DNA of 32,000 nucleotides, from positions 810,001 to 842,000 of the forward strand of contig OZ252279.1 of the NCBI GenBank assembly GCA_965250005.1, written 5' to 3'. The notes below the pieces were generated by a model. It was not told where the DNA came from. It made no database searches and was given only the letters and a program-made list of their open reading frames with translations. Within the stretch, counting starts at the first letter, position 1. Each line of letters starts with the position of its first letter. A program made the translations under genes and the position numbers. Positions 1 through 32,000 of the stretch are shown piece by piece. The DNA comes from Demequinaceae bacterium. GTDB lineage: Bacteria > Actinomycetota > Actinomycetes > Actinomycetales > Demequinaceae.

Positions 1-3000
1 GCCGCAGGCCGCGCGATTGCTACGGTGCTCCCTGACGGCGGCCGTACTGAGACCGCGCGCGACGCCCTGGGACGCGAGATCGCCACCACCGACGCCCTGG
101 GCAACACCACCAGCGTGACGTACGACGCTCTCGGCCGCGCGACCATCGTGGTTGACGCCGCCGGTTTCTCCACGACCGCAACCTACGACGCGGGCGGCAA
201 CCGCCTGTCAACGACGGACGCCCGCGGCGGGATCACCGCGTTCGTGTACGACGTGATGAACAGGCTCGTGTCAACCACCAACGCCGAAGGCGAAACCCGC
301 ACACAGTCCTACGACGCAGCGGGCAACGTCACGGATGGGGTCGACGCGCTGGGCGTGGCGACGCACTTCACATATGACGTGCGGAACCTGCTGACCGAGA
401 CAATCGAGAACTACTTGCCGGCCGAGCCGTCGAGCGAGTCGGTCAACGTGACGACGTCGGTGAGCTACGACGCCCGCGGCGACGCGGTGGCGACCGTAGA
501 CCCGCGCGGCAACGCCACGACGTATGTGCGCGACGCGCTTGGCCGCGTGGCGGCAGAAACGGACGCACTCGGCCAGACCAGCGTCGTCGGCTTCGACGCG
601 CTTGGCCGCCCGTCCGTGGTGACCGCACCTGATGGCTCGGTGACGGCGACCACCTACTCGCCCGACGGCTACCCCGTTGAGATCGCGTTCCCCGATCAGA
701 CCGTGACATCCGAATTCGACGCGCTGGGCAACCGAACGTCCATGACCGACGCGCTCGGAACGTCTTCCTGGACGTACGACTGGGCCTCACGGGTCACCGT
801 CGCCGTGGACGCGCTAGGCCAGAAGAACACGAACCAATACGACCTCGCAGGCAACCAAACCCGCGTGACATATGATGACGGCCGCTCGCTGCTGCGCACG
901 TTCGATGCACGCAACCTAGCCGTCACGCAGGCTGATGCTGACGACATCACATCCTTTGATTACGATCAGGCCGGTGCGCTGGTAGGTATTTCGCGCCCGT
1001 CGGGTGTGGAGACCGCCATCGACCGCGACCTACTAGGCCGGGTGACGGCGATTGTTCACACCGGTGAAGGCGTCGTGGGCAACACGCTTCCTAGTGGTGA
1101 GGTGAATCCGTCGTCGATGGCTCCGGGTAATGCGTATGGGCATTGCAAGGACAACGGGAATGGCCACCCGAACCAGCAGCCTGCGGGTTGTTCGACGCAA
1201 GCTCTGACGTTCGAGTACGAGTACGACGCGCGTGGTCTGGTGGATGAGCGGGAGCTGTCCACGGATGAGGCGACCACGCTCACGGATTACACGCATGATG
1301 CGCTTGGGCGTCTGACGGAGTCTGTCACCGGTGACTATGTGGCCACGTATGGGTGGGATGCGGCGTCGAACTTGGTGTTTGAGTCGGTGTCTGAGGATCT
1401 GTCGACGAACAAGAAGGGTGATGGGTACACGGTCACCTGGACCGTCAACGCGATCAACCAGCTCACGCAGTCGGTGATGGATCCGTCGGCGATGCCGGCG
1501 AACAAGACGGAAACGACGGCGTTCTCTTATGACGCGCGCGGCAACCGCACGCAGGCGTTGACGACCACGACGTCGGGCAACAAGACGCACACGGTCAGCG
1601 ACATCCAGTACTCGTATGACGGTCGCGATTTGGTCAGTTCTGTGACCGGTGGTGACACGGATGTGGCGTATGCGCGTGACGGCGTGGGCCGTGCTCTTGA
1701 GGTGTCCGAGGATGGTGACACCCGCACCCGCCTGTATGACGGGCTAGCGATCGTGCGTGATGGTGACACTCAGCTGACGCGCGGTCCGGGTGGTGCGGTG
1801 TTGTTTGAGGCCACGATGGTGACGTCGGGCAAGGGCAAGAAGGCGACGACCTCGATCCAGACGGTGGATGTGCTGGCGGACCTGCTGGGTTCGGCTGTCA
1901 CGACCGCCACGGATGGCGTGATTTCTGCGGACCTGGCGCTGTTTGGAGACTTTGGTGACCTACTGACAGACACCTCCCTGGACACCGTCACTGGGTTTAC
2001 CGGTCAAGTCGATACGGCAGGGTTGCTCGAGTTTGCGTCTCGGTCCTATGACATTGGTTCTCGGGTGTGGGTCCAGGATGACCGCTACCGGGGCACGGTC
2101 ACCCGTGCGTCGTCCCTGAACCGGTACGCCTACGTGGAGGGTGCCCCGGAAACATATGTGGATGTCCTTGGCTTCTTTAGGGCTGCGGCTGCGTTGCGAG
2201 CACAACAGCTGGCGGTATTGAACGCACAACTCCAGTCTGCCCTGGGTTCTCTAGACAGCCTGTATGGATTCGCGATCCAAAACGGGCAGGGCATGTCAGC
2301 CGATGACATGATGCGCGCCTACAACAATCTGGCTGCGGGTCTGGATCCAGCGGTCAAGGGCGTGCTGGACCCGATCGTCGGCAAGCTCGCGACGGGCGTC
2401 AAGACATTTCATTTGCGACAAGCGATTGCGACGATGAAGCAGAAGTTGGCTGAAAATGCCTATGAGAAGGAAAAGGCGCGGGCCGTGGCGGAGTTCCGGG
2501 CCCAAATGGATCTCCAAATCGAAGCACTGTATGCGCAGGCGCCCGGCGGTAACCCCAACACGGTGCACGAAGATAGGGGCTTCGTGGGCAATCGGTTGGA
2601 AGCCCTCAAAGGTCATGTGGGTGCCGCAAAAGACATGGTCGTGGACCTGGCGGTGACTGCGATCGACTTCAACATCATCATGCTGAACCCGGAACTGGCC
2701 GTCCTTACGGGCAGCCTGGACCGCTCGAACCAGCAAATCGACGCGTTCCAGGCTGGGATCGAAGAGAACGGTTGGGGCGACACGCTCAACATGACCCTCA
2801 ACCCGGTCTATCACTTGATCAACGGGAGCGTTTCGACCCTCGATTCGTTCAACACTGGCGACTTCCACGGTGTGGGCGAGGGTGTGTTCCAGATGCAAAT
2901 GGCTTTCGCGGAAACCGCGCTCGTCGTGGTGCCAGGCGCAGGATTGATCGTCGCTGGAGGTGTCAAGGTCGCTGCGCTTGCGGGCCGCGCCACCAACTCG

Positions 3001-3495
3001 CTGACAACCCTCACCACCCGAATCGCCGCTACCGCCCGCGCCTCAGGCCTCGCAGCAGACGCCGGCGCCATCCAACTCCCCGGACGCGCCGCATCAGCCG
3101 CTGATGCTGCGCTAACTGAAGCCGTCACGGCCAAGGCAGTCGCGGGTGCCGAAGTCGCGGTCGTCGACACGGCCGCAGCAAGTCGGCCCGCCGCGCTCGT
3201 AACTGAGACCTACGCTCCAAAGCCACTCAAGCCGAGCGAGGCCGTCGCGCGTTGGGACGAGTTCTTGGGGGACGGCCCAACGACGAACATTCATCCGAGG
3301 ACTGGTGTTCCAGATCCGAACCGTATTGTGTCTGCGGACGGGCTAAGAAGCATCCGTTTTGGTGAGCATGAAATGGGTAGCTCTCCCACGAAGTTTCATT
3401 TCCACGAGGAAACGTGGAGATTCGATGCGGCTACCAACACGTGGCAAGTCGATAATGTAGTGGTTCGAGTTCCCTTCCCGAGAGGCTCCTGGTAA
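1..3495 (+). CDS. RHS/YD-repeat polymorphic toxin, 3' portion (5' end lies off-window), with a long variable C-terminal toxin region
   Basis: Frame 1 is open from nt 1, so the M at nt 25 is internal. Dozens of YD-type repeats are present (YDALGR, YDAGGN, YDAAGN, YDARGD, YDLAGN, YDQAGA, YDARGL, YDARGN). The core-end-like motif NRYAYVEGAPETYVDVLGFF is encoded at 2119-2178. A 439-aa non-repeat tail follows. Stop is TAA 3493-3495. Confidence 0.9.
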   Translation, partial: AAGRAIATVLPDGGRTETARDALGREIATTDALGNTTSVTYDALGRATIVVDAAGFSTTATYDAGGNRLSTTDARGGITAFVYDVMNRLVSTTNAEGETRTQSYDAAGNVTDGVDALGVATHFTYDVRNLLTETIENYLPAEPSSESVNVTTSVSYDARGDAVATVDPRGNATTYVRDALGRVAAETDALGQTSVVGFDALGRPSVVTAPDGSVTATTYSPDGYPVEIAFPDQTVTSEFDALGNRTSMTDALGTSSWTYDWASRVTVAVDALGQKNTNQYDLAGNQTRVTYDDGRSLLRTFDARNLAVTQADADDITSFDYDQAGALVGISRPSGVETAIDRDLLGRVTAIVHTGEGVVGNTLPSGEVNPSSMAPGNAYGHCKDNGNGHPNQQPAGCSTQALTFEYEYDARGLVDERELSTDEATTLTDYTHDALGRLTESVTGDYVATYGWDAASNLVFESVSEDLSTNKKGDGYTVTWTVNAINQLTQSVMDPSAMPANKTETTAFSYDARGNRTQALTTTTSGNKTHTVSDIQYSYDGRDLVSSVTGGDTDVAYARDGVGRALEVSEDGDTRTRLYDGLAIVRDGDTQLTRGPGGAVLFEATMVTSGKGKKATTSIQTVDVLADLLGSAVTTATDGVISADLALFGDFGDLLTDTSLDTVTGFTGQVDTAGLLEFASRSYDIGSRVWVQDDRYRGTVTRASSLNRYAYVEGAPETYVDVLGFFRAAAALRAQQLAVLNAQLQSALGSLDSLYGFAIQNGQGMSADDMMRAYNNLAAGLDPAVKGVLDPIVGKLATGVKTFHLRQAIATMKQKLAENAYEKEKARAVAEFRAQMDLQIEALYAQAPGGNPNTVHEDRGFVGNRLEALKGHVGAAKDMVVDLAVTAIDFNIIMLNPELAVLTGSLDRSNQQIDAFQAGIEENGWGDTLNMTLNPVYHLINGSVSTLDSFNTGDFHGVGEGVFQMQMAFAETALVVVPGAGLIVAGGVKVAALAGRATNSLTTLTTRIAATARASGLAADAGAIQLPGRAASAADAALTEAVTAKAVAGAEVAVVDTAAASRPAALVTETYAPKPLKPSEAVARWDEFLGDGPTTNIHPRTGVPDPNRIVSADGLRSIRFGEHEMGSSPTKFHFHEETWRFDAATNTWQVDNVVVRVPFPRGSW

Positions 3496-3875
3496 TGAAG
3501 GTTGAATTGCAGCGCGAAGCCCCCAGTGACGGCTCGAGGATCCGGATTGCTAACGACGCTGTTGCCGGTGGCGCGCGCTGGAAAGGCGCCGGAACAGCTG
3601 ACACAATCGTTGACATAGAACTCGAAATACCGGGCGTGATCCAGTGGGCTGCAATTGTCGTGGACGCCGGGCCTTCGCACCTCGAAAACCCGAGCGAAGG
3701 GGAATTGCGAATCGTTGGTGTTGCGAGTGATTTGGGCCCAGATGGCTTGCTGATTATGACGGTTCCAGGCGGCGTAATCCTTGTTGAGACATCGGGAGCG
3801 GCACCCAGTGGAATCATTGGAAGAATCATTGGGATAACCGCGCATGACGCGCGCGTGTACTCGACTGGTGTGTGA
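3495..3875 (+). CDS. Candidate cognate immunity protein for the RHS C-terminal toxin (126 aa, no family recognised)
   Basis: ATG 3495-3497 shares its A with the RHS stop TAA (TAATG), which is a translational-coupling geometry. It is on the same strand, immediately 3' of the toxin tip. The sequence has strand-like alternating hydrophobic patterns (TIVDIELEIPGVIQWAAIVVDAG, GLLIMTVPGGVILVETSG). Two long antisense ORFs overlap it, so the strand choice rests on context rather than proof. Confidence 0.6.
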   Translation: MKVELQREAPSDGSRIRIANDAVAGGARWKGAGTADTIVDIELEIPGVIQWAAIVVDAGPSHLENPSEGELRIVGVASDLGPDGLLIMTVPGGVILVETSGAAPSGIIGRIIGITAHDARVYSTGV

Positions 3876-4045
3876 CTCTCCAGATTGGCGACGCGGCCTT
3901 GGGCAATGCACTCCCAGCGATCGAACGCAGCGGTCCTCGATGGCGCCGGGAGGCAACGCCTCGTCCTCGAGGAGTCTTTTGCGCGGCTGTGGGCAATGTG
4001 GCGCTGCCGTTGCTATGGCTGACAGAAGCGGAGGTTTGAGCCAGG

Positions 4046-4390
4046 TTGCCCGAGATTATGAAGTTCATTTCAGCGTTCATGGGTTATCTCTGGCGTGACG
4101 CGGACTTCCAACTCGGCGAATCGGCGGTTTCGACCGTCAACGGTGGCAACGCACATTTGGTAGTCGAGTCGCCCGATCTTCGAATGCGTTTTGTGCTCGA
4201 TCGGTCTCAAATGCTGCTCGAGTTCCAGCCGCGCCTGGATCGTTCGTCGGAAACTTGGTTCGATGTCGATCTGGTTCATCGTGTGATCGATGGGCCTCGC
4301 GACGGTCCCAACCTGTTGGACGAGTACTACGCCAGCTTTGTCGGAAGCAATCTTGACGCGATCAGGGCGCTCTTCGCGCGGGACGCTTAG
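4046..4390 (+). CDS. Hypothetical small protein (114 aa), possibly an orphan or second immunity protein
   Basis: The ORF has protein-like composition (MKFISAFMGYLWRDADFQLGES...LLDEYYASFVGSNLDAIRALFARDA). GGAGG at 4030-4034 lies 11 nt before TTG 4046. An alternative ATG is at 4058. The ORF lies in the lower-GC patch downstream of the toxin/immunity pair. Confidence 0.5.
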   Translation: MPEIMKFISAFMGYLWRDADFQLGESAVSTVNGGNAHLVVESPDLRMRFVLDRSQMLLEFQPRLDRSSETWFDVDLVHRVIDGPRDGPNLLDEYYASFVGSNLDAIRALFARDA

Positions 4391-6819
4391 TCAACCTCGC
4401 GAGTCGCTCTGCGCGCGGCAGGCAGCGCACGCGCCAAGGAACTCTTCGGGTCGGAGTAACGCTGCGATATGGCATGCAGCCTTGCGAGCGAATTTCGACA
4501 AAATGGGGCGTCTCCCGTCAGGGGCCGGTGTAGGCCCGATAGGTTGACCATCGTGGATGACGCACCAATGACGCGGCATCAGGTCCCTCGCGGAAGCAGG
4601 GCTGATGGCGAGTCAAATCGCGAGTTGTTGTTGGTGAAGAACGTCTCTCGAATGCGGTTGACCTATCAGGTGCGCCCACTAACGTTTCGCGCAACGCAGG
4701 AGCAGAAGCGGCTGAAGCCGGACCTTGCGCTGGCAACCGCAGTTGGAGACTTCGAAGACCACTGGTTCCTCGAAATCGATCTAGCAACGGAGTCGATTCC
4801 CGCCGTCATCCGCAAGTGCGCCGTCTACCAGTCATACAAGGCTTCCGGCCTCGAGCAGGCCCTGCTCGGGCTGTTTCCGGCCGTTGTGTGGCTCGTCGCG
4901 GACCAACACCGCCGTGAGCGCCTGAAGGCCGCCATCGGGGCGGACAAGCGCCTAGACGGGCGCGTATTTCGGGTCGTCGAACCAACTACGATGCTGCGCC
5001 TCGCAGGCCTGCCCGATGACACGAATCACGGCAATAGGGGTGGCGAAATTAGGTGACGACAAACGTCTGGACTCGTCGGGCCAAGAGAGTTATCTTCAAG
5101 AGGCTCCATGTCCCAATTGCGACGATTTGGCGAGCCCATCGGTCGCCCTGGGGTGGAAGGAGGAAGTCATGGAAACACCCATAGAGCAACAGGCACGGCC
5201 TCTCGCCGTGACCTACCTGCGTGTCTCGACACGCGAGCAAGCCGAACGCGATGGCGATCCGGAGGGCTATTCGATTCCCGCCCAACGAGAAGCGAACCAG
5301 CGCAAGGCCGAAGCGATGGGCGTCGACATTGTCGGTGAGTTTGTGGATCGCGGAGAATCGGCACGCTCCGCCGACCGACCCGAACTCAAGCGAATGCTTC
5401 ACTTCGTAGGCGAAAACCCCGTCGACTACTGCATCGTCCACAAGGTCGATCGGCTCGCTCGTAACCGGGCCGATGACGTTGAAATCAATATGGCGCTGCG
5501 CGCCGCAGGCGTGCAACTAGTCTCTGCCACCGAAAACATCGACGAAACACCATCAGGCACGCTGCTGCACGGCATCATGAGTTCCATCGCTGAGTTCTAC
5601 TCCCGCAACCTCGCCGCCGAAGTCTCTAAGGGCATGTCCCAGAAGGCCAAAGCAGGCGGCACGGTCACCCGTGCGCCACTGGGCTACCGCAACGTCCACT
5701 CGACTGACGACCAAGGCCGCGAAACCAGACCCGTCGAAATCGACCAGGAACGTGCACCGCTCGTGGCGTGGGCATTCGAACGCTACGCCGAAGGCGACAT
5801 CACACTCAACGAACTCACCGACCAGATGAACGCTCGCGGTCTCACCACCGCGCCCACGGCCACCCGTGCCTCTAAGCCGATCCTGGTCACCCAGTTGCAG
5901 AAGATCCTCAAGAACCCCTACTACAAGGGCGTCGTCGTCTACCGTGGTGCGACCTACCCGGGCAGGCACGAACCACTGGTCAGCGCGGCCCTGTGGGAGA
6001 TAGTTCAAAGCGCACTCGCCACACGGCAGAACGGTGAAAAGGTCCGACGCCACCACCACTACCTCAAGAGTTCCATCTTCTGCGGCTCCTGTAAGAGCAG
6101 GCTCATCGTCCAGCACTCCACCAACCGGCACGGCAACACCTACGAATACTTCGTCTGCCTCGGACGCCACCAGAAACGCACCAACTGCCAGATGTCCGCA
6201 GTATCGATCAACCAAGTCGAAATGCACGTCGTTGACTACTACAAGTCACTCGCCCTGCCACCGGAACTGCGCGAGACGCTCCAAACCGCGCTAACCGAGG
6301 AACTCGAACAATTCACCTCTGAATCAAAGGTGGAGAAGCGAGAACTGGAGCGTCAGCAACGCACTCTGGAAGACAAGCGCAAGAAACTGTTAGAAGCGCA
6401 CTACGCGTCCGCGATCCCGCTCGACCTATTCAAATCCGAGCAAGCGAGCATCGCCCGCACCATGGCCACCATAGGCGAGCGGCTCGAGTCGTTCGACGCC
6501 ACCGCGACAGAGCTCGCAGACTACCTGGATGCCGCTCTCTCGCTTGCACAGGACTGCTACGAGGCCTACCGCCGCGGCACCCCCGGACAGCGACGGATGA
6601 TCAACCAGGCGATGTTCGAGCGGCTCTACATCCACGACTCCGCTGACGCTGACGGCGTACTCGCCGAGCCATTCAACGCACTACTCGACGCCGAAACGCT
6701 CGCTATCGCGAGCACCCACGACTCCGCGAAGCCCGCATTAGAGAATCGAAAAACCCGGCTGTCCCGTGACGGAGAGAACCGGGTTCATCGACTTGGTCAG
6801 GGTTCTAAAGAACCCGTCA
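4391..6819. mobile_element. Recombination/replication module of an integrated element or its remnant, abutting the 3' end of tRNA-Ala. The left boundary is undetermined and the element may include the RHS cassette.
   Basis: A serine recombinase and a replication-relaxation remnant sit directly against the tRNA 3' end, flanked by a polymorphic-toxin locus on the other side. No flanking direct repeat could be identified inside the window. Confidence 0.4.
4568..5056 (+). CDS. Replication-relaxation family protein, apparently N-terminally truncated (possible pseudogene)
   Basis: The C-terminal half matches the family layout I recall: KPDLALA...HWFLEIDLATESIPAVIRKCAVYQSY...FPAVVWLVADQHRRERL. The N-terminal winged-helix part expected in full-length members is absent. 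Sequence upstream of ATG 4568 in the same ORF (from 4469) is not protein-like. The start is uncertain. Confidence 0.5.
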   Translation: MTRHQVPRGSRADGESNRELLLVKNVSRMRLTYQVRPLTFRATQEQKRLKPDLALATAVGDFEDHWFLEIDLATESIPAVIRKCAVYQSYKASGLEQALLGLFPAVVWLVADQHRRERLKAAIGADKRLDGRVFRVVEPTTMLRLAGLPDDTNHGNRGGEIR

Positions 6820-6992
6820 TGGTGGAGCTGAGGGGACTCGAACCCCTGACCCCCTGCATGCCATGCAGGTGCGCTACCAACTGCGCCACAGCCCCGCGAC
6901 CTTGCGGTCACTTGCCCCGGAGGGCGAGTGCCATAGTACCGAACCGCAGCGGGAACCGCCTAATCACTTCCCGCGTTGTGCCGCTCAAGTGA
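5169..6992 (+). CDS. Large serine recombinase (resolvase/invertase N-terminal domain, recombinase domain, zinc ribbon, coiled coil)
   Basis: AAGGAGG (5157-5163) ends 5 nt before ATG 5169. Catalytic region: AVTYLRVSTREQ...VHKVDRLARN...IAEFYSRNL. Zinc ribbon: IFCGSCKSRL...YEYFVCLGRHQKRTNC. A coiled-coil segment follows (EKRELERQQRTLEDKRKKLLEAHY). There is no stop until TGA 6990-6992, so the last ~58 codons are antisense to tRNA-Ala and to the end of the neighbouring gene. The functional C-terminus is uncertain. Confidence 0.85.
   Translation: METPIEQQARPLAVTYLRVSTREQAERDGDPEGYSIPAQREANQRKAEAMGVDIVGEFVDRGESARSADRPELKRMLHFVGENPVDYCIVHKVDRLARNRADDVEINMALRAAGVQLVSATENIDETPSGTLLHGIMSSIAEFYSRNLAAEVSKGMSQKAKAGGTVTRAPLGYRNVHSTDDQGRETRPVEIDQERAPLVAWAFERYAEGDITLNELTDQMNARGLTTAPTATRASKPILVTQLQKILKNPYYKGVVVYRGATYPGRHEPLVSAALWEIVQSALATRQNGEKVRRHHHYLKSSIFCGSCKSRLIVQHSTNRHGNTYEYFVCLGRHQKRTNCQMSAVSINQVEMHVVDYYKSLALPPELRETLQTALTEELEQFTSESKVEKRELERQQRTLEDKRKKLLEAHYASAIPLDLFKSEQASIARTMATIGERLESFDATATELADYLDAALSLAQDCYEAYRRGTPGQRRMINQAMFERLYIHDSADADGVLAEPFNALLDAETLAIASTHDSAKPALENRKTRLSRDGENRVHRLGQGSKEPVMVELRGLEPLTPCMPCRCATNCATAPRPCGHLPRRASAIVPNRSGNRLITSRVVPLK
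6820..6895 (-). tRNA. tRNA-Ala (anticodon GGC), CCA encoded
   Basis: Hand-folded 76-nt cloverleaf from the reverse complement. Acceptor GGGGCUG/CAGCUCC with the G3:U70 alanine identity pair. D arm GCGC-AGUUGGUA-GCGC. Anticodon arm CCUGC-AUGGCAU-GCAGG. Variable loop GGGUC. T arm AGGGG-UUCGAGU-CCCCU. Ends in ACCA. Confidence 0.95.
6933..6938 (-). promoter_or_regulatory. Possible -10 element (TACTAT on the minus strand) for tRNA-Ala
   Basis: A TAnnnT-type hexamer lies 37 nt upstream of the mature tRNA 5' end. No convincing -35 element was found. Confidence 0.2.
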
Positions 6993-7565
6993 CCACCGTC
7001 CCCCGAGCCGCTGAACGAGCTCGCTCCAACGGGTATTGTCGAGGTTCGCGATTGCGCGCCGCTCCGGAGCAATACCAAGCAGCGCGTGGATTCCCACCCG
7101 GATTGCACTCCCGTGACTCACGACAACGAGGCCGCCGGGGGCCGACGCGGCGTGCTCCTCTATCGCCGCCGCGACGCGCCGCGCGAGCGGGCCGTTCCCC
7201 TCAATACCTTCCACCTGGGCCTCGCCGTGCAGGCTCCACCGTTCGACGGCCTCAGGGTATCTCTCCTTACGCTCGCTCAGCGTGAGGCCCTCCCACGGCC
7301 CGTACTCACGCTCGGCCAATCGTGGGTCGAGCGTCACATCGGCGGCGCCCAGGGCGTCGGCGATGGTCCGTGCGGTGTCGGCAGCTCTCGCCAAGGGCGA
7401 CGCGAATACAACCGACTGGACAGGCACGATGGCCTTGAGTTCGGCCGCGACGCGCTCCGCCTGGTCTCGGCCAGCGGCATTGAGCGGGATGTCCGTGGCA
7501 CCCTGGAGTCGGCCACTGGCGTTCCAGTCAGTCTGACCGTGACGGACCAGGTACAGGTACGTCAC
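6960..7565 (-). CDS. Histidine phosphatase family protein (phosphoglycerate-mutase-like)
   Basis: N-terminal LVRHGQTDWN (RHG catalytic motif) and a later VSHG motif. GTG start 7565-7563 overlaps the rsfS stop (GTGA). This is the usual actinobacterial position downstream of nadD-rsfS. Confidence 0.85.
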   Translation of the reverse strand: MTYLYLVRHGQTDWNASGRLQGATDIPLNAAGRDQAERVAAELKAIVPVQSVVFASPLARAADTARTIADALGAADVTLDPRLAEREYGPWEGLTLSERKERYPEAVERWSLHGEAQVEGIEGNGPLARRVAAAIEEHAASAPGGLVVVSHGSAIRVGIHALLGIAPERRAIANLDNTRWSELVQRLGGRWSLERHNAGSD

Positions 7566-7924
7566 GAGGCTTCAGTAAGCGGCACTGTGGGGCAGTCTTT
7601 CCATAGCCTCTCGAGCTCGTAGTACGCGCGATCCTCCTGATGCATCACGTGAACCACGAGGTCATTGAAATCAAGAAGCGCCCAGCGACCGCGGCGGACG
7701 CCTTCGCGCCGGAGTGCCTTCGAGCCGCTTTCGGCCAAGTCATCTCCGATGCGCTCGGCGATCGCCGTTACCTGCCGCTCGCTGGACCCCGACGCGATGA
7801 GAAAGACGTCCGCGAGAGCGAGCTGACCGCTCACGTCTAGCGCGATCAGGTTCTCAGCCTTCACATCTGCCGCTGAGCGGGCGGCGGCCACCGTCAACGC
7901 GACCGCGCGCTCGGATGCGGTCAA
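7562..7924 (-). CDS. rsfS: Ribosomal silencing factor RsfS
   Basis: ENLIALDVSGQLALADVFLIASGSSERQVTAIAERI...GRWALLDFNDLVVHVMHQEDRAYYELERLW. I prefer TTG start 7924-7922, which gives (M)TASERAV, close to the mycobacterial N-terminus I recall. It overlaps the upstream stop as TTGA. The track's longer ORF to 8002 has a Cys/Arg-rich, non-protein-like head. Confidence 0.85.
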   Translation of the reverse strand: MTASERAVALTVAAARSAADVKAENLIALDVSGQLALADVFLIASGSSERQVTAIAERIGDDLAESGSKALRREGVRRGRWALLDFNDLVVHVMHQEDRAYYELERLWKDCPTVPLTEAS

Positions 7925-9069
7925 CCGCCTCCCCCCGCAACATTCCAAACGATCAAGCCCAGCACAAAGGCGGCAGCGGCAAGGATGACGATCTGTGGCC
8001 AACCGAAGTGGCTCGCGCCCCCTGCAGGGTGTACTTCCACAACCGGACGCGGAATCGCGCCCGTCCCCGGGGCGCCAACGGCACGCATCCCTCCGGTCGC
8101 TGGACCAGAGTTGAACGCAGGGGGAGACACGGCGCCAGGAGCACCTGCGCCGGGGACCATCGCTCCCGTGGACTGACCCCCTTGAGCCGAAAGCGTCCCA
8201 GGTGTGGCCAGCTGGGGCGCGGAGCCCCCCGGCGCGAACGGGCTAGCTGCCACTTGAGCGACCGGCACAGTCGCAGGCTTTGGTTGCGGCGCCCCTGGGG
8301 GCGCCACCCCATCGGGCGGCGCGGGAGGCGCCCCGGGTACCCCGGGTGGTTCCTGCATCGGGCTCCCGAAAGCCGGGGTGACCTCAGAGAGAGCGGGAAC
8401 CCCCACAGGGGCCTGCTGTCCCCCATCGGCCATGAAAGCGGCCTCCGCCTCGTAGCGATTGCCTCCCGTAGCAGCGGCGTTGACCGCATCTAGCGCGGCG
8501 GCGGCAATACCGGCCACTTCGCCCCCACTTGCGGCCTGGGCGGCTTGCTGCTCTTCAATCTCCGCCTCGGCCGCGAGAGCCTTGTGCTGCAGGGAACCAG
8601 GTGGGAACATCGCTGCTCGTTCCTTCGCTGTGGGCCGCTTAGGTGCGACAGGCGCCTGGGCCTCGGGCTGGGCCGGAACGTACCCCGCGTCATCGCCACC
8701 GACAGGAGACCTCTCAGTGACCATGCCGCCCATCTCGCCGGTAGCGAGCTTCGCGTCTTCCTGCGCGGAAGCGGCCTTCTCACGTGCGATTTGCTCTTGT
8801 TCCACGATGCGCTCCGGCGTCATCGCCGGAGTCCTGCCCGTGTGCCGCATTTCTTCTTCAGCTGTCCACGTCTCCACAGGGTTCTCGAGTCGCTCGAGCC
8901 TGCGGCGTTCGCGGCGAGATAGCCCTGCCCCGTCGGCTTCCGCCTCTACCGCGGCCGAATCTGCCGTCGGCAAAGCCTCGGTGGTGCCCTCTGCGGACTC
9001 CACTGAAGCTGCCCTCTGCTCCGTCTCACGCCGTTCCCGGCGCGAAACCGGGTGTGACGACTCAGTCAT
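7921..9069 (-). CDS. Low-complexity Pro/Ala/Gly-rich protein with a single C-terminal transmembrane helix (hypothetical)
   Basis: ATG 9069 is preceded by GGAGGAG and overlaps the nadD stop by 8 nt. The stop overlaps the rsfS start. The N-terminus is charged, with a duplicated SRRERR motif. A long P/A/G tract follows. The C-terminal helix is WPQIVILAAAAFVLGLIVWNVAG. Confidence 0.7.
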   Translation of the reverse strand: MTESSHPVSRRERRETEQRAASVESAEGTTEALPTADSAAVEAEADGAGLSRRERRRLERLENPVETWTAEEEMRHTGRTPAMTPERIVEQEQIAREKAASAQEDAKLATGEMGGMVTERSPVGGDDAGYVPAQPEAQAPVAPKRPTAKERAAMFPPGSLQHKALAAEAEIEEQQAAQAASGGEVAGIAAAALDAVNAAATGGNRYEAEAAFMADGGQQAPVGVPALSEVTPAFGSPMQEPPGVPGAPPAPPDGVAPPGAPQPKPATVPVAQVAASPFAPGGSAPQLATPGTLSAQGGQSTGAMVPGAGAPGAVSPPAFNSGPATGGMRAVGAPGTGAIPRPVVEVHPAGGASHFGWPQIVILAAAAFVLGLIVWNVAGGGG

Positions 9070-9658
9070 CGGCTCCTCCACGATACAACTTGTGCTCCTG
9101 TATATAATCGGCAACAGCGCCGGGGACTAAATACCGGACCGGCTGGCCGCTCTTGACCCGCGCCCGGACATCCGTCGAGGATACCGGCAAAGCAGGTACC
9201 TCAACCAACGTAGCGCCCGGTGCCCCGGGGGGTAACGAATAGCCGGGCCGAGTCACTCCCACGAATGTCGCCAACGTACGCAAACGCTCCGATTCCTTCC
9301 ACTCGTCGAGACGCTGCAGAGCGTCGACTCCCGCGACAAAATGGATATCGGCACCCGGATACTCCGCGGCGATATCCGTCAGCGTGTCCACCGCGAACGT
9401 GGGCGCGCCGCGCACCACGTCAACGTCCGAGATCTCCAACCGCGGGTCATCTGCAACCGCGAGTCGGGCCATCGCGAGCCTGTGCACAGCCGGAGTAACT
9501 TCTTCCGCGCTCTTGAAGGGTTGCACGTCAGCCGGCACCAGCAGCATTCGGTCGAGCGCGAGCACGGAGTGGACCTCGCTCGCTGCGACCAAGTGACCGA
9601 TGTGTATGGGATCGAACGTGCCGCCGAAAACGCCGATACGGAGGCTTGGTTGCTTCAC
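9062..9658 (-). CDS. nadD: Nicotinate-nucleotide adenylyltransferase
   Basis: IGVFGGTFDPIHIGHL (the HxGH nucleotidyltransferase motif) and a C-terminal ISSTDVR-like VSSTDVRARV. The start codon is GTG. Confidence 0.9.
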   Translation of the reverse strand: MKQPSLRIGVFGGTFDPIHIGHLVAASEVHSVLALDRMLLVPADVQPFKSAEEVTPAVHRLAMARLAVADDPRLEISDVDVVRGAPTFAVDTLTDIAAEYPGADIHFVAGVDALQRLDEWKESERLRTLATFVGVTRPGYSLPPGAPGATLVEVPALPVSSTDVRARVKSGQPVRYLVPGAVADYIQEHKLYRGGADD

Positions 9659-9660
9659 GG

Positions 9661-9816
9661 CTAGTGGCGCGTGCCGACGCTCCGGAACGCGTACACCACA
9701 AGCAGCAGTCCGATAAGGGTGCCGAGCGCGAGCAGACCGTAGGCCTCCGCCGGGATGGGTAGTTCTGCGACGGCGTGTTCGGCGTCGGGTGCGAGTTCAG
9801 TCAGCAGGCGAGTCAC
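9661..9816 (-). CDS. Small (51 aa) single-pass membrane protein, below the ORF-track length cut-off
   Basis: AAAGGAGAAG lies 5 nt before GTG 9816. Hand translation: VTRLLTELAPDAEHAVAELPIPAEAYGLLALGTLIGLLLVVYAFRSVGTRH*. The third codon position is mostly G/C. The stop lies 2 nt before the nadD start. The ORF fills the proA-nadD gap on the same strand. Confidence 0.55.
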   Translation of the reverse strand: MTRLLTELAPDAEHAVAELPIPAEAYGLLALGTLIGLLLVVYAFRSVGTRH

Positions 9817-9870
9817 GGCTTCTCCTTTGTGCGTTGGGCCAATTGTTCCACGTTCGCGGCTATCGCGCTG

Positions 9871-11157
9871 TCACGCGCGAATGTGTCCATCCCCGTACAC
9901 AACCCACTTGGTAGTTGTGAGTTCCGCGAGCCCCATGGGTCCGCGGGCGTGAAGCTTTTGCGTCGAGATGCCGATTTCCGCGCCTAGCCCGAATTCTGCG
10001 CCGTCGGTGAAACGGGTGGACGCGTTCACCATGACAGCCGCGGTGTCCAGTTGGCTCACAAACTTCTCGGCCTCATTGATGTCGTCGGTGACGATCGCCT
10101 CGGTGTGCCCCGTCGTATAGCGCTGTATGTGCTCAATCGCCTCGTCGATGCTGGCGACCACCTTGACGGCCAGGTCGAGCGACAGGTACTCGGTTCCCCA
10201 ATCCGCGTCCGTGGCCTCGACCGTGTCAATGTCCGCTGGCGCGAGCGCACGCGTCTGTGTGTCGGCGTGAAGCGTGACGTCGGCGCCGGACAGCGCAGTC
10301 AGGAGTGCAGGCATCACCCGCTCCGCGGCGTCTTTGTGGACCAGGAGCGTCTCGGCCGCGTTGCATACACCCACGCGTTGAGCCTTGGAGTTGACGGCGA
10401 TGTTGACCGCACGCTCGGTCGGTGCGGACGCATCGACGTACACGTGACAGTTGCCCTCGCCAGTCTCAATCGCAGGCACTGTGGACTCCATCACAACAGT
10501 CTGAATCAGGTCGTGGCCGCCGCGGGGAACAAGGACGTCCACAAGGCCGCGCGCCGTCATCATTACTTTGGCGCCTTCGCGTCCGTAGGCGTCGATGCTC
10601 TGAACCGCGTCGCGGGGAAGGCCGACGCTCTCGAGCGCCTCCTGCAGCACATCAACAATGACCTCGTTCGAGGAGGCCGCAGCAGAGCCGCCACGAAGCA
10701 CGGCGGCGTTGCCCGACTTGAGCGCGAGCCCAGCAGCGTCCACAGTCACGTTGGGACGCGCCTCATAGATCATGCCGACCACGCCCATGGGCACCGACTT
10801 CTGAATGAGTCGCATACCGTTCGGCAACGTGGAACCGCGGCGAACTTCGCCTACGGGATCCGGAAGCGCGGCGAGATCGCGAAGGGCGTCGGCGATCGTA
10901 ACAATTCTGTCGTGCGTGAGTTGCAGCCGATCAAGGAGTCCAGGAGACATGTCATTGTCGCGCCCACGCCGCACGTCGAGAGCGTTGGCGGCGACGATGC
11001 GCTCAGACTGGCCGACGAGGCTGTCCGCCATTGCATGGAGCGCTAGGTCCTTGGTTGCGCGCGTCGCCGTCGCGAGCGCGCGCGAGGCAACCTTGGCACG
11101 AGAGCACGCCTCAAGGACGGCTTTGCGTGTATCTGTGGCCGCGACGGTGTCAGTCAT
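9871..11157 (-). CDS. proA: Glutamate-5-semialdehyde dehydrogenase
   Basis: VLVPRGGHDLIQ...ETGEGNCHVYVD...STRFTDGAEFGLGAEIGISTQKLHARGPMG. ATG 11157 is chosen for a typical N-terminal length. An upstream GTG at 11211 is possible. Confidence 0.9.
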   Translation of the reverse strand: MTDTVAATDTRKAVLEACSRAKVASRALATATRATKDLALHAMADSLVGQSERIVAANALDVRRGRDNDMSPGLLDRLQLTHDRIVTIADALRDLAALPDPVGEVRRGSTLPNGMRLIQKSVPMGVVGMIYEARPNVTVDAAGLALKSGNAAVLRGGSAAASSNEVIVDVLQEALESVGLPRDAVQSIDAYGREGAKVMMTARGLVDVLVPRGGHDLIQTVVMESTVPAIETGEGNCHVYVDASAPTERAVNIAVNSKAQRVGVCNAAETLLVHKDAAERVMPALLTALSGADVTLHADTQTRALAPADIDTVEATDADWGTEYLSLDLAVKVVASIDEAIEHIQRYTTGHTEAIVTDDINEAEKFVSQLDTAAVMVNASTRFTDGAEFGLGAEIGISTQKLHARGPMGLAELTTTKWVVYGDGHIRA

Positions 11158-11261
11158 GGTTCCAGTGTAAGCGCGGGCGGGGGCCGGTAGATGTGTACAC
11201 GGGATCGTCACCCTGCCCGAACGCCTAGTTGAGGCAGCATCAACAGCGCGGCGCAGTGAAT

Positions 11262-12386
11262 TCAGTGTTTGGCGACAACGACAAGGTCATCAATGTGGAC
11301 CAACTCGCGGGCGAACTTCTCGCCCAGCTGCTCGCGCAATTCCTTGGTGCTGAGGCCAAGCATCACCGGGATCTGGTGCGCTGCAAACTTCGCTAGCCCG
11401 CGGGCGAGCAATGTGCCATCGGGCCCAACGAGGTCGACAGGGGCCTCGGCTTCAAACTCGCCGCGCACCGCAGTCACTCCTGCCGACAACAGCGAAGCCT
11501 TCCCGCCCACGACAGCACGGGCGGCACCATCGTCTAGAACGAGCTGCCCGGTGGTCTTGGCTGCGTGCGCGAGCCATTGGAGGCGCGCAGTCGCACGCTT
11601 GCCTGTCGCAGCAAACAAGGTCCCGGCCTCGGCACCCACCACGGCCTGTGCCGCCTTCGCCGCACTCGTGAGCACCACCGTCACGCCAGAGGCGGTCGCG
11701 ATGGCGGCGGCCTCGAGCTTGGTGACCATGCCCCCCGTCCCAAGAGCGTGACCGCGATGAGAGATGTCGATGTCTTCGAGGTCGGCCGCCGTCTGAACGT
11801 GTTTGATTAGCCTCGCGCTCGCGTCGCTCGGTGACGCAGAGTACAGGCCGTCAACATCGGTTAGCAGTATCAGCGCGTCCGCTGCGACCACCGTGGCAAC
11901 CAGGGCGGCGAGCCGATCGTTGTCGCCAAACCTGATCTCGTCGGTGGCGACCGTGTCGTTTTCGTTGACGATTGGCACCACGCCGAGCTCGAGCAGGCGG
12001 TTGAGCGCGCGCTCGGCGTTGCCGTAGTGGCTGCGGCGCATCAAGTCGTCTGCAGACAGCAGCACTTGGCCGGCGCGAATCCCATGCTTGTCAAAGGCGC
12101 GTGCGTACGCGGCGATGAGCATTCCCTGCCCGACCGAGGCCGTAGCCTGCGCCGAGGCGAGATCCTGCGGGCGCTGATCCAGTCCCAACGGCTTGAGTCC
12201 CGCGGCTATTGCGCCGGACGTTACCAGGATCACCTCTTGACCCCGGCCGCGCATGTGGGCGACGACATCAACCAGTGCGGCCAGGTTTTCTTCTGCGAGC
12301 GAGCCGTCGGCGGCGGTGAGGGAAGAGGATCCGACCTTGACGACAACACGACGCGCCTCGGCAACGGCCGTGCGCGTGTCGCTCAT
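11262..12386 (-). CDS. proB: Glutamate 5-kinase (with C-terminal PUA-like region)
   Basis: [10 protein letters not shown]...VTSGAIAAG...[22 protein letters not shown]. The ATG overlaps the obg stop (ATGA). Confidence 0.92.
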
Positions 12387-13948
12387 GAGTCCTCCTGCTG
12401 GTCCGCCTCTACTGGCGATTCGTCGCCGTCAGCGTCGTCCGGTGATACCCAGTGTCCCGCGTCTCGTTCCGTTGACAACTCATCACGCGCCGCAGCCTTG
12501 GCATCCATGCGTTCCAGGTGGCCGCGTCTGCGCTCCTCGCGCGTCTCCCGGCCGGCACGCTCGTGGCTCTCAAGCCTGAGATCCGTGCCGCGCTGTCCCA
12601 ACAACTCCGCGCCCGTGGACATGGTGGGCTCCCAATCGAAGACCACGCCGCCAACGCGCTCTCCTATCACGACTTCCGCGCCGGGCGTCGCCCCTGCCCG
12701 GAACAGGGCGTCCTCGACTCCCAGGCGCGCCAACTTGTCGGCGAGGAACCCGACGGCCTCGTCGTTGTTGAACGCGGTCTGCTTAACCCATCGTTCTGGC
12801 CTAGCGCCGCGTACCTGATAGAAATCCAATTCGCCGTCACGCACGTGCGTGACCGTAAACCCGGCATCGTCCATCGCGGCGGGCCGCAACACCATTGGTG
12901 CCGCCTCGAGGGCGGGAGCTGCCGCCCGAGCCTCGGCAATGAGCGTGGCGAGCGAGAACCCGAGTTCCTTGAGGCCCTCGTGGCTAGCGGCGCTTACTTC
13001 GAAAATGGGGATGCCCAGCGCCTCGAGATCTGGGCGGACGATCGCGGCGAGTTCGCGCCCGTCCGGTACGTCAATCTTGTTGAGGATGACGACCTGCGGC
13101 CGCTCGGCCAAGGGCATGGCGTTGATGTCGGGATCACTTTGGTACGCCGCGAGTTCAGCCTGAATCACCTTGAGGTCGCGAACAGGGTCCCGGTCGTTCT
13201 CGAGCGTCGCCGTGTCCAGCACGTGCGCAATGATGCTGCACCGTTCGATGTGCCGCAGGAAGTCGTGCCCCAGGCCCTTGCCCTCCGAAGCTCCGGCGAT
13301 CAGTCCGGGTACGTCGGCCATAGTGAAGCGCGCGCCGCCCGCGGCGACTACGCCGAGGTTGGGAACCAAGGTGGTGAAGGGATAGTCTGCGATCTTTGGG
13401 CGCACTTTGGACATCGCCGCGATGAGTGAAGACTTGCCCGCGCTGGGATAGCCCACGAGCGCGACGTCGGCGATCGACTTGAGCTCGAGGACAATGGACG
13501 CCTCGTGACCTGGCTCGCCAAGCAGCGCGAATCCGGGCGCCTTGCGCTTGCTTGACGCAAGCGCAGCATTACCCATTCCCCCACGTCCGCCTGCGGCGAC
13601 CACGTACTCGGCGCCGTCGCCAACCAAATCAGCAAGCACATCGCCCTCGATATTCTTGACGATCGTGCCGTTGGGGACGGGGAGGCGCAGGTCCTTGGCT
13701 TTGGAGCCGTGCCTGTTATCGCCCTCGCCCTGCCCGCCGTTCTCCGCCTTGCGATGCGGCGCGTGGTGGAAATCGAGCAGAGTGGTGATCTGTGGGTCGA
13801 CGTAGATCAGGACAGAGCCACCCTGGCCGCCGGTGCCGCCATCGGGGCCTCCGAGAGGCTTGAACTTTTCGCGGTGGACGGATGCGACGCCGTGGCCACC
13901 CGAGCCGCCAGTCGCGTGCATGGTCACGCGGTCAATGAACGAGGTCAT
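12383..13948 (-). CDS. obg: GTPase Obg/CgtA
   Basis: N-terminal [44 protein letters not shown] domain: [21 protein letters not shown]. Acidic C-terminal tail. GGGAGGG lies before ATG 13948. Confidence 0.95.
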
Positions 13949-14106
13949 CGCACCCTCCCTTCAGTTCCGAGTTCGGCAAACGCGAACGATGCGGCGCGTC
14001 GTCGTGCCATCATCCCAGGCATGGCGGGGACCGGATGACGGCCATAGACTCGCGCCAAGACCCCGAAGAGGTAGCCATGGCAAAGTAAGCCAAGAAGAAG
14101 CCGTCC

Positions 14107-14655
14107 GTGCCGACCGTCAGTAGCGCGCCCAAGGAGAGGAACTGGCTGCCGATCATCGGCATTCCCATTGGGATTCTCCTGCTGATAGTTGTCGTGCTGC
14201 TGGCCGTCCTTGTCACCAAGGACGACGTGCCGCTGACTGAGCCCTCTCCGTCCATCACTCCCGATCCCGCCGTTACGGAGGATGCCGCGCCGAGCGAGAC
14301 GCCGTCGCCAGACCCGGAACCCGAGCCAGAACCAGACCAAGAGCCAGATCCGGGCGCCACATTCGTCGTCTTTCAGGTCTCTGGCGCTCCAGCGATCTGC
14401 GGGAGCGAGAGCGATATTCAGGGAGTCTTCTTCAACTACGCGACGCAGAACGCGGTCGCGGCGTGGATTGGCGTCGATACCAGCACCGGAAACGCGAAGG
14501 GGGAGCCATATGACTCGATCGACCCGGCGACCGGAGACATCGACATGAACTTCGGCTGTAGCGAGGAATCGCACACCTACACGATTACTCTTGAAAACAG
14601 CGACGGCGTACTCACGCACAAGACCACAACGATTACGCGAGTGCTCGCGCCATAG
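14107..14655 (+). CDS. Membrane-anchored hypothetical protein: N-terminal TM helix, Pro/Glu/Asp-rich linker, ~100-aa extracytoplasmic domain with 2 Cys
   Basis: TM helix WLPIIGIPIGILLLIVVVLLAVLV, then the linker PSPDPEPEPEPDQEPDP, then a beta-rich domain. GTG 14107 is the first start after an in-frame TAA. The antisense ORF 13945..14619 is Arg-rich and looks like a shadow ORF. Confidence 0.65.
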   Translation: MPTVSSAPKERNWLPIIGIPIGILLLIVVVLLAVLVTKDDVPLTEPSPSITPDPAVTEDAAPSETPSPDPEPEPEPDQEPDPGATFVVFQVSGAPAICGSESDIQGVFFNYATQNAVAAWIGVDTSTGNAKGEPYDSIDPATGDIDMNFGCSEESHTYTITLENSDGVLTHKTTTITRVLAP

Positions 14656-14672
14656 GCGCAGGCCCGGTGCGG

Positions 14673-14927
14673 CTAAGAAGCTGCGACGATGTCGACGACC
14701 TTGCGGCCGCGACGGCGACCAAACTGGACAGCGCCAGCCTGGAGTGCGAAAAGCGTGTCATCCTTGCCACGGCCAACGCCGAGGCCGGGGTGGAAGTGGG
14801 TTCCGCGCTGACGGACGATAATCTCGCCTGCGTTGACGACCTGGCCGCCAAAGCGTTTGACGCCCAGGTACTGAGCGTTGGAGTCGCGACCGTTGCGCGA
14901 GGAACTTGCGCCCTTTTTGTGTGCCAT
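14673..14927 (-). CDS. rpmA: 50S ribosomal protein L27
   Basis: [29 protein letters not shown]...GTHFHPG. Confidence 0.97.
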
Positions 14928-14937
14928 TGCGGTTCCC

Positions 14938-15246
14938 TTACTTGATCCCAGTTACCTTCAGGCGCGTGAGATCCTGTCGGTGTCCGATGCGCCTGCGGTA
15001 GCCAGTCTTGTTCTTGTACTTGAGGATGTCGATTTTGGGGCCGCGCTCGTCGCGCACGACCTTTGCGGTCACCTTGATCTTGGCGAGCTCTGCTGACTTG
15101 GTCGTGACCTTGTCGCCGTCCACGAGCAAAAGGGCAGGAAGCTCAACAGTGGCGCCCTCGCTTGCCTGGAGGCGGTCGACAACGACGACGTCACCAACGG
15201 CGACCTTCTCTTGACGGCCGCCGGCCTTAACAATCGCGTACACCAT
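14938..15246 (-). CDS. rplU: 50S ribosomal protein L21
   Basis: [21 protein letters not shown]...[24 protein letters not shown] 15246 lies after AAAGGAA. The upstream part of the track ORF is not protein-like. Confidence 0.95.
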
Positions 15247-15377
15247 GATGCTGTTCCTTTTACGTCTACGTGTGTCCCCGTCGCGGCGCAATCCGGTGTG
15301 GATCGCTGCTCTGAGGGGGTGCGGCGCATTCACGCCGACTGCCAAAGATACCTTCCCTGCTACCTGCGGGTCAAACT

Positions 15378-15406
15378 CCGCACGGCGCGCGATGTGCGCG
15401 GTGCGG
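15378..15406 (-). terminator. GC-rich hairpin just after the rne stop; possible I-shaped terminator or processing structure
   Basis: CCGCAC-(GG bulge)-CGCGC-GATGT-GCGCG-GTGCGG gives 11 paired positions. It starts 8 nt downstream of the rne TAA. There is no U-tract. Confidence 0.35.
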
Positions 15407-15413
15407 CACATCA

Positions 15414-17561
15414 TTACTCGCCCTGAGTCGCCTTGCCGTCGCCATCGGGCGCAGTCTGCTCGCCGTCGTGCGCATGATGCGCCTTCTCTGCGGCGGCCGC
15501 GATGCTTGCGAGCGTCGACTTCACTGCGGCGCGGCTCTCCTCTCGGTCGTCGAGCGCGTGGGTTTCACCACTGTCGGGCTCAACCTTCTTCTTGCCGGAG
15601 GCGCGCCCTTTGCGGCCCCGCTGGGGCTCTTGATCTGCTGTCTCGGCGACGGGCTCACCGTGAACAAGGAAGCCGCGGCCCTTGCAGTGTTCGCAGGTCT
15701 CCGAGAACGCCTCAACCAGGCCTTGGCCTACGCGTTTGCGCGTCATCTGGACCAGTCCAAGCGACGTGACTTCGGCCACCTGGTGCTTGGTGCGGTCGCG
15801 GCCGAGGCACTCGATGAGGCGTCGCAGTACGCGGTCGCGGTTGGCTTCGAGCAGCATGTCAACAAAGTCGATGACAATGATGCCGCCGATGTCGCGCAGC
15901 CGCAGTTGCCGAACGATCTCTTCAGCAGCCTCAAGGTTGTTGAGGGTCATAGTCTCTTCGAGAGTGCCGCCCTTGCCAACGAACTTCCCGGTGTTGACGT
16001 CGACCACGGTCATCGCCTCGGTACGGTCGATGACGAGCGATCCACCGGACGGCAGGAACACCTTGCGGGCCATCCCCTTCTGGAGCTGCTCGTCGATGCG
16101 CGACTCAGCAAACACATCCTTGTCGCCCACAAAGTGGTGCAGGCGCTCGACGAGGTCGGGCGCGACCTGACCCACGTAAGCGCTTAGCGAGTTCCACGTG
16201 TCCTGACCCTGGATTGTGAGCGAGTCGAAGTCTCCGTTGAAGATGTCGCGAATGACGCGTAGCGCCATGTCGGGCTCACCACGCAGCAGGACCGGAGCCT
16301 TGCCGGTCTTGGATTCCCGTTCGATGCCTTCCCACTGGCGCTTGAGGCGCTCAACATCCGCGCGTAACTCTTCTTCGCTCGCGCCCTCGGCTGCGGTGCG
16401 CACAATTACGCCCGCGCCCTCGGGAATCACTTCGCGCAGCAACTTCTTGAGGCGCATGCGCTCGGTGTCGGGGAGCTTGCGGCTGATGCCGGTCACACCG
16501 CCGCCAGGAACGAAGACCAGGAATCGCCCGGCAAGGGAGATCTGCGACGTCACGCGTGCGCCCTTGTGTCCGATCGGGTCCTTGGTTACTTGCACCATGA
16601 TGGCGTCGCCGGGCTTGAGCGCGAGCTCGATACGGCGCGGCTTGCCCTTCATTTCGGCGGCGTCCCAATTCACTTCACCGGCGTACAAGACGGCGTTGCG
16701 GCCTCGGCCTACGTCCACGAACGCAGCTTCCATCCCGGGCAGAACGTTCTGGACGCGCGCCATGTAGACGTTACCCGCCATGGATTGCTGTGCCTGGTGG
16801 GAGACGTAGTGCTCGACTAATACGTCGTCCTCAAGCACGGCGATTTGAACGCGGCTGTCGAGCTCGCGCACCACCATTGAGCGCTTGACGCTCTCGCGGC
16901 GCGCGAGGAACTCTGCCTCAGAGACGATGGGGCGGCGCGTCTCGCGGCCGTCCCTGCGGCGCTGACGCTTGGCCTGCAGTCGCGTCGAGCCAGCAAGTTG
17001 ATCTTCCCCGCCGCCCGATGCACTGCGGCCGCGTCCGCCGCGCCTACGGCGACGTGAGGTGGACTGACCGTCTCCGTCGTCATCATTCAAGTCGTCGGAC
17101 CCGGCGGCTTCGCCGCCACTGCTTCGCCCGCGACCGCGACCACCACGGCGGCGGCGCCTGCGCGTGCCGGGCTCAGCATCACCGTCCGCGTCGCTAGCGT
17201 CGCCTTCGCCACCAACGGCGTCTGACTGAGGCTCAGCCGCGGCTGATTTCTCCTCGGCCTTCTTCTTGGCCGGAGTCTTCTTTGCGGTTGACTTCTTGGC
17301 GGTGCGCTTTTCGGCAGCGGGCTTCTCGGCAGCGTCAGATTCTTTGGCCACCGCCTTCTTGCGCGGCGCCTTCTTCGCCACTGGCTTGTCAGCGTCGACC
17401 TTTGGCGGGCCAGCGGGCGCCGAGGCGCGACGCGACTTGGGTGCGGCAGCAGGTTCGGGGGCTTGGAATACCACGGAAGTGTCAGAGATTTCGGGTGTTG
17501 CGTTGTCCTCGCTCAAAGCGGGTACCTCGTGCCGGCGACGAACCACACTTCGCCCCGACAT
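15414..17561 (-). CDS. rne: Ribonuclease E/G family endoribonuclease with an Arg/Lys/Ala-rich N-terminal disordered region
   Basis: S1-like region ([23 protein letters not shown]), catalytic core (IVIDFVDM) and Zn-link CEHCKGRG. No clear SD precedes ATG 17561, so the start is uncertain. Confidence 0.9.
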
Positions 17562-18066
17562 TTGTCGGTCGTGGTCCGCGAAATGCGGCCACGCAAGTCT
17601 CTAGGTCGCGGCTTACAACGGCGCCTCAGTGGCCTTGCTCCTGCCCCCGGATATCTCCCGCGGCTTTCCGTGGGGATCCTGCCGAGCAGGTGCCAATCTC
17701 AGTCGCTGCGTCTGTCGCACGGGTTACACGCGGTGTGGTTGCGTGTTGACCTCATGTCATTCTGCCATACCCGCGCACCGAAGCCTCGCTCTTGCGCACA
17801 ATATGGGCGACAGAAGTTGCTCGCTCCTGCGTCCCGGCAAAAGAGGTGCGGGAGGCTCCAGGCGCAGAAGCCACCGAGTCCCACTCAACTGACGTGATCG
17901 CCACGACTGCCGAGCGCCTCAAGCTCGACGGAAGCGGGGCATCGCGCGCTCACCTTTTCGCGATGCGGGCTCAACGCCGTAACGTGGAGATGATGACGCA
18001 CGATCACTTGATCGACAACATGGTCGATACGGGCGTTCACTATGGCTCACTGACTTGCGGAGGCGC

Positions 18067-19668
18067 ATGGCTGACTCGCTGAGTGACGCAATTATCGAAC
18101 TCAACGCCGAACTCGATCTACCAACCATGCTCAATCGATTCCTCGAAGTCTCGCTCGAACAGACACACGCCAGTTACGCCGCAATCAACGTGCTCGACGA
18201 AAGCGGAAACAGTGTCGAGTTCTACTTTCGTGGGATGGAGAAGTCGATCTGGGAGAGCATCGGTCGCGGCCCCAGCGCCGTGGGCGTGCTGGGCCGAATC
18301 CCGTCTCTGGGCACACTCGTGGTCGACGAGGTCACTGAACATCCTTCGTTTAGGGGCCTGCCGCCGGACCACCCGCCACTTGGCTCGTTCCTCGGGACGG
18401 CGCTGCGTGCACGGGACCACGTATTTGGCTATCTCTACCTCGCTAGCAAGGAGGGCGGCTTTTCCGGGCACGACGAGACGGTGGTGCGCGCCCTCGCGGC
18501 GGCCGCATCTGTCGCGATTGACAACTCGACGCTGTATTCGAGCGCTCTCGAACGCGAACGATGGCTCGCGGCATCACAAGACATCACGACCACCCTGCTC
18601 GCGGATCCGGGCGATGAAGCGGCGCTCGGGCGCATCGTGGAGTCCGCGCTCGAGTTGGGCCAGGCGTCCGCCGCAACGCTAGTGCTGCCGGGCCTCGGCG
18701 ATGAGTGGGTGATGGAGTTTACGGTTGGCACGCACGCAGATGAAATGCTGGGCCTCGTGCTACCCGACGGCGGACGGGCACTCGAGGCGATCCACGCGGG
18801 GCAGGGAACCGTCGCGCTTGAGCCACCCGGTGAGGTCATCCTCGAGCCGATCCGCGACTTCGGCCCCGCGCTCTACGCTCCACTGCGCGCGGAAATGCGG
18901 ACCGTCGGACTGCTCATGCTGTGGCGAGAGAGGGGGCGGCCGCCGTTCGCAGACGCAGATCTCGCAACGGCTCAACTCTTCGCTGACCAAGCGGCGCTTG
19001 CCCTGTCGATCGCCGAACTGCGGCACATCCGCAACGTGTCTGCACTCCACGAGGACCGCAAGCGCATCGCCGATGATCTCCATGACCTGGTTTCCCAAGA
19101 ATTGTTCGCCGCAGCGATGCAGTTGGAGCATGTCCTCGATCAGGCCCCCGAAGACCTCAAACAGTTGATCACGAGCACTATCGACCATGTGGGTCGGGCG
19201 CAACGCGACGTCCGCGGCGTGGTTTCATCGCTCGCCGACGAACGCGCCGCCGAGCCTCTCACGGAGCGCGTGCGTCGCGAGATCGTCCTCGCGCAGCCGT
19301 CCCTCGGGTTGATTCCCGACGTCCGAATTAGCCAGAACGGGATCCCCGCGGAGGTCGAAGCCGACAGCGGTCTAGCAGACGACGTTGTCGCTGTGATCCG
19401 AGAGGGTCTGGCGAACGTCGCTCGGCACGCACACGCGACGTCAGCGTCCGTGGCCGTCGCAGCAAATGGCGATCACATCGAGGTGGTCGTCACAGACGAC
19501 GGCGTAGGCCCTCCCGCCGAGCTCGACCGTCACAGCGGCACCGCGAACTTGGCGAATCGATCTTTGCGCAGAGCCGGCACCTTTTCTCTCGAACCGGGTT
19601 CGGGTGACGCCCCGAAGCGAGGTTCGGTGATGCGCTGGACGGCTCGTTGGCGCGACCACAACGCCTGA
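18067..19668 (+). CDS. Cytoplasmic GAF-GAF sensor histidine kinase, DevS/DosT-like (HisKA_3 + HATPase)
   Basis: No TM segment. The first GAF aligns from memory with DevS GAF-A: HPSFRGLPPDHPPLGSFLGTALRARDHVFGYLYLASK versus [37 protein letters not shown]. H-box: HEDRKRIADDLHDLVSQELF. N-box: EGLANVARHA. G1: DDGVG. ATG 18067 follows GGAGG. The track start at 18055 is TTG. Confidence 0.85.
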   Translation: MADSLSDAIIELNAELDLPTMLNRFLEVSLEQTHASYAAINVLDESGNSVEFYFRGMEKSIWESIGRGPSAVGVLGRIPSLGTLVVDEVTEHPSFRGLPPDHPPLGSFLGTALRARDHVFGYLYLASKEGGFSGHDETVVRALAAAASVAIDNSTLYSSALERERWLAASQDITTTLLADPGDEAALGRIVESALELGQASAATLVLPGLGDEWVMEFTVGTHADEMLGLVLPDGGRALEAIHAGQGTVALEPPGEVILEPIRDFGPALYAPLRAEMRTVGLLMLWRERGRPPFADADLATAQLFADQAALALSIAELRHIRNVSALHEDRKRIADDLHDLVSQELFAAAMQLEHVLDQAPEDLKQLITSTIDHVGRAQRDVRGVVSSLADERAAEPLTERVRREIVLAQPSLGLIPDVRISQNGIPAEVEADSGLADDVVAVIREGLANVARHAHATSASVAVAANGDHIEVVVTDDGVGPPAELDRHSGTANLANRSLRRAGTFSLEPGSGDAPKRGSVMRWTARWRDHNA

Positions 19669-19675
19669 CAGAGCG

Positions 19676-20293
19676 CTAGGCGCGAAACGACCCGGCGCGC
19701 TTGGCGGTTGCCCACGCGACTACCTGAGTGCGCCGCTGAAACCCCATTTTGGCGAGCACGGCGGTGACGTGGTTCTTCACGGTCTTCTCGGCGATCCCGA
19801 GGCCCTCCGCGATTTCGCGGTTCGAGTTAGATTGGCCCACGAGTTCGAGCACGCGCAGTTCCATCGGCGTGAGACGAGACAGGACCGCATCCTCACCCAC
19901 CTTGATTCGCGTGGCGGAGATGCGGCCCGCGGCGGCGTCCCGCACAGCCTGCAGAACCTCGGCGGACTTGGCGGTCTTGGGCACAAAGCCATGGGCGCCC
20001 GCGGCTTTGGCCGCCGCCCGCGCCTCGTCGTCGTCATAGGACGTCAGGACCACAATGCGTGTCTCCGGCAGCTTCTCAGCAACATGCGCGATGACGTCCA
20101 GCCCCGTTCCGTCGGGAAGACGCAAGTCGGAAAGGATTACTTGGGGCTTTACGGCCTCGGCGCGGCGAATGGCCTGGGCCACGTCGCCAGCCTCTGCGAC
20201 CACTTGGATCCCGTCGGCGCGATCAAGAATATCGCAGATGCCGCGGCGCACTACCTCGTGGTCGTCCAGAACAAGAACAGTGATGTCTGCCAT
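19676..20293 (-). CDS. NarL/LuxR-family response regulator, DosR/DevR-like
   Basis: Receiver domain: VLVLDDHEVVRRG, SDLRLPDGTG, VLTSY, FVPK. C-terminal HTH: LTPMELRVLELVGQSNSNREIAEGLGIAEKTVKNHV. The start lies 9 nt after the mutM stop. Confidence 0.9.
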   Translation of the reverse strand: MADITVLVLDDHEVVRRGICDILDRADGIQVVAEAGDVAQAIRRAEAVKPQVILSDLRLPDGTGLDVIAHVAEKLPETRIVVLTSYDDDEARAAAKAAGAHGFVPKTAKSAEVLQAVRDAAAGRISATRIKVGEDAVLSRLTPMELRVLELVGQSNSNREIAEGLGIAEKTVKNHVTAVLAKMGFQRRTQVVAWATAKRAGSFRA

Positions 20294-20302
20294 AGGTCGA
20301 TG

Positions 20303-21292
20303 TTACTCGGCTGGCGCGCCGGCACGGGTATTGGCGCCAACCGCGACGCTACGAGTGCGCCACGCACGCTGACACCGGGGGCACCAGTGCGTGCCTCGGC
20401 CGCCGATTCGCTCACGTGCGATCAACCCGCCACACCGACCGCACGGCTCACCCGCGCGGCCGTAGGCACTGAGCTCCCTGGCGAAGTAGCCGGACTCGCC
20501 GTTGACGTTCACGTAGAGCGCGTCGAAGCTGGTCCCTCCTAGCAGGACGGCCGCGGACATTACCTTGCGGAGCGCCCCGAGTAAGTCCGCTGCTTGCTGC
20601 GAGGCGAGCGCGCTCGCTGGACGTTCGGGGTGGATTCGCGCACGCCACAGCGCCTCGTCCGCGTAGATGTTGCCCACACCGGAAACCACGGTCTGGTCGA
20701 GCAAAACCTGTTTGATCCCTCGCCTGCCCCGCCGCAGCGCACGCATAGTGCTCGGAGTGTCGAGCGCGGGATCGAGAACGTCGCGAGCGATATGCGCCAC
20801 CGAAGCCGGGACTCGTGCCTGCTCGGTTCCTACTCCTCCCGCGCCTGCGTCCGGCGTCGGGACCAGCGGCTCAACGTTCAGGTATCCGAAGGTCCGCTGG
20901 TCGAGGAAGTCGACCGTGAGTTGCTTCCGCCTGAGCGACAGGTACAGCCTGGCCCGGCAGTGGGCGTGCGGCTCTGGCGCATCGTCCTGGCCAGCGCGGT
21001 GGACTCGGAATTGTCCAGACATGCCCAGGTGTGCTGACAGCGCGTCAACGGGCTCGCGCTGGCCAGCATCGTCCACCGCTGCGTCGTCGTCCAATGCGAG
21101 CCACAGGAACTTTCCACGACGGGCGACCGAGGCGACCGACATTCCAGTCAGGGCCGCGGAGAATTCTGCCGGACCTCCCGGCAGCAAGCGAACGCAAGAA
21201 TCGCGAAATACCTCGACCCCGTTGATCGTCGCTCCGCGCACCACGCGCTCGAGTCCGCGCCTGATCGTCTCGACCTCAGGCAACTCAGGCAT
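20303..21292 (-). CDS. mutM: Formamidopyrimidine-DNA glycosylase
   Basis: MPELPEVE N-terminus, which requires the start at ATG 21292 so that Pro is residue 2. C-terminal zinc finger CGRCGGLI...HWCPRCQ. It lies downstream of rnc, as is usual in actinobacteria. Confidence 0.9.
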   Translation of the reverse strand: MPELPEVETIRRGLERVVRGATINGVEVFRDSCVRLLPGGPAEFSAALTGMSVASVARRGKFLWLALDDDAAVDDAGQREPVDALSAHLGMSGQFRVHRAGQDDAPEPHAHCRARLYLSLRRKQLTVDFLDQRTFGYLNVEPLVPTPDAGAGGVGTEQARVPASVAHIARDVLDPALDTPSTMRALRRGRRGIKQVLLDQTVVSGVGNIYADEALWRARIHPERPASALASQQAADLLGALRKVMSAAVLLGGTSFDALYVNVNGESGYFARELSAYGRAGEPCGRCGGLIARERIGGRGTHWCPRCQRAWRTRSVAVGANTRAGAPAE

Positions 21293-21334
21293 TCGCACTC
21301 CCATTCCTTGGGACGTCCCTCGCGGGAGCCGCGG

Positions 21335-22045
21335 TCACGAACTAGCTGTATCCGCCGACGTGAGCGACAGGTACGCCTCTTCAGCCGCGGCCTGCTCTGC
21401 ATACTTCTTGGCGCTTCCCTTGCCCGAGCCGCGTGGCTCACCCGAGAGCACCACGGTCGCTACGAACATGCGCGAATGGTCGGGCCCCTCACCTGCGACT
21501 TCGTACACTGGGACGCCAAGGCCGCGCTCGGCCGACGCCTCCTGAAGAGACGTCTTCCAGTCGAGGCCGGCGCCGGTGGAGGCCGCGCGTTCGAGCGCCG
21601 GCCCCACGAGCCGCAGTACCAGGTCTCGAGAAGCCTCAATGCCGTGTGACATGTAGACCGCACCCAGGACGGCCTCGAAGGCGTCGCACAGAATCGAGTC
21701 TTTGTCTGAGCCGCCCGTGGCTGTCTCACCTTTGCCAAGCAGGATACATTCGCCGAGCCGGATTTCCCGAGCAATCTGGGCGAGCGCGCGCTGCGAGACG
21801 CAAGCTGCGCGCATTTTCGCAAGGTCGCCCTCAGGCAGATCGGGATGATCACGGTACAGCTTGTCCGTCACCACAACGCCGAGAACCGAGTCGCCCAAAA
21901 ACTCGAGGCGCTCGTTGGTGGGCAGTCCGCCCGCTTCGTAGGCAAACGACCGGTGGGTCAACGACAGCACCAGGAACTCGGGGTCGATGGATACGCCCAA
22001 GCGTCCGAGGAGGGCCTTGGCGGCATCCTCTCCGGGAATGGTCAC
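21335..22045 (-). CDS. rnc: Ribonuclease III
   Basis: [13 protein letters not shown] signature and a C-terminal dsRBD ([13 protein letters not shown]...[19 protein letters not shown]). GTG start follows GAGGCG. Confidence 0.95.
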
Positions 22046-22069
22046 AGCAATCGCCTCGCGGCTACTGGC

Positions 22070-22264
22070 CTACTGCTCGTGCTCGGTGCGAACGGCCTCT
22101 GCGTACTGGCGGCCGTTGTATGCACCGCACGCGGGGCACGCGGTGTGACCGAGCTTGTCGGCCTTGCACTGCGGACACTTGACGAGGGTCGCGGAAGTGG
22201 TCTTCCACTGCGAACGGCGCGCGCGCGTGTTGCTGCGCGACATCTTGCGCTTCGGAACTGCCAC
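22070..22264 (-). CDS. rpmF: 50S ribosomal protein L32
   Basis: (M)AVPKRKMSRSNTRARRSQWK...CPQC...CPACG. GTG 22264 follows AAAGAGAG. The longer track ORF is an upstream read-in. Confidence 0.92.
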   Translation of the reverse strand: MAVPKRKMSRSNTRARRSQWKTTSATLVKCPQCKADKLGHTACPACGAYNGRQYAEAVRTEHEQ

Positions 22265-22266
22265 GG

Positions 22267-22842
22267 CTAACTCTCTTTCGTTTCGGTCGAATCTTGACCG
22301 TCTATCAATGAACCGAGGGCCGACCACCGGGGGTCGATCTCGTCGTGCTTGTGATCCGGGTCTTCCGCAAGCCGCGCGCCGCATCGGTCGCACAGCCCTG
22401 GGCAATCCGGGGCGCATAGCGGGGTGAATGGTAGTGATGTTACTACGGCGTCCCGCACCACTTCTTCAACGTCGAGATTCTCGCCGTCGAAGTCGTGGAG
22501 ATCCACCTGGTTTTCGTCCTCGTCCTCGCGCTCAATGTCGGGGTAGTAGAACAGGCCTTGAACCAGCGCCGCCACCCCAATAGTGACCGCGTCCAGGCAA
22601 CGCCCGCACTCCCCCGTCGCTGTGCCGGCGACGGTTCCGGAGATCCAGATACCGTCTGACACGGACTCGAGGCTCACCTCAAGTTTGAGTTCCGCGCCCT
22701 TCGGCACGCCGATCACGTCGGTGCCAATGACCTCGGGGGCCGGGAAACTACTGGAGTAGGACCTCTGCGTGCCGGGCCGGCGCGCGAGATCCCTTGCAGA
22801 GATCACAAATGGCAACTCTGCAGAACTGTGCGACTTGGGCAT
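22267..22842 (-). CDS. yceD: YceD/DUF177 family protein (large-subunit rRNA accumulation protein)
   Basis: It is in the canonical position immediately upstream of rpmF. It has the CGRCL...CxxxCxGLCxxCG pattern (GECGRCLD...CAPDCPGLCDRCGARL). GGAGGGG precedes ATG 22842. Confidence 0.85.
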   Translation of the reverse strand: MPKSHSSAELPFVISARDLARRPGTQRSYSSSFPAPEVIGTDVIGVPKGAELKLEVSLESVSDGIWISGTVAGTATGECGRCLDAVTIGVAALVQGLFYYPDIEREDEDENQVDLHDFDGENLDVEEVVRDAVVTSLPFTPLCAPDCPGLCDRCGARLAEDPDHKHDEIDPRWSALGSLIDGQDSTETKES

Positions 22843-22958
22843 CGCCCCTCCAGTGAATCCTCGGTCCTCAGGGACCTTGGCCGGCCACGATCAGCAGGAC
22901 CAGCGCACGAGTCTACGCGATGCTTGAGGCGTTGCCCAACTCGCGCGGGCGCGCGGCG

Positions 22959-23441
22959 CTATTCGTGGGCGAGCGCCTTGAGAACGACGGGCTCAACGTC
23001 CGGAGGCACCAGGTGCTTGATGGATCCACCGTGCCGTGCCACGTCCCTCACGAGCGACGAGGCGATATGGCTGAGAGCGTTGTCGCCCGTGACGAAGACG
23101 GTCTCGATCCCCGTCAGCGAACGGTTCATGAGCGCCATGGGCCGCTCGAAGTCGTAGTCTGCGCCTCCGCGCAGTCCCTTGACGATTGCCGTGGCATTCT
23201 CCGACTGGCAAAACTCCACGAGCAGGCCCTCCGTGGACATCACCTCAACACCGTCGATGTGTGCCATCGCCCGCTGTGCGAGCGCGACGCGCGCGGGCGC
23301 ATCGAGCAGCGGAGTCTTGGTGGAATTGTGGGCTACCGCCACGATCACGCGATCAAATAGCGAGCGGGCACGCAGGACAATGTCGACGTGACCCAGGGTG
23401 ACGGGATCGAACGTACCCGGAAATACGGCTGTTGTACTCAT
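22959..23441 (-). CDS. coaD: Phosphopantetheine adenylyltransferase
   Basis: AVFPGTFDPVTLGHVDIV...ISSSLVR-like IASSLVRDV. Confidence 0.95.
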   Translation of the reverse strand: MSTTAVFPGTFDPVTLGHVDIVLRARSLFDRVIVAVAHNSTKTPLLDAPARVALAQRAMAHIDGVEVMSTEGLLVEFCQSENATAIVKGLRGGADYDFERPMALMNRSLTGIETVFVTGDNALSHIASSLVRDVARHGGSIKHLVPPDVEPVVLKALAHE

Positions 23442-23482
23442 GGCTCGACACTACAAGCCTTTGCGCGCTGACCGAAGGGGCG

Positions 23483-23980
23483 CTAGCCGCGCGAGTTGAT
23501 GGCGATCCAGCTAGCGGCGACGTCGGCCGCTGTCACCTTGAGGCTGCCTCCCGAGAACTCAATCTCGTGCACGCATCCCCTGGCGTGCGGGTACATGCGG
23601 TCGCTCAAACTCCGGCCAAGTACCGTTGCTGCCGTGGCAGGAGTTACCGCCTCTTGGGTATCGCCGGTCGCCTCACCGAATCTCACGTCCACCAAGCCGT
23701 AATAGGTCAGCACGATGTCCTGGGAGTGAACCTGAGGGTACCCGCGCATCAGCAGTTCGGCAGCGGTTCCGCCCTCGTATTCGTGAATGGTGATTCTACC
23801 GAAGCGGTGGTTACGAATGGGGTCCGTGGACATGTCGAAGCGTCCCGGGAGGCTCGCAAGTCGGTGCGCGTGCTCGGGTAGACCCGTCGCGTCGGCGCGC
23901 AGGCGCGCCGCATCCGCGTCTGACTCCTCCAACTGAGGAACCGACATCGGCCCATCTGCCGATGGGTGAATATCAATCAT
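23483..23980 (-). CDS. Hypothetical protein (165 aa), no family recognised
   Basis: It is on the same strand as its neighbours. ATG 23980 follows GGGGAGA. Composition is protein-like (ITIHEYEGGTAAELLMRGYPQVHSQDIVLTYYGLVDVRFGE). The upstream ATG 24010 adds only 10 residues. Confidence 0.6.
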   Translation of the reverse strand: MIDIHPSADGPMSVPQLEESDADAARLRADATGLPEHAHRLASLPGRFDMSTDPIRNHRFGRITIHEYEGGTAAELLMRGYPQVHSQDIVLTYYGLVDVRFGEATGDTQEAVTPATAATVLGRSLSDRMYPHARGCVHEIEFSGGSLKVTAADVAASWIAINSRG

Positions 23981-24118
23981 CTTCTTATCTCCCCGATACC
24001 CGGAGCGCACAGCACCCCACCATCACTCTCTAGGAAGATAACGCCCGCCGCTAGCCCCAGGTGCCCAAAGGGCCTGTGATCTTCATCACTCGGCCCCTAC
24101 GCGGCGCAACACCAATCG

Positions 24119-24688
24119 CTACGCCCAGGCGTCTGCCGCCTCGCCTGCGCCCGCATAGTGAACTGTGGTCGCGCCATACTTCTTGGACGCATCACCGACG
24201 ATGCCGCCCGGCCACGGCGGCGTTCCGGCACGGGTGGACCATTCGAGTACGACACGAGCTCCATCCTCAAGGCGAGGGGCGAGTGCCTCGAGCACGATCG
24301 CGAGCTCCGAGCGCGGGATGTCGTACGGCGGATCAAGTAGCGCGAGCGTGAATCGGCCTGTAGCGCGATCAAGAAATCGCTCGACCGTGTCTCGGAAAAC
24401 CGTGCACCTGGCGGCAACGTCGAGGGCGCCCGCGTTAGTCTGGACGACGCTCGCCGCGGGCCCTGCTGACTCGACGAACGTGACGTGTTGAGCCCCCCGA
24501 CTGAGCGCCTCCAGGCCGAGGGCGCCCGAGCCCGCGTAGGCGTCCAACACCACACCGCCGCGCAGGACGTCCTCGTGGTCGAGGCGGCTAAATATCGCCT
24601 CGCGCACACGGTCCGTCGTCGGGCGCGTGCCTTTGGCCGGCACCGCGATACGGCGCCCACCGTACGAGCCGGCGATGATGCGAGTCAT
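24119..24688 (-). CDS. rsmD: 16S rRNA (guanine966-N2)-methyltransferase
   Basis: MTRIIAGSYGGRRIAVPAKGTRPTTDRVREAIFS...DAYAGSGALGLEALSRGA...LLDPPY. Confidence 0.92.
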   Translation of the reverse strand: MTRIIAGSYGGRRIAVPAKGTRPTTDRVREAIFSRLDHEDVLRGGVVLDAYAGSGALGLEALSRGAQHVTFVESAGPAASVVQTNAGALDVAARCTVFRDTVERFLDRATGRFTLALLDPPYDIPRSELAIVLEALAPRLEDGARVVLEWSTRAGTPPWPGGIVGDASKKYGATTVHYAGAGEAADAWA

Positions 24689-24968
24689 GCCCTCAAGAGT
24701 AAGGCTCGACGGGGTGCTTGAACATGGTCCGTTGCAAGATCTCGGCGCCGCGCGAAATCGTCAGGAACTGAAGAACTTGCGTACCGAACTCGGCTTAGTG
24801 CGCAGCGCCTCGTAGTCCGCATGCCACGGGTCACCACTCAAGTATGACCCCATCGCGCGCCGAGCATACCTCGAAGTTCGCGACTGAAGGATTCAATGGC
24901 TCGGCAACACCTGTACGAACTGGCCGCGTCGGCGTATGCGATCAGGCACCGATACGTGCTGGACCGGC

Positions 24969-27251
24969 CTACGGCCGATCGAGGAAGTCCTCACGCTCCG
25001 GCGCCAGCCATTCATCGATCGCTGACGCTAGAGCGGGGTGTCCACTTAGATCGGGGTCGGCGTCCACGATCTCGCGGGCGTCGGCGCGCGCCTGGTCAAT
25101 GACGTCCCGATCGCGCACGACGCGCAGGAGCTTGAGCGCGTTGCGTCCGCCCGACTGGGCGGCACCCAGAACATCGCCCTCACGCCGCAGCTCGAGATCC
25201 TTTTCGGCGAGCTTGAAGCCGTCAGTTGTCTGTGCGAGCGCGGAAAGGCGCTGGTGCGCGAGTGAGTCTTCGTCGGCTCGTGAGAGCAAAAGGCACAGCC
25301 CAGGAATGTCGGACCTCCCTACCCTTCCGCGGAGTTGATGCAACTGCGAAATCCCGAAGTGATCTGCGTCGAGGATCACCATGACTGAGGCCTCGGGCAC
25401 GTCCACGCCTACCTCGATCACGGTGGTCGAGACCAGGACGGGAACCTTGCCGGACTTGAAGCCGTCCATCACCGCATCCTTCTGCTCGGGCGCGAGGCGG
25501 CCGTGCATCACGCCAATGGCCATGCCAGCAAGTTCGGGACGCGACGCGAGCATCTGTGCAACCTCGGCGACGGCGTGCAAGGGGGCCTTGGGGGCGGGCG
25601 AGGCGGGCACGTCGCCGTCCAGCACGTCCTCCACATCCGTTACCTCGCTCAGGCCGTCCTCCTCGATCTGATCGCCGTCGATGCGCGCGCAGACCACGTA
25701 GGCGCGGCGCCCCGCATCCACCTCCTCGCGGATGCGGGCCCACGCCCGCTCCAGCCACGCGTGATTGTCGGCAGGGACTACGTGGGTCGTCACGTCAGCG
25801 CGACCTGCCGGTTTCTCGGTAAGCGTCGACGTCTCGAGGTCGCCGAATACGGTCATGGCCACGGTCCGCGGGATCGGCGTCGCTGTCATCACCAGCAGGT
25901 GCGGAGGCGTTGCGCCTCGACTGCGCAGCGCGTCACGCTGCTCGACACCGAACCTGTGCTGCTCGTCAACGACCACCAGGCCGAGATCCGCAAACTGCAC
26001 GGTTTCGCTCAGCAGCGCGTGCGTGCCCACCACAATTCCGGCGGCGCCGCCCGCGGCCTCGCCGAGCGCCGCGCGCCGCTCCTTCGACCCCTGCGATCCG
26101 GTCAGCAGGACAACCCGGGTGGCGTTCTTGGCCGCCGTCAGCATCCCTCCATCTGCAAGGTCACCCATGAGGTCCCGCAGCGTGCGCAAGTGCTGCGCGG
26201 CGAGCACCTCGGTGGGTGCCAGAAGCGTCGCCTGACCACCCGTCTCCACCACCTGCAGCATCGCGCGCAGCGCCACGACAGTCTTTCCCGATCCCACGTC
26301 GCCCTGGAGAAGTCGCTGCATGGGAACGTCGCGGCCAAGATCCTCGGCAATGGTGTGCCCCACGGCGCGCTGACCGTCCGTGAGCCCGAACGGCAGGCAG
26401 GCGTCAAGCGCCTCGACAAGACCGCCTGCGCGCGCTGGCCGCGCCACCGACGTGAGGGCCCGTGCGGCGACCCTGCGCCTTGCCAGGGCGCTCTGAAGCA
26501 CTAAGGCCTCCTCGTACTTGAGGCGAGCCTGGCCGCGGCGCCAGGCGTCGTCGTCGTCAGGAGTGTGCACGTCTCGGAACGCATCGAGCAGGGACGAGTG
26601 GCCGTGCCGCGCAAGCATCGCGCCGGGTACAGGATCGGGAACGTCGGCCTCCATCAGCGGATCCAGCAGCGTCCGCACTGAGCGGCCGATGCGCCACGTA
26701 GGGACGGCGGCCGTGGCGGGGTAAAACGGAATGGGGCGCGAGGCCTCGAGCACCGCATCTTCCTCGGAGTCGGCGTCGAGCCCCACAATCAAATAGTCTG
26801 GGTGGGTCAATTGGCGCCGCCCGCGATACTCTCCGACACTTCCCGTAAAGAGCCCTGTGCGTCCGGCTCGCAGTTTGTCCTCATGCATCCGCAACACGCC
26901 GGGACGCTTAGCGAAGAAGGTCAACTGGAGGGTGTCGCGCCCATCGGTCACGATGGCCTCGAGCATCGCTCCGGACCGCGCGCGCATCTGTCGAATGGTG
27001 GTCGATCGCACCTCCGCCATGATCGTGACGTGCTCCTTGAGCTTGAGCGACGCGATATCGCTAAACTCCCCTGGCTTGCCGTAGCGGCGCGGGTAGTGCC
27101 TTAGCAGGTCGCCTGCCGTCGTGAGCCCCAGCTTCCCAAGCGCGTTGGCCGTGCGAGTGCCCAGCACTTTTTGAATGGGTTCGGCGAGTCGGTTCGCCAC
27201 CCCGAAGCCGCCAGCAACTGAGGCAACGGAGGGCGACTCACGGCTGGTCAT
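24969..27251 (-). CDS. recG: ATP-dependent DNA helicase RecG
   Basis: Wedge/OB N-terminus. Helicase motifs: LLQGDVGSGKT, VVDEQHRFG, MTATPIPRT, HGRL...VLVSTTVIEVGVDVP, LHQLRGRVGR. The ATG overlaps the upstream stop (ATGA). Confidence 0.96.
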   Translation of the reverse strand: MTSRESPSVASVAGGFGVANRLAEPIQKVLGTRTANALGKLGLTTAGDLLRHYPRRYGKPGEFSDIASLKLKEHVTIMAEVRSTTIRQMRARSGAMLEAIVTDGRDTLQLTFFAKRPGVLRMHEDKLRAGRTGLFTGSVGEYRGRRQLTHPDYLIVGLDADSEEDAVLEASRPIPFYPATAAVPTWRIGRSVRTLLDPLMEADVPDPVPGAMLARHGHSSLLDAFRDVHTPDDDDAWRRGQARLKYEEALVLQSALARRRVAARALTSVARPARAGGLVEALDACLPFGLTDGQRAVGHTIAEDLGRDVPMQRLLQGDVGSGKTVVALRAMLQVVETGGQATLLAPTEVLAAQHLRTLRDLMGDLADGGMLTAAKNATRVVLLTGSQGSKERRAALGEAAGGAAGIVVGTHALLSETVQFADLGLVVVDEQHRFGVEQRDALRSRGATPPHLLVMTATPIPRTVAMTVFGDLETSTLTEKPAGRADVTTHVVPADNHAWLERAWARIREEVDAGRRAYVVCARIDGDQIEEDGLSEVTDVEDVLDGDVPASPAPKAPLHAVAEVAQMLASRPELAGMAIGVMHGRLAPEQKDAVMDGFKSGKVPVLVSTTVIEVGVDVPEASVMVILDADHFGISQLHQLRGRVGRSDIPGLCLLLSRADEDSLAHQRLSALAQTTDGFKLAEKDLELRREGDVLGAAQSGGRNALKLLRVVRDRDVIDQARADAREIVDADPDLSGHPALASAIDEWLAPEREDFLDRP

Positions 27252-28795
27252 GCGCCCATCGACTCCACTCCAAGAATGACGGCCGGGGCGATTTGCCTGC
27301 CCTGGAAGACGTGGACCTCAACGCCGGGAGCGCGGGCAGCGAGGCGCCGGGTCGCTGTTTCGGCGACGCCGGGGGTGATGCTCGCACCCAGGATGATCGT
27401 GGCGATTTCGGTCTCTTCCTTGACCAGGCGATCGAGATCGTCGGCGAGCGCGTCAACGGTCGAGCGTGCGGCGACTGTCCGCGCTGCAGCCGCGACCATT
27501 TCTGGCTCAGGACCCTTCTCGCGCGAAGACATCGCGGCCGCGGCCATAGCCGCGAGCATTTGCGGCTCGGTCGTAGAGTCGATCACCGCCACTGCGGGTA
27601 GTCCCTCGGTTCCGCGAATCGCCTCAGCTGCGGCATGAAGAGCGGGCGCTCCCGCTGCGATCACTACCCGCGCGCCCGACGCGTCCTTAACCACCCGCGC
27701 GAGGTCCACGCCATCGACGGCCATCGGATCCGGAACCACCAGTACGGCGGCTCCCATCCCCGAAACTTCCATGGCAAGTCCGGGGCACGTAGTAATGGCG
27801 ACCATCCCCACGGAGGCGCGGTCCGCCGCGTGCGTCGCCTTGATGTTGCGGACGACCATCTGCGTTGCCTGGGCTCGCTTGGCGACAGCGATTGCCATTT
27901 CCGGCTGATCCGTGTGGACGTGGGCCTGCCAAAGATCGTCCACTCCGGTCACCGCGACAGAGTCGCCGATCGCCTTCAGGGCCTTCTTAAGTTTGACGGG
28001 CTCCTCGTCGCTGCCAAGGTCGGGCACGATCAACCTCGTGTGCGCCACAAACATCACCTCGTAAGCGCCACTGCCCAACTCCGTCACGTAGTGTCTGGCT
28101 GCGGCATCCGCCGGGGTCTCGTCTCCCACACGGTCGCGTACCTCCCAGTCAACCTTGTCGATAGCAGCCAGAGCGTCGGGCCCGGCGATCGACTCAGCTA
28201 GTCGCTCCAGATGCAGCACGAGGCCCGCCGCACCTGCATCGACCACGCCTGCCTCGCGCGCGACCGCAAGCACGTCATGCGTTCGCGCCAACTCCGCACG
28301 GGCCGCCGCCACGGCGCCAACTGCTGCAGCCTCGACCGGCGCCTGGACATCAGCGGCGCCACGCCCTCCCTCAGCGGCTGCGCGCGCGACGGACAGGATG
28401 GTGCCGTCGACGGGGTCTCCTACCGCATCGAACGCAGCGACGGCGGCCAATTCGAGCGCATGCGCCAGCGCCTCAGCTGACGCGGTGTCGAGCCCGCCGT
28501 CGGCGTCAATTGACCGTAGAAAAGCGCTGAGGTACTGGGAAACAATAACCCCGGAGTTGCCTCGCGCTCCCATCAAACAGGCGCGCTCGAACGCGGAAAC
28601 CACCTGATCGTGGGACGCATCGGCGGGCAACAGTGCGACCGCCCGCGTGCCCTCCGTCAACGTCAGAAAAAGGTTCGTCCCGGTGTCAGAGTCCGCCACC
28701 GGGAAAACGTTGATGGCATCTAGCTGCTCTCGCGCGTCACCAACCGCGGCTGCGCCGGATTCGAGCCAGCGGCGAAGCCGCACTGCTTCCGCCAT
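27248..28795 (-). CDS. DAK2 domain-containing protein (YloV-like)
   Basis: INVFPVADSDTGTNL...ARGNSGVI motifs, in the canonical position upstream of recG. ATG 28795 follows GAGGAGG. The track's ATG 28816 sits upstream of that SD. Confidence 0.88.
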   Translation of the reverse strand: MAEAVRLRRWLESGAAAVGDAREQLDAINVFPVADSDTGTNLFLTLTEGTRAVALLPADASHDQVVSAFERACLMGARGNSGVIVSQYLSAFLRSIDADGGLDTASAEALAHALELAAVAAFDAVGDPVDGTILSVARAAAEGGRGAADVQAPVEAAAVGAVAAARAELARTHDVLAVAREAGVVDAGAAGLVLHLERLAESIAGPDALAAIDKVDWEVRDRVGDETPADAAARHYVTELGSGAYEVMFVAHTRLIVPDLGSDEEPVKLKKALKAIGDSVAVTGVDDLWQAHVHTDQPEMAIAVAKRAQATQMVVRNIKATHAADRASVGMVAITTCPGLAMEVSGMGAAVLVVPDPMAVDGVDLARVVKDASGARVVIAAGAPALHAAAEAIRGTEGLPAVAVIDSTTEPQMLAAMAAAAMSSREKGPEPEMVAAAARTVAARSTVDALADDLDRLVKEETEIATIILGASITPGVAETATRRLAARAPGVEVHVFQGRQIAPAVILGVESMGA

Positions 28796-28925
28796 CTCTC
28801 GGCCTCCTCGTCTCATTGGTGTAGTTCGCTGCCATCAGTCAACATGACGTGGCGCCTGGGCACCATCCTGGCACGCGTGCGGGTGTCTCAAGGCGGGCGC
28901 CACGATTGCAGAGACGAATTCGCGG

Positions 28926-28955
28926 TTTGTCCTTAGGGCACATCGTCGGCTACCC
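28926..28955 (+). promoter_or_regulatory. Candidate promoter for rpmB (TTGTCC, 18 nt spacer, TACCCT)
   Basis: A -35-like hexamer at 28926-28931 and a TAnnnT-type -10 at 28950-28955, about 80 nt upstream of GTG 29034. This is pattern match only. Confidence 0.25.
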
Positions 28956-29033
28956 TATTGCGGTTGCCCTCATAGGGGCGGCGCCCAAACTTGGCACGCG
29001 AATTGCGTGCAGCAAATGATCAGGAGAACCATC

Positions 29034-29225
29034 GTGGCAGCCAACTGCGAAGTATGCGGCAAGGGTCCGTCGTTCGGACACTCGATCTCGCACTCGCACG
29101 TGCGGACCAAGCGTCGCTGGAACCCCAACATCCAGCGCGTACGCGCACTGGTCGACGGCTCGCCCAAGCGCCTGAACGTGTGCACATCGTGCCTCAAGGC
29201 CGGCAAGGTTGTCCGCAACGTCTGA
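29034..29225 (+). CDS. rpmB: 50S ribosomal protein L28
   Basis: (M)[38 protein letters not shown] lies 7 nt before GTG 29034. Confidence 0.95.
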
Positions 29226-29234
29226 GTGAGGTCA

Positions 29235-29258
29235 GCCGCGCGCGAGCGCCCGCGCGGC
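29235..29258. terminator. GC hairpin between the convergent genes rpmB and thiL
   Basis: GCCGCGCG-cgagcgcc-CGCGCGGC, an 8-bp perfect stem 10 nt after the rpmB stop. A second 9-bp inverted repeat, TTCGCGCAC-ctaaac-GTGCGCGAA (29295-29318), encloses the thiL stop codon. Confidence 0.4.
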
Positions 29259-29303
29259 CACCAGCAGTCGCAATTCTAGATCTACGTTCGCTTTTTCGCG
29301 CAC

Positions 29304-30275
29304 CTAAACGTGCGCGAAGTGATCCCAGCCCAAACTGGCGGGAACCTTTCCATCGACCAGCACCCCATCGTGGTTGCGAGTGCAACGGCCAACAGAGACC
29401 CAACCAGACGGAAGCGCTTGCTTCGGCGGGAATGTCGCGATCAGTTGGTGGTCCTCGCCCCCGGTTAACGCCCATTCGCGCGCGTTGCCGATGACCTCGT
29501 CCGCGACGTGCACAACTCCCCTGTGTATGGGCACCGCTGCGCTGTCGATCCAGATTCCTACGTCCGAACTGCGCGCAATCCTCGCCGCGTCAACCAGCAA
29601 GCCGTCGGAAATATCCATCATGGCGGTGGCATTGGCGCTGGATGCTTCGAGACCCGCGCCGACACGCGGCCTTGGCCGCAAGAACAGATTGATGGTCTCG
29701 GAGTCCACGTCGAGCATGTTCGATAGCTGGTGATAGCCCGCGACGGCCGCGCCAAGCGGACCCGAGACCGCAACAATATCCCCGAGATTTGCGCCACTGC
29801 GCCGCACCACTCGGCGTCCCATCGTGTCCCCGAGCACGGTCACGCTAACCGCGATTTCTTTGGCTGATGAGAGGTCTCCTCCGATAACGCCCACGCCGTG
29901 CGGCTCGCACGCTTCGCGCAGTCCATCGGCCAGCTCGAGCACCCAGGCCACCTGGGTGGACGCGGGAAGGGCAAGCGTGACCTGCATGGCGACCGGGACC
30001 GCACCCATCGCGTCTATGTCGGCTAGGTTCTGCGTCGCGGCTCGGAAGCCGACGTCTGCGCCCGTAGACCACTCGGCCCGGAAATGCTGGTCCTCAACGA
30101 GGACATCGCTCGATACCACCAGATCGCCTGTGAGTGAGAGAACAGCAGCATCGTCCCCCGGACCCAAAATGGCGGCGGATGTTTGTGGGAGCCTTGGGGA
30201 GAAGAGCGCAATGAGTTCATCTTCGCCAAGGTCAGCGATCTTCGGCACGTTCTCAAGGGTACGCGGCGGATTCAT
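29304..30275 (-). CDS. thiL: Thiamine-monophosphate kinase
   Basis: GEDELIALF...GPGDDAAVL...VSSDVLVEDQHF...IGGDLS (AIR-synthase-like fold motifs). Confidence 0.92.
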   Translation of the reverse strand: MNPPRTLENVPKIADLGEDELIALFSPRLPQTSAAILGPGDDAAVLSLTGDLVVSSDVLVEDQHFRAEWSTGADVGFRAATQNLADIDAMGAVPVAMQVTLALPASTQVAWVLELADGLREACEPHGVGVIGGDLSSAKEIAVSVTVLGDTMGRRVVRRSGANLGDIVAVSGPLGAAVAGYHQLSNMLDVDSETINLFLRPRPRVGAGLEASSANATAMMDISDGLLVDAARIARSSDVGIWIDSAAVPIHRGVVHVADEVIGNAREWALTGGEDHQLIATFPPKQALPSGWVSVGRCTRNHDGVLVDGKVPASLGWDHFAHV

Positions 30276-30294
30276 TTCGCGCTTGGCGGACGTC

Positions 30295-30669
30295 CTATTC
30301 GCACCAAACGCCCTGGACGGGAAATCTCACAACCGCTCCGTCGGCAGGCGACACGGGAACCTCCAACGGGCCGCTCCAGTCGTCGGTCCCCTCCGTGCGA
30401 ACGTAGAAGATCGCGGTGTCCGCCCCTTTGACGTAGTACGCCGGGATGGTGGCTGCGGGCCGGGCGAAGTAGATCTCCGTCGATGTTCCCTGCGACGGCT
30501 CGTTCACGCCCCCGAACACCTCAATAGGTACGGCGCAGTCGTTCACGAGGTCCAGGCCGCCAACACTGTGGCATCCGCTCAGCGCGGCGACCCCTACAAC
30601 CGCCATCGCGATCAGTGCCAATCCCCTTGGCGTGGGGCCCGGACCTCGCAAGTCTTCGGATCGCTTCAT
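30295..30669 (-). CDS. Putative lipoprotein (124 aa)
   Basis: MKRSEDLRGPGPTPRGLALIAMAVVGVAALSGC is a signal peptide with the lipobox LSGC. The stop lies 19 nt upstream of the thiL start. The upstream part of the track ORF is Arg/His-rich. Confidence 0.65.
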   Translation of the reverse strand: MKRSEDLRGPGPTPRGLALIAMAVVGVAALSGCHSVGGLDLVNDCAVPIEVFGGVNEPSQGTSTEIYFARPAATIPAYYVKGADTAIFYVRTEGTDDWSGPLEVPVSPADGAVVRFPVQGVWCE

Positions 30670-30847
30670 GACTCCATGTCTATCGGGGTGGCGCGCGCCG
30701 GGGTGGGTTCGTTGCCGCACCGTGGCCGTATCGTGGCCCGACCGAGGCCGTACCGTGACGATCGTTACCTAGGGGTTGCCAAGGACGGCGGCGCGGGCGA
30801 GCGGGCGCGGTGATTGGCGACTACGGCCGTAGCCCTAGGCTTGGAGA

Positions 30848-31336
30848 GTGACACGCCCAACAGTTTTCGCAAGAACTGGCATCGCCGTACTCGTCGCCGC
30901 ATCGGTGTCCGCATGTGCGGTCCCGCTGACCGTCCAACCGGCTCCGCACGCGGCGGACCCCGATTGTGCCCGCGTGATGCTCGCGGCGCCAGACACATTG
31001 GGCGGCCTCGACGCTCGCGGCACCACCGCCCAGGCTGCCGAGGCCTGGGGCGTCGAATTCCCGATCGTCGTGCGCTGTGGAATCGAGATTCCGACTCCGT
31101 CTACTGACACGTGTTTCACCATCGACACCGGCGGCTACAGCGCGGACTGGGTCCTCCAAGACTCCGACGACTACTGGATCGCCGCAACATACGGTCGCGA
31201 CCCGGCTGTCGAGGTCGTGGTGCCCAAGGCCCGCGCGGACCAGGCGCTCGCAGAAGTCCTCCAGGACCTCACGCCGTCGGTGGCACTCGCTCCCACGACG
31301 GGGCGCGCCTGCCTCACACGGACTGACGTCGCCTAG
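30848..31336 (+). CDS. DUF3515-like lipoprotein or membrane protein
   Basis: Signal peptide with VSAC lipobox. Conserved pattern as I recall it for DUF3515: DPDCARV...AAEAWG..PIVVRCGI...TYGRDPAVEVVVP. It sits between thiL and ddl, as in mycobacteria. The GTG start is uncertain. Confidence 0.7.
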   Translation: MTRPTVFARTGIAVLVAASVSACAVPLTVQPAPHAADPDCARVMLAAPDTLGGLDARGTTAQAAEAWGVEFPIVVRCGIEIPTPSTDTCFTIDTGGYSADWVLQDSDDYWIAATYGRDPAVEVVVPKARADQALAEVLQDLTPSVALAPTTGRACLTRTDVA

Positions 31337-31477
31337 CGCGCGCGTTTGTAAGCGCGAAACCGGGCGGTACGTAGTCCGCTGACCAAGTACCGTCAGCCGA
31401 CCTCAGAGACGGCTCCAGCGCGGCCAGGAGGCCCTAGAGCACGGAATAGGCGGGCCGCGATTAGGCGGACAACCGCC

Positions 31478-32000
31478 TTAGCGGAGCATCCCGGTGGGGC
31501 GCTCGAGCGCCGTGCGAAGCATGGTCTCGACTAGATCGGGGTAGTCGATGCCCGATTCGGCCCACATGCGCGGGTACATCGACGTGGGCGTGAAACCGGG
31601 CATCGTATTGATCTCGTTGACCACGACGGAGCCGTCGGCGCGCACGAACGAATCGACTCGCGCCAGTCCCTCCGCACCGATAGCCGCGAACGCGCGGCGC
31701 GCGTAGTCCTGCACCGTCGCGACCACGGCGGCATCGAGCTGCGCCGGGCAGATCAGGTCCACCGCCTCGTCGTCGAGGTACTTGGCATCGAAGTCGTAGA
31801 AGTCGTGGTCGCCACCGGTGACAACCTCCCCCGGCGGGCTCACCCGCACGCCAGTGCCGTCTGCAAACATCGGGCCGTCCTGAAGCACTGCGCACTCAAT
31901 CTCGCGGCCCTCGATGGCCACCTCTATGAGCACCTTCGGGTCATGCTCCGCCGCGCCCACGACCGCTACCTCGATCTCGTCCCACGCATCAACGCGCGAC
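31478..32000 (-). CDS. ddl: D-alanine--D-alanine ligase, C-terminal part (5' end off-window)
   Basis: ARVDSFVRADGSVVVNEINTMPGFTPTSMYPRMWAESGIDYPDLVETML. The frame is open to the window edge. Confidence 0.92.
   Translation of the reverse strand, partial: SRVDAWDEIEVAVVGAAEHDPKVLIEVAIEGREIECAVLQDGPMFADGTGVRVSPPGEVVTGGDHDFYDFDAKYLDDEAVDLICPAQLDAAVVATVQDYARRAFAAIGAEGLARVDSFVRADGSVVVNEINTMPGFTPTSMYPRMWAESGIDYPDLVETMLRTALERPTGMLR

Follow-up and report, generated by a model that had tools for sequence, protein, structure and literature searches.

An actinobacterial RHS toxin gene end with a clade-restricted helical region, a widespread unnamed tip of predicted BECR-like fold and an adjoining immunity gene

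The left end of the 32,000-nucleotide stretch of DNA analysed here (the window) is, as a whole, probably best explained as the 3' part of an actinobacterial RHS polymorphic-toxin gene followed by its immunity gene, the toxin ending in a BECR-type RNase tip preceded by pre-toxin helical modules. RHS toxins paired with an immunity gene are, as a basic system, already well known. Starting at nt 1, frame 1 meets no stop codon before nt 3493-3495, which gives 1164 aa within the window; the ORF extends beyond the left edge and is thus partial, with the N-terminus of the RHS protein and its trafficking domain outside the window. A megablast search for plasmids gave no match. The YD (RHS) repeats that form the shell were detected with Pfam and NCBIfam profiles, and together with the core profile they bear out the claim, made earlier in a sequence-only reading of this DNA, that an RHS polymorphic toxin is encoded here. 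The following features were assigned:

nt 1-1950, plus strand: YD/RHS repeat shell, partial (PF05593 RHS_repeat, 6.1e-49, 11 stretches; TIGR01643, 2.9e-42)
nt 1951-2175, plus strand: RHS-associated core (aspartyl-protease plug; TIGR03696), with the presumed self-cleavage motif PETYVDVLGF at its end (nt 2146-2175)
nt 2176-2598, plus strand: post-core helical module 1, opening with the clade-wide helix FRAAAALRAQQLAVLNAQ (matches to P0046-P0052)
nt 2572-2985, plus strand: post-core module 2 (GFVGN...ENGWGDTLNMTLNPVYH...GDFHGVGEG...), closing with a hydrophobic segment that contains Pro-Gly (common to P0039, P0001, P0040-P0045 and the main RHS protein of locus L005)
nt 2986-3204, plus strand: Ala/Thr-rich linker (26 Ala and 10 Thr in 73 aa)
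nt 3205-3492, plus strand: C-terminal toxin domain of a widespread unnamed family, predicted to be BECR-like (homologues, AF2 model, Foldseek)
nt 3495-3875, plus strand: predicted cognate immunity gene, 126 aa, whose start shares 1 nt with the stop codon of the RHS gene (TAATG)

The core end, the 439-aa tail, the hydrophobic segment and the 91-aa Cys-free tip all sit at the positions at which they had been described; NRYAYVEG begins at aa 707 (nt 2119), and DVLGFF corresponds to aa 721-726 (nt 2161).

The tip, running from KPLKP to GSW (aa 1074-1164, nt 3220-3492), has 91 aa and contains 4 His and 6 Glu. It had been called an unclassifiable His/Glu-rich domain; the lack of Cys and of any matching model stands, and the His/Glu richness was overstated. 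Since homologues extend to ETYAPKP (nt 3205), the conserved toxin domain is taken to begin there, about 5 aa earlier, and tip residues are numbered from that point. The family comprises at least 231 homologous clusters (53-82% identity), located on RHS, PT-HINT and T6SS-linked proteins and in orphan cassettes of Actinobacteria, Gammaproteobacteria, Bacillus and Acidobacteriota (counted as four phyla), so that the tip is far from the isolated oddity that it had seemed. Its genera include Pseudomonas, Pectobacterium, Cronobacter, Xenorhabdus, Bacillus, Streptomyces and Frankia, and across Bacillus, Pseudomonas and Frankia the identity is 55-80%, which is unusually high. In Pseudomonas, one homologue adjoins VgrG and DUF4123. 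With homologues that are 56-82% identical, the tip is not a chance ORF. In an alignment of 33 sequences, S43, D45, G46, S49, I50, R51, G53, H55, E56, H65, H67 and E69 are invariant, within the signature S-x-DG, R-S-I-R-x-G-x-HE and H-x-H-E-E-T-W. The cluster E-H-E...H-F-H-E-E, proposed earlier as a catalytic candidate, is a reasonable one, as five of these invariant residues (H55, E56, H65, H67 and E69) belong to it.

No toxin family of Pfam or NCBIfam (Ntox, Tox-, CdiA-CT and others) matched the tip of the window or 18 family members at E ≤ 1, in agreement with the earlier view of a tip outside the known families; across the 445-aa tail, only noise (Kelch, Prp19) was found among the Pfam and NCBIfam families at the same threshold. 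Searches of PDB sequences with the tail as one sequence and with a profile of the tip yielded no meaningful match, which argues against identity with any toxin in the PDB copy used (PT1 and PT7 of Nachmias et al. included, if deposited), and the tip motifs had no match in Zhang et al. 2012, in the Nachmias supplement or in a full-text literature search. The GC content is 56% in the tip against 64% in the repeats, and GC3 is 0.60 in the tip, 0.58 in the immunity gene and 0.78 in the repeats. The tip is exchangeable and was probably acquired horizontally. Being widespread, strongly conserved and unnamed in Pfam and NCBIfam, the family is one in which the characterisation of a single member would bring annotation to hundreds of effector genes and to the immunity genes paired with them.

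The gene directly downstream had been proposed as the immunity gene, and this is borne out by a family HMM and by its recurrent place after the tip. The HMM, made from six genes that lie 3' of tip homologues at other loci, matched ORF 3495-3875 (E 2.7e-11) and no other of the 298 ORFs of the window, and pairwise comparison gave an E of 3e-6 (family alignments A3 and A7). Its family, which has no match in Pfam or NCBIfam, follows this tip in three phyla. To judge from homology and gene order, ORF 3495-3875 is the cognate immunity gene of the tip, and its 126-aa product would bind the tip and neutralise it in the producer. A weak terminator-like hairpin lies 3' of this gene (one found, 1.7 expected), no more than chance would give.

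The AF2 model of the tip (pLDDT 88.3) shows a helix at residues 10-21 and strands at 40-42, 48-51, 65-74 and 79-88, that is, an N-terminal helix followed by a four-strand meander, which matches the definition of the BECR fold as an N-terminal helical segment plus a four-strand meander (PMC3482391). A structure search with such a model had been proposed earlier; when run with Foldseek, it matched 5T86_A (E 3e-3, probability 0.99, rmsd 6.2 Å), a modest match with a TM-score of 0.47, the other PDB matches having probabilities of 0.28 or less. We know of no published biochemistry for 5T86, which has been described as a BECR CdiA-CT, as stated below. By profile, the tip has no link to any BECR family in Pfam, nor to a PDB sequence. 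The tip is most likely BECR-like in fold, by a modest match that rests on one structure (5T86), and it is a probable RNase. Among the invariant residues, D45, R51, H55, E56, H65, H67 and E69 are suited to a BECR-type active site; in the predicted fold, the site would be formed by R51, H55 and E56 together with H65, H67 and E69, these last three alternating along strand 3.

Two other views of the tip were weighed against this one. The tip could be a metal-dependent hydrolase (DNase or peptidase), with H55-E56 and H65-x-H67-x-E69 as metal ligands, rather than a metal-independent BECR RNase. Three invariant His and two invariant Glu within 15 residues would suit such a site, many tips of the same RHS clade are DNases, other short novel polymorphic-toxin domains proved to be new DNases (bioRxiv 10.1101/2021.10.19.465003), and the missing sequence link to BECR families points the same way. 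We hold this rather doubtful, given that the tip has none of the HExxH, HNH or PD-(D/E)xK spacings, that BECR clades with two His are well known (PMC3482391), and that the helix and four-strand meander have a BECR toxin as their sole PDB match. The same match bears on the proposal of the sequence-only reading that the tip is an undescribed effector fold. The TM-score below 0.5, the lack of Pfam, NCBIfam or PDB sequence matches and the absence of the tip motifs from the literature searched are all consistent with a truly new fold; however, the model is confident, its secondary structure follows the canonical BECR order, and 5T86, a BECR CdiA-CT toxin (bioRxiv 10.64898/2026.05.10.723254), stands far above a background of 0.28 or less, which makes a new fold quite unlikely.

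The core that precedes the tail was recognised by TIGR03696 over aa 651-724 with 35.1 bits (cutoff 32.5), compared with 94-99 bits in canonical RHS proteins. The literal motif PxxxxDPxGL is not matched in the window, where PETYVDVLGF has the Pro after the Asp replaced and Phe in place of Leu, and the Pro is gone from both DP motifs (QDDRYRG and VDVLGF). The core end had been called degenerate on this account, a term that does not fit the alignments. In alignment A5, which joins the window with six RHS ends bearing the same tip, all eight invariant residues (R, D, N, Y, Y, P, D, G) are kept in the window, both Asp among them, the upstream one lying in WVQDDRYRG (nt 2068-2094). The variant is moreover conserved across its whole clade, with these eight residues likewise invariant: D4, D5, P27, D32, G35 and F36 are invariant in the clade alignment A8, and VDxxGF and the FRAxAAxxxQ helix that follows are found clade-wide, in about 30 metagenomic loci of an actinobacterial RHS clade, with R2, A3, A6, Q10 and A17 of the helix at least 90% conserved in 29 post-core regions. 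RHS proteins of other lineages in the same scan have the canonical DPxGL, with variable sequence starting directly after it. The residue that follows the catalytic Asp is V, A, H, E, R or T in the clade, and Phe for Leu also occurs together with a canonical DP, in P0006 of Parafrankia. In Photorhabdus Rhs1 the catalytic residue is D1338 of the second DPLGL motif (PMC8636562). We infer an aspartyl-protease plug that is divergent but intact; cleavage after PETYVDVLGF remains putative, given the low core score (35 bits) and the loss of the Pro that normally follows the catalytic Asp. On this reading, at least one lineage can do without the Pro of 'DPxGL'.

The tail after DVLGF is exactly 439 aa long, as had been counted. 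This length had been thought exceptional; it is typical of the clade, in which post-core regions of 250-490 aa are normal after VDxxGF. In other actinobacterial carriers of the same tip the spacers are 130-280 aa long; where a core-end motif can be recognised in tip homologues (mainly proteobacterial ones), it is in most cases separated from the toxin by about 21 aa. Within the post-core region, hydropathy peaks in ETALVVVPGAGLIVAGGVKVAALAG (aa 971-995, nt 2911-2985; Kyte-Doolittle 19-residue mean 1.97), a segment with a conserved Pro-Gly and Lys. The AF2 model of the middle region is all-helical, at low confidence (pLDDT 49.8).

Among 1.84 billion representative proteins, 15 relatives of the middle region were found, of which P0046-P0052 match its residues 1 to about 115-143. 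The same middle region carries different tips: P0039 is 87% identical through core and middle region and has another tip; P0001 tracks the window up to ...AVVDTAA and then diverges into yet another; and P0040 joins the module to a CdiA-CT RNase A tip (PF18431, 3.8e-28). Likeness to the closest relatives, P0001 and P0039, is lost within or just after the linker, so the tip was probably exchanged there. Tips across the wider clade include NucA/NucB, EndoU, Tox-REase-9, DddA-like and Tox-SHH. The known pre-toxin domains PT-TG, PT-HINT and PT-VENN had no Pfam or NCBIfam match in the middle region of the window or in 10 relatives, and its profile gave only noise against PDB sequences. That the hydrophobic segment and module 2 form a diverged PT-TG-like domain was considered, through the VPxxGExAD...GD...PxxG motif of P0004, P0007, P0049 and P0052, and rejected, with an hhalign probability of 0.4% and no PT-TG match in Pfam.

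The middle region is a rare helical module, without a match to any known family, confined to one actinobacterial RHS clade, and it may help delivery. The sequence-only reading had proposed a delivery or translocation module; its constancy ahead of interchangeable tips fits that proposal. To our knowledge, the route by which Gram-positive RHS toxins reach their targets is poorly understood, and the clade offers a concrete candidate in this conserved helical segment between the cleavage motif and interchangeable nuclease tips. The YD-repeat shell would enclose the C-terminal region, as in solved RHS and Tc structures, and the plug, with its conserved residues, would cut after PETYVDVLGF and free a 439-aa fragment made of the clade-conserved helix with module 1, module 2 with its hydrophobic Pro-Gly end, the Ala/Thr linker and the 96-aa toxin domain. 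Modules 1 and 2 would then act as a constant pre-toxin part that aids the exit of the tip from the shell or its crossing of the target envelope or membrane.

Release of the fragment could fail if the variant core end, with DV for DP and a weak core score, no longer cleaves itself; the toxin would then be presented by the helical region as an external stalk or anchor, with the C-terminal region still attached. Teneurins, which lack an autoprotease site and have their C-terminal domain outside the shell (PMC8765631), give a precedent, and the Pro lost from both DP motifs, the 35 bits against 94-99 and the conservation that runs past the cleavage site, unlike in canonical RHS, are all in line with it. 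A dead protease would be unexpected, however, with both Asp, the Gly, the upstream Pro and N-Y-Y invariant across the clade, and the free variation of the residue after the Asp suggests that a particular residue is simply unneeded there; as the tips are nucleases and deaminases that act in the cytoplasm and need release, we think loss of cleavage unlikely. The middle region could itself be a second, membrane-active (pore-forming) toxin rather than a delivery module, given that it is all-helical and that its conserved hydrophobic segment recalls helical-hairpin membrane inserters. That segment nevertheless holds a conserved Pro-Gly and Lys, the module always stands ahead of an enzymatic tip, and neither of the two loci checked has a second immunity gene: in the window, the gene directly after the toxin belongs to the immunity family of the tip, and in L005 one small gene alone, which recurs alongside tips of that type, comes after the main RHS protein bearing modules 1 and 2. 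A pore-forming role appears very improbable.

Two wider proposals can be linked, and their conjunction is put forward only tentatively: that the tip represents a new clade of BECR-like nucleases, spread over several phyla, with an H-x-H-E-E catalytic strand and an immunity family of its own, and that the segment after VDxLGF (the FRAxAAxxxQ helix with modules 1 and 2) serves RHS toxins of Gram-positive bacteria as a delivery or translocation device not described before, kept on the toxin after Pro-independent self-cleavage.

The closest known systems are the T6SS Rhs effectors of solved structure (Rhs1/Tre23 of Photorhabdus laumondii, RhsA of Pseudomonas protegens) and TcC of the Tc toxins, which share with the window the YD-repeat shell, the aspartyl-protease plug, the catalytic Asp of the last D-x-x-G, an exchangeable toxin and an adjoining immunity gene. 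Whereas they carry PxxxxDPxGL and become variable at once after it, the RHS protein of the window has PxxxxDVxGF, with a core score barely over the cutoff, and is conserved for 17 to about 340 aa past the motif; its released part would be 439 aa long, unlike in most homologues that have a recognisable motif (mainly proteobacterial), in which the toxin begins about 21 aa beyond it, and its host is an actinobacterium. The tip family is also found on canonical proteobacterial Rhs proteins, beside VgrG and DUF4123.

The tip resembles the CdiA-CT of E. coli A0 34/86 (5T86) and the Rhs2 toxin of Salmonella (Ntox47), small alpha+beta domains with a helix and a four-strand sheet and a dedicated immunity protein, and it has the conserved acidic, His and Arg residues of BECR RNases (bioRxiv 10.64898/2026.05.10.723254). 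It differs from both in its signature and in its sequence, for which no similarity was detected (neither PF15540 nor another Ntox family matched), and its TM-score to 5T86 is only 0.47. The middle module is comparable to a known system in which a constant N-terminal module precedes varied enzymatic tips and is freed with them; no homology was detected between the two, and the module of the window, of about 340 aa and with a putative role, is all-helical and restricted to one actinobacterial RHS clade. Teneurins also combine a YD shell with a long C-terminal region after a diverged core. A teneurin-like loss of the catalytic residues of the autoprotease was not found in the clade; in contrast to the teneurins, which are without the autoprotease site (PMC8765631), the clade of the window keeps both Asp invariant and has toxin tips of active type and immunity genes.

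The RHS gene is open in frame 1 of the plus strand from nt 1 onwards and ends with a TAA codon at 3493-3495, with 1164 aa inside the window, and the ORF extends past the left window edge. Eleven RHS repeats (PF05593, 6e-49) were detected in it with Pfam, and an RHS-associated core domain (TIGR03696) with NCBIfam on aa 651-724, at 35.1 bits for a cutoff of 32.5; the last 445 aa gave no match in either database. The coordinates of the sequence-only reading were all correct: DVLGFF corresponds to aa 721-726 and 439 aa follow it, with a hydrophobic segment at nt 2911-2985 and a C-terminal tip of 91 aa, free of Cys, at nt 3220-3492. Downstream of this gene, the following features were found.

3495-3875: immunity ORF of 126 aa, whose first base is the final one of the RHS stop codon
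4046-4390: ORF of 114 aa downstream of the immunity gene, without Pfam or NCBIfam match
4469-5056: truncated ORF, a Replic_Relax fragment
5016-6992: large serine recombinase ORF
6820-6895: tRNA-Ala(GGC), on the strand opposite to the recombinase frame
from 6960: housekeeping genes, histidine phosphatase and rsfS first, then cytidylyltransferase, aldehyde-dehydrogenase and amino-acid-kinase families (consistent with nadD, proA and proB), then obg

The tip had been described as unclassifiable, and it has indeed no Pfam or NCBIfam match, but it is not isolated, as homologues in at least 231 clusters, with 53-82% identity, were found by single-sequence and profile searches. The carriers belong to actinobacteria (Frankia, Parafrankia, Cellulomonas, Streptomyces, Streptosporangium) or to Pseudomonas, Pectobacterium, Cronobacter, Buttiauxella, Xenorhabdus, Snodgrassella, Halomonas, Methylomonas, Bacillus thuringiensis, B. 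clarus and one Acidobacteriota genome. They include RHS proteins with the canonical DPxGL, PT-HINT proteins and short orphan cassettes, the domain being C-terminal without exception, and in Pseudomonas reinekei one carrier adjoins VgrG and DUF4123. In no carrier did a Pfam domain cover the tip, and the 18 members scanned against Pfam gave no toxin family. Fourteen positions (numbered from nt 3205) are invariant in 33 tip sequences: L21, P31, S43, D45, G46, S49, I50, R51, G53, H55, E56, H65, H67 and E69. A homologue with 69% identity lies at 7001-7653 of a Streptomyces yangpuensis locus on a 362-kb linear plasmid (NZ_CP102515.1), with no annotated feature over it; a 122-aa hypothetical gene follows it, at the position of an immunity gene.

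An AlphaFold model of the tip, built on the alignment of the 33 family sequences, was confident (pLDDT 88.3, pTM 0.76), and shows a helix (10-21) followed by four strands (40-42, 48-51, 65-74 and 79-88). This topology is that by which the BECR fold of RNase toxins is defined, an N-terminal helix and a four-strand meander (PMC3482391). The profile and Foldseek searches that had been suggested for the tip gave no profile match and a single structural one, 5T86_A, the CdiA-CT toxin of E. coli A0 34/86 (E 3e-3, probability 0.99, TM 0.47), which alone stands far above background in the PDB, the next match having an E of 0.17; at the sequence level, no link to any PDB chain was found. The entry 5T86 holds a CDI complex that has not been published; a preprint (bioRxiv 10.64898/2026.05.10.723254) assigns it the BECR fold and names it as the structure nearest to the Salmonella Rhs2 toxin, and the rhs2 toxin of Salmonella enterica was placed in Ntox47 by Zhang et al. 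(PMC3482391). The main rival reading is that the tip is a metal-dependent nuclease. The topology of the model and the single match to 5T86_A, together with the absence of the tip motifs from the literature searched, point instead to a probable BECR-like RNase of an undescribed family, a fold call made from the model on one moderate match.

ORF 3495-3875 can be aligned with genes of 81-129 aa that immediately follow homologues of the tip. The six aligned genes, from Parafrankia, Cellulomonas, Pseudomonas reinekei, Bacillus thuringiensis and two metagenomic contigs, share with it W29, D[V/I]E[L/F]..., W51 and a C-terminal [Y/F/H]P[T/F][G/E][V/I], and an HMM made from them matched this ORF alone among the 298 of the window (E 2.7e-11). 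The ORF has no match in Pfam or NCBIfam. GC content is 56-57% in the tip and the immunity gene, versus 64% in the RHS repeats, and GC3 is 0.60 and 0.58, respectively, versus 0.78 (nt 3205-3875 compared with 1-2160), which fits a recently and horizontally acquired cassette.

The core-end motif, P-ETYV-D-V-L-G-F, had been considered degenerate. When compared with six other RHS core ends bearing the same tip (n=7), the window keeps all eight invariant residues (R, D, N, Y, Y, P, D, G), its differences being confined to the Pro after the Asp and to the final Leu; in Parafrankia, Phe at the last position occurs together with the canonical DP. An exhaustive search with HMMER, together with a scan of metagenomes, defined a signature, WVQDDRYRG...NRYAYVEGAPExxVD[V/A/H/E/R]xGF, of one RHS clade, invariably followed by [F/Y]RA[A/R]AA..AQ.LA, so the motif is a clade variant rather than a degenerate one. 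In around 30 clade loci the Asp is followed by a residue other than Pro, and this helix comes next, whereas in that scan RHS proteins from outside the clade carry DP[F/L/S/T]G[L] and pass at once into unrelated sequence. Clade members do not vary at the two Asp, the Gly or the upstream Pro, and in 29 sequences the conservation of post-core positions R2, A3, A6, Q10 and A17 is 90% or higher. Core-domain scores were 35-41 bits in every member, in contrast to 94-99 for canonical RHS. Cleavage of Photorhabdus Rhs1 is blocked by D1338N, a change of the motif Asp, which is the catalytic residue there (PMC8636562). We infer that the core-end protease is intact, with the Pro dispensable in the clade, self-cleavage being predicted from sequence.

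In another locus (L032), six core-end-plus-tip cassettes lie in a 20-kb stretch, at sites between about 2200 and 16400, with NRYAYVEGSPxSHTDVLGA and then [F/Y]RAA[A/S]AMAAQ[K/Q]L[S/T]A; they part ways around 20 aa after the motif, so in this subclade the homology between cassettes reaches beyond the presumed cleavage site. In the related protein P0043, an N-terminal RHS-repeat fragment (WDASSNLVGE..DDPST..GDAY) runs straight into the post-core helix at its middle (AAFQSALDELN), as if recombination or a deletion had taken place within the conserved helix.

The 439 aa after the core, a length that was exact, are normal for the clade, whose complete post-core regions are mostly 250-490 aa, and not unusual as had been proposed. 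Same-tip carriers with a recognisable core-end motif start the toxin at a median of 21 aa after it, several, mostly of actinobacterial type, have spacers of 130-280 aa, and the window has 343 aa. This middle region (342 aa) has only 15 relatives among 1.84 billion representative proteins, and none in Pfam, NCBIfam or PDB. One of them (P0039) is 87% identical across the RHS end and the entire middle region and then carries a different tip; another (P0001), with 55-59% identity, has a different, unassigned tip after the same module; a third (P0040) ends in an RNase A-like CdiA-CT (PF18431, 3.8e-28). The second module (ENG...NP[V/I]Y...GD[F/W/Y]..[V/A/C]G..., in most cases with a hydrophobic P-G-A segment after it) is common to P0041-P0045 and to a 2455-aa clade RHS (locus L005), and in P0046-P0052 similarity is limited to the first 80-140 aa. 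Tips of the wider clade include NucA/NucB, EndoU, Tox-REase-9, a DddA-like deaminase, Tox-SHH and an ADP-ribosyl-cyclase-like domain, mostly acting in the cytoplasm. The same region ahead of varied tips indicates a constant pre-toxin part with interchangeable tips. That it is itself a toxin is argued against by the lack of a second conserved immunity gene beside it in the loci checked (L005 and the window). Its AlphaFold model is all-helical and unreliable (pLDDT 49.8), and its sole strongly hydrophobic stretch has conserved Pro-Gly and Lys; this pre-toxin part may aid the exit of the tip from the shell or its entry into the target. The window genome probably holds a second copy with another tip (P0001), as an RHS or orphan cassette elsewhere.

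The 114-aa ORF at 4046-4390, whose exact sequence was absent from the protein collection, is a possible orphan immunity gene. The serine recombinase frame stays open across the tRNA gene, and the order of recombinase, tRNA and housekeeping genes places the RHS cassette at the edge of an integrated element; it looks like one integrated at the tRNA gene, with the cassette inside. At L005 (3810-9434, on a contig shared with locus L013), downstream of the 2455-aa RHS, there is an array of small secreted toxins with a common N-terminal region (YDGAxHSxQAH...LLKSVAAN) and swapped tips and immunity genes (barnase-like/Barstar twice, deaminase/Imm10, Gln-amidase/Imm35), which is a different polymorphic toxin series nested in the RHS locus.

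Compared with known systems, this one is of an ordinary kind, an RHS polymorphic toxin with its immunity gene, their functions being those we infer. Two aspects are modestly novel: the clade-specific, Pro-less motif of predicted cleavage followed by conserved helical pre-toxin modules, and a widespread, strongly conserved and unnamed toxin-immunity family, which the model predicts to be BECR-like.

Follow-up and report, generated by a model that had tools for sequence, protein, structure and literature searches.

A large serine recombinase frame that runs antisense through its target tRNA gene, with a probable attachment site inside the recombinase gene

Results

In a 32,000-nucleotide stretch of contig OZ252279.1 from a Demequinaceae bacterium (assembly GCA_965250005.1; hereafter the window), the open reading frame (ORF) of a large serine recombinase (LSR) continues in antisense through an intact tRNA-Ala gene and ends inside the neighbouring host gene. 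Building on the established geometry, reading frames, host-element boundary and family-wide conservation, we consider it likely, from sequence comparison, that the segment 4655-6825 represents the surviving right end of an integrative conjugative or mobilisable element. The attachment site of this recombinase family (attP) would lie within the LSR ORF, in a disordered linker past the structured core, so that the C-terminal tail is host-encoded after integration, and in attP the LSR frame would run on into an HTH module.

The recombinase frame and its tail

The recombinase and the host genes that it crosses are arranged as follows.

5169..6992, + strand: LSR ORF in the integrated state, 607 aa plus stop; database protein P0001 is 100% identical (607 aa)
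5169..6719, + strand: structured LSR core, residues 1-517, comprising the catalytic domain, the recombinase domain and a zinc ribbon with a long coiled-coil insertion (Pfam, AlphaFold)
6720..6795, + strand: variable linker, predicted to be disordered (pLDDT below 50 from residue 519) and stop-free across the family (stop counts in 69 loci)
6822..6992, + strand: host-encoded C-terminal tail V552-K607 plus stop, read from antisense tRNA, the spacer and the final 33 nt of the convergent gene (homologue tails, junction comparison), predicted to be disordered (AlphaFold)
6820..6895, - strand: tRNA-Ala(GGC), intact, the integration target and the sole tRNA in the window (ARAGORN)
6960..7565, - strand: convergent host histidine phosphatase gene (Pfam His_Phos_1, E 9e-53)

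A longer frame (5016..6992, + strand) appears in the ORF listing, and the alignment of homologues together with P0001 places the true start at the ATG at 5169. From there no stop codon precedes the tRNA, whose 3' CCA end at 6820 points toward the recombinase according to ARAGORN. Across the tRNA the frame reads atg gtg gag ctg agg gga ctc gaa ccc (M V E L R G L E P), and it closes with a TGA at 6990-6992 after covering the last 33 nt of the histidine phosphatase gene (6960-6992). A preliminary description of this DNA had reported both the stop-free antisense read-through and the overlap, and the ORF, ARAGORN and His_Phos_1 predictions bear it out on both points. It had also attributed about the last 58 codons to antisense tRNA, spacer and neighbouring gene; the composition stands, but the host-encoded part amounts to 56 codons (V552-K607), the two codons before it belonging to the element arm.

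The catalytic serine domain, the recombinase and zinc ribbon domains and the short att sites place the ORF among the LSRs. Pfam assigns Resolvase (PF00239, E 9.8e-33) to residues 13-164 and also matches Recombinase (PF07508) and Zn_ribbon_recom (PF13408). The serine nucleophile S20, within the motif YLRVST, is invariant in 40 homologues and is present in the window LSR, which keeps all residues that are invariant in the family alignment. In the AlphaFold model, pLDDT is high to about residue 517, with the long helices of the coiled-coil insertion (365-443) following the zinc ribbon strands, and falls below 50 for residues 519-607. Sequence similarity to LSRs of solved structure is confined to the catalytic domain, and phage and plasmid collections hold no relative of this family at or above 32% identity.

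Conservation of the read-through

Antisense-tRNA tails were found in at least 106 of the 120 best homologues. Among 80 related genome loci, 74 have a minus-strand tRNA over the 3' end of the ORF, nearly always in one register, and the overlapped tRNAs cover six specificities (Ala, Arg, Val, Lys, Leu and Asp). The tails track tRNA identity, in agreement with the earlier suggestion that part of the recombinase tail is host-encoded and depends on the junction. Around the junction, G545, V552, G556, E558 and P559 are near-invariant, and the tRNA-coded tails themselves are unconserved and range from 10 to 515 codons. Between the last conserved domain and the att core, 69 loci contain no in-frame stop in 1910 codons, compared with 33 and 49 stops in the other two frames; a stop-free linker up to the core thus goes beyond chance.

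A local accident or annotation artefact, in which a normal stop was lost by mutation, might have been suspected in the window, where the element is a remnant and the unstructured tail extends into a neighbouring gene, a common trait of spurious extensions. The recurrence of the same register at those 74 loci, which span many families, and in the homologues, together with the lack of any in-frame stop before the core, has already refuted this reading, whose remaining probability is close to nil. Read-through of the LSR into the tRNA is confirmed as a family trait.

The host-element boundary

The boundary was located by comparing near-identical elements at different sites. Three loci (L022, from CP189572.1, L058 and L066), in three genera, carry elements that are 100% identical over at least 10 kb and are inserted at tRNA-Ala, tRNA-Val and tRNA-Lys; their identity ends after TGGTGG, and x7 is where they first mismatch. 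Another twelve pairs, each at least 90% identical and inserted at different tRNA species, have all diverged by x13, in six cases already at x7. Since identical elements at three tRNAs diverge directly after TGGTGG, the crossover falls in the terminal six nucleotides of the tRNA gene, and the sequence from Val552 onward is host-encoded. The preliminary description had anticipated the tRNA 3' end as integration target and had considered a crossover there.

Classical tRNA islands have a tyrosine recombinase next to the tRNA and a long direct repeat of the tRNA 3' end at the far end, and an element of that kind, with a long tRNA 3' copy, a crossover in the tRNA body and a mostly element-encoded tail, would also have the tRNA 3' end facing it, as here; some IMG/VR loci moreover show an LSR followed by tRNA 3' fragments. 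Several observations make such an origin highly improbable: no tyrosine recombinase is present and the gene beside the tRNA encodes a serine recombinase; identical elements part at x7, six bases into the tRNA; the direct repeat flanking the island of locus L244 measures only 11 bp (TGGTGGAGATA); and the IMG/VR fragments are best read as a second element in the same tRNA. The preliminary description had proposed looking for a second copy of the 25-nt tRNA 3' segment, and none was found in the window (up to 3 mismatches allowed), nor any tRNA-derived repeat within 10 kb upstream at 75 loci; a general repeat search returned chance-level matches only. The missing 25-nt repeat does not refute tRNA-targeted integration by the LSR, because a long repeat is what a tyrosine integrase would lead one to expect, whereas the core shared between att sites here is about 6-15 nt.

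Architecture of the attachment site

At the right end (attR), the following features were delimited.

6796..6819, no strand: element-side half-site (P arm) inside the LSR ORF, with a GGTTYGA-type motif in the same register in 75/75 aligned junctions
6820..6825, no strand: att core TGGTGG, with the crossover within it (x7 is the first differing position between elements of full or at least 90% identity inserted at different tRNAs)
6826..6846, no strand: host-side half-site (B' arm), formed by the tRNA acceptor 3' strand and T arm; the mirror counterpart of the P-arm motif, TCGAACC, is at 6838-6844
6775..6815, no strand: two symmetric sequences that enclose the P-arm motif, the inverted repeat AGAACC (6775-6780) / GGTTCT (6801-6806) and the palindrome GGGTTC-TAAA-GAACCC (6800-6815)

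The core is the complement of tRNA positions 76-71 (CCA, discriminator A73, C72 and C71); its family form is TGGTG(G/C), and it is common to attL and attR in L054 and L244, the two loci for which both junctions were found. In the window the P-arm motif is GGTTCTA (6801-6807), which codes for G-S-K and is separated from the core by 12 nt. The layout GGTTYGA-N12-TGGTG-N13-TCGAACC holds at attR in 75 loci. In the P' arms identified in L054, L081, L082, L206, L208, L210 and L244, TCGAACC is spaced by N18 rather than N13, which puts the T-arm-like motif 5 bp farther out than in the tRNA arm of attR. Other LSRs are said to show the same offset, the distal motif reportedly lying 5 bp farther out in attP-type than in attB-type half-sites. 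An imperfect dyad, a small common core and attP half-sites longer than those of attB, as in LSR sites generally, are thus all present.

The crossover dinucleotide is bounded to x1-x6; its exact position within this interval, like the assignment of LSR protein domains to particular att motifs, is a matter of inference. A symmetry centre between C74 and A73, derived from attR alone, was set aside as premature given the N18 spacing of the P' arms, and a centre at about x6 is more likely. A hairpin equivalent to the inverted repeat around the P arm occurs in 65 of the 75 loci. For some lineages, in which a GC stem is followed by a T run (e.g., L009), it is plausible that the hairpin ahead of the P arm serves the tRNA as a terminator supplied by the element; this role may not be general, the window having no terminator-like site at this hairpin and type-A elements having no T run.

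From this layout we propose that the P arm, with its T-arm-like motif 12 nt from TGGTG(G/C), would be matched across the core by the tRNA's own T arm, whose TCGAACC lies 13 nt from it. Strand exchange in the core would leave the tRNA intact and join the LSR ORF to antisense tRNA, and translation would then continue to the first chance stop, which in the window comes 56 codons on, inside the neighbouring gene. The resulting host-encoded tail is probably functionless. In the attP state, whether a circle or a tandem junction, the same frame would pass through a P' arm that mimics the acceptor strand, with TCGAACC 5 bp farther out, and would enter a double-HTH or winged-helix module of about 150 aa supplied by the left end of the element.

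The window copy is a remnant

Only part of an element remains in the window: a truncated Replic_Relax gene, the intact LSR gene and attR.

4655..5056, + strand: truncated Replic_Relax gene, matching residues about 145-280 of a protein of about 285 aa (partial Pfam match; tblastn of 21 family members)

Homology to Replic_Relax starts only at 4655, marking the broken left edge, and positions 1-5000 of the window contain neither an HTH ORF nor a P' arm. In relatives, the LSR is preceded on the same strand by genes for a TraG/VirD4-type T4 coupling protein, Replic_Relax, SSB, ArdA and methyltransferases; of such genes of integrative conjugative or mobilisable elements, the window keeps only the truncated Replic_Relax. 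The preliminary description had predicted a different recombinase C-terminus in the excised form. At left ends and attP-like junctions of relatives the frame does continue into another C-terminus, but the window copy, truncated at about 4655 and without a left end in the window, may no longer have an excised form.

That the LSR ORF is intact although the rest of the element is gone, and that what seems to be the same 2.0-Mb contig has a 90% identical paralogue (P0002) at a second tRNA-Ala, could point to domestication, with the enzyme kept for action on the tRNA locus or for antisense transcription across tRNA-Ala. We regard this as improbable: there is no conserved host-specific context, relatives sit in conjugative modules, identical copies move between genera, and intactness may reflect only recent decay, as in L054, where the recombinase has a single nonsense codon.

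Left ends and the HTH module

Left ends (attL) were recognised in L054, L208, L210 and L244. In each, the host flank gives way to a TGGTG core with TCGAACC 18 nt beyond it (a degenerate motif in the case of L054 and L210), and an HTH ORF shares its frame with the GTG of the core. L054 is the only LSR-bearing locus with both junctions; L244 is an island that has both att arms and no LSR but keeps the HTH ORF with an ATG-GTG start; and in L206 and L210 islands stand in tandem at one site. On 13 metagenome contigs, attP-like junctions have the LSR directly upstream and in frame, and in nine of these the LSR frame runs on into an HTH or winged-helix-like tail. Pfam assigned HTH tails to HTH_23/38/58/7, whereas two winged-helix-like tails that were tested gave no match at or above the Pfam cut-off. 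The continuation of one frame at left ends and attP-like junctions bears out the implication of the preliminary description that attP lies inside the recombinase coding sequence.

Regular expressions for N13 and N18 arms and blastn-short with the junction as query gave no enrichment of attL within 10 kb upstream of 75 loci. Candidate hits in L011, L031, L049, L058 and L059 fell inside coding genes; a candidate at L075:430-950 turned out to belong to a different LSR, being the 3' end of its unsplit gene, which codes for a winged-helix tail; and IMG/VR relatives considered as clean circles instead show LSRs followed by partial tRNAs or degenerate arms.

The meaning of the shared frame can be read in two ways. 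The HTH protein may be encoded by an independent gene whose NTG-GTG start, built from the complement of the tRNA's ACCA end, lies in the att core, next to an LSR that is merely stopless; the junction-dependent C-terminus would then be real in sequence and biologically neutral. Among database proteins the module has 124 relatives, every one of them a separate protein of about 150 aa whose start lies at the core; none is fused to an LSR. The module can work on its own, as the L244 island without LSR indicates by keeping the HTH ORF with its own start. The tRNA-coded tails are of widely varying length and predicted to be disordered, which also favours neutrality. Independence leaves two regularities unexplained, however: the LSR frame stays open over 1910 codons of poorly conserved linker, and in all lineages examined both the LSR frame and the HTH frame match the core GTG even though the linker has many indels. 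We hold this independent-gene reading to be a realistic possibility, though we lean away from it. The in-frame fusion could be incidental, and the fused ORFs on the metagenome contigs may represent tandem junctions rather than circles.

The second way is a state-dependent split gene, which we put forward only tentatively, as something we rather doubt. The circle or tandem junction would fuse the LSR to the HTH module, integration would free the module with a start codon made from the ACCA end of the tRNA, and the differing isoforms would act as a directionality switch, the fused isoform serving, for example, in integration and the truncated LSR with the free HTH protein in excision. The left-end HTH protein is no more than a candidate recombination directionality factor. 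If the split-gene reading were true, these serine integrases would have a built-in directionality switch that reads the state of the DNA and would need no classical recombination directionality factor. Serine integrases are prized in genome engineering, where the choice of direction is a central question.

Relation to known systems

In domain composition (Resolvase, Recombinase, Zn_ribbon_recom and coiled-coil insertion) and in having short quasi-palindromic att sites with a small shared core, the family resembles the LSRs of phages and integrative conjugative elements such as phiC31, Bxb1, TP901-1, A118/LI and TnpX. The preliminary description had called a tRNA target unusual for a serine integrase. 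One of two reports on integrative elements does describe serine-recombinase integration into tRNA genes as rare, but together they also provide a precedent in actinobacteria: eight closely related Mycobacterium AICEs whose serine recombinase inserts at one tRNA-Leu, in addition to phage phiRSM with a serine recombinase and tRNA-Ser (Ghinet et al. 2011, PMC3218068; Bordeleau et al. 2012, PMC3429521). Like the window family, those AICEs are actinobacterial integrative elements that use a serine recombinase to enter a tRNA gene; unlike what we find here, neither account, as far as available, describes how the att sites are built, a read-through of the ORF or an HTH module at the left end.

The closest analogue is the archaeal SSV-type integrase. 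In these 'suicidal' integrases of the SSV family of archaeal viruses and plasmids, attP lies in the integrase ORF, a tRNA gene is the target and integration partitions the gene (PMC7253208, PMC8371274), which parallels the P arm and core within the LSR ORF and the left-end ORF in frame with the core. The SSV-type enzymes, however, are archaeal tyrosine recombinases with long attP/attB identity, and their splitting destroys the enzyme (PMC7253208, PMC8371274), whereas in the window family the exchange affects just a C-terminal addition and leaves the catalytic and DNA-binding core (structured residues 1-517) whole. The family appears to be the first bacterial serine-recombinase counterpart found of the archaeal attP-containing integrase gene, and one in which only a C-terminal DNA-binding module is exchanged.

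Two other systems share single features with the family. In mycobacteriophage integration-dependent immunity, attP reportedly lies inside the repressor gene, and integration by a tyrosine integrase is said to remove a degradation tag; a protein C-terminus depends on the integration state there as well, but the gene concerned is the repressor rather than the recombinase, and no sign of a degradation tag was seen among the heterogeneous tails of the window family. CIMEs are cis-mobilisable, att-flanked elements without a recombinase, and integrative conjugative elements accrete in tandem in Streptococcus. L244, with att arms and no recombinase, and the tandem islands of L206 and L210 are comparable, although recombinase family and hosts differ.

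The family would provide a natural collection of integrases whose recognition sequence, the T arm and CCA end of tRNAs, is nearly universal. A single lineage inserts into several tRNA species and is not confined to one genus, as the 100% identical element in three genera illustrates. Because the att architecture can be read from genomes, prediction of att sites could extend to 585 or more relatives in genomes and to homologous proteins numbering in the thousands. Very many Actinomycetota entries annotated as 'recombinase family protein' would carry 10-500 spurious host-encoded C-terminal residues, and the HTH proteins of about 150 aa mark the opposite ends of the same islands. Islands of this LSR family often carry defence systems.

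Recombinase frame and tRNA-Ala in the window

The ORF 5016..6992 encodes a large serine recombinase (LSR) with Pfam matches to Resolvase (E 1e-32), Recombinase and Zn_ribbon_recom; homologue alignment puts its start at ATG 5169, as does P0001, a database protein of 607 aa that is identical to it. The features around its 3′ end are listed below in window coordinates; the P arm is the element-side half-site at the right end (attR).

Features at the recombinase 3′ end
6801-6807, P-arm motif GGTTCTA
6820-6895, minus strand, tRNA-Ala(GGC) by ARAGORN, the sole tRNA of the whole window, CCA end at 6820 towards the recombinase
6822-6824, GTG codon of V552, first host-encoded residue of the tail
6838-6844, TCGAACC, T-arm complement
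6960-7565, His_Phos_1 gene (Pfam), convergent to the LSR

Because the junction, ...ggt cag ggt tct aaa gaa ccc gtc atg gtg gag ctg agg gga ctc gaa ccc..., translates in the LSR frame as G Q G S K E P V M V E L R G L E P, the frame runs antisense into tRNA-Ala; having traversed the gene and the spacer, it reaches a stop codon at 6990-6992 and so overlaps the His_Phos_1 gene by 33 nt. Sequence, ARAGORN and Pfam agree here with the preliminary description, which had the ORF reading antisense through the tRNA into the next gene, and ARAGORN likewise places the tRNA 3′ end facing the element. In the AlphaFold model of the window LSR, the structured part ends at about residue 517, and pLDDT is <50 in the linker, in the P-arm-coded peptide and in the tail; sequence matches to solved LSR structures are confined to the catalytic domain.

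Read-through across the family

Among the best 120 protein homologues, which come from many actinobacterial genera and show 49-90% identity, at least 106 have tails formed by antisense-translated tRNA 3′ halves, for example ..LVELRGLEPLTP.., ..LVPLEGLEPPTVSLGRNCSSIELQRL and ..LVPPAGFEPATHGLGNRCSIP. With one genome taken per species, at least 585 loci encode relatives, and among the best 80 of these, which were inspected, a minus-strand tRNA overlaps the ORF 3′ end in 74; the tRNAs are Ala (GGC, CGC, TGC), Arg (CCT, CCG, ACG, TCT), Val, Lys, Leu and Asp. Residues G545, V552, G556, E558 and P559 are near-invariant in a 40-homologue alignment, and the stretch between them is hypervariable. The linker from the last conserved domain to the junction is itself poorly conserved across 69 loci and holds no in-frame stop in 1910 codons, against 33 and 49 in the other frames; two loci in this survey were pseudogenes. 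Judged from these sequences, tRNA read-through is a family trait and no accident, and the window locus is ordinary among its family. Tails of integrated ORFs span 10-515 codons (median 20).

Anatomy of the att junction

Aligned junctions show a single register on the element side, GGTTYGA, 12 nt and TGGTG, of which GGTTCTA is the window form of the first motif. TGGTG is the complement of the tRNA CCA, discriminator and position 72, and TCGAACC follows 13 nt beyond it, a layout that matches the imperfect dyad that serine-integrase sites should have. Constraint on DNA explains the conserved peptide G-x-G-[LS]-K...LV better than constraint on protein, because the codons vary non-conservatively (GLK, GSS, GSK, GWS) while GGTTNGA is kept. 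The core was numbered T1 G2 G3 T4 G5 G6, with x1 at 6820. Three loci in other genomes are 100% identical throughout the sequence compared to the left of the core, at least 10 kb, and first mismatch at x7.

Identical elements at different tRNAs
L022, Propionibacteriaceae bacterium, tRNA-Ala-TGC, att core ~11589-11593
L058, Leucobacter, tRNA-Val-TAC, att core ~11589-11593
L066, Pseudarthrobacter, tRNA-Lys-TTT, att core ~11589-11593

Twelve more pairs (≥90% identity, different tRNA species) diverge by x13, six of the 12 at x7. Since near-identical elements at different tRNAs part at x7-x13, the crossover lies within x1-x6 (tRNA positions 76-71); the tRNA body is therefore host DNA, and the window tail is host-encoded from V552, as had been suspected. 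We infer a crossover at the central dinucleotide x5-6, a prediction matched by the split between GG in lineages at Ala, Val and Lys and GC at Arg, Leu and one Lys. The three identical loci, copies of one ICE in three genera, indicate one integrase with several tRNA targets and very recent inter-family transfer.

No long tRNA repeat was found in the window or within 10 kb upstream at 75 loci, an absence that fits a serine rather than a tyrosine mechanism; the proposed search for a second copy of the tRNA 3′ end thus came back empty, and it was the wrong test for a serine enzyme. Integration at the tRNA 3′ end leaves the tRNA intact and swaps everything beyond the core, and the integrated ORF terminates at the first chance stop. 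The recombinase probably recognises a T-arm-like motif, presumably through its zinc ribbon domain, together with acceptor-like inner bases.

In 65 of 75 loci (in the window at 6775-6815), P-arm GGTTY is the 3′ half of a hairpin or inverted repeat with RAACC, 20-30 nt upstream, as the 5′ half, and the inner stems are lineage-specific yet complementary (median z -2.4 vs shuffles). This hairpin could substitute for the tRNA terminator displaced to attL, a displacement seen in the Leucobacter locus L054, or could be an accessory binding site; no terminator-like site was detected at the window hairpin. At L016:9740-9830, 220 bp before the start of the recombinase, a fossil tRNA-Lys 3′ half follows a P-arm-like hairpin; it is probably left over from a previous junction and carried along inside the element.

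Left ends and the HTH module

L081-L083, three homologues that lack tRNA tails, have 9-15 nt in common with a tRNA 3′ end; in L081 and L082, TCGAACC lies 5 bp further out than it does in a tRNA, and the motif is degenerate in L083. A metagenome scan with GGTTYGA-N12-KGGTG-N18-TCGAACC gave at least 120 matches, in many of which the LSR frame goes on as LV-x-[LV]-x-x-x-x-S-N for 60-150 codons into DNA-binding domains. One kind of tail carries two small HTH domains (Pfam HTH_23, HTH_38, HTH_58, HTH_7); the other is winged-helix-like by sequence appearance only, both of the two tested having no Pfam match at or above cut-off. Among the matches listed, 13 contigs have an LSR, detected with the family HMM, immediately upstream and in the same frame; HTH or winged-helix-like tails are present in nine of the 13. 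Left ends were located with the tails as protein queries, no DNA pattern being involved; P′ denotes their element-side half-site (attL).

Left ends and islands
L208 (Mycobacterium sp. OTB74), host metabolic genes, non-P left arm, TGGTGGAGGTAATGCAGCGTTACTCGAACC, in-frame HTH ORF, defence cargo
L054 (Leucobacter), attL with native tRNA terminator hairpin, TGGTGG core, P′ arm, in-frame 143-aa double-HTH ORF
L244, 9990-12170, complete island without LSR: attL, HTH ORF, one cargo gene, P arm, tRNA-Ala(GGC)
L206, 9880-10462, tandem islands, HTH ORF first
L210, 1640-2221 and 9880-10489, tandem islands, HTH ORF first

In L054, whose recombinase has one nonsense codon, attR and tRNA-Ala(GGC) lie 4.2 kb beyond the left end, and excision would join ..KGSNKSLMV to ALFSCYAKQLERL..HTH. 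An 11-bp repeat, TGGTGGAGATA, flanks the L244 island, which looks like a cis-mobilisable element and could be mobilised in trans. Left neighbours in the L206 and L210 tandems terminate in a degenerate P arm. Defence systems abound in the cargo of L206, L208 and L247 (Dnd, CBASS-like SMODS, type I R-M, GmrSD, Qat).

All P′ arms from the protein-query routes have N18 spacing, compared with N13 in the tRNA and N12 in the P arm. If P and P′ are assumed equidistant from the centre, the centre falls near x6 and attP-type arms exceed the tRNA arm by ~5 bp, reportedly the known serine-integrase pattern (Rutherford et al. 2013).

The attP site (P plus P′) deduced from these sequences lies inside the LSR ORF, which contains the P arm and core. 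This agrees with the earlier suggestion of attP within a coding sequence, as does the junction-dependent C-terminus, given that integration swaps the sequence beyond the core and left ends carry an in-frame HTH ORF; that interpretation was largely right. The LSR-HTH fusion of the attP state is a candidate functional isoform: the LSR frame stays open up to the core, and the LSR and HTH frames both match the core GTG in all lineages, many indels notwithstanding. However, all 124 of 124 database relatives of the HTH module are stand-alone proteins of ~150 aa, and the module persists in the LSR-less L244, with an ATG-GTG start that incorporates the complement of ACCA. Well-formed P+P′ junctions with HTH tails also occur in L093 (core 8318, pattern orientation), L120 and L173, where the several kb preceding the P arm contain no serine recombinase; decay of neighbours in tandem arrays may be the cause.

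Relation to known systems

The tRNA target had been called unusual. It has precedent in eight Mycobacterium AICEs with a serine recombinase at tRNA-Leu, and such integration is termed rare there (PMC3218068, PMC3429521). The available parts of the literature searched gave no account of the att architecture or of ORF read-through, and the family-level architecture appears undescribed. The nearest conceptual relatives are the archaeal ‘suicidal’ tyrosine integrases of the SSV family, in which the ORF harbours attP and is split upon tRNA integration (PMC7253208, PMC8371274); they differ from the LSR in enzyme class, domain of life and outcome, the last because the LSR keeps its catalytic core.

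Element content and other loci

Genes upstream lie on the recombinase strand in two architectures: type A, a T4SS-type ICE module with TraG/VirD4 coupling protein and SSB, and type B, a TrwB-like ATPase with Replic_Relax. ArdA, a methyltransferase and an HTH/Peptidase_M78 pair likewise occur upstream in two further loci of the family, L082 and L083. The phage and plasmid collections contained no close relative. Only the C-terminal half of Replic_Relax is left in the window (homology 4655-5044, residues ~145-280 of ~285), so the window copy is a remnant comprising truncated Replic_Relax, intact LSR and attR. The same 2.0-Mb contig apparently also carries a paralogue with 90% identity, P0002, which enters tRNA-Ala(CGC); P0001 and P0002 diverge inside the T-arm-coded residues.

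An RHS toxin locus adjoins the Replic_Relax fragment: window 25-4390 encodes an RHS/YD-repeat protein that extends past the window start, so that its C-terminal 1156 aa are present, followed by two small ORFs at 3495-3875 and 4046-4390 without Pfam match, probably the tip of a toxin plus immunity genes. This block is lower in GC (~0.57-0.63), adjoins the truncated gene and may have replaced the left part of the element.

In three IMG/VR ‘viral’ contigs (L211:1600-1740, L213:3130-3270, L216:11620-11700), the recombinase is followed by 30-55 nt of tRNA 3′ sequence and then unrelated DNA, which suggests a second, tyrosine-type element in the same tRNA. Gut and viral contigs (L084:473-521, L085:995-1043, L086, L124, L192) carry a similar attP-like site, GCGGGTTCGAGGAAAATCGGAATGGTGCACC...TCGAACC, and the att architecture may reach beyond Actinomycetota; in L084 a distant LSR (27% identity) lies ~350 bp upstream of the site, and the frames disagree. 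A second serine recombinase, this one unsplit, has its 3′ end at L075:430-950, 9 kb upstream of the tRNA-linked recombinase, its ORF containing a degenerate att-like GGTTTGC...TCAGTGGACC...TCCAACC and then a winged-helix tail.
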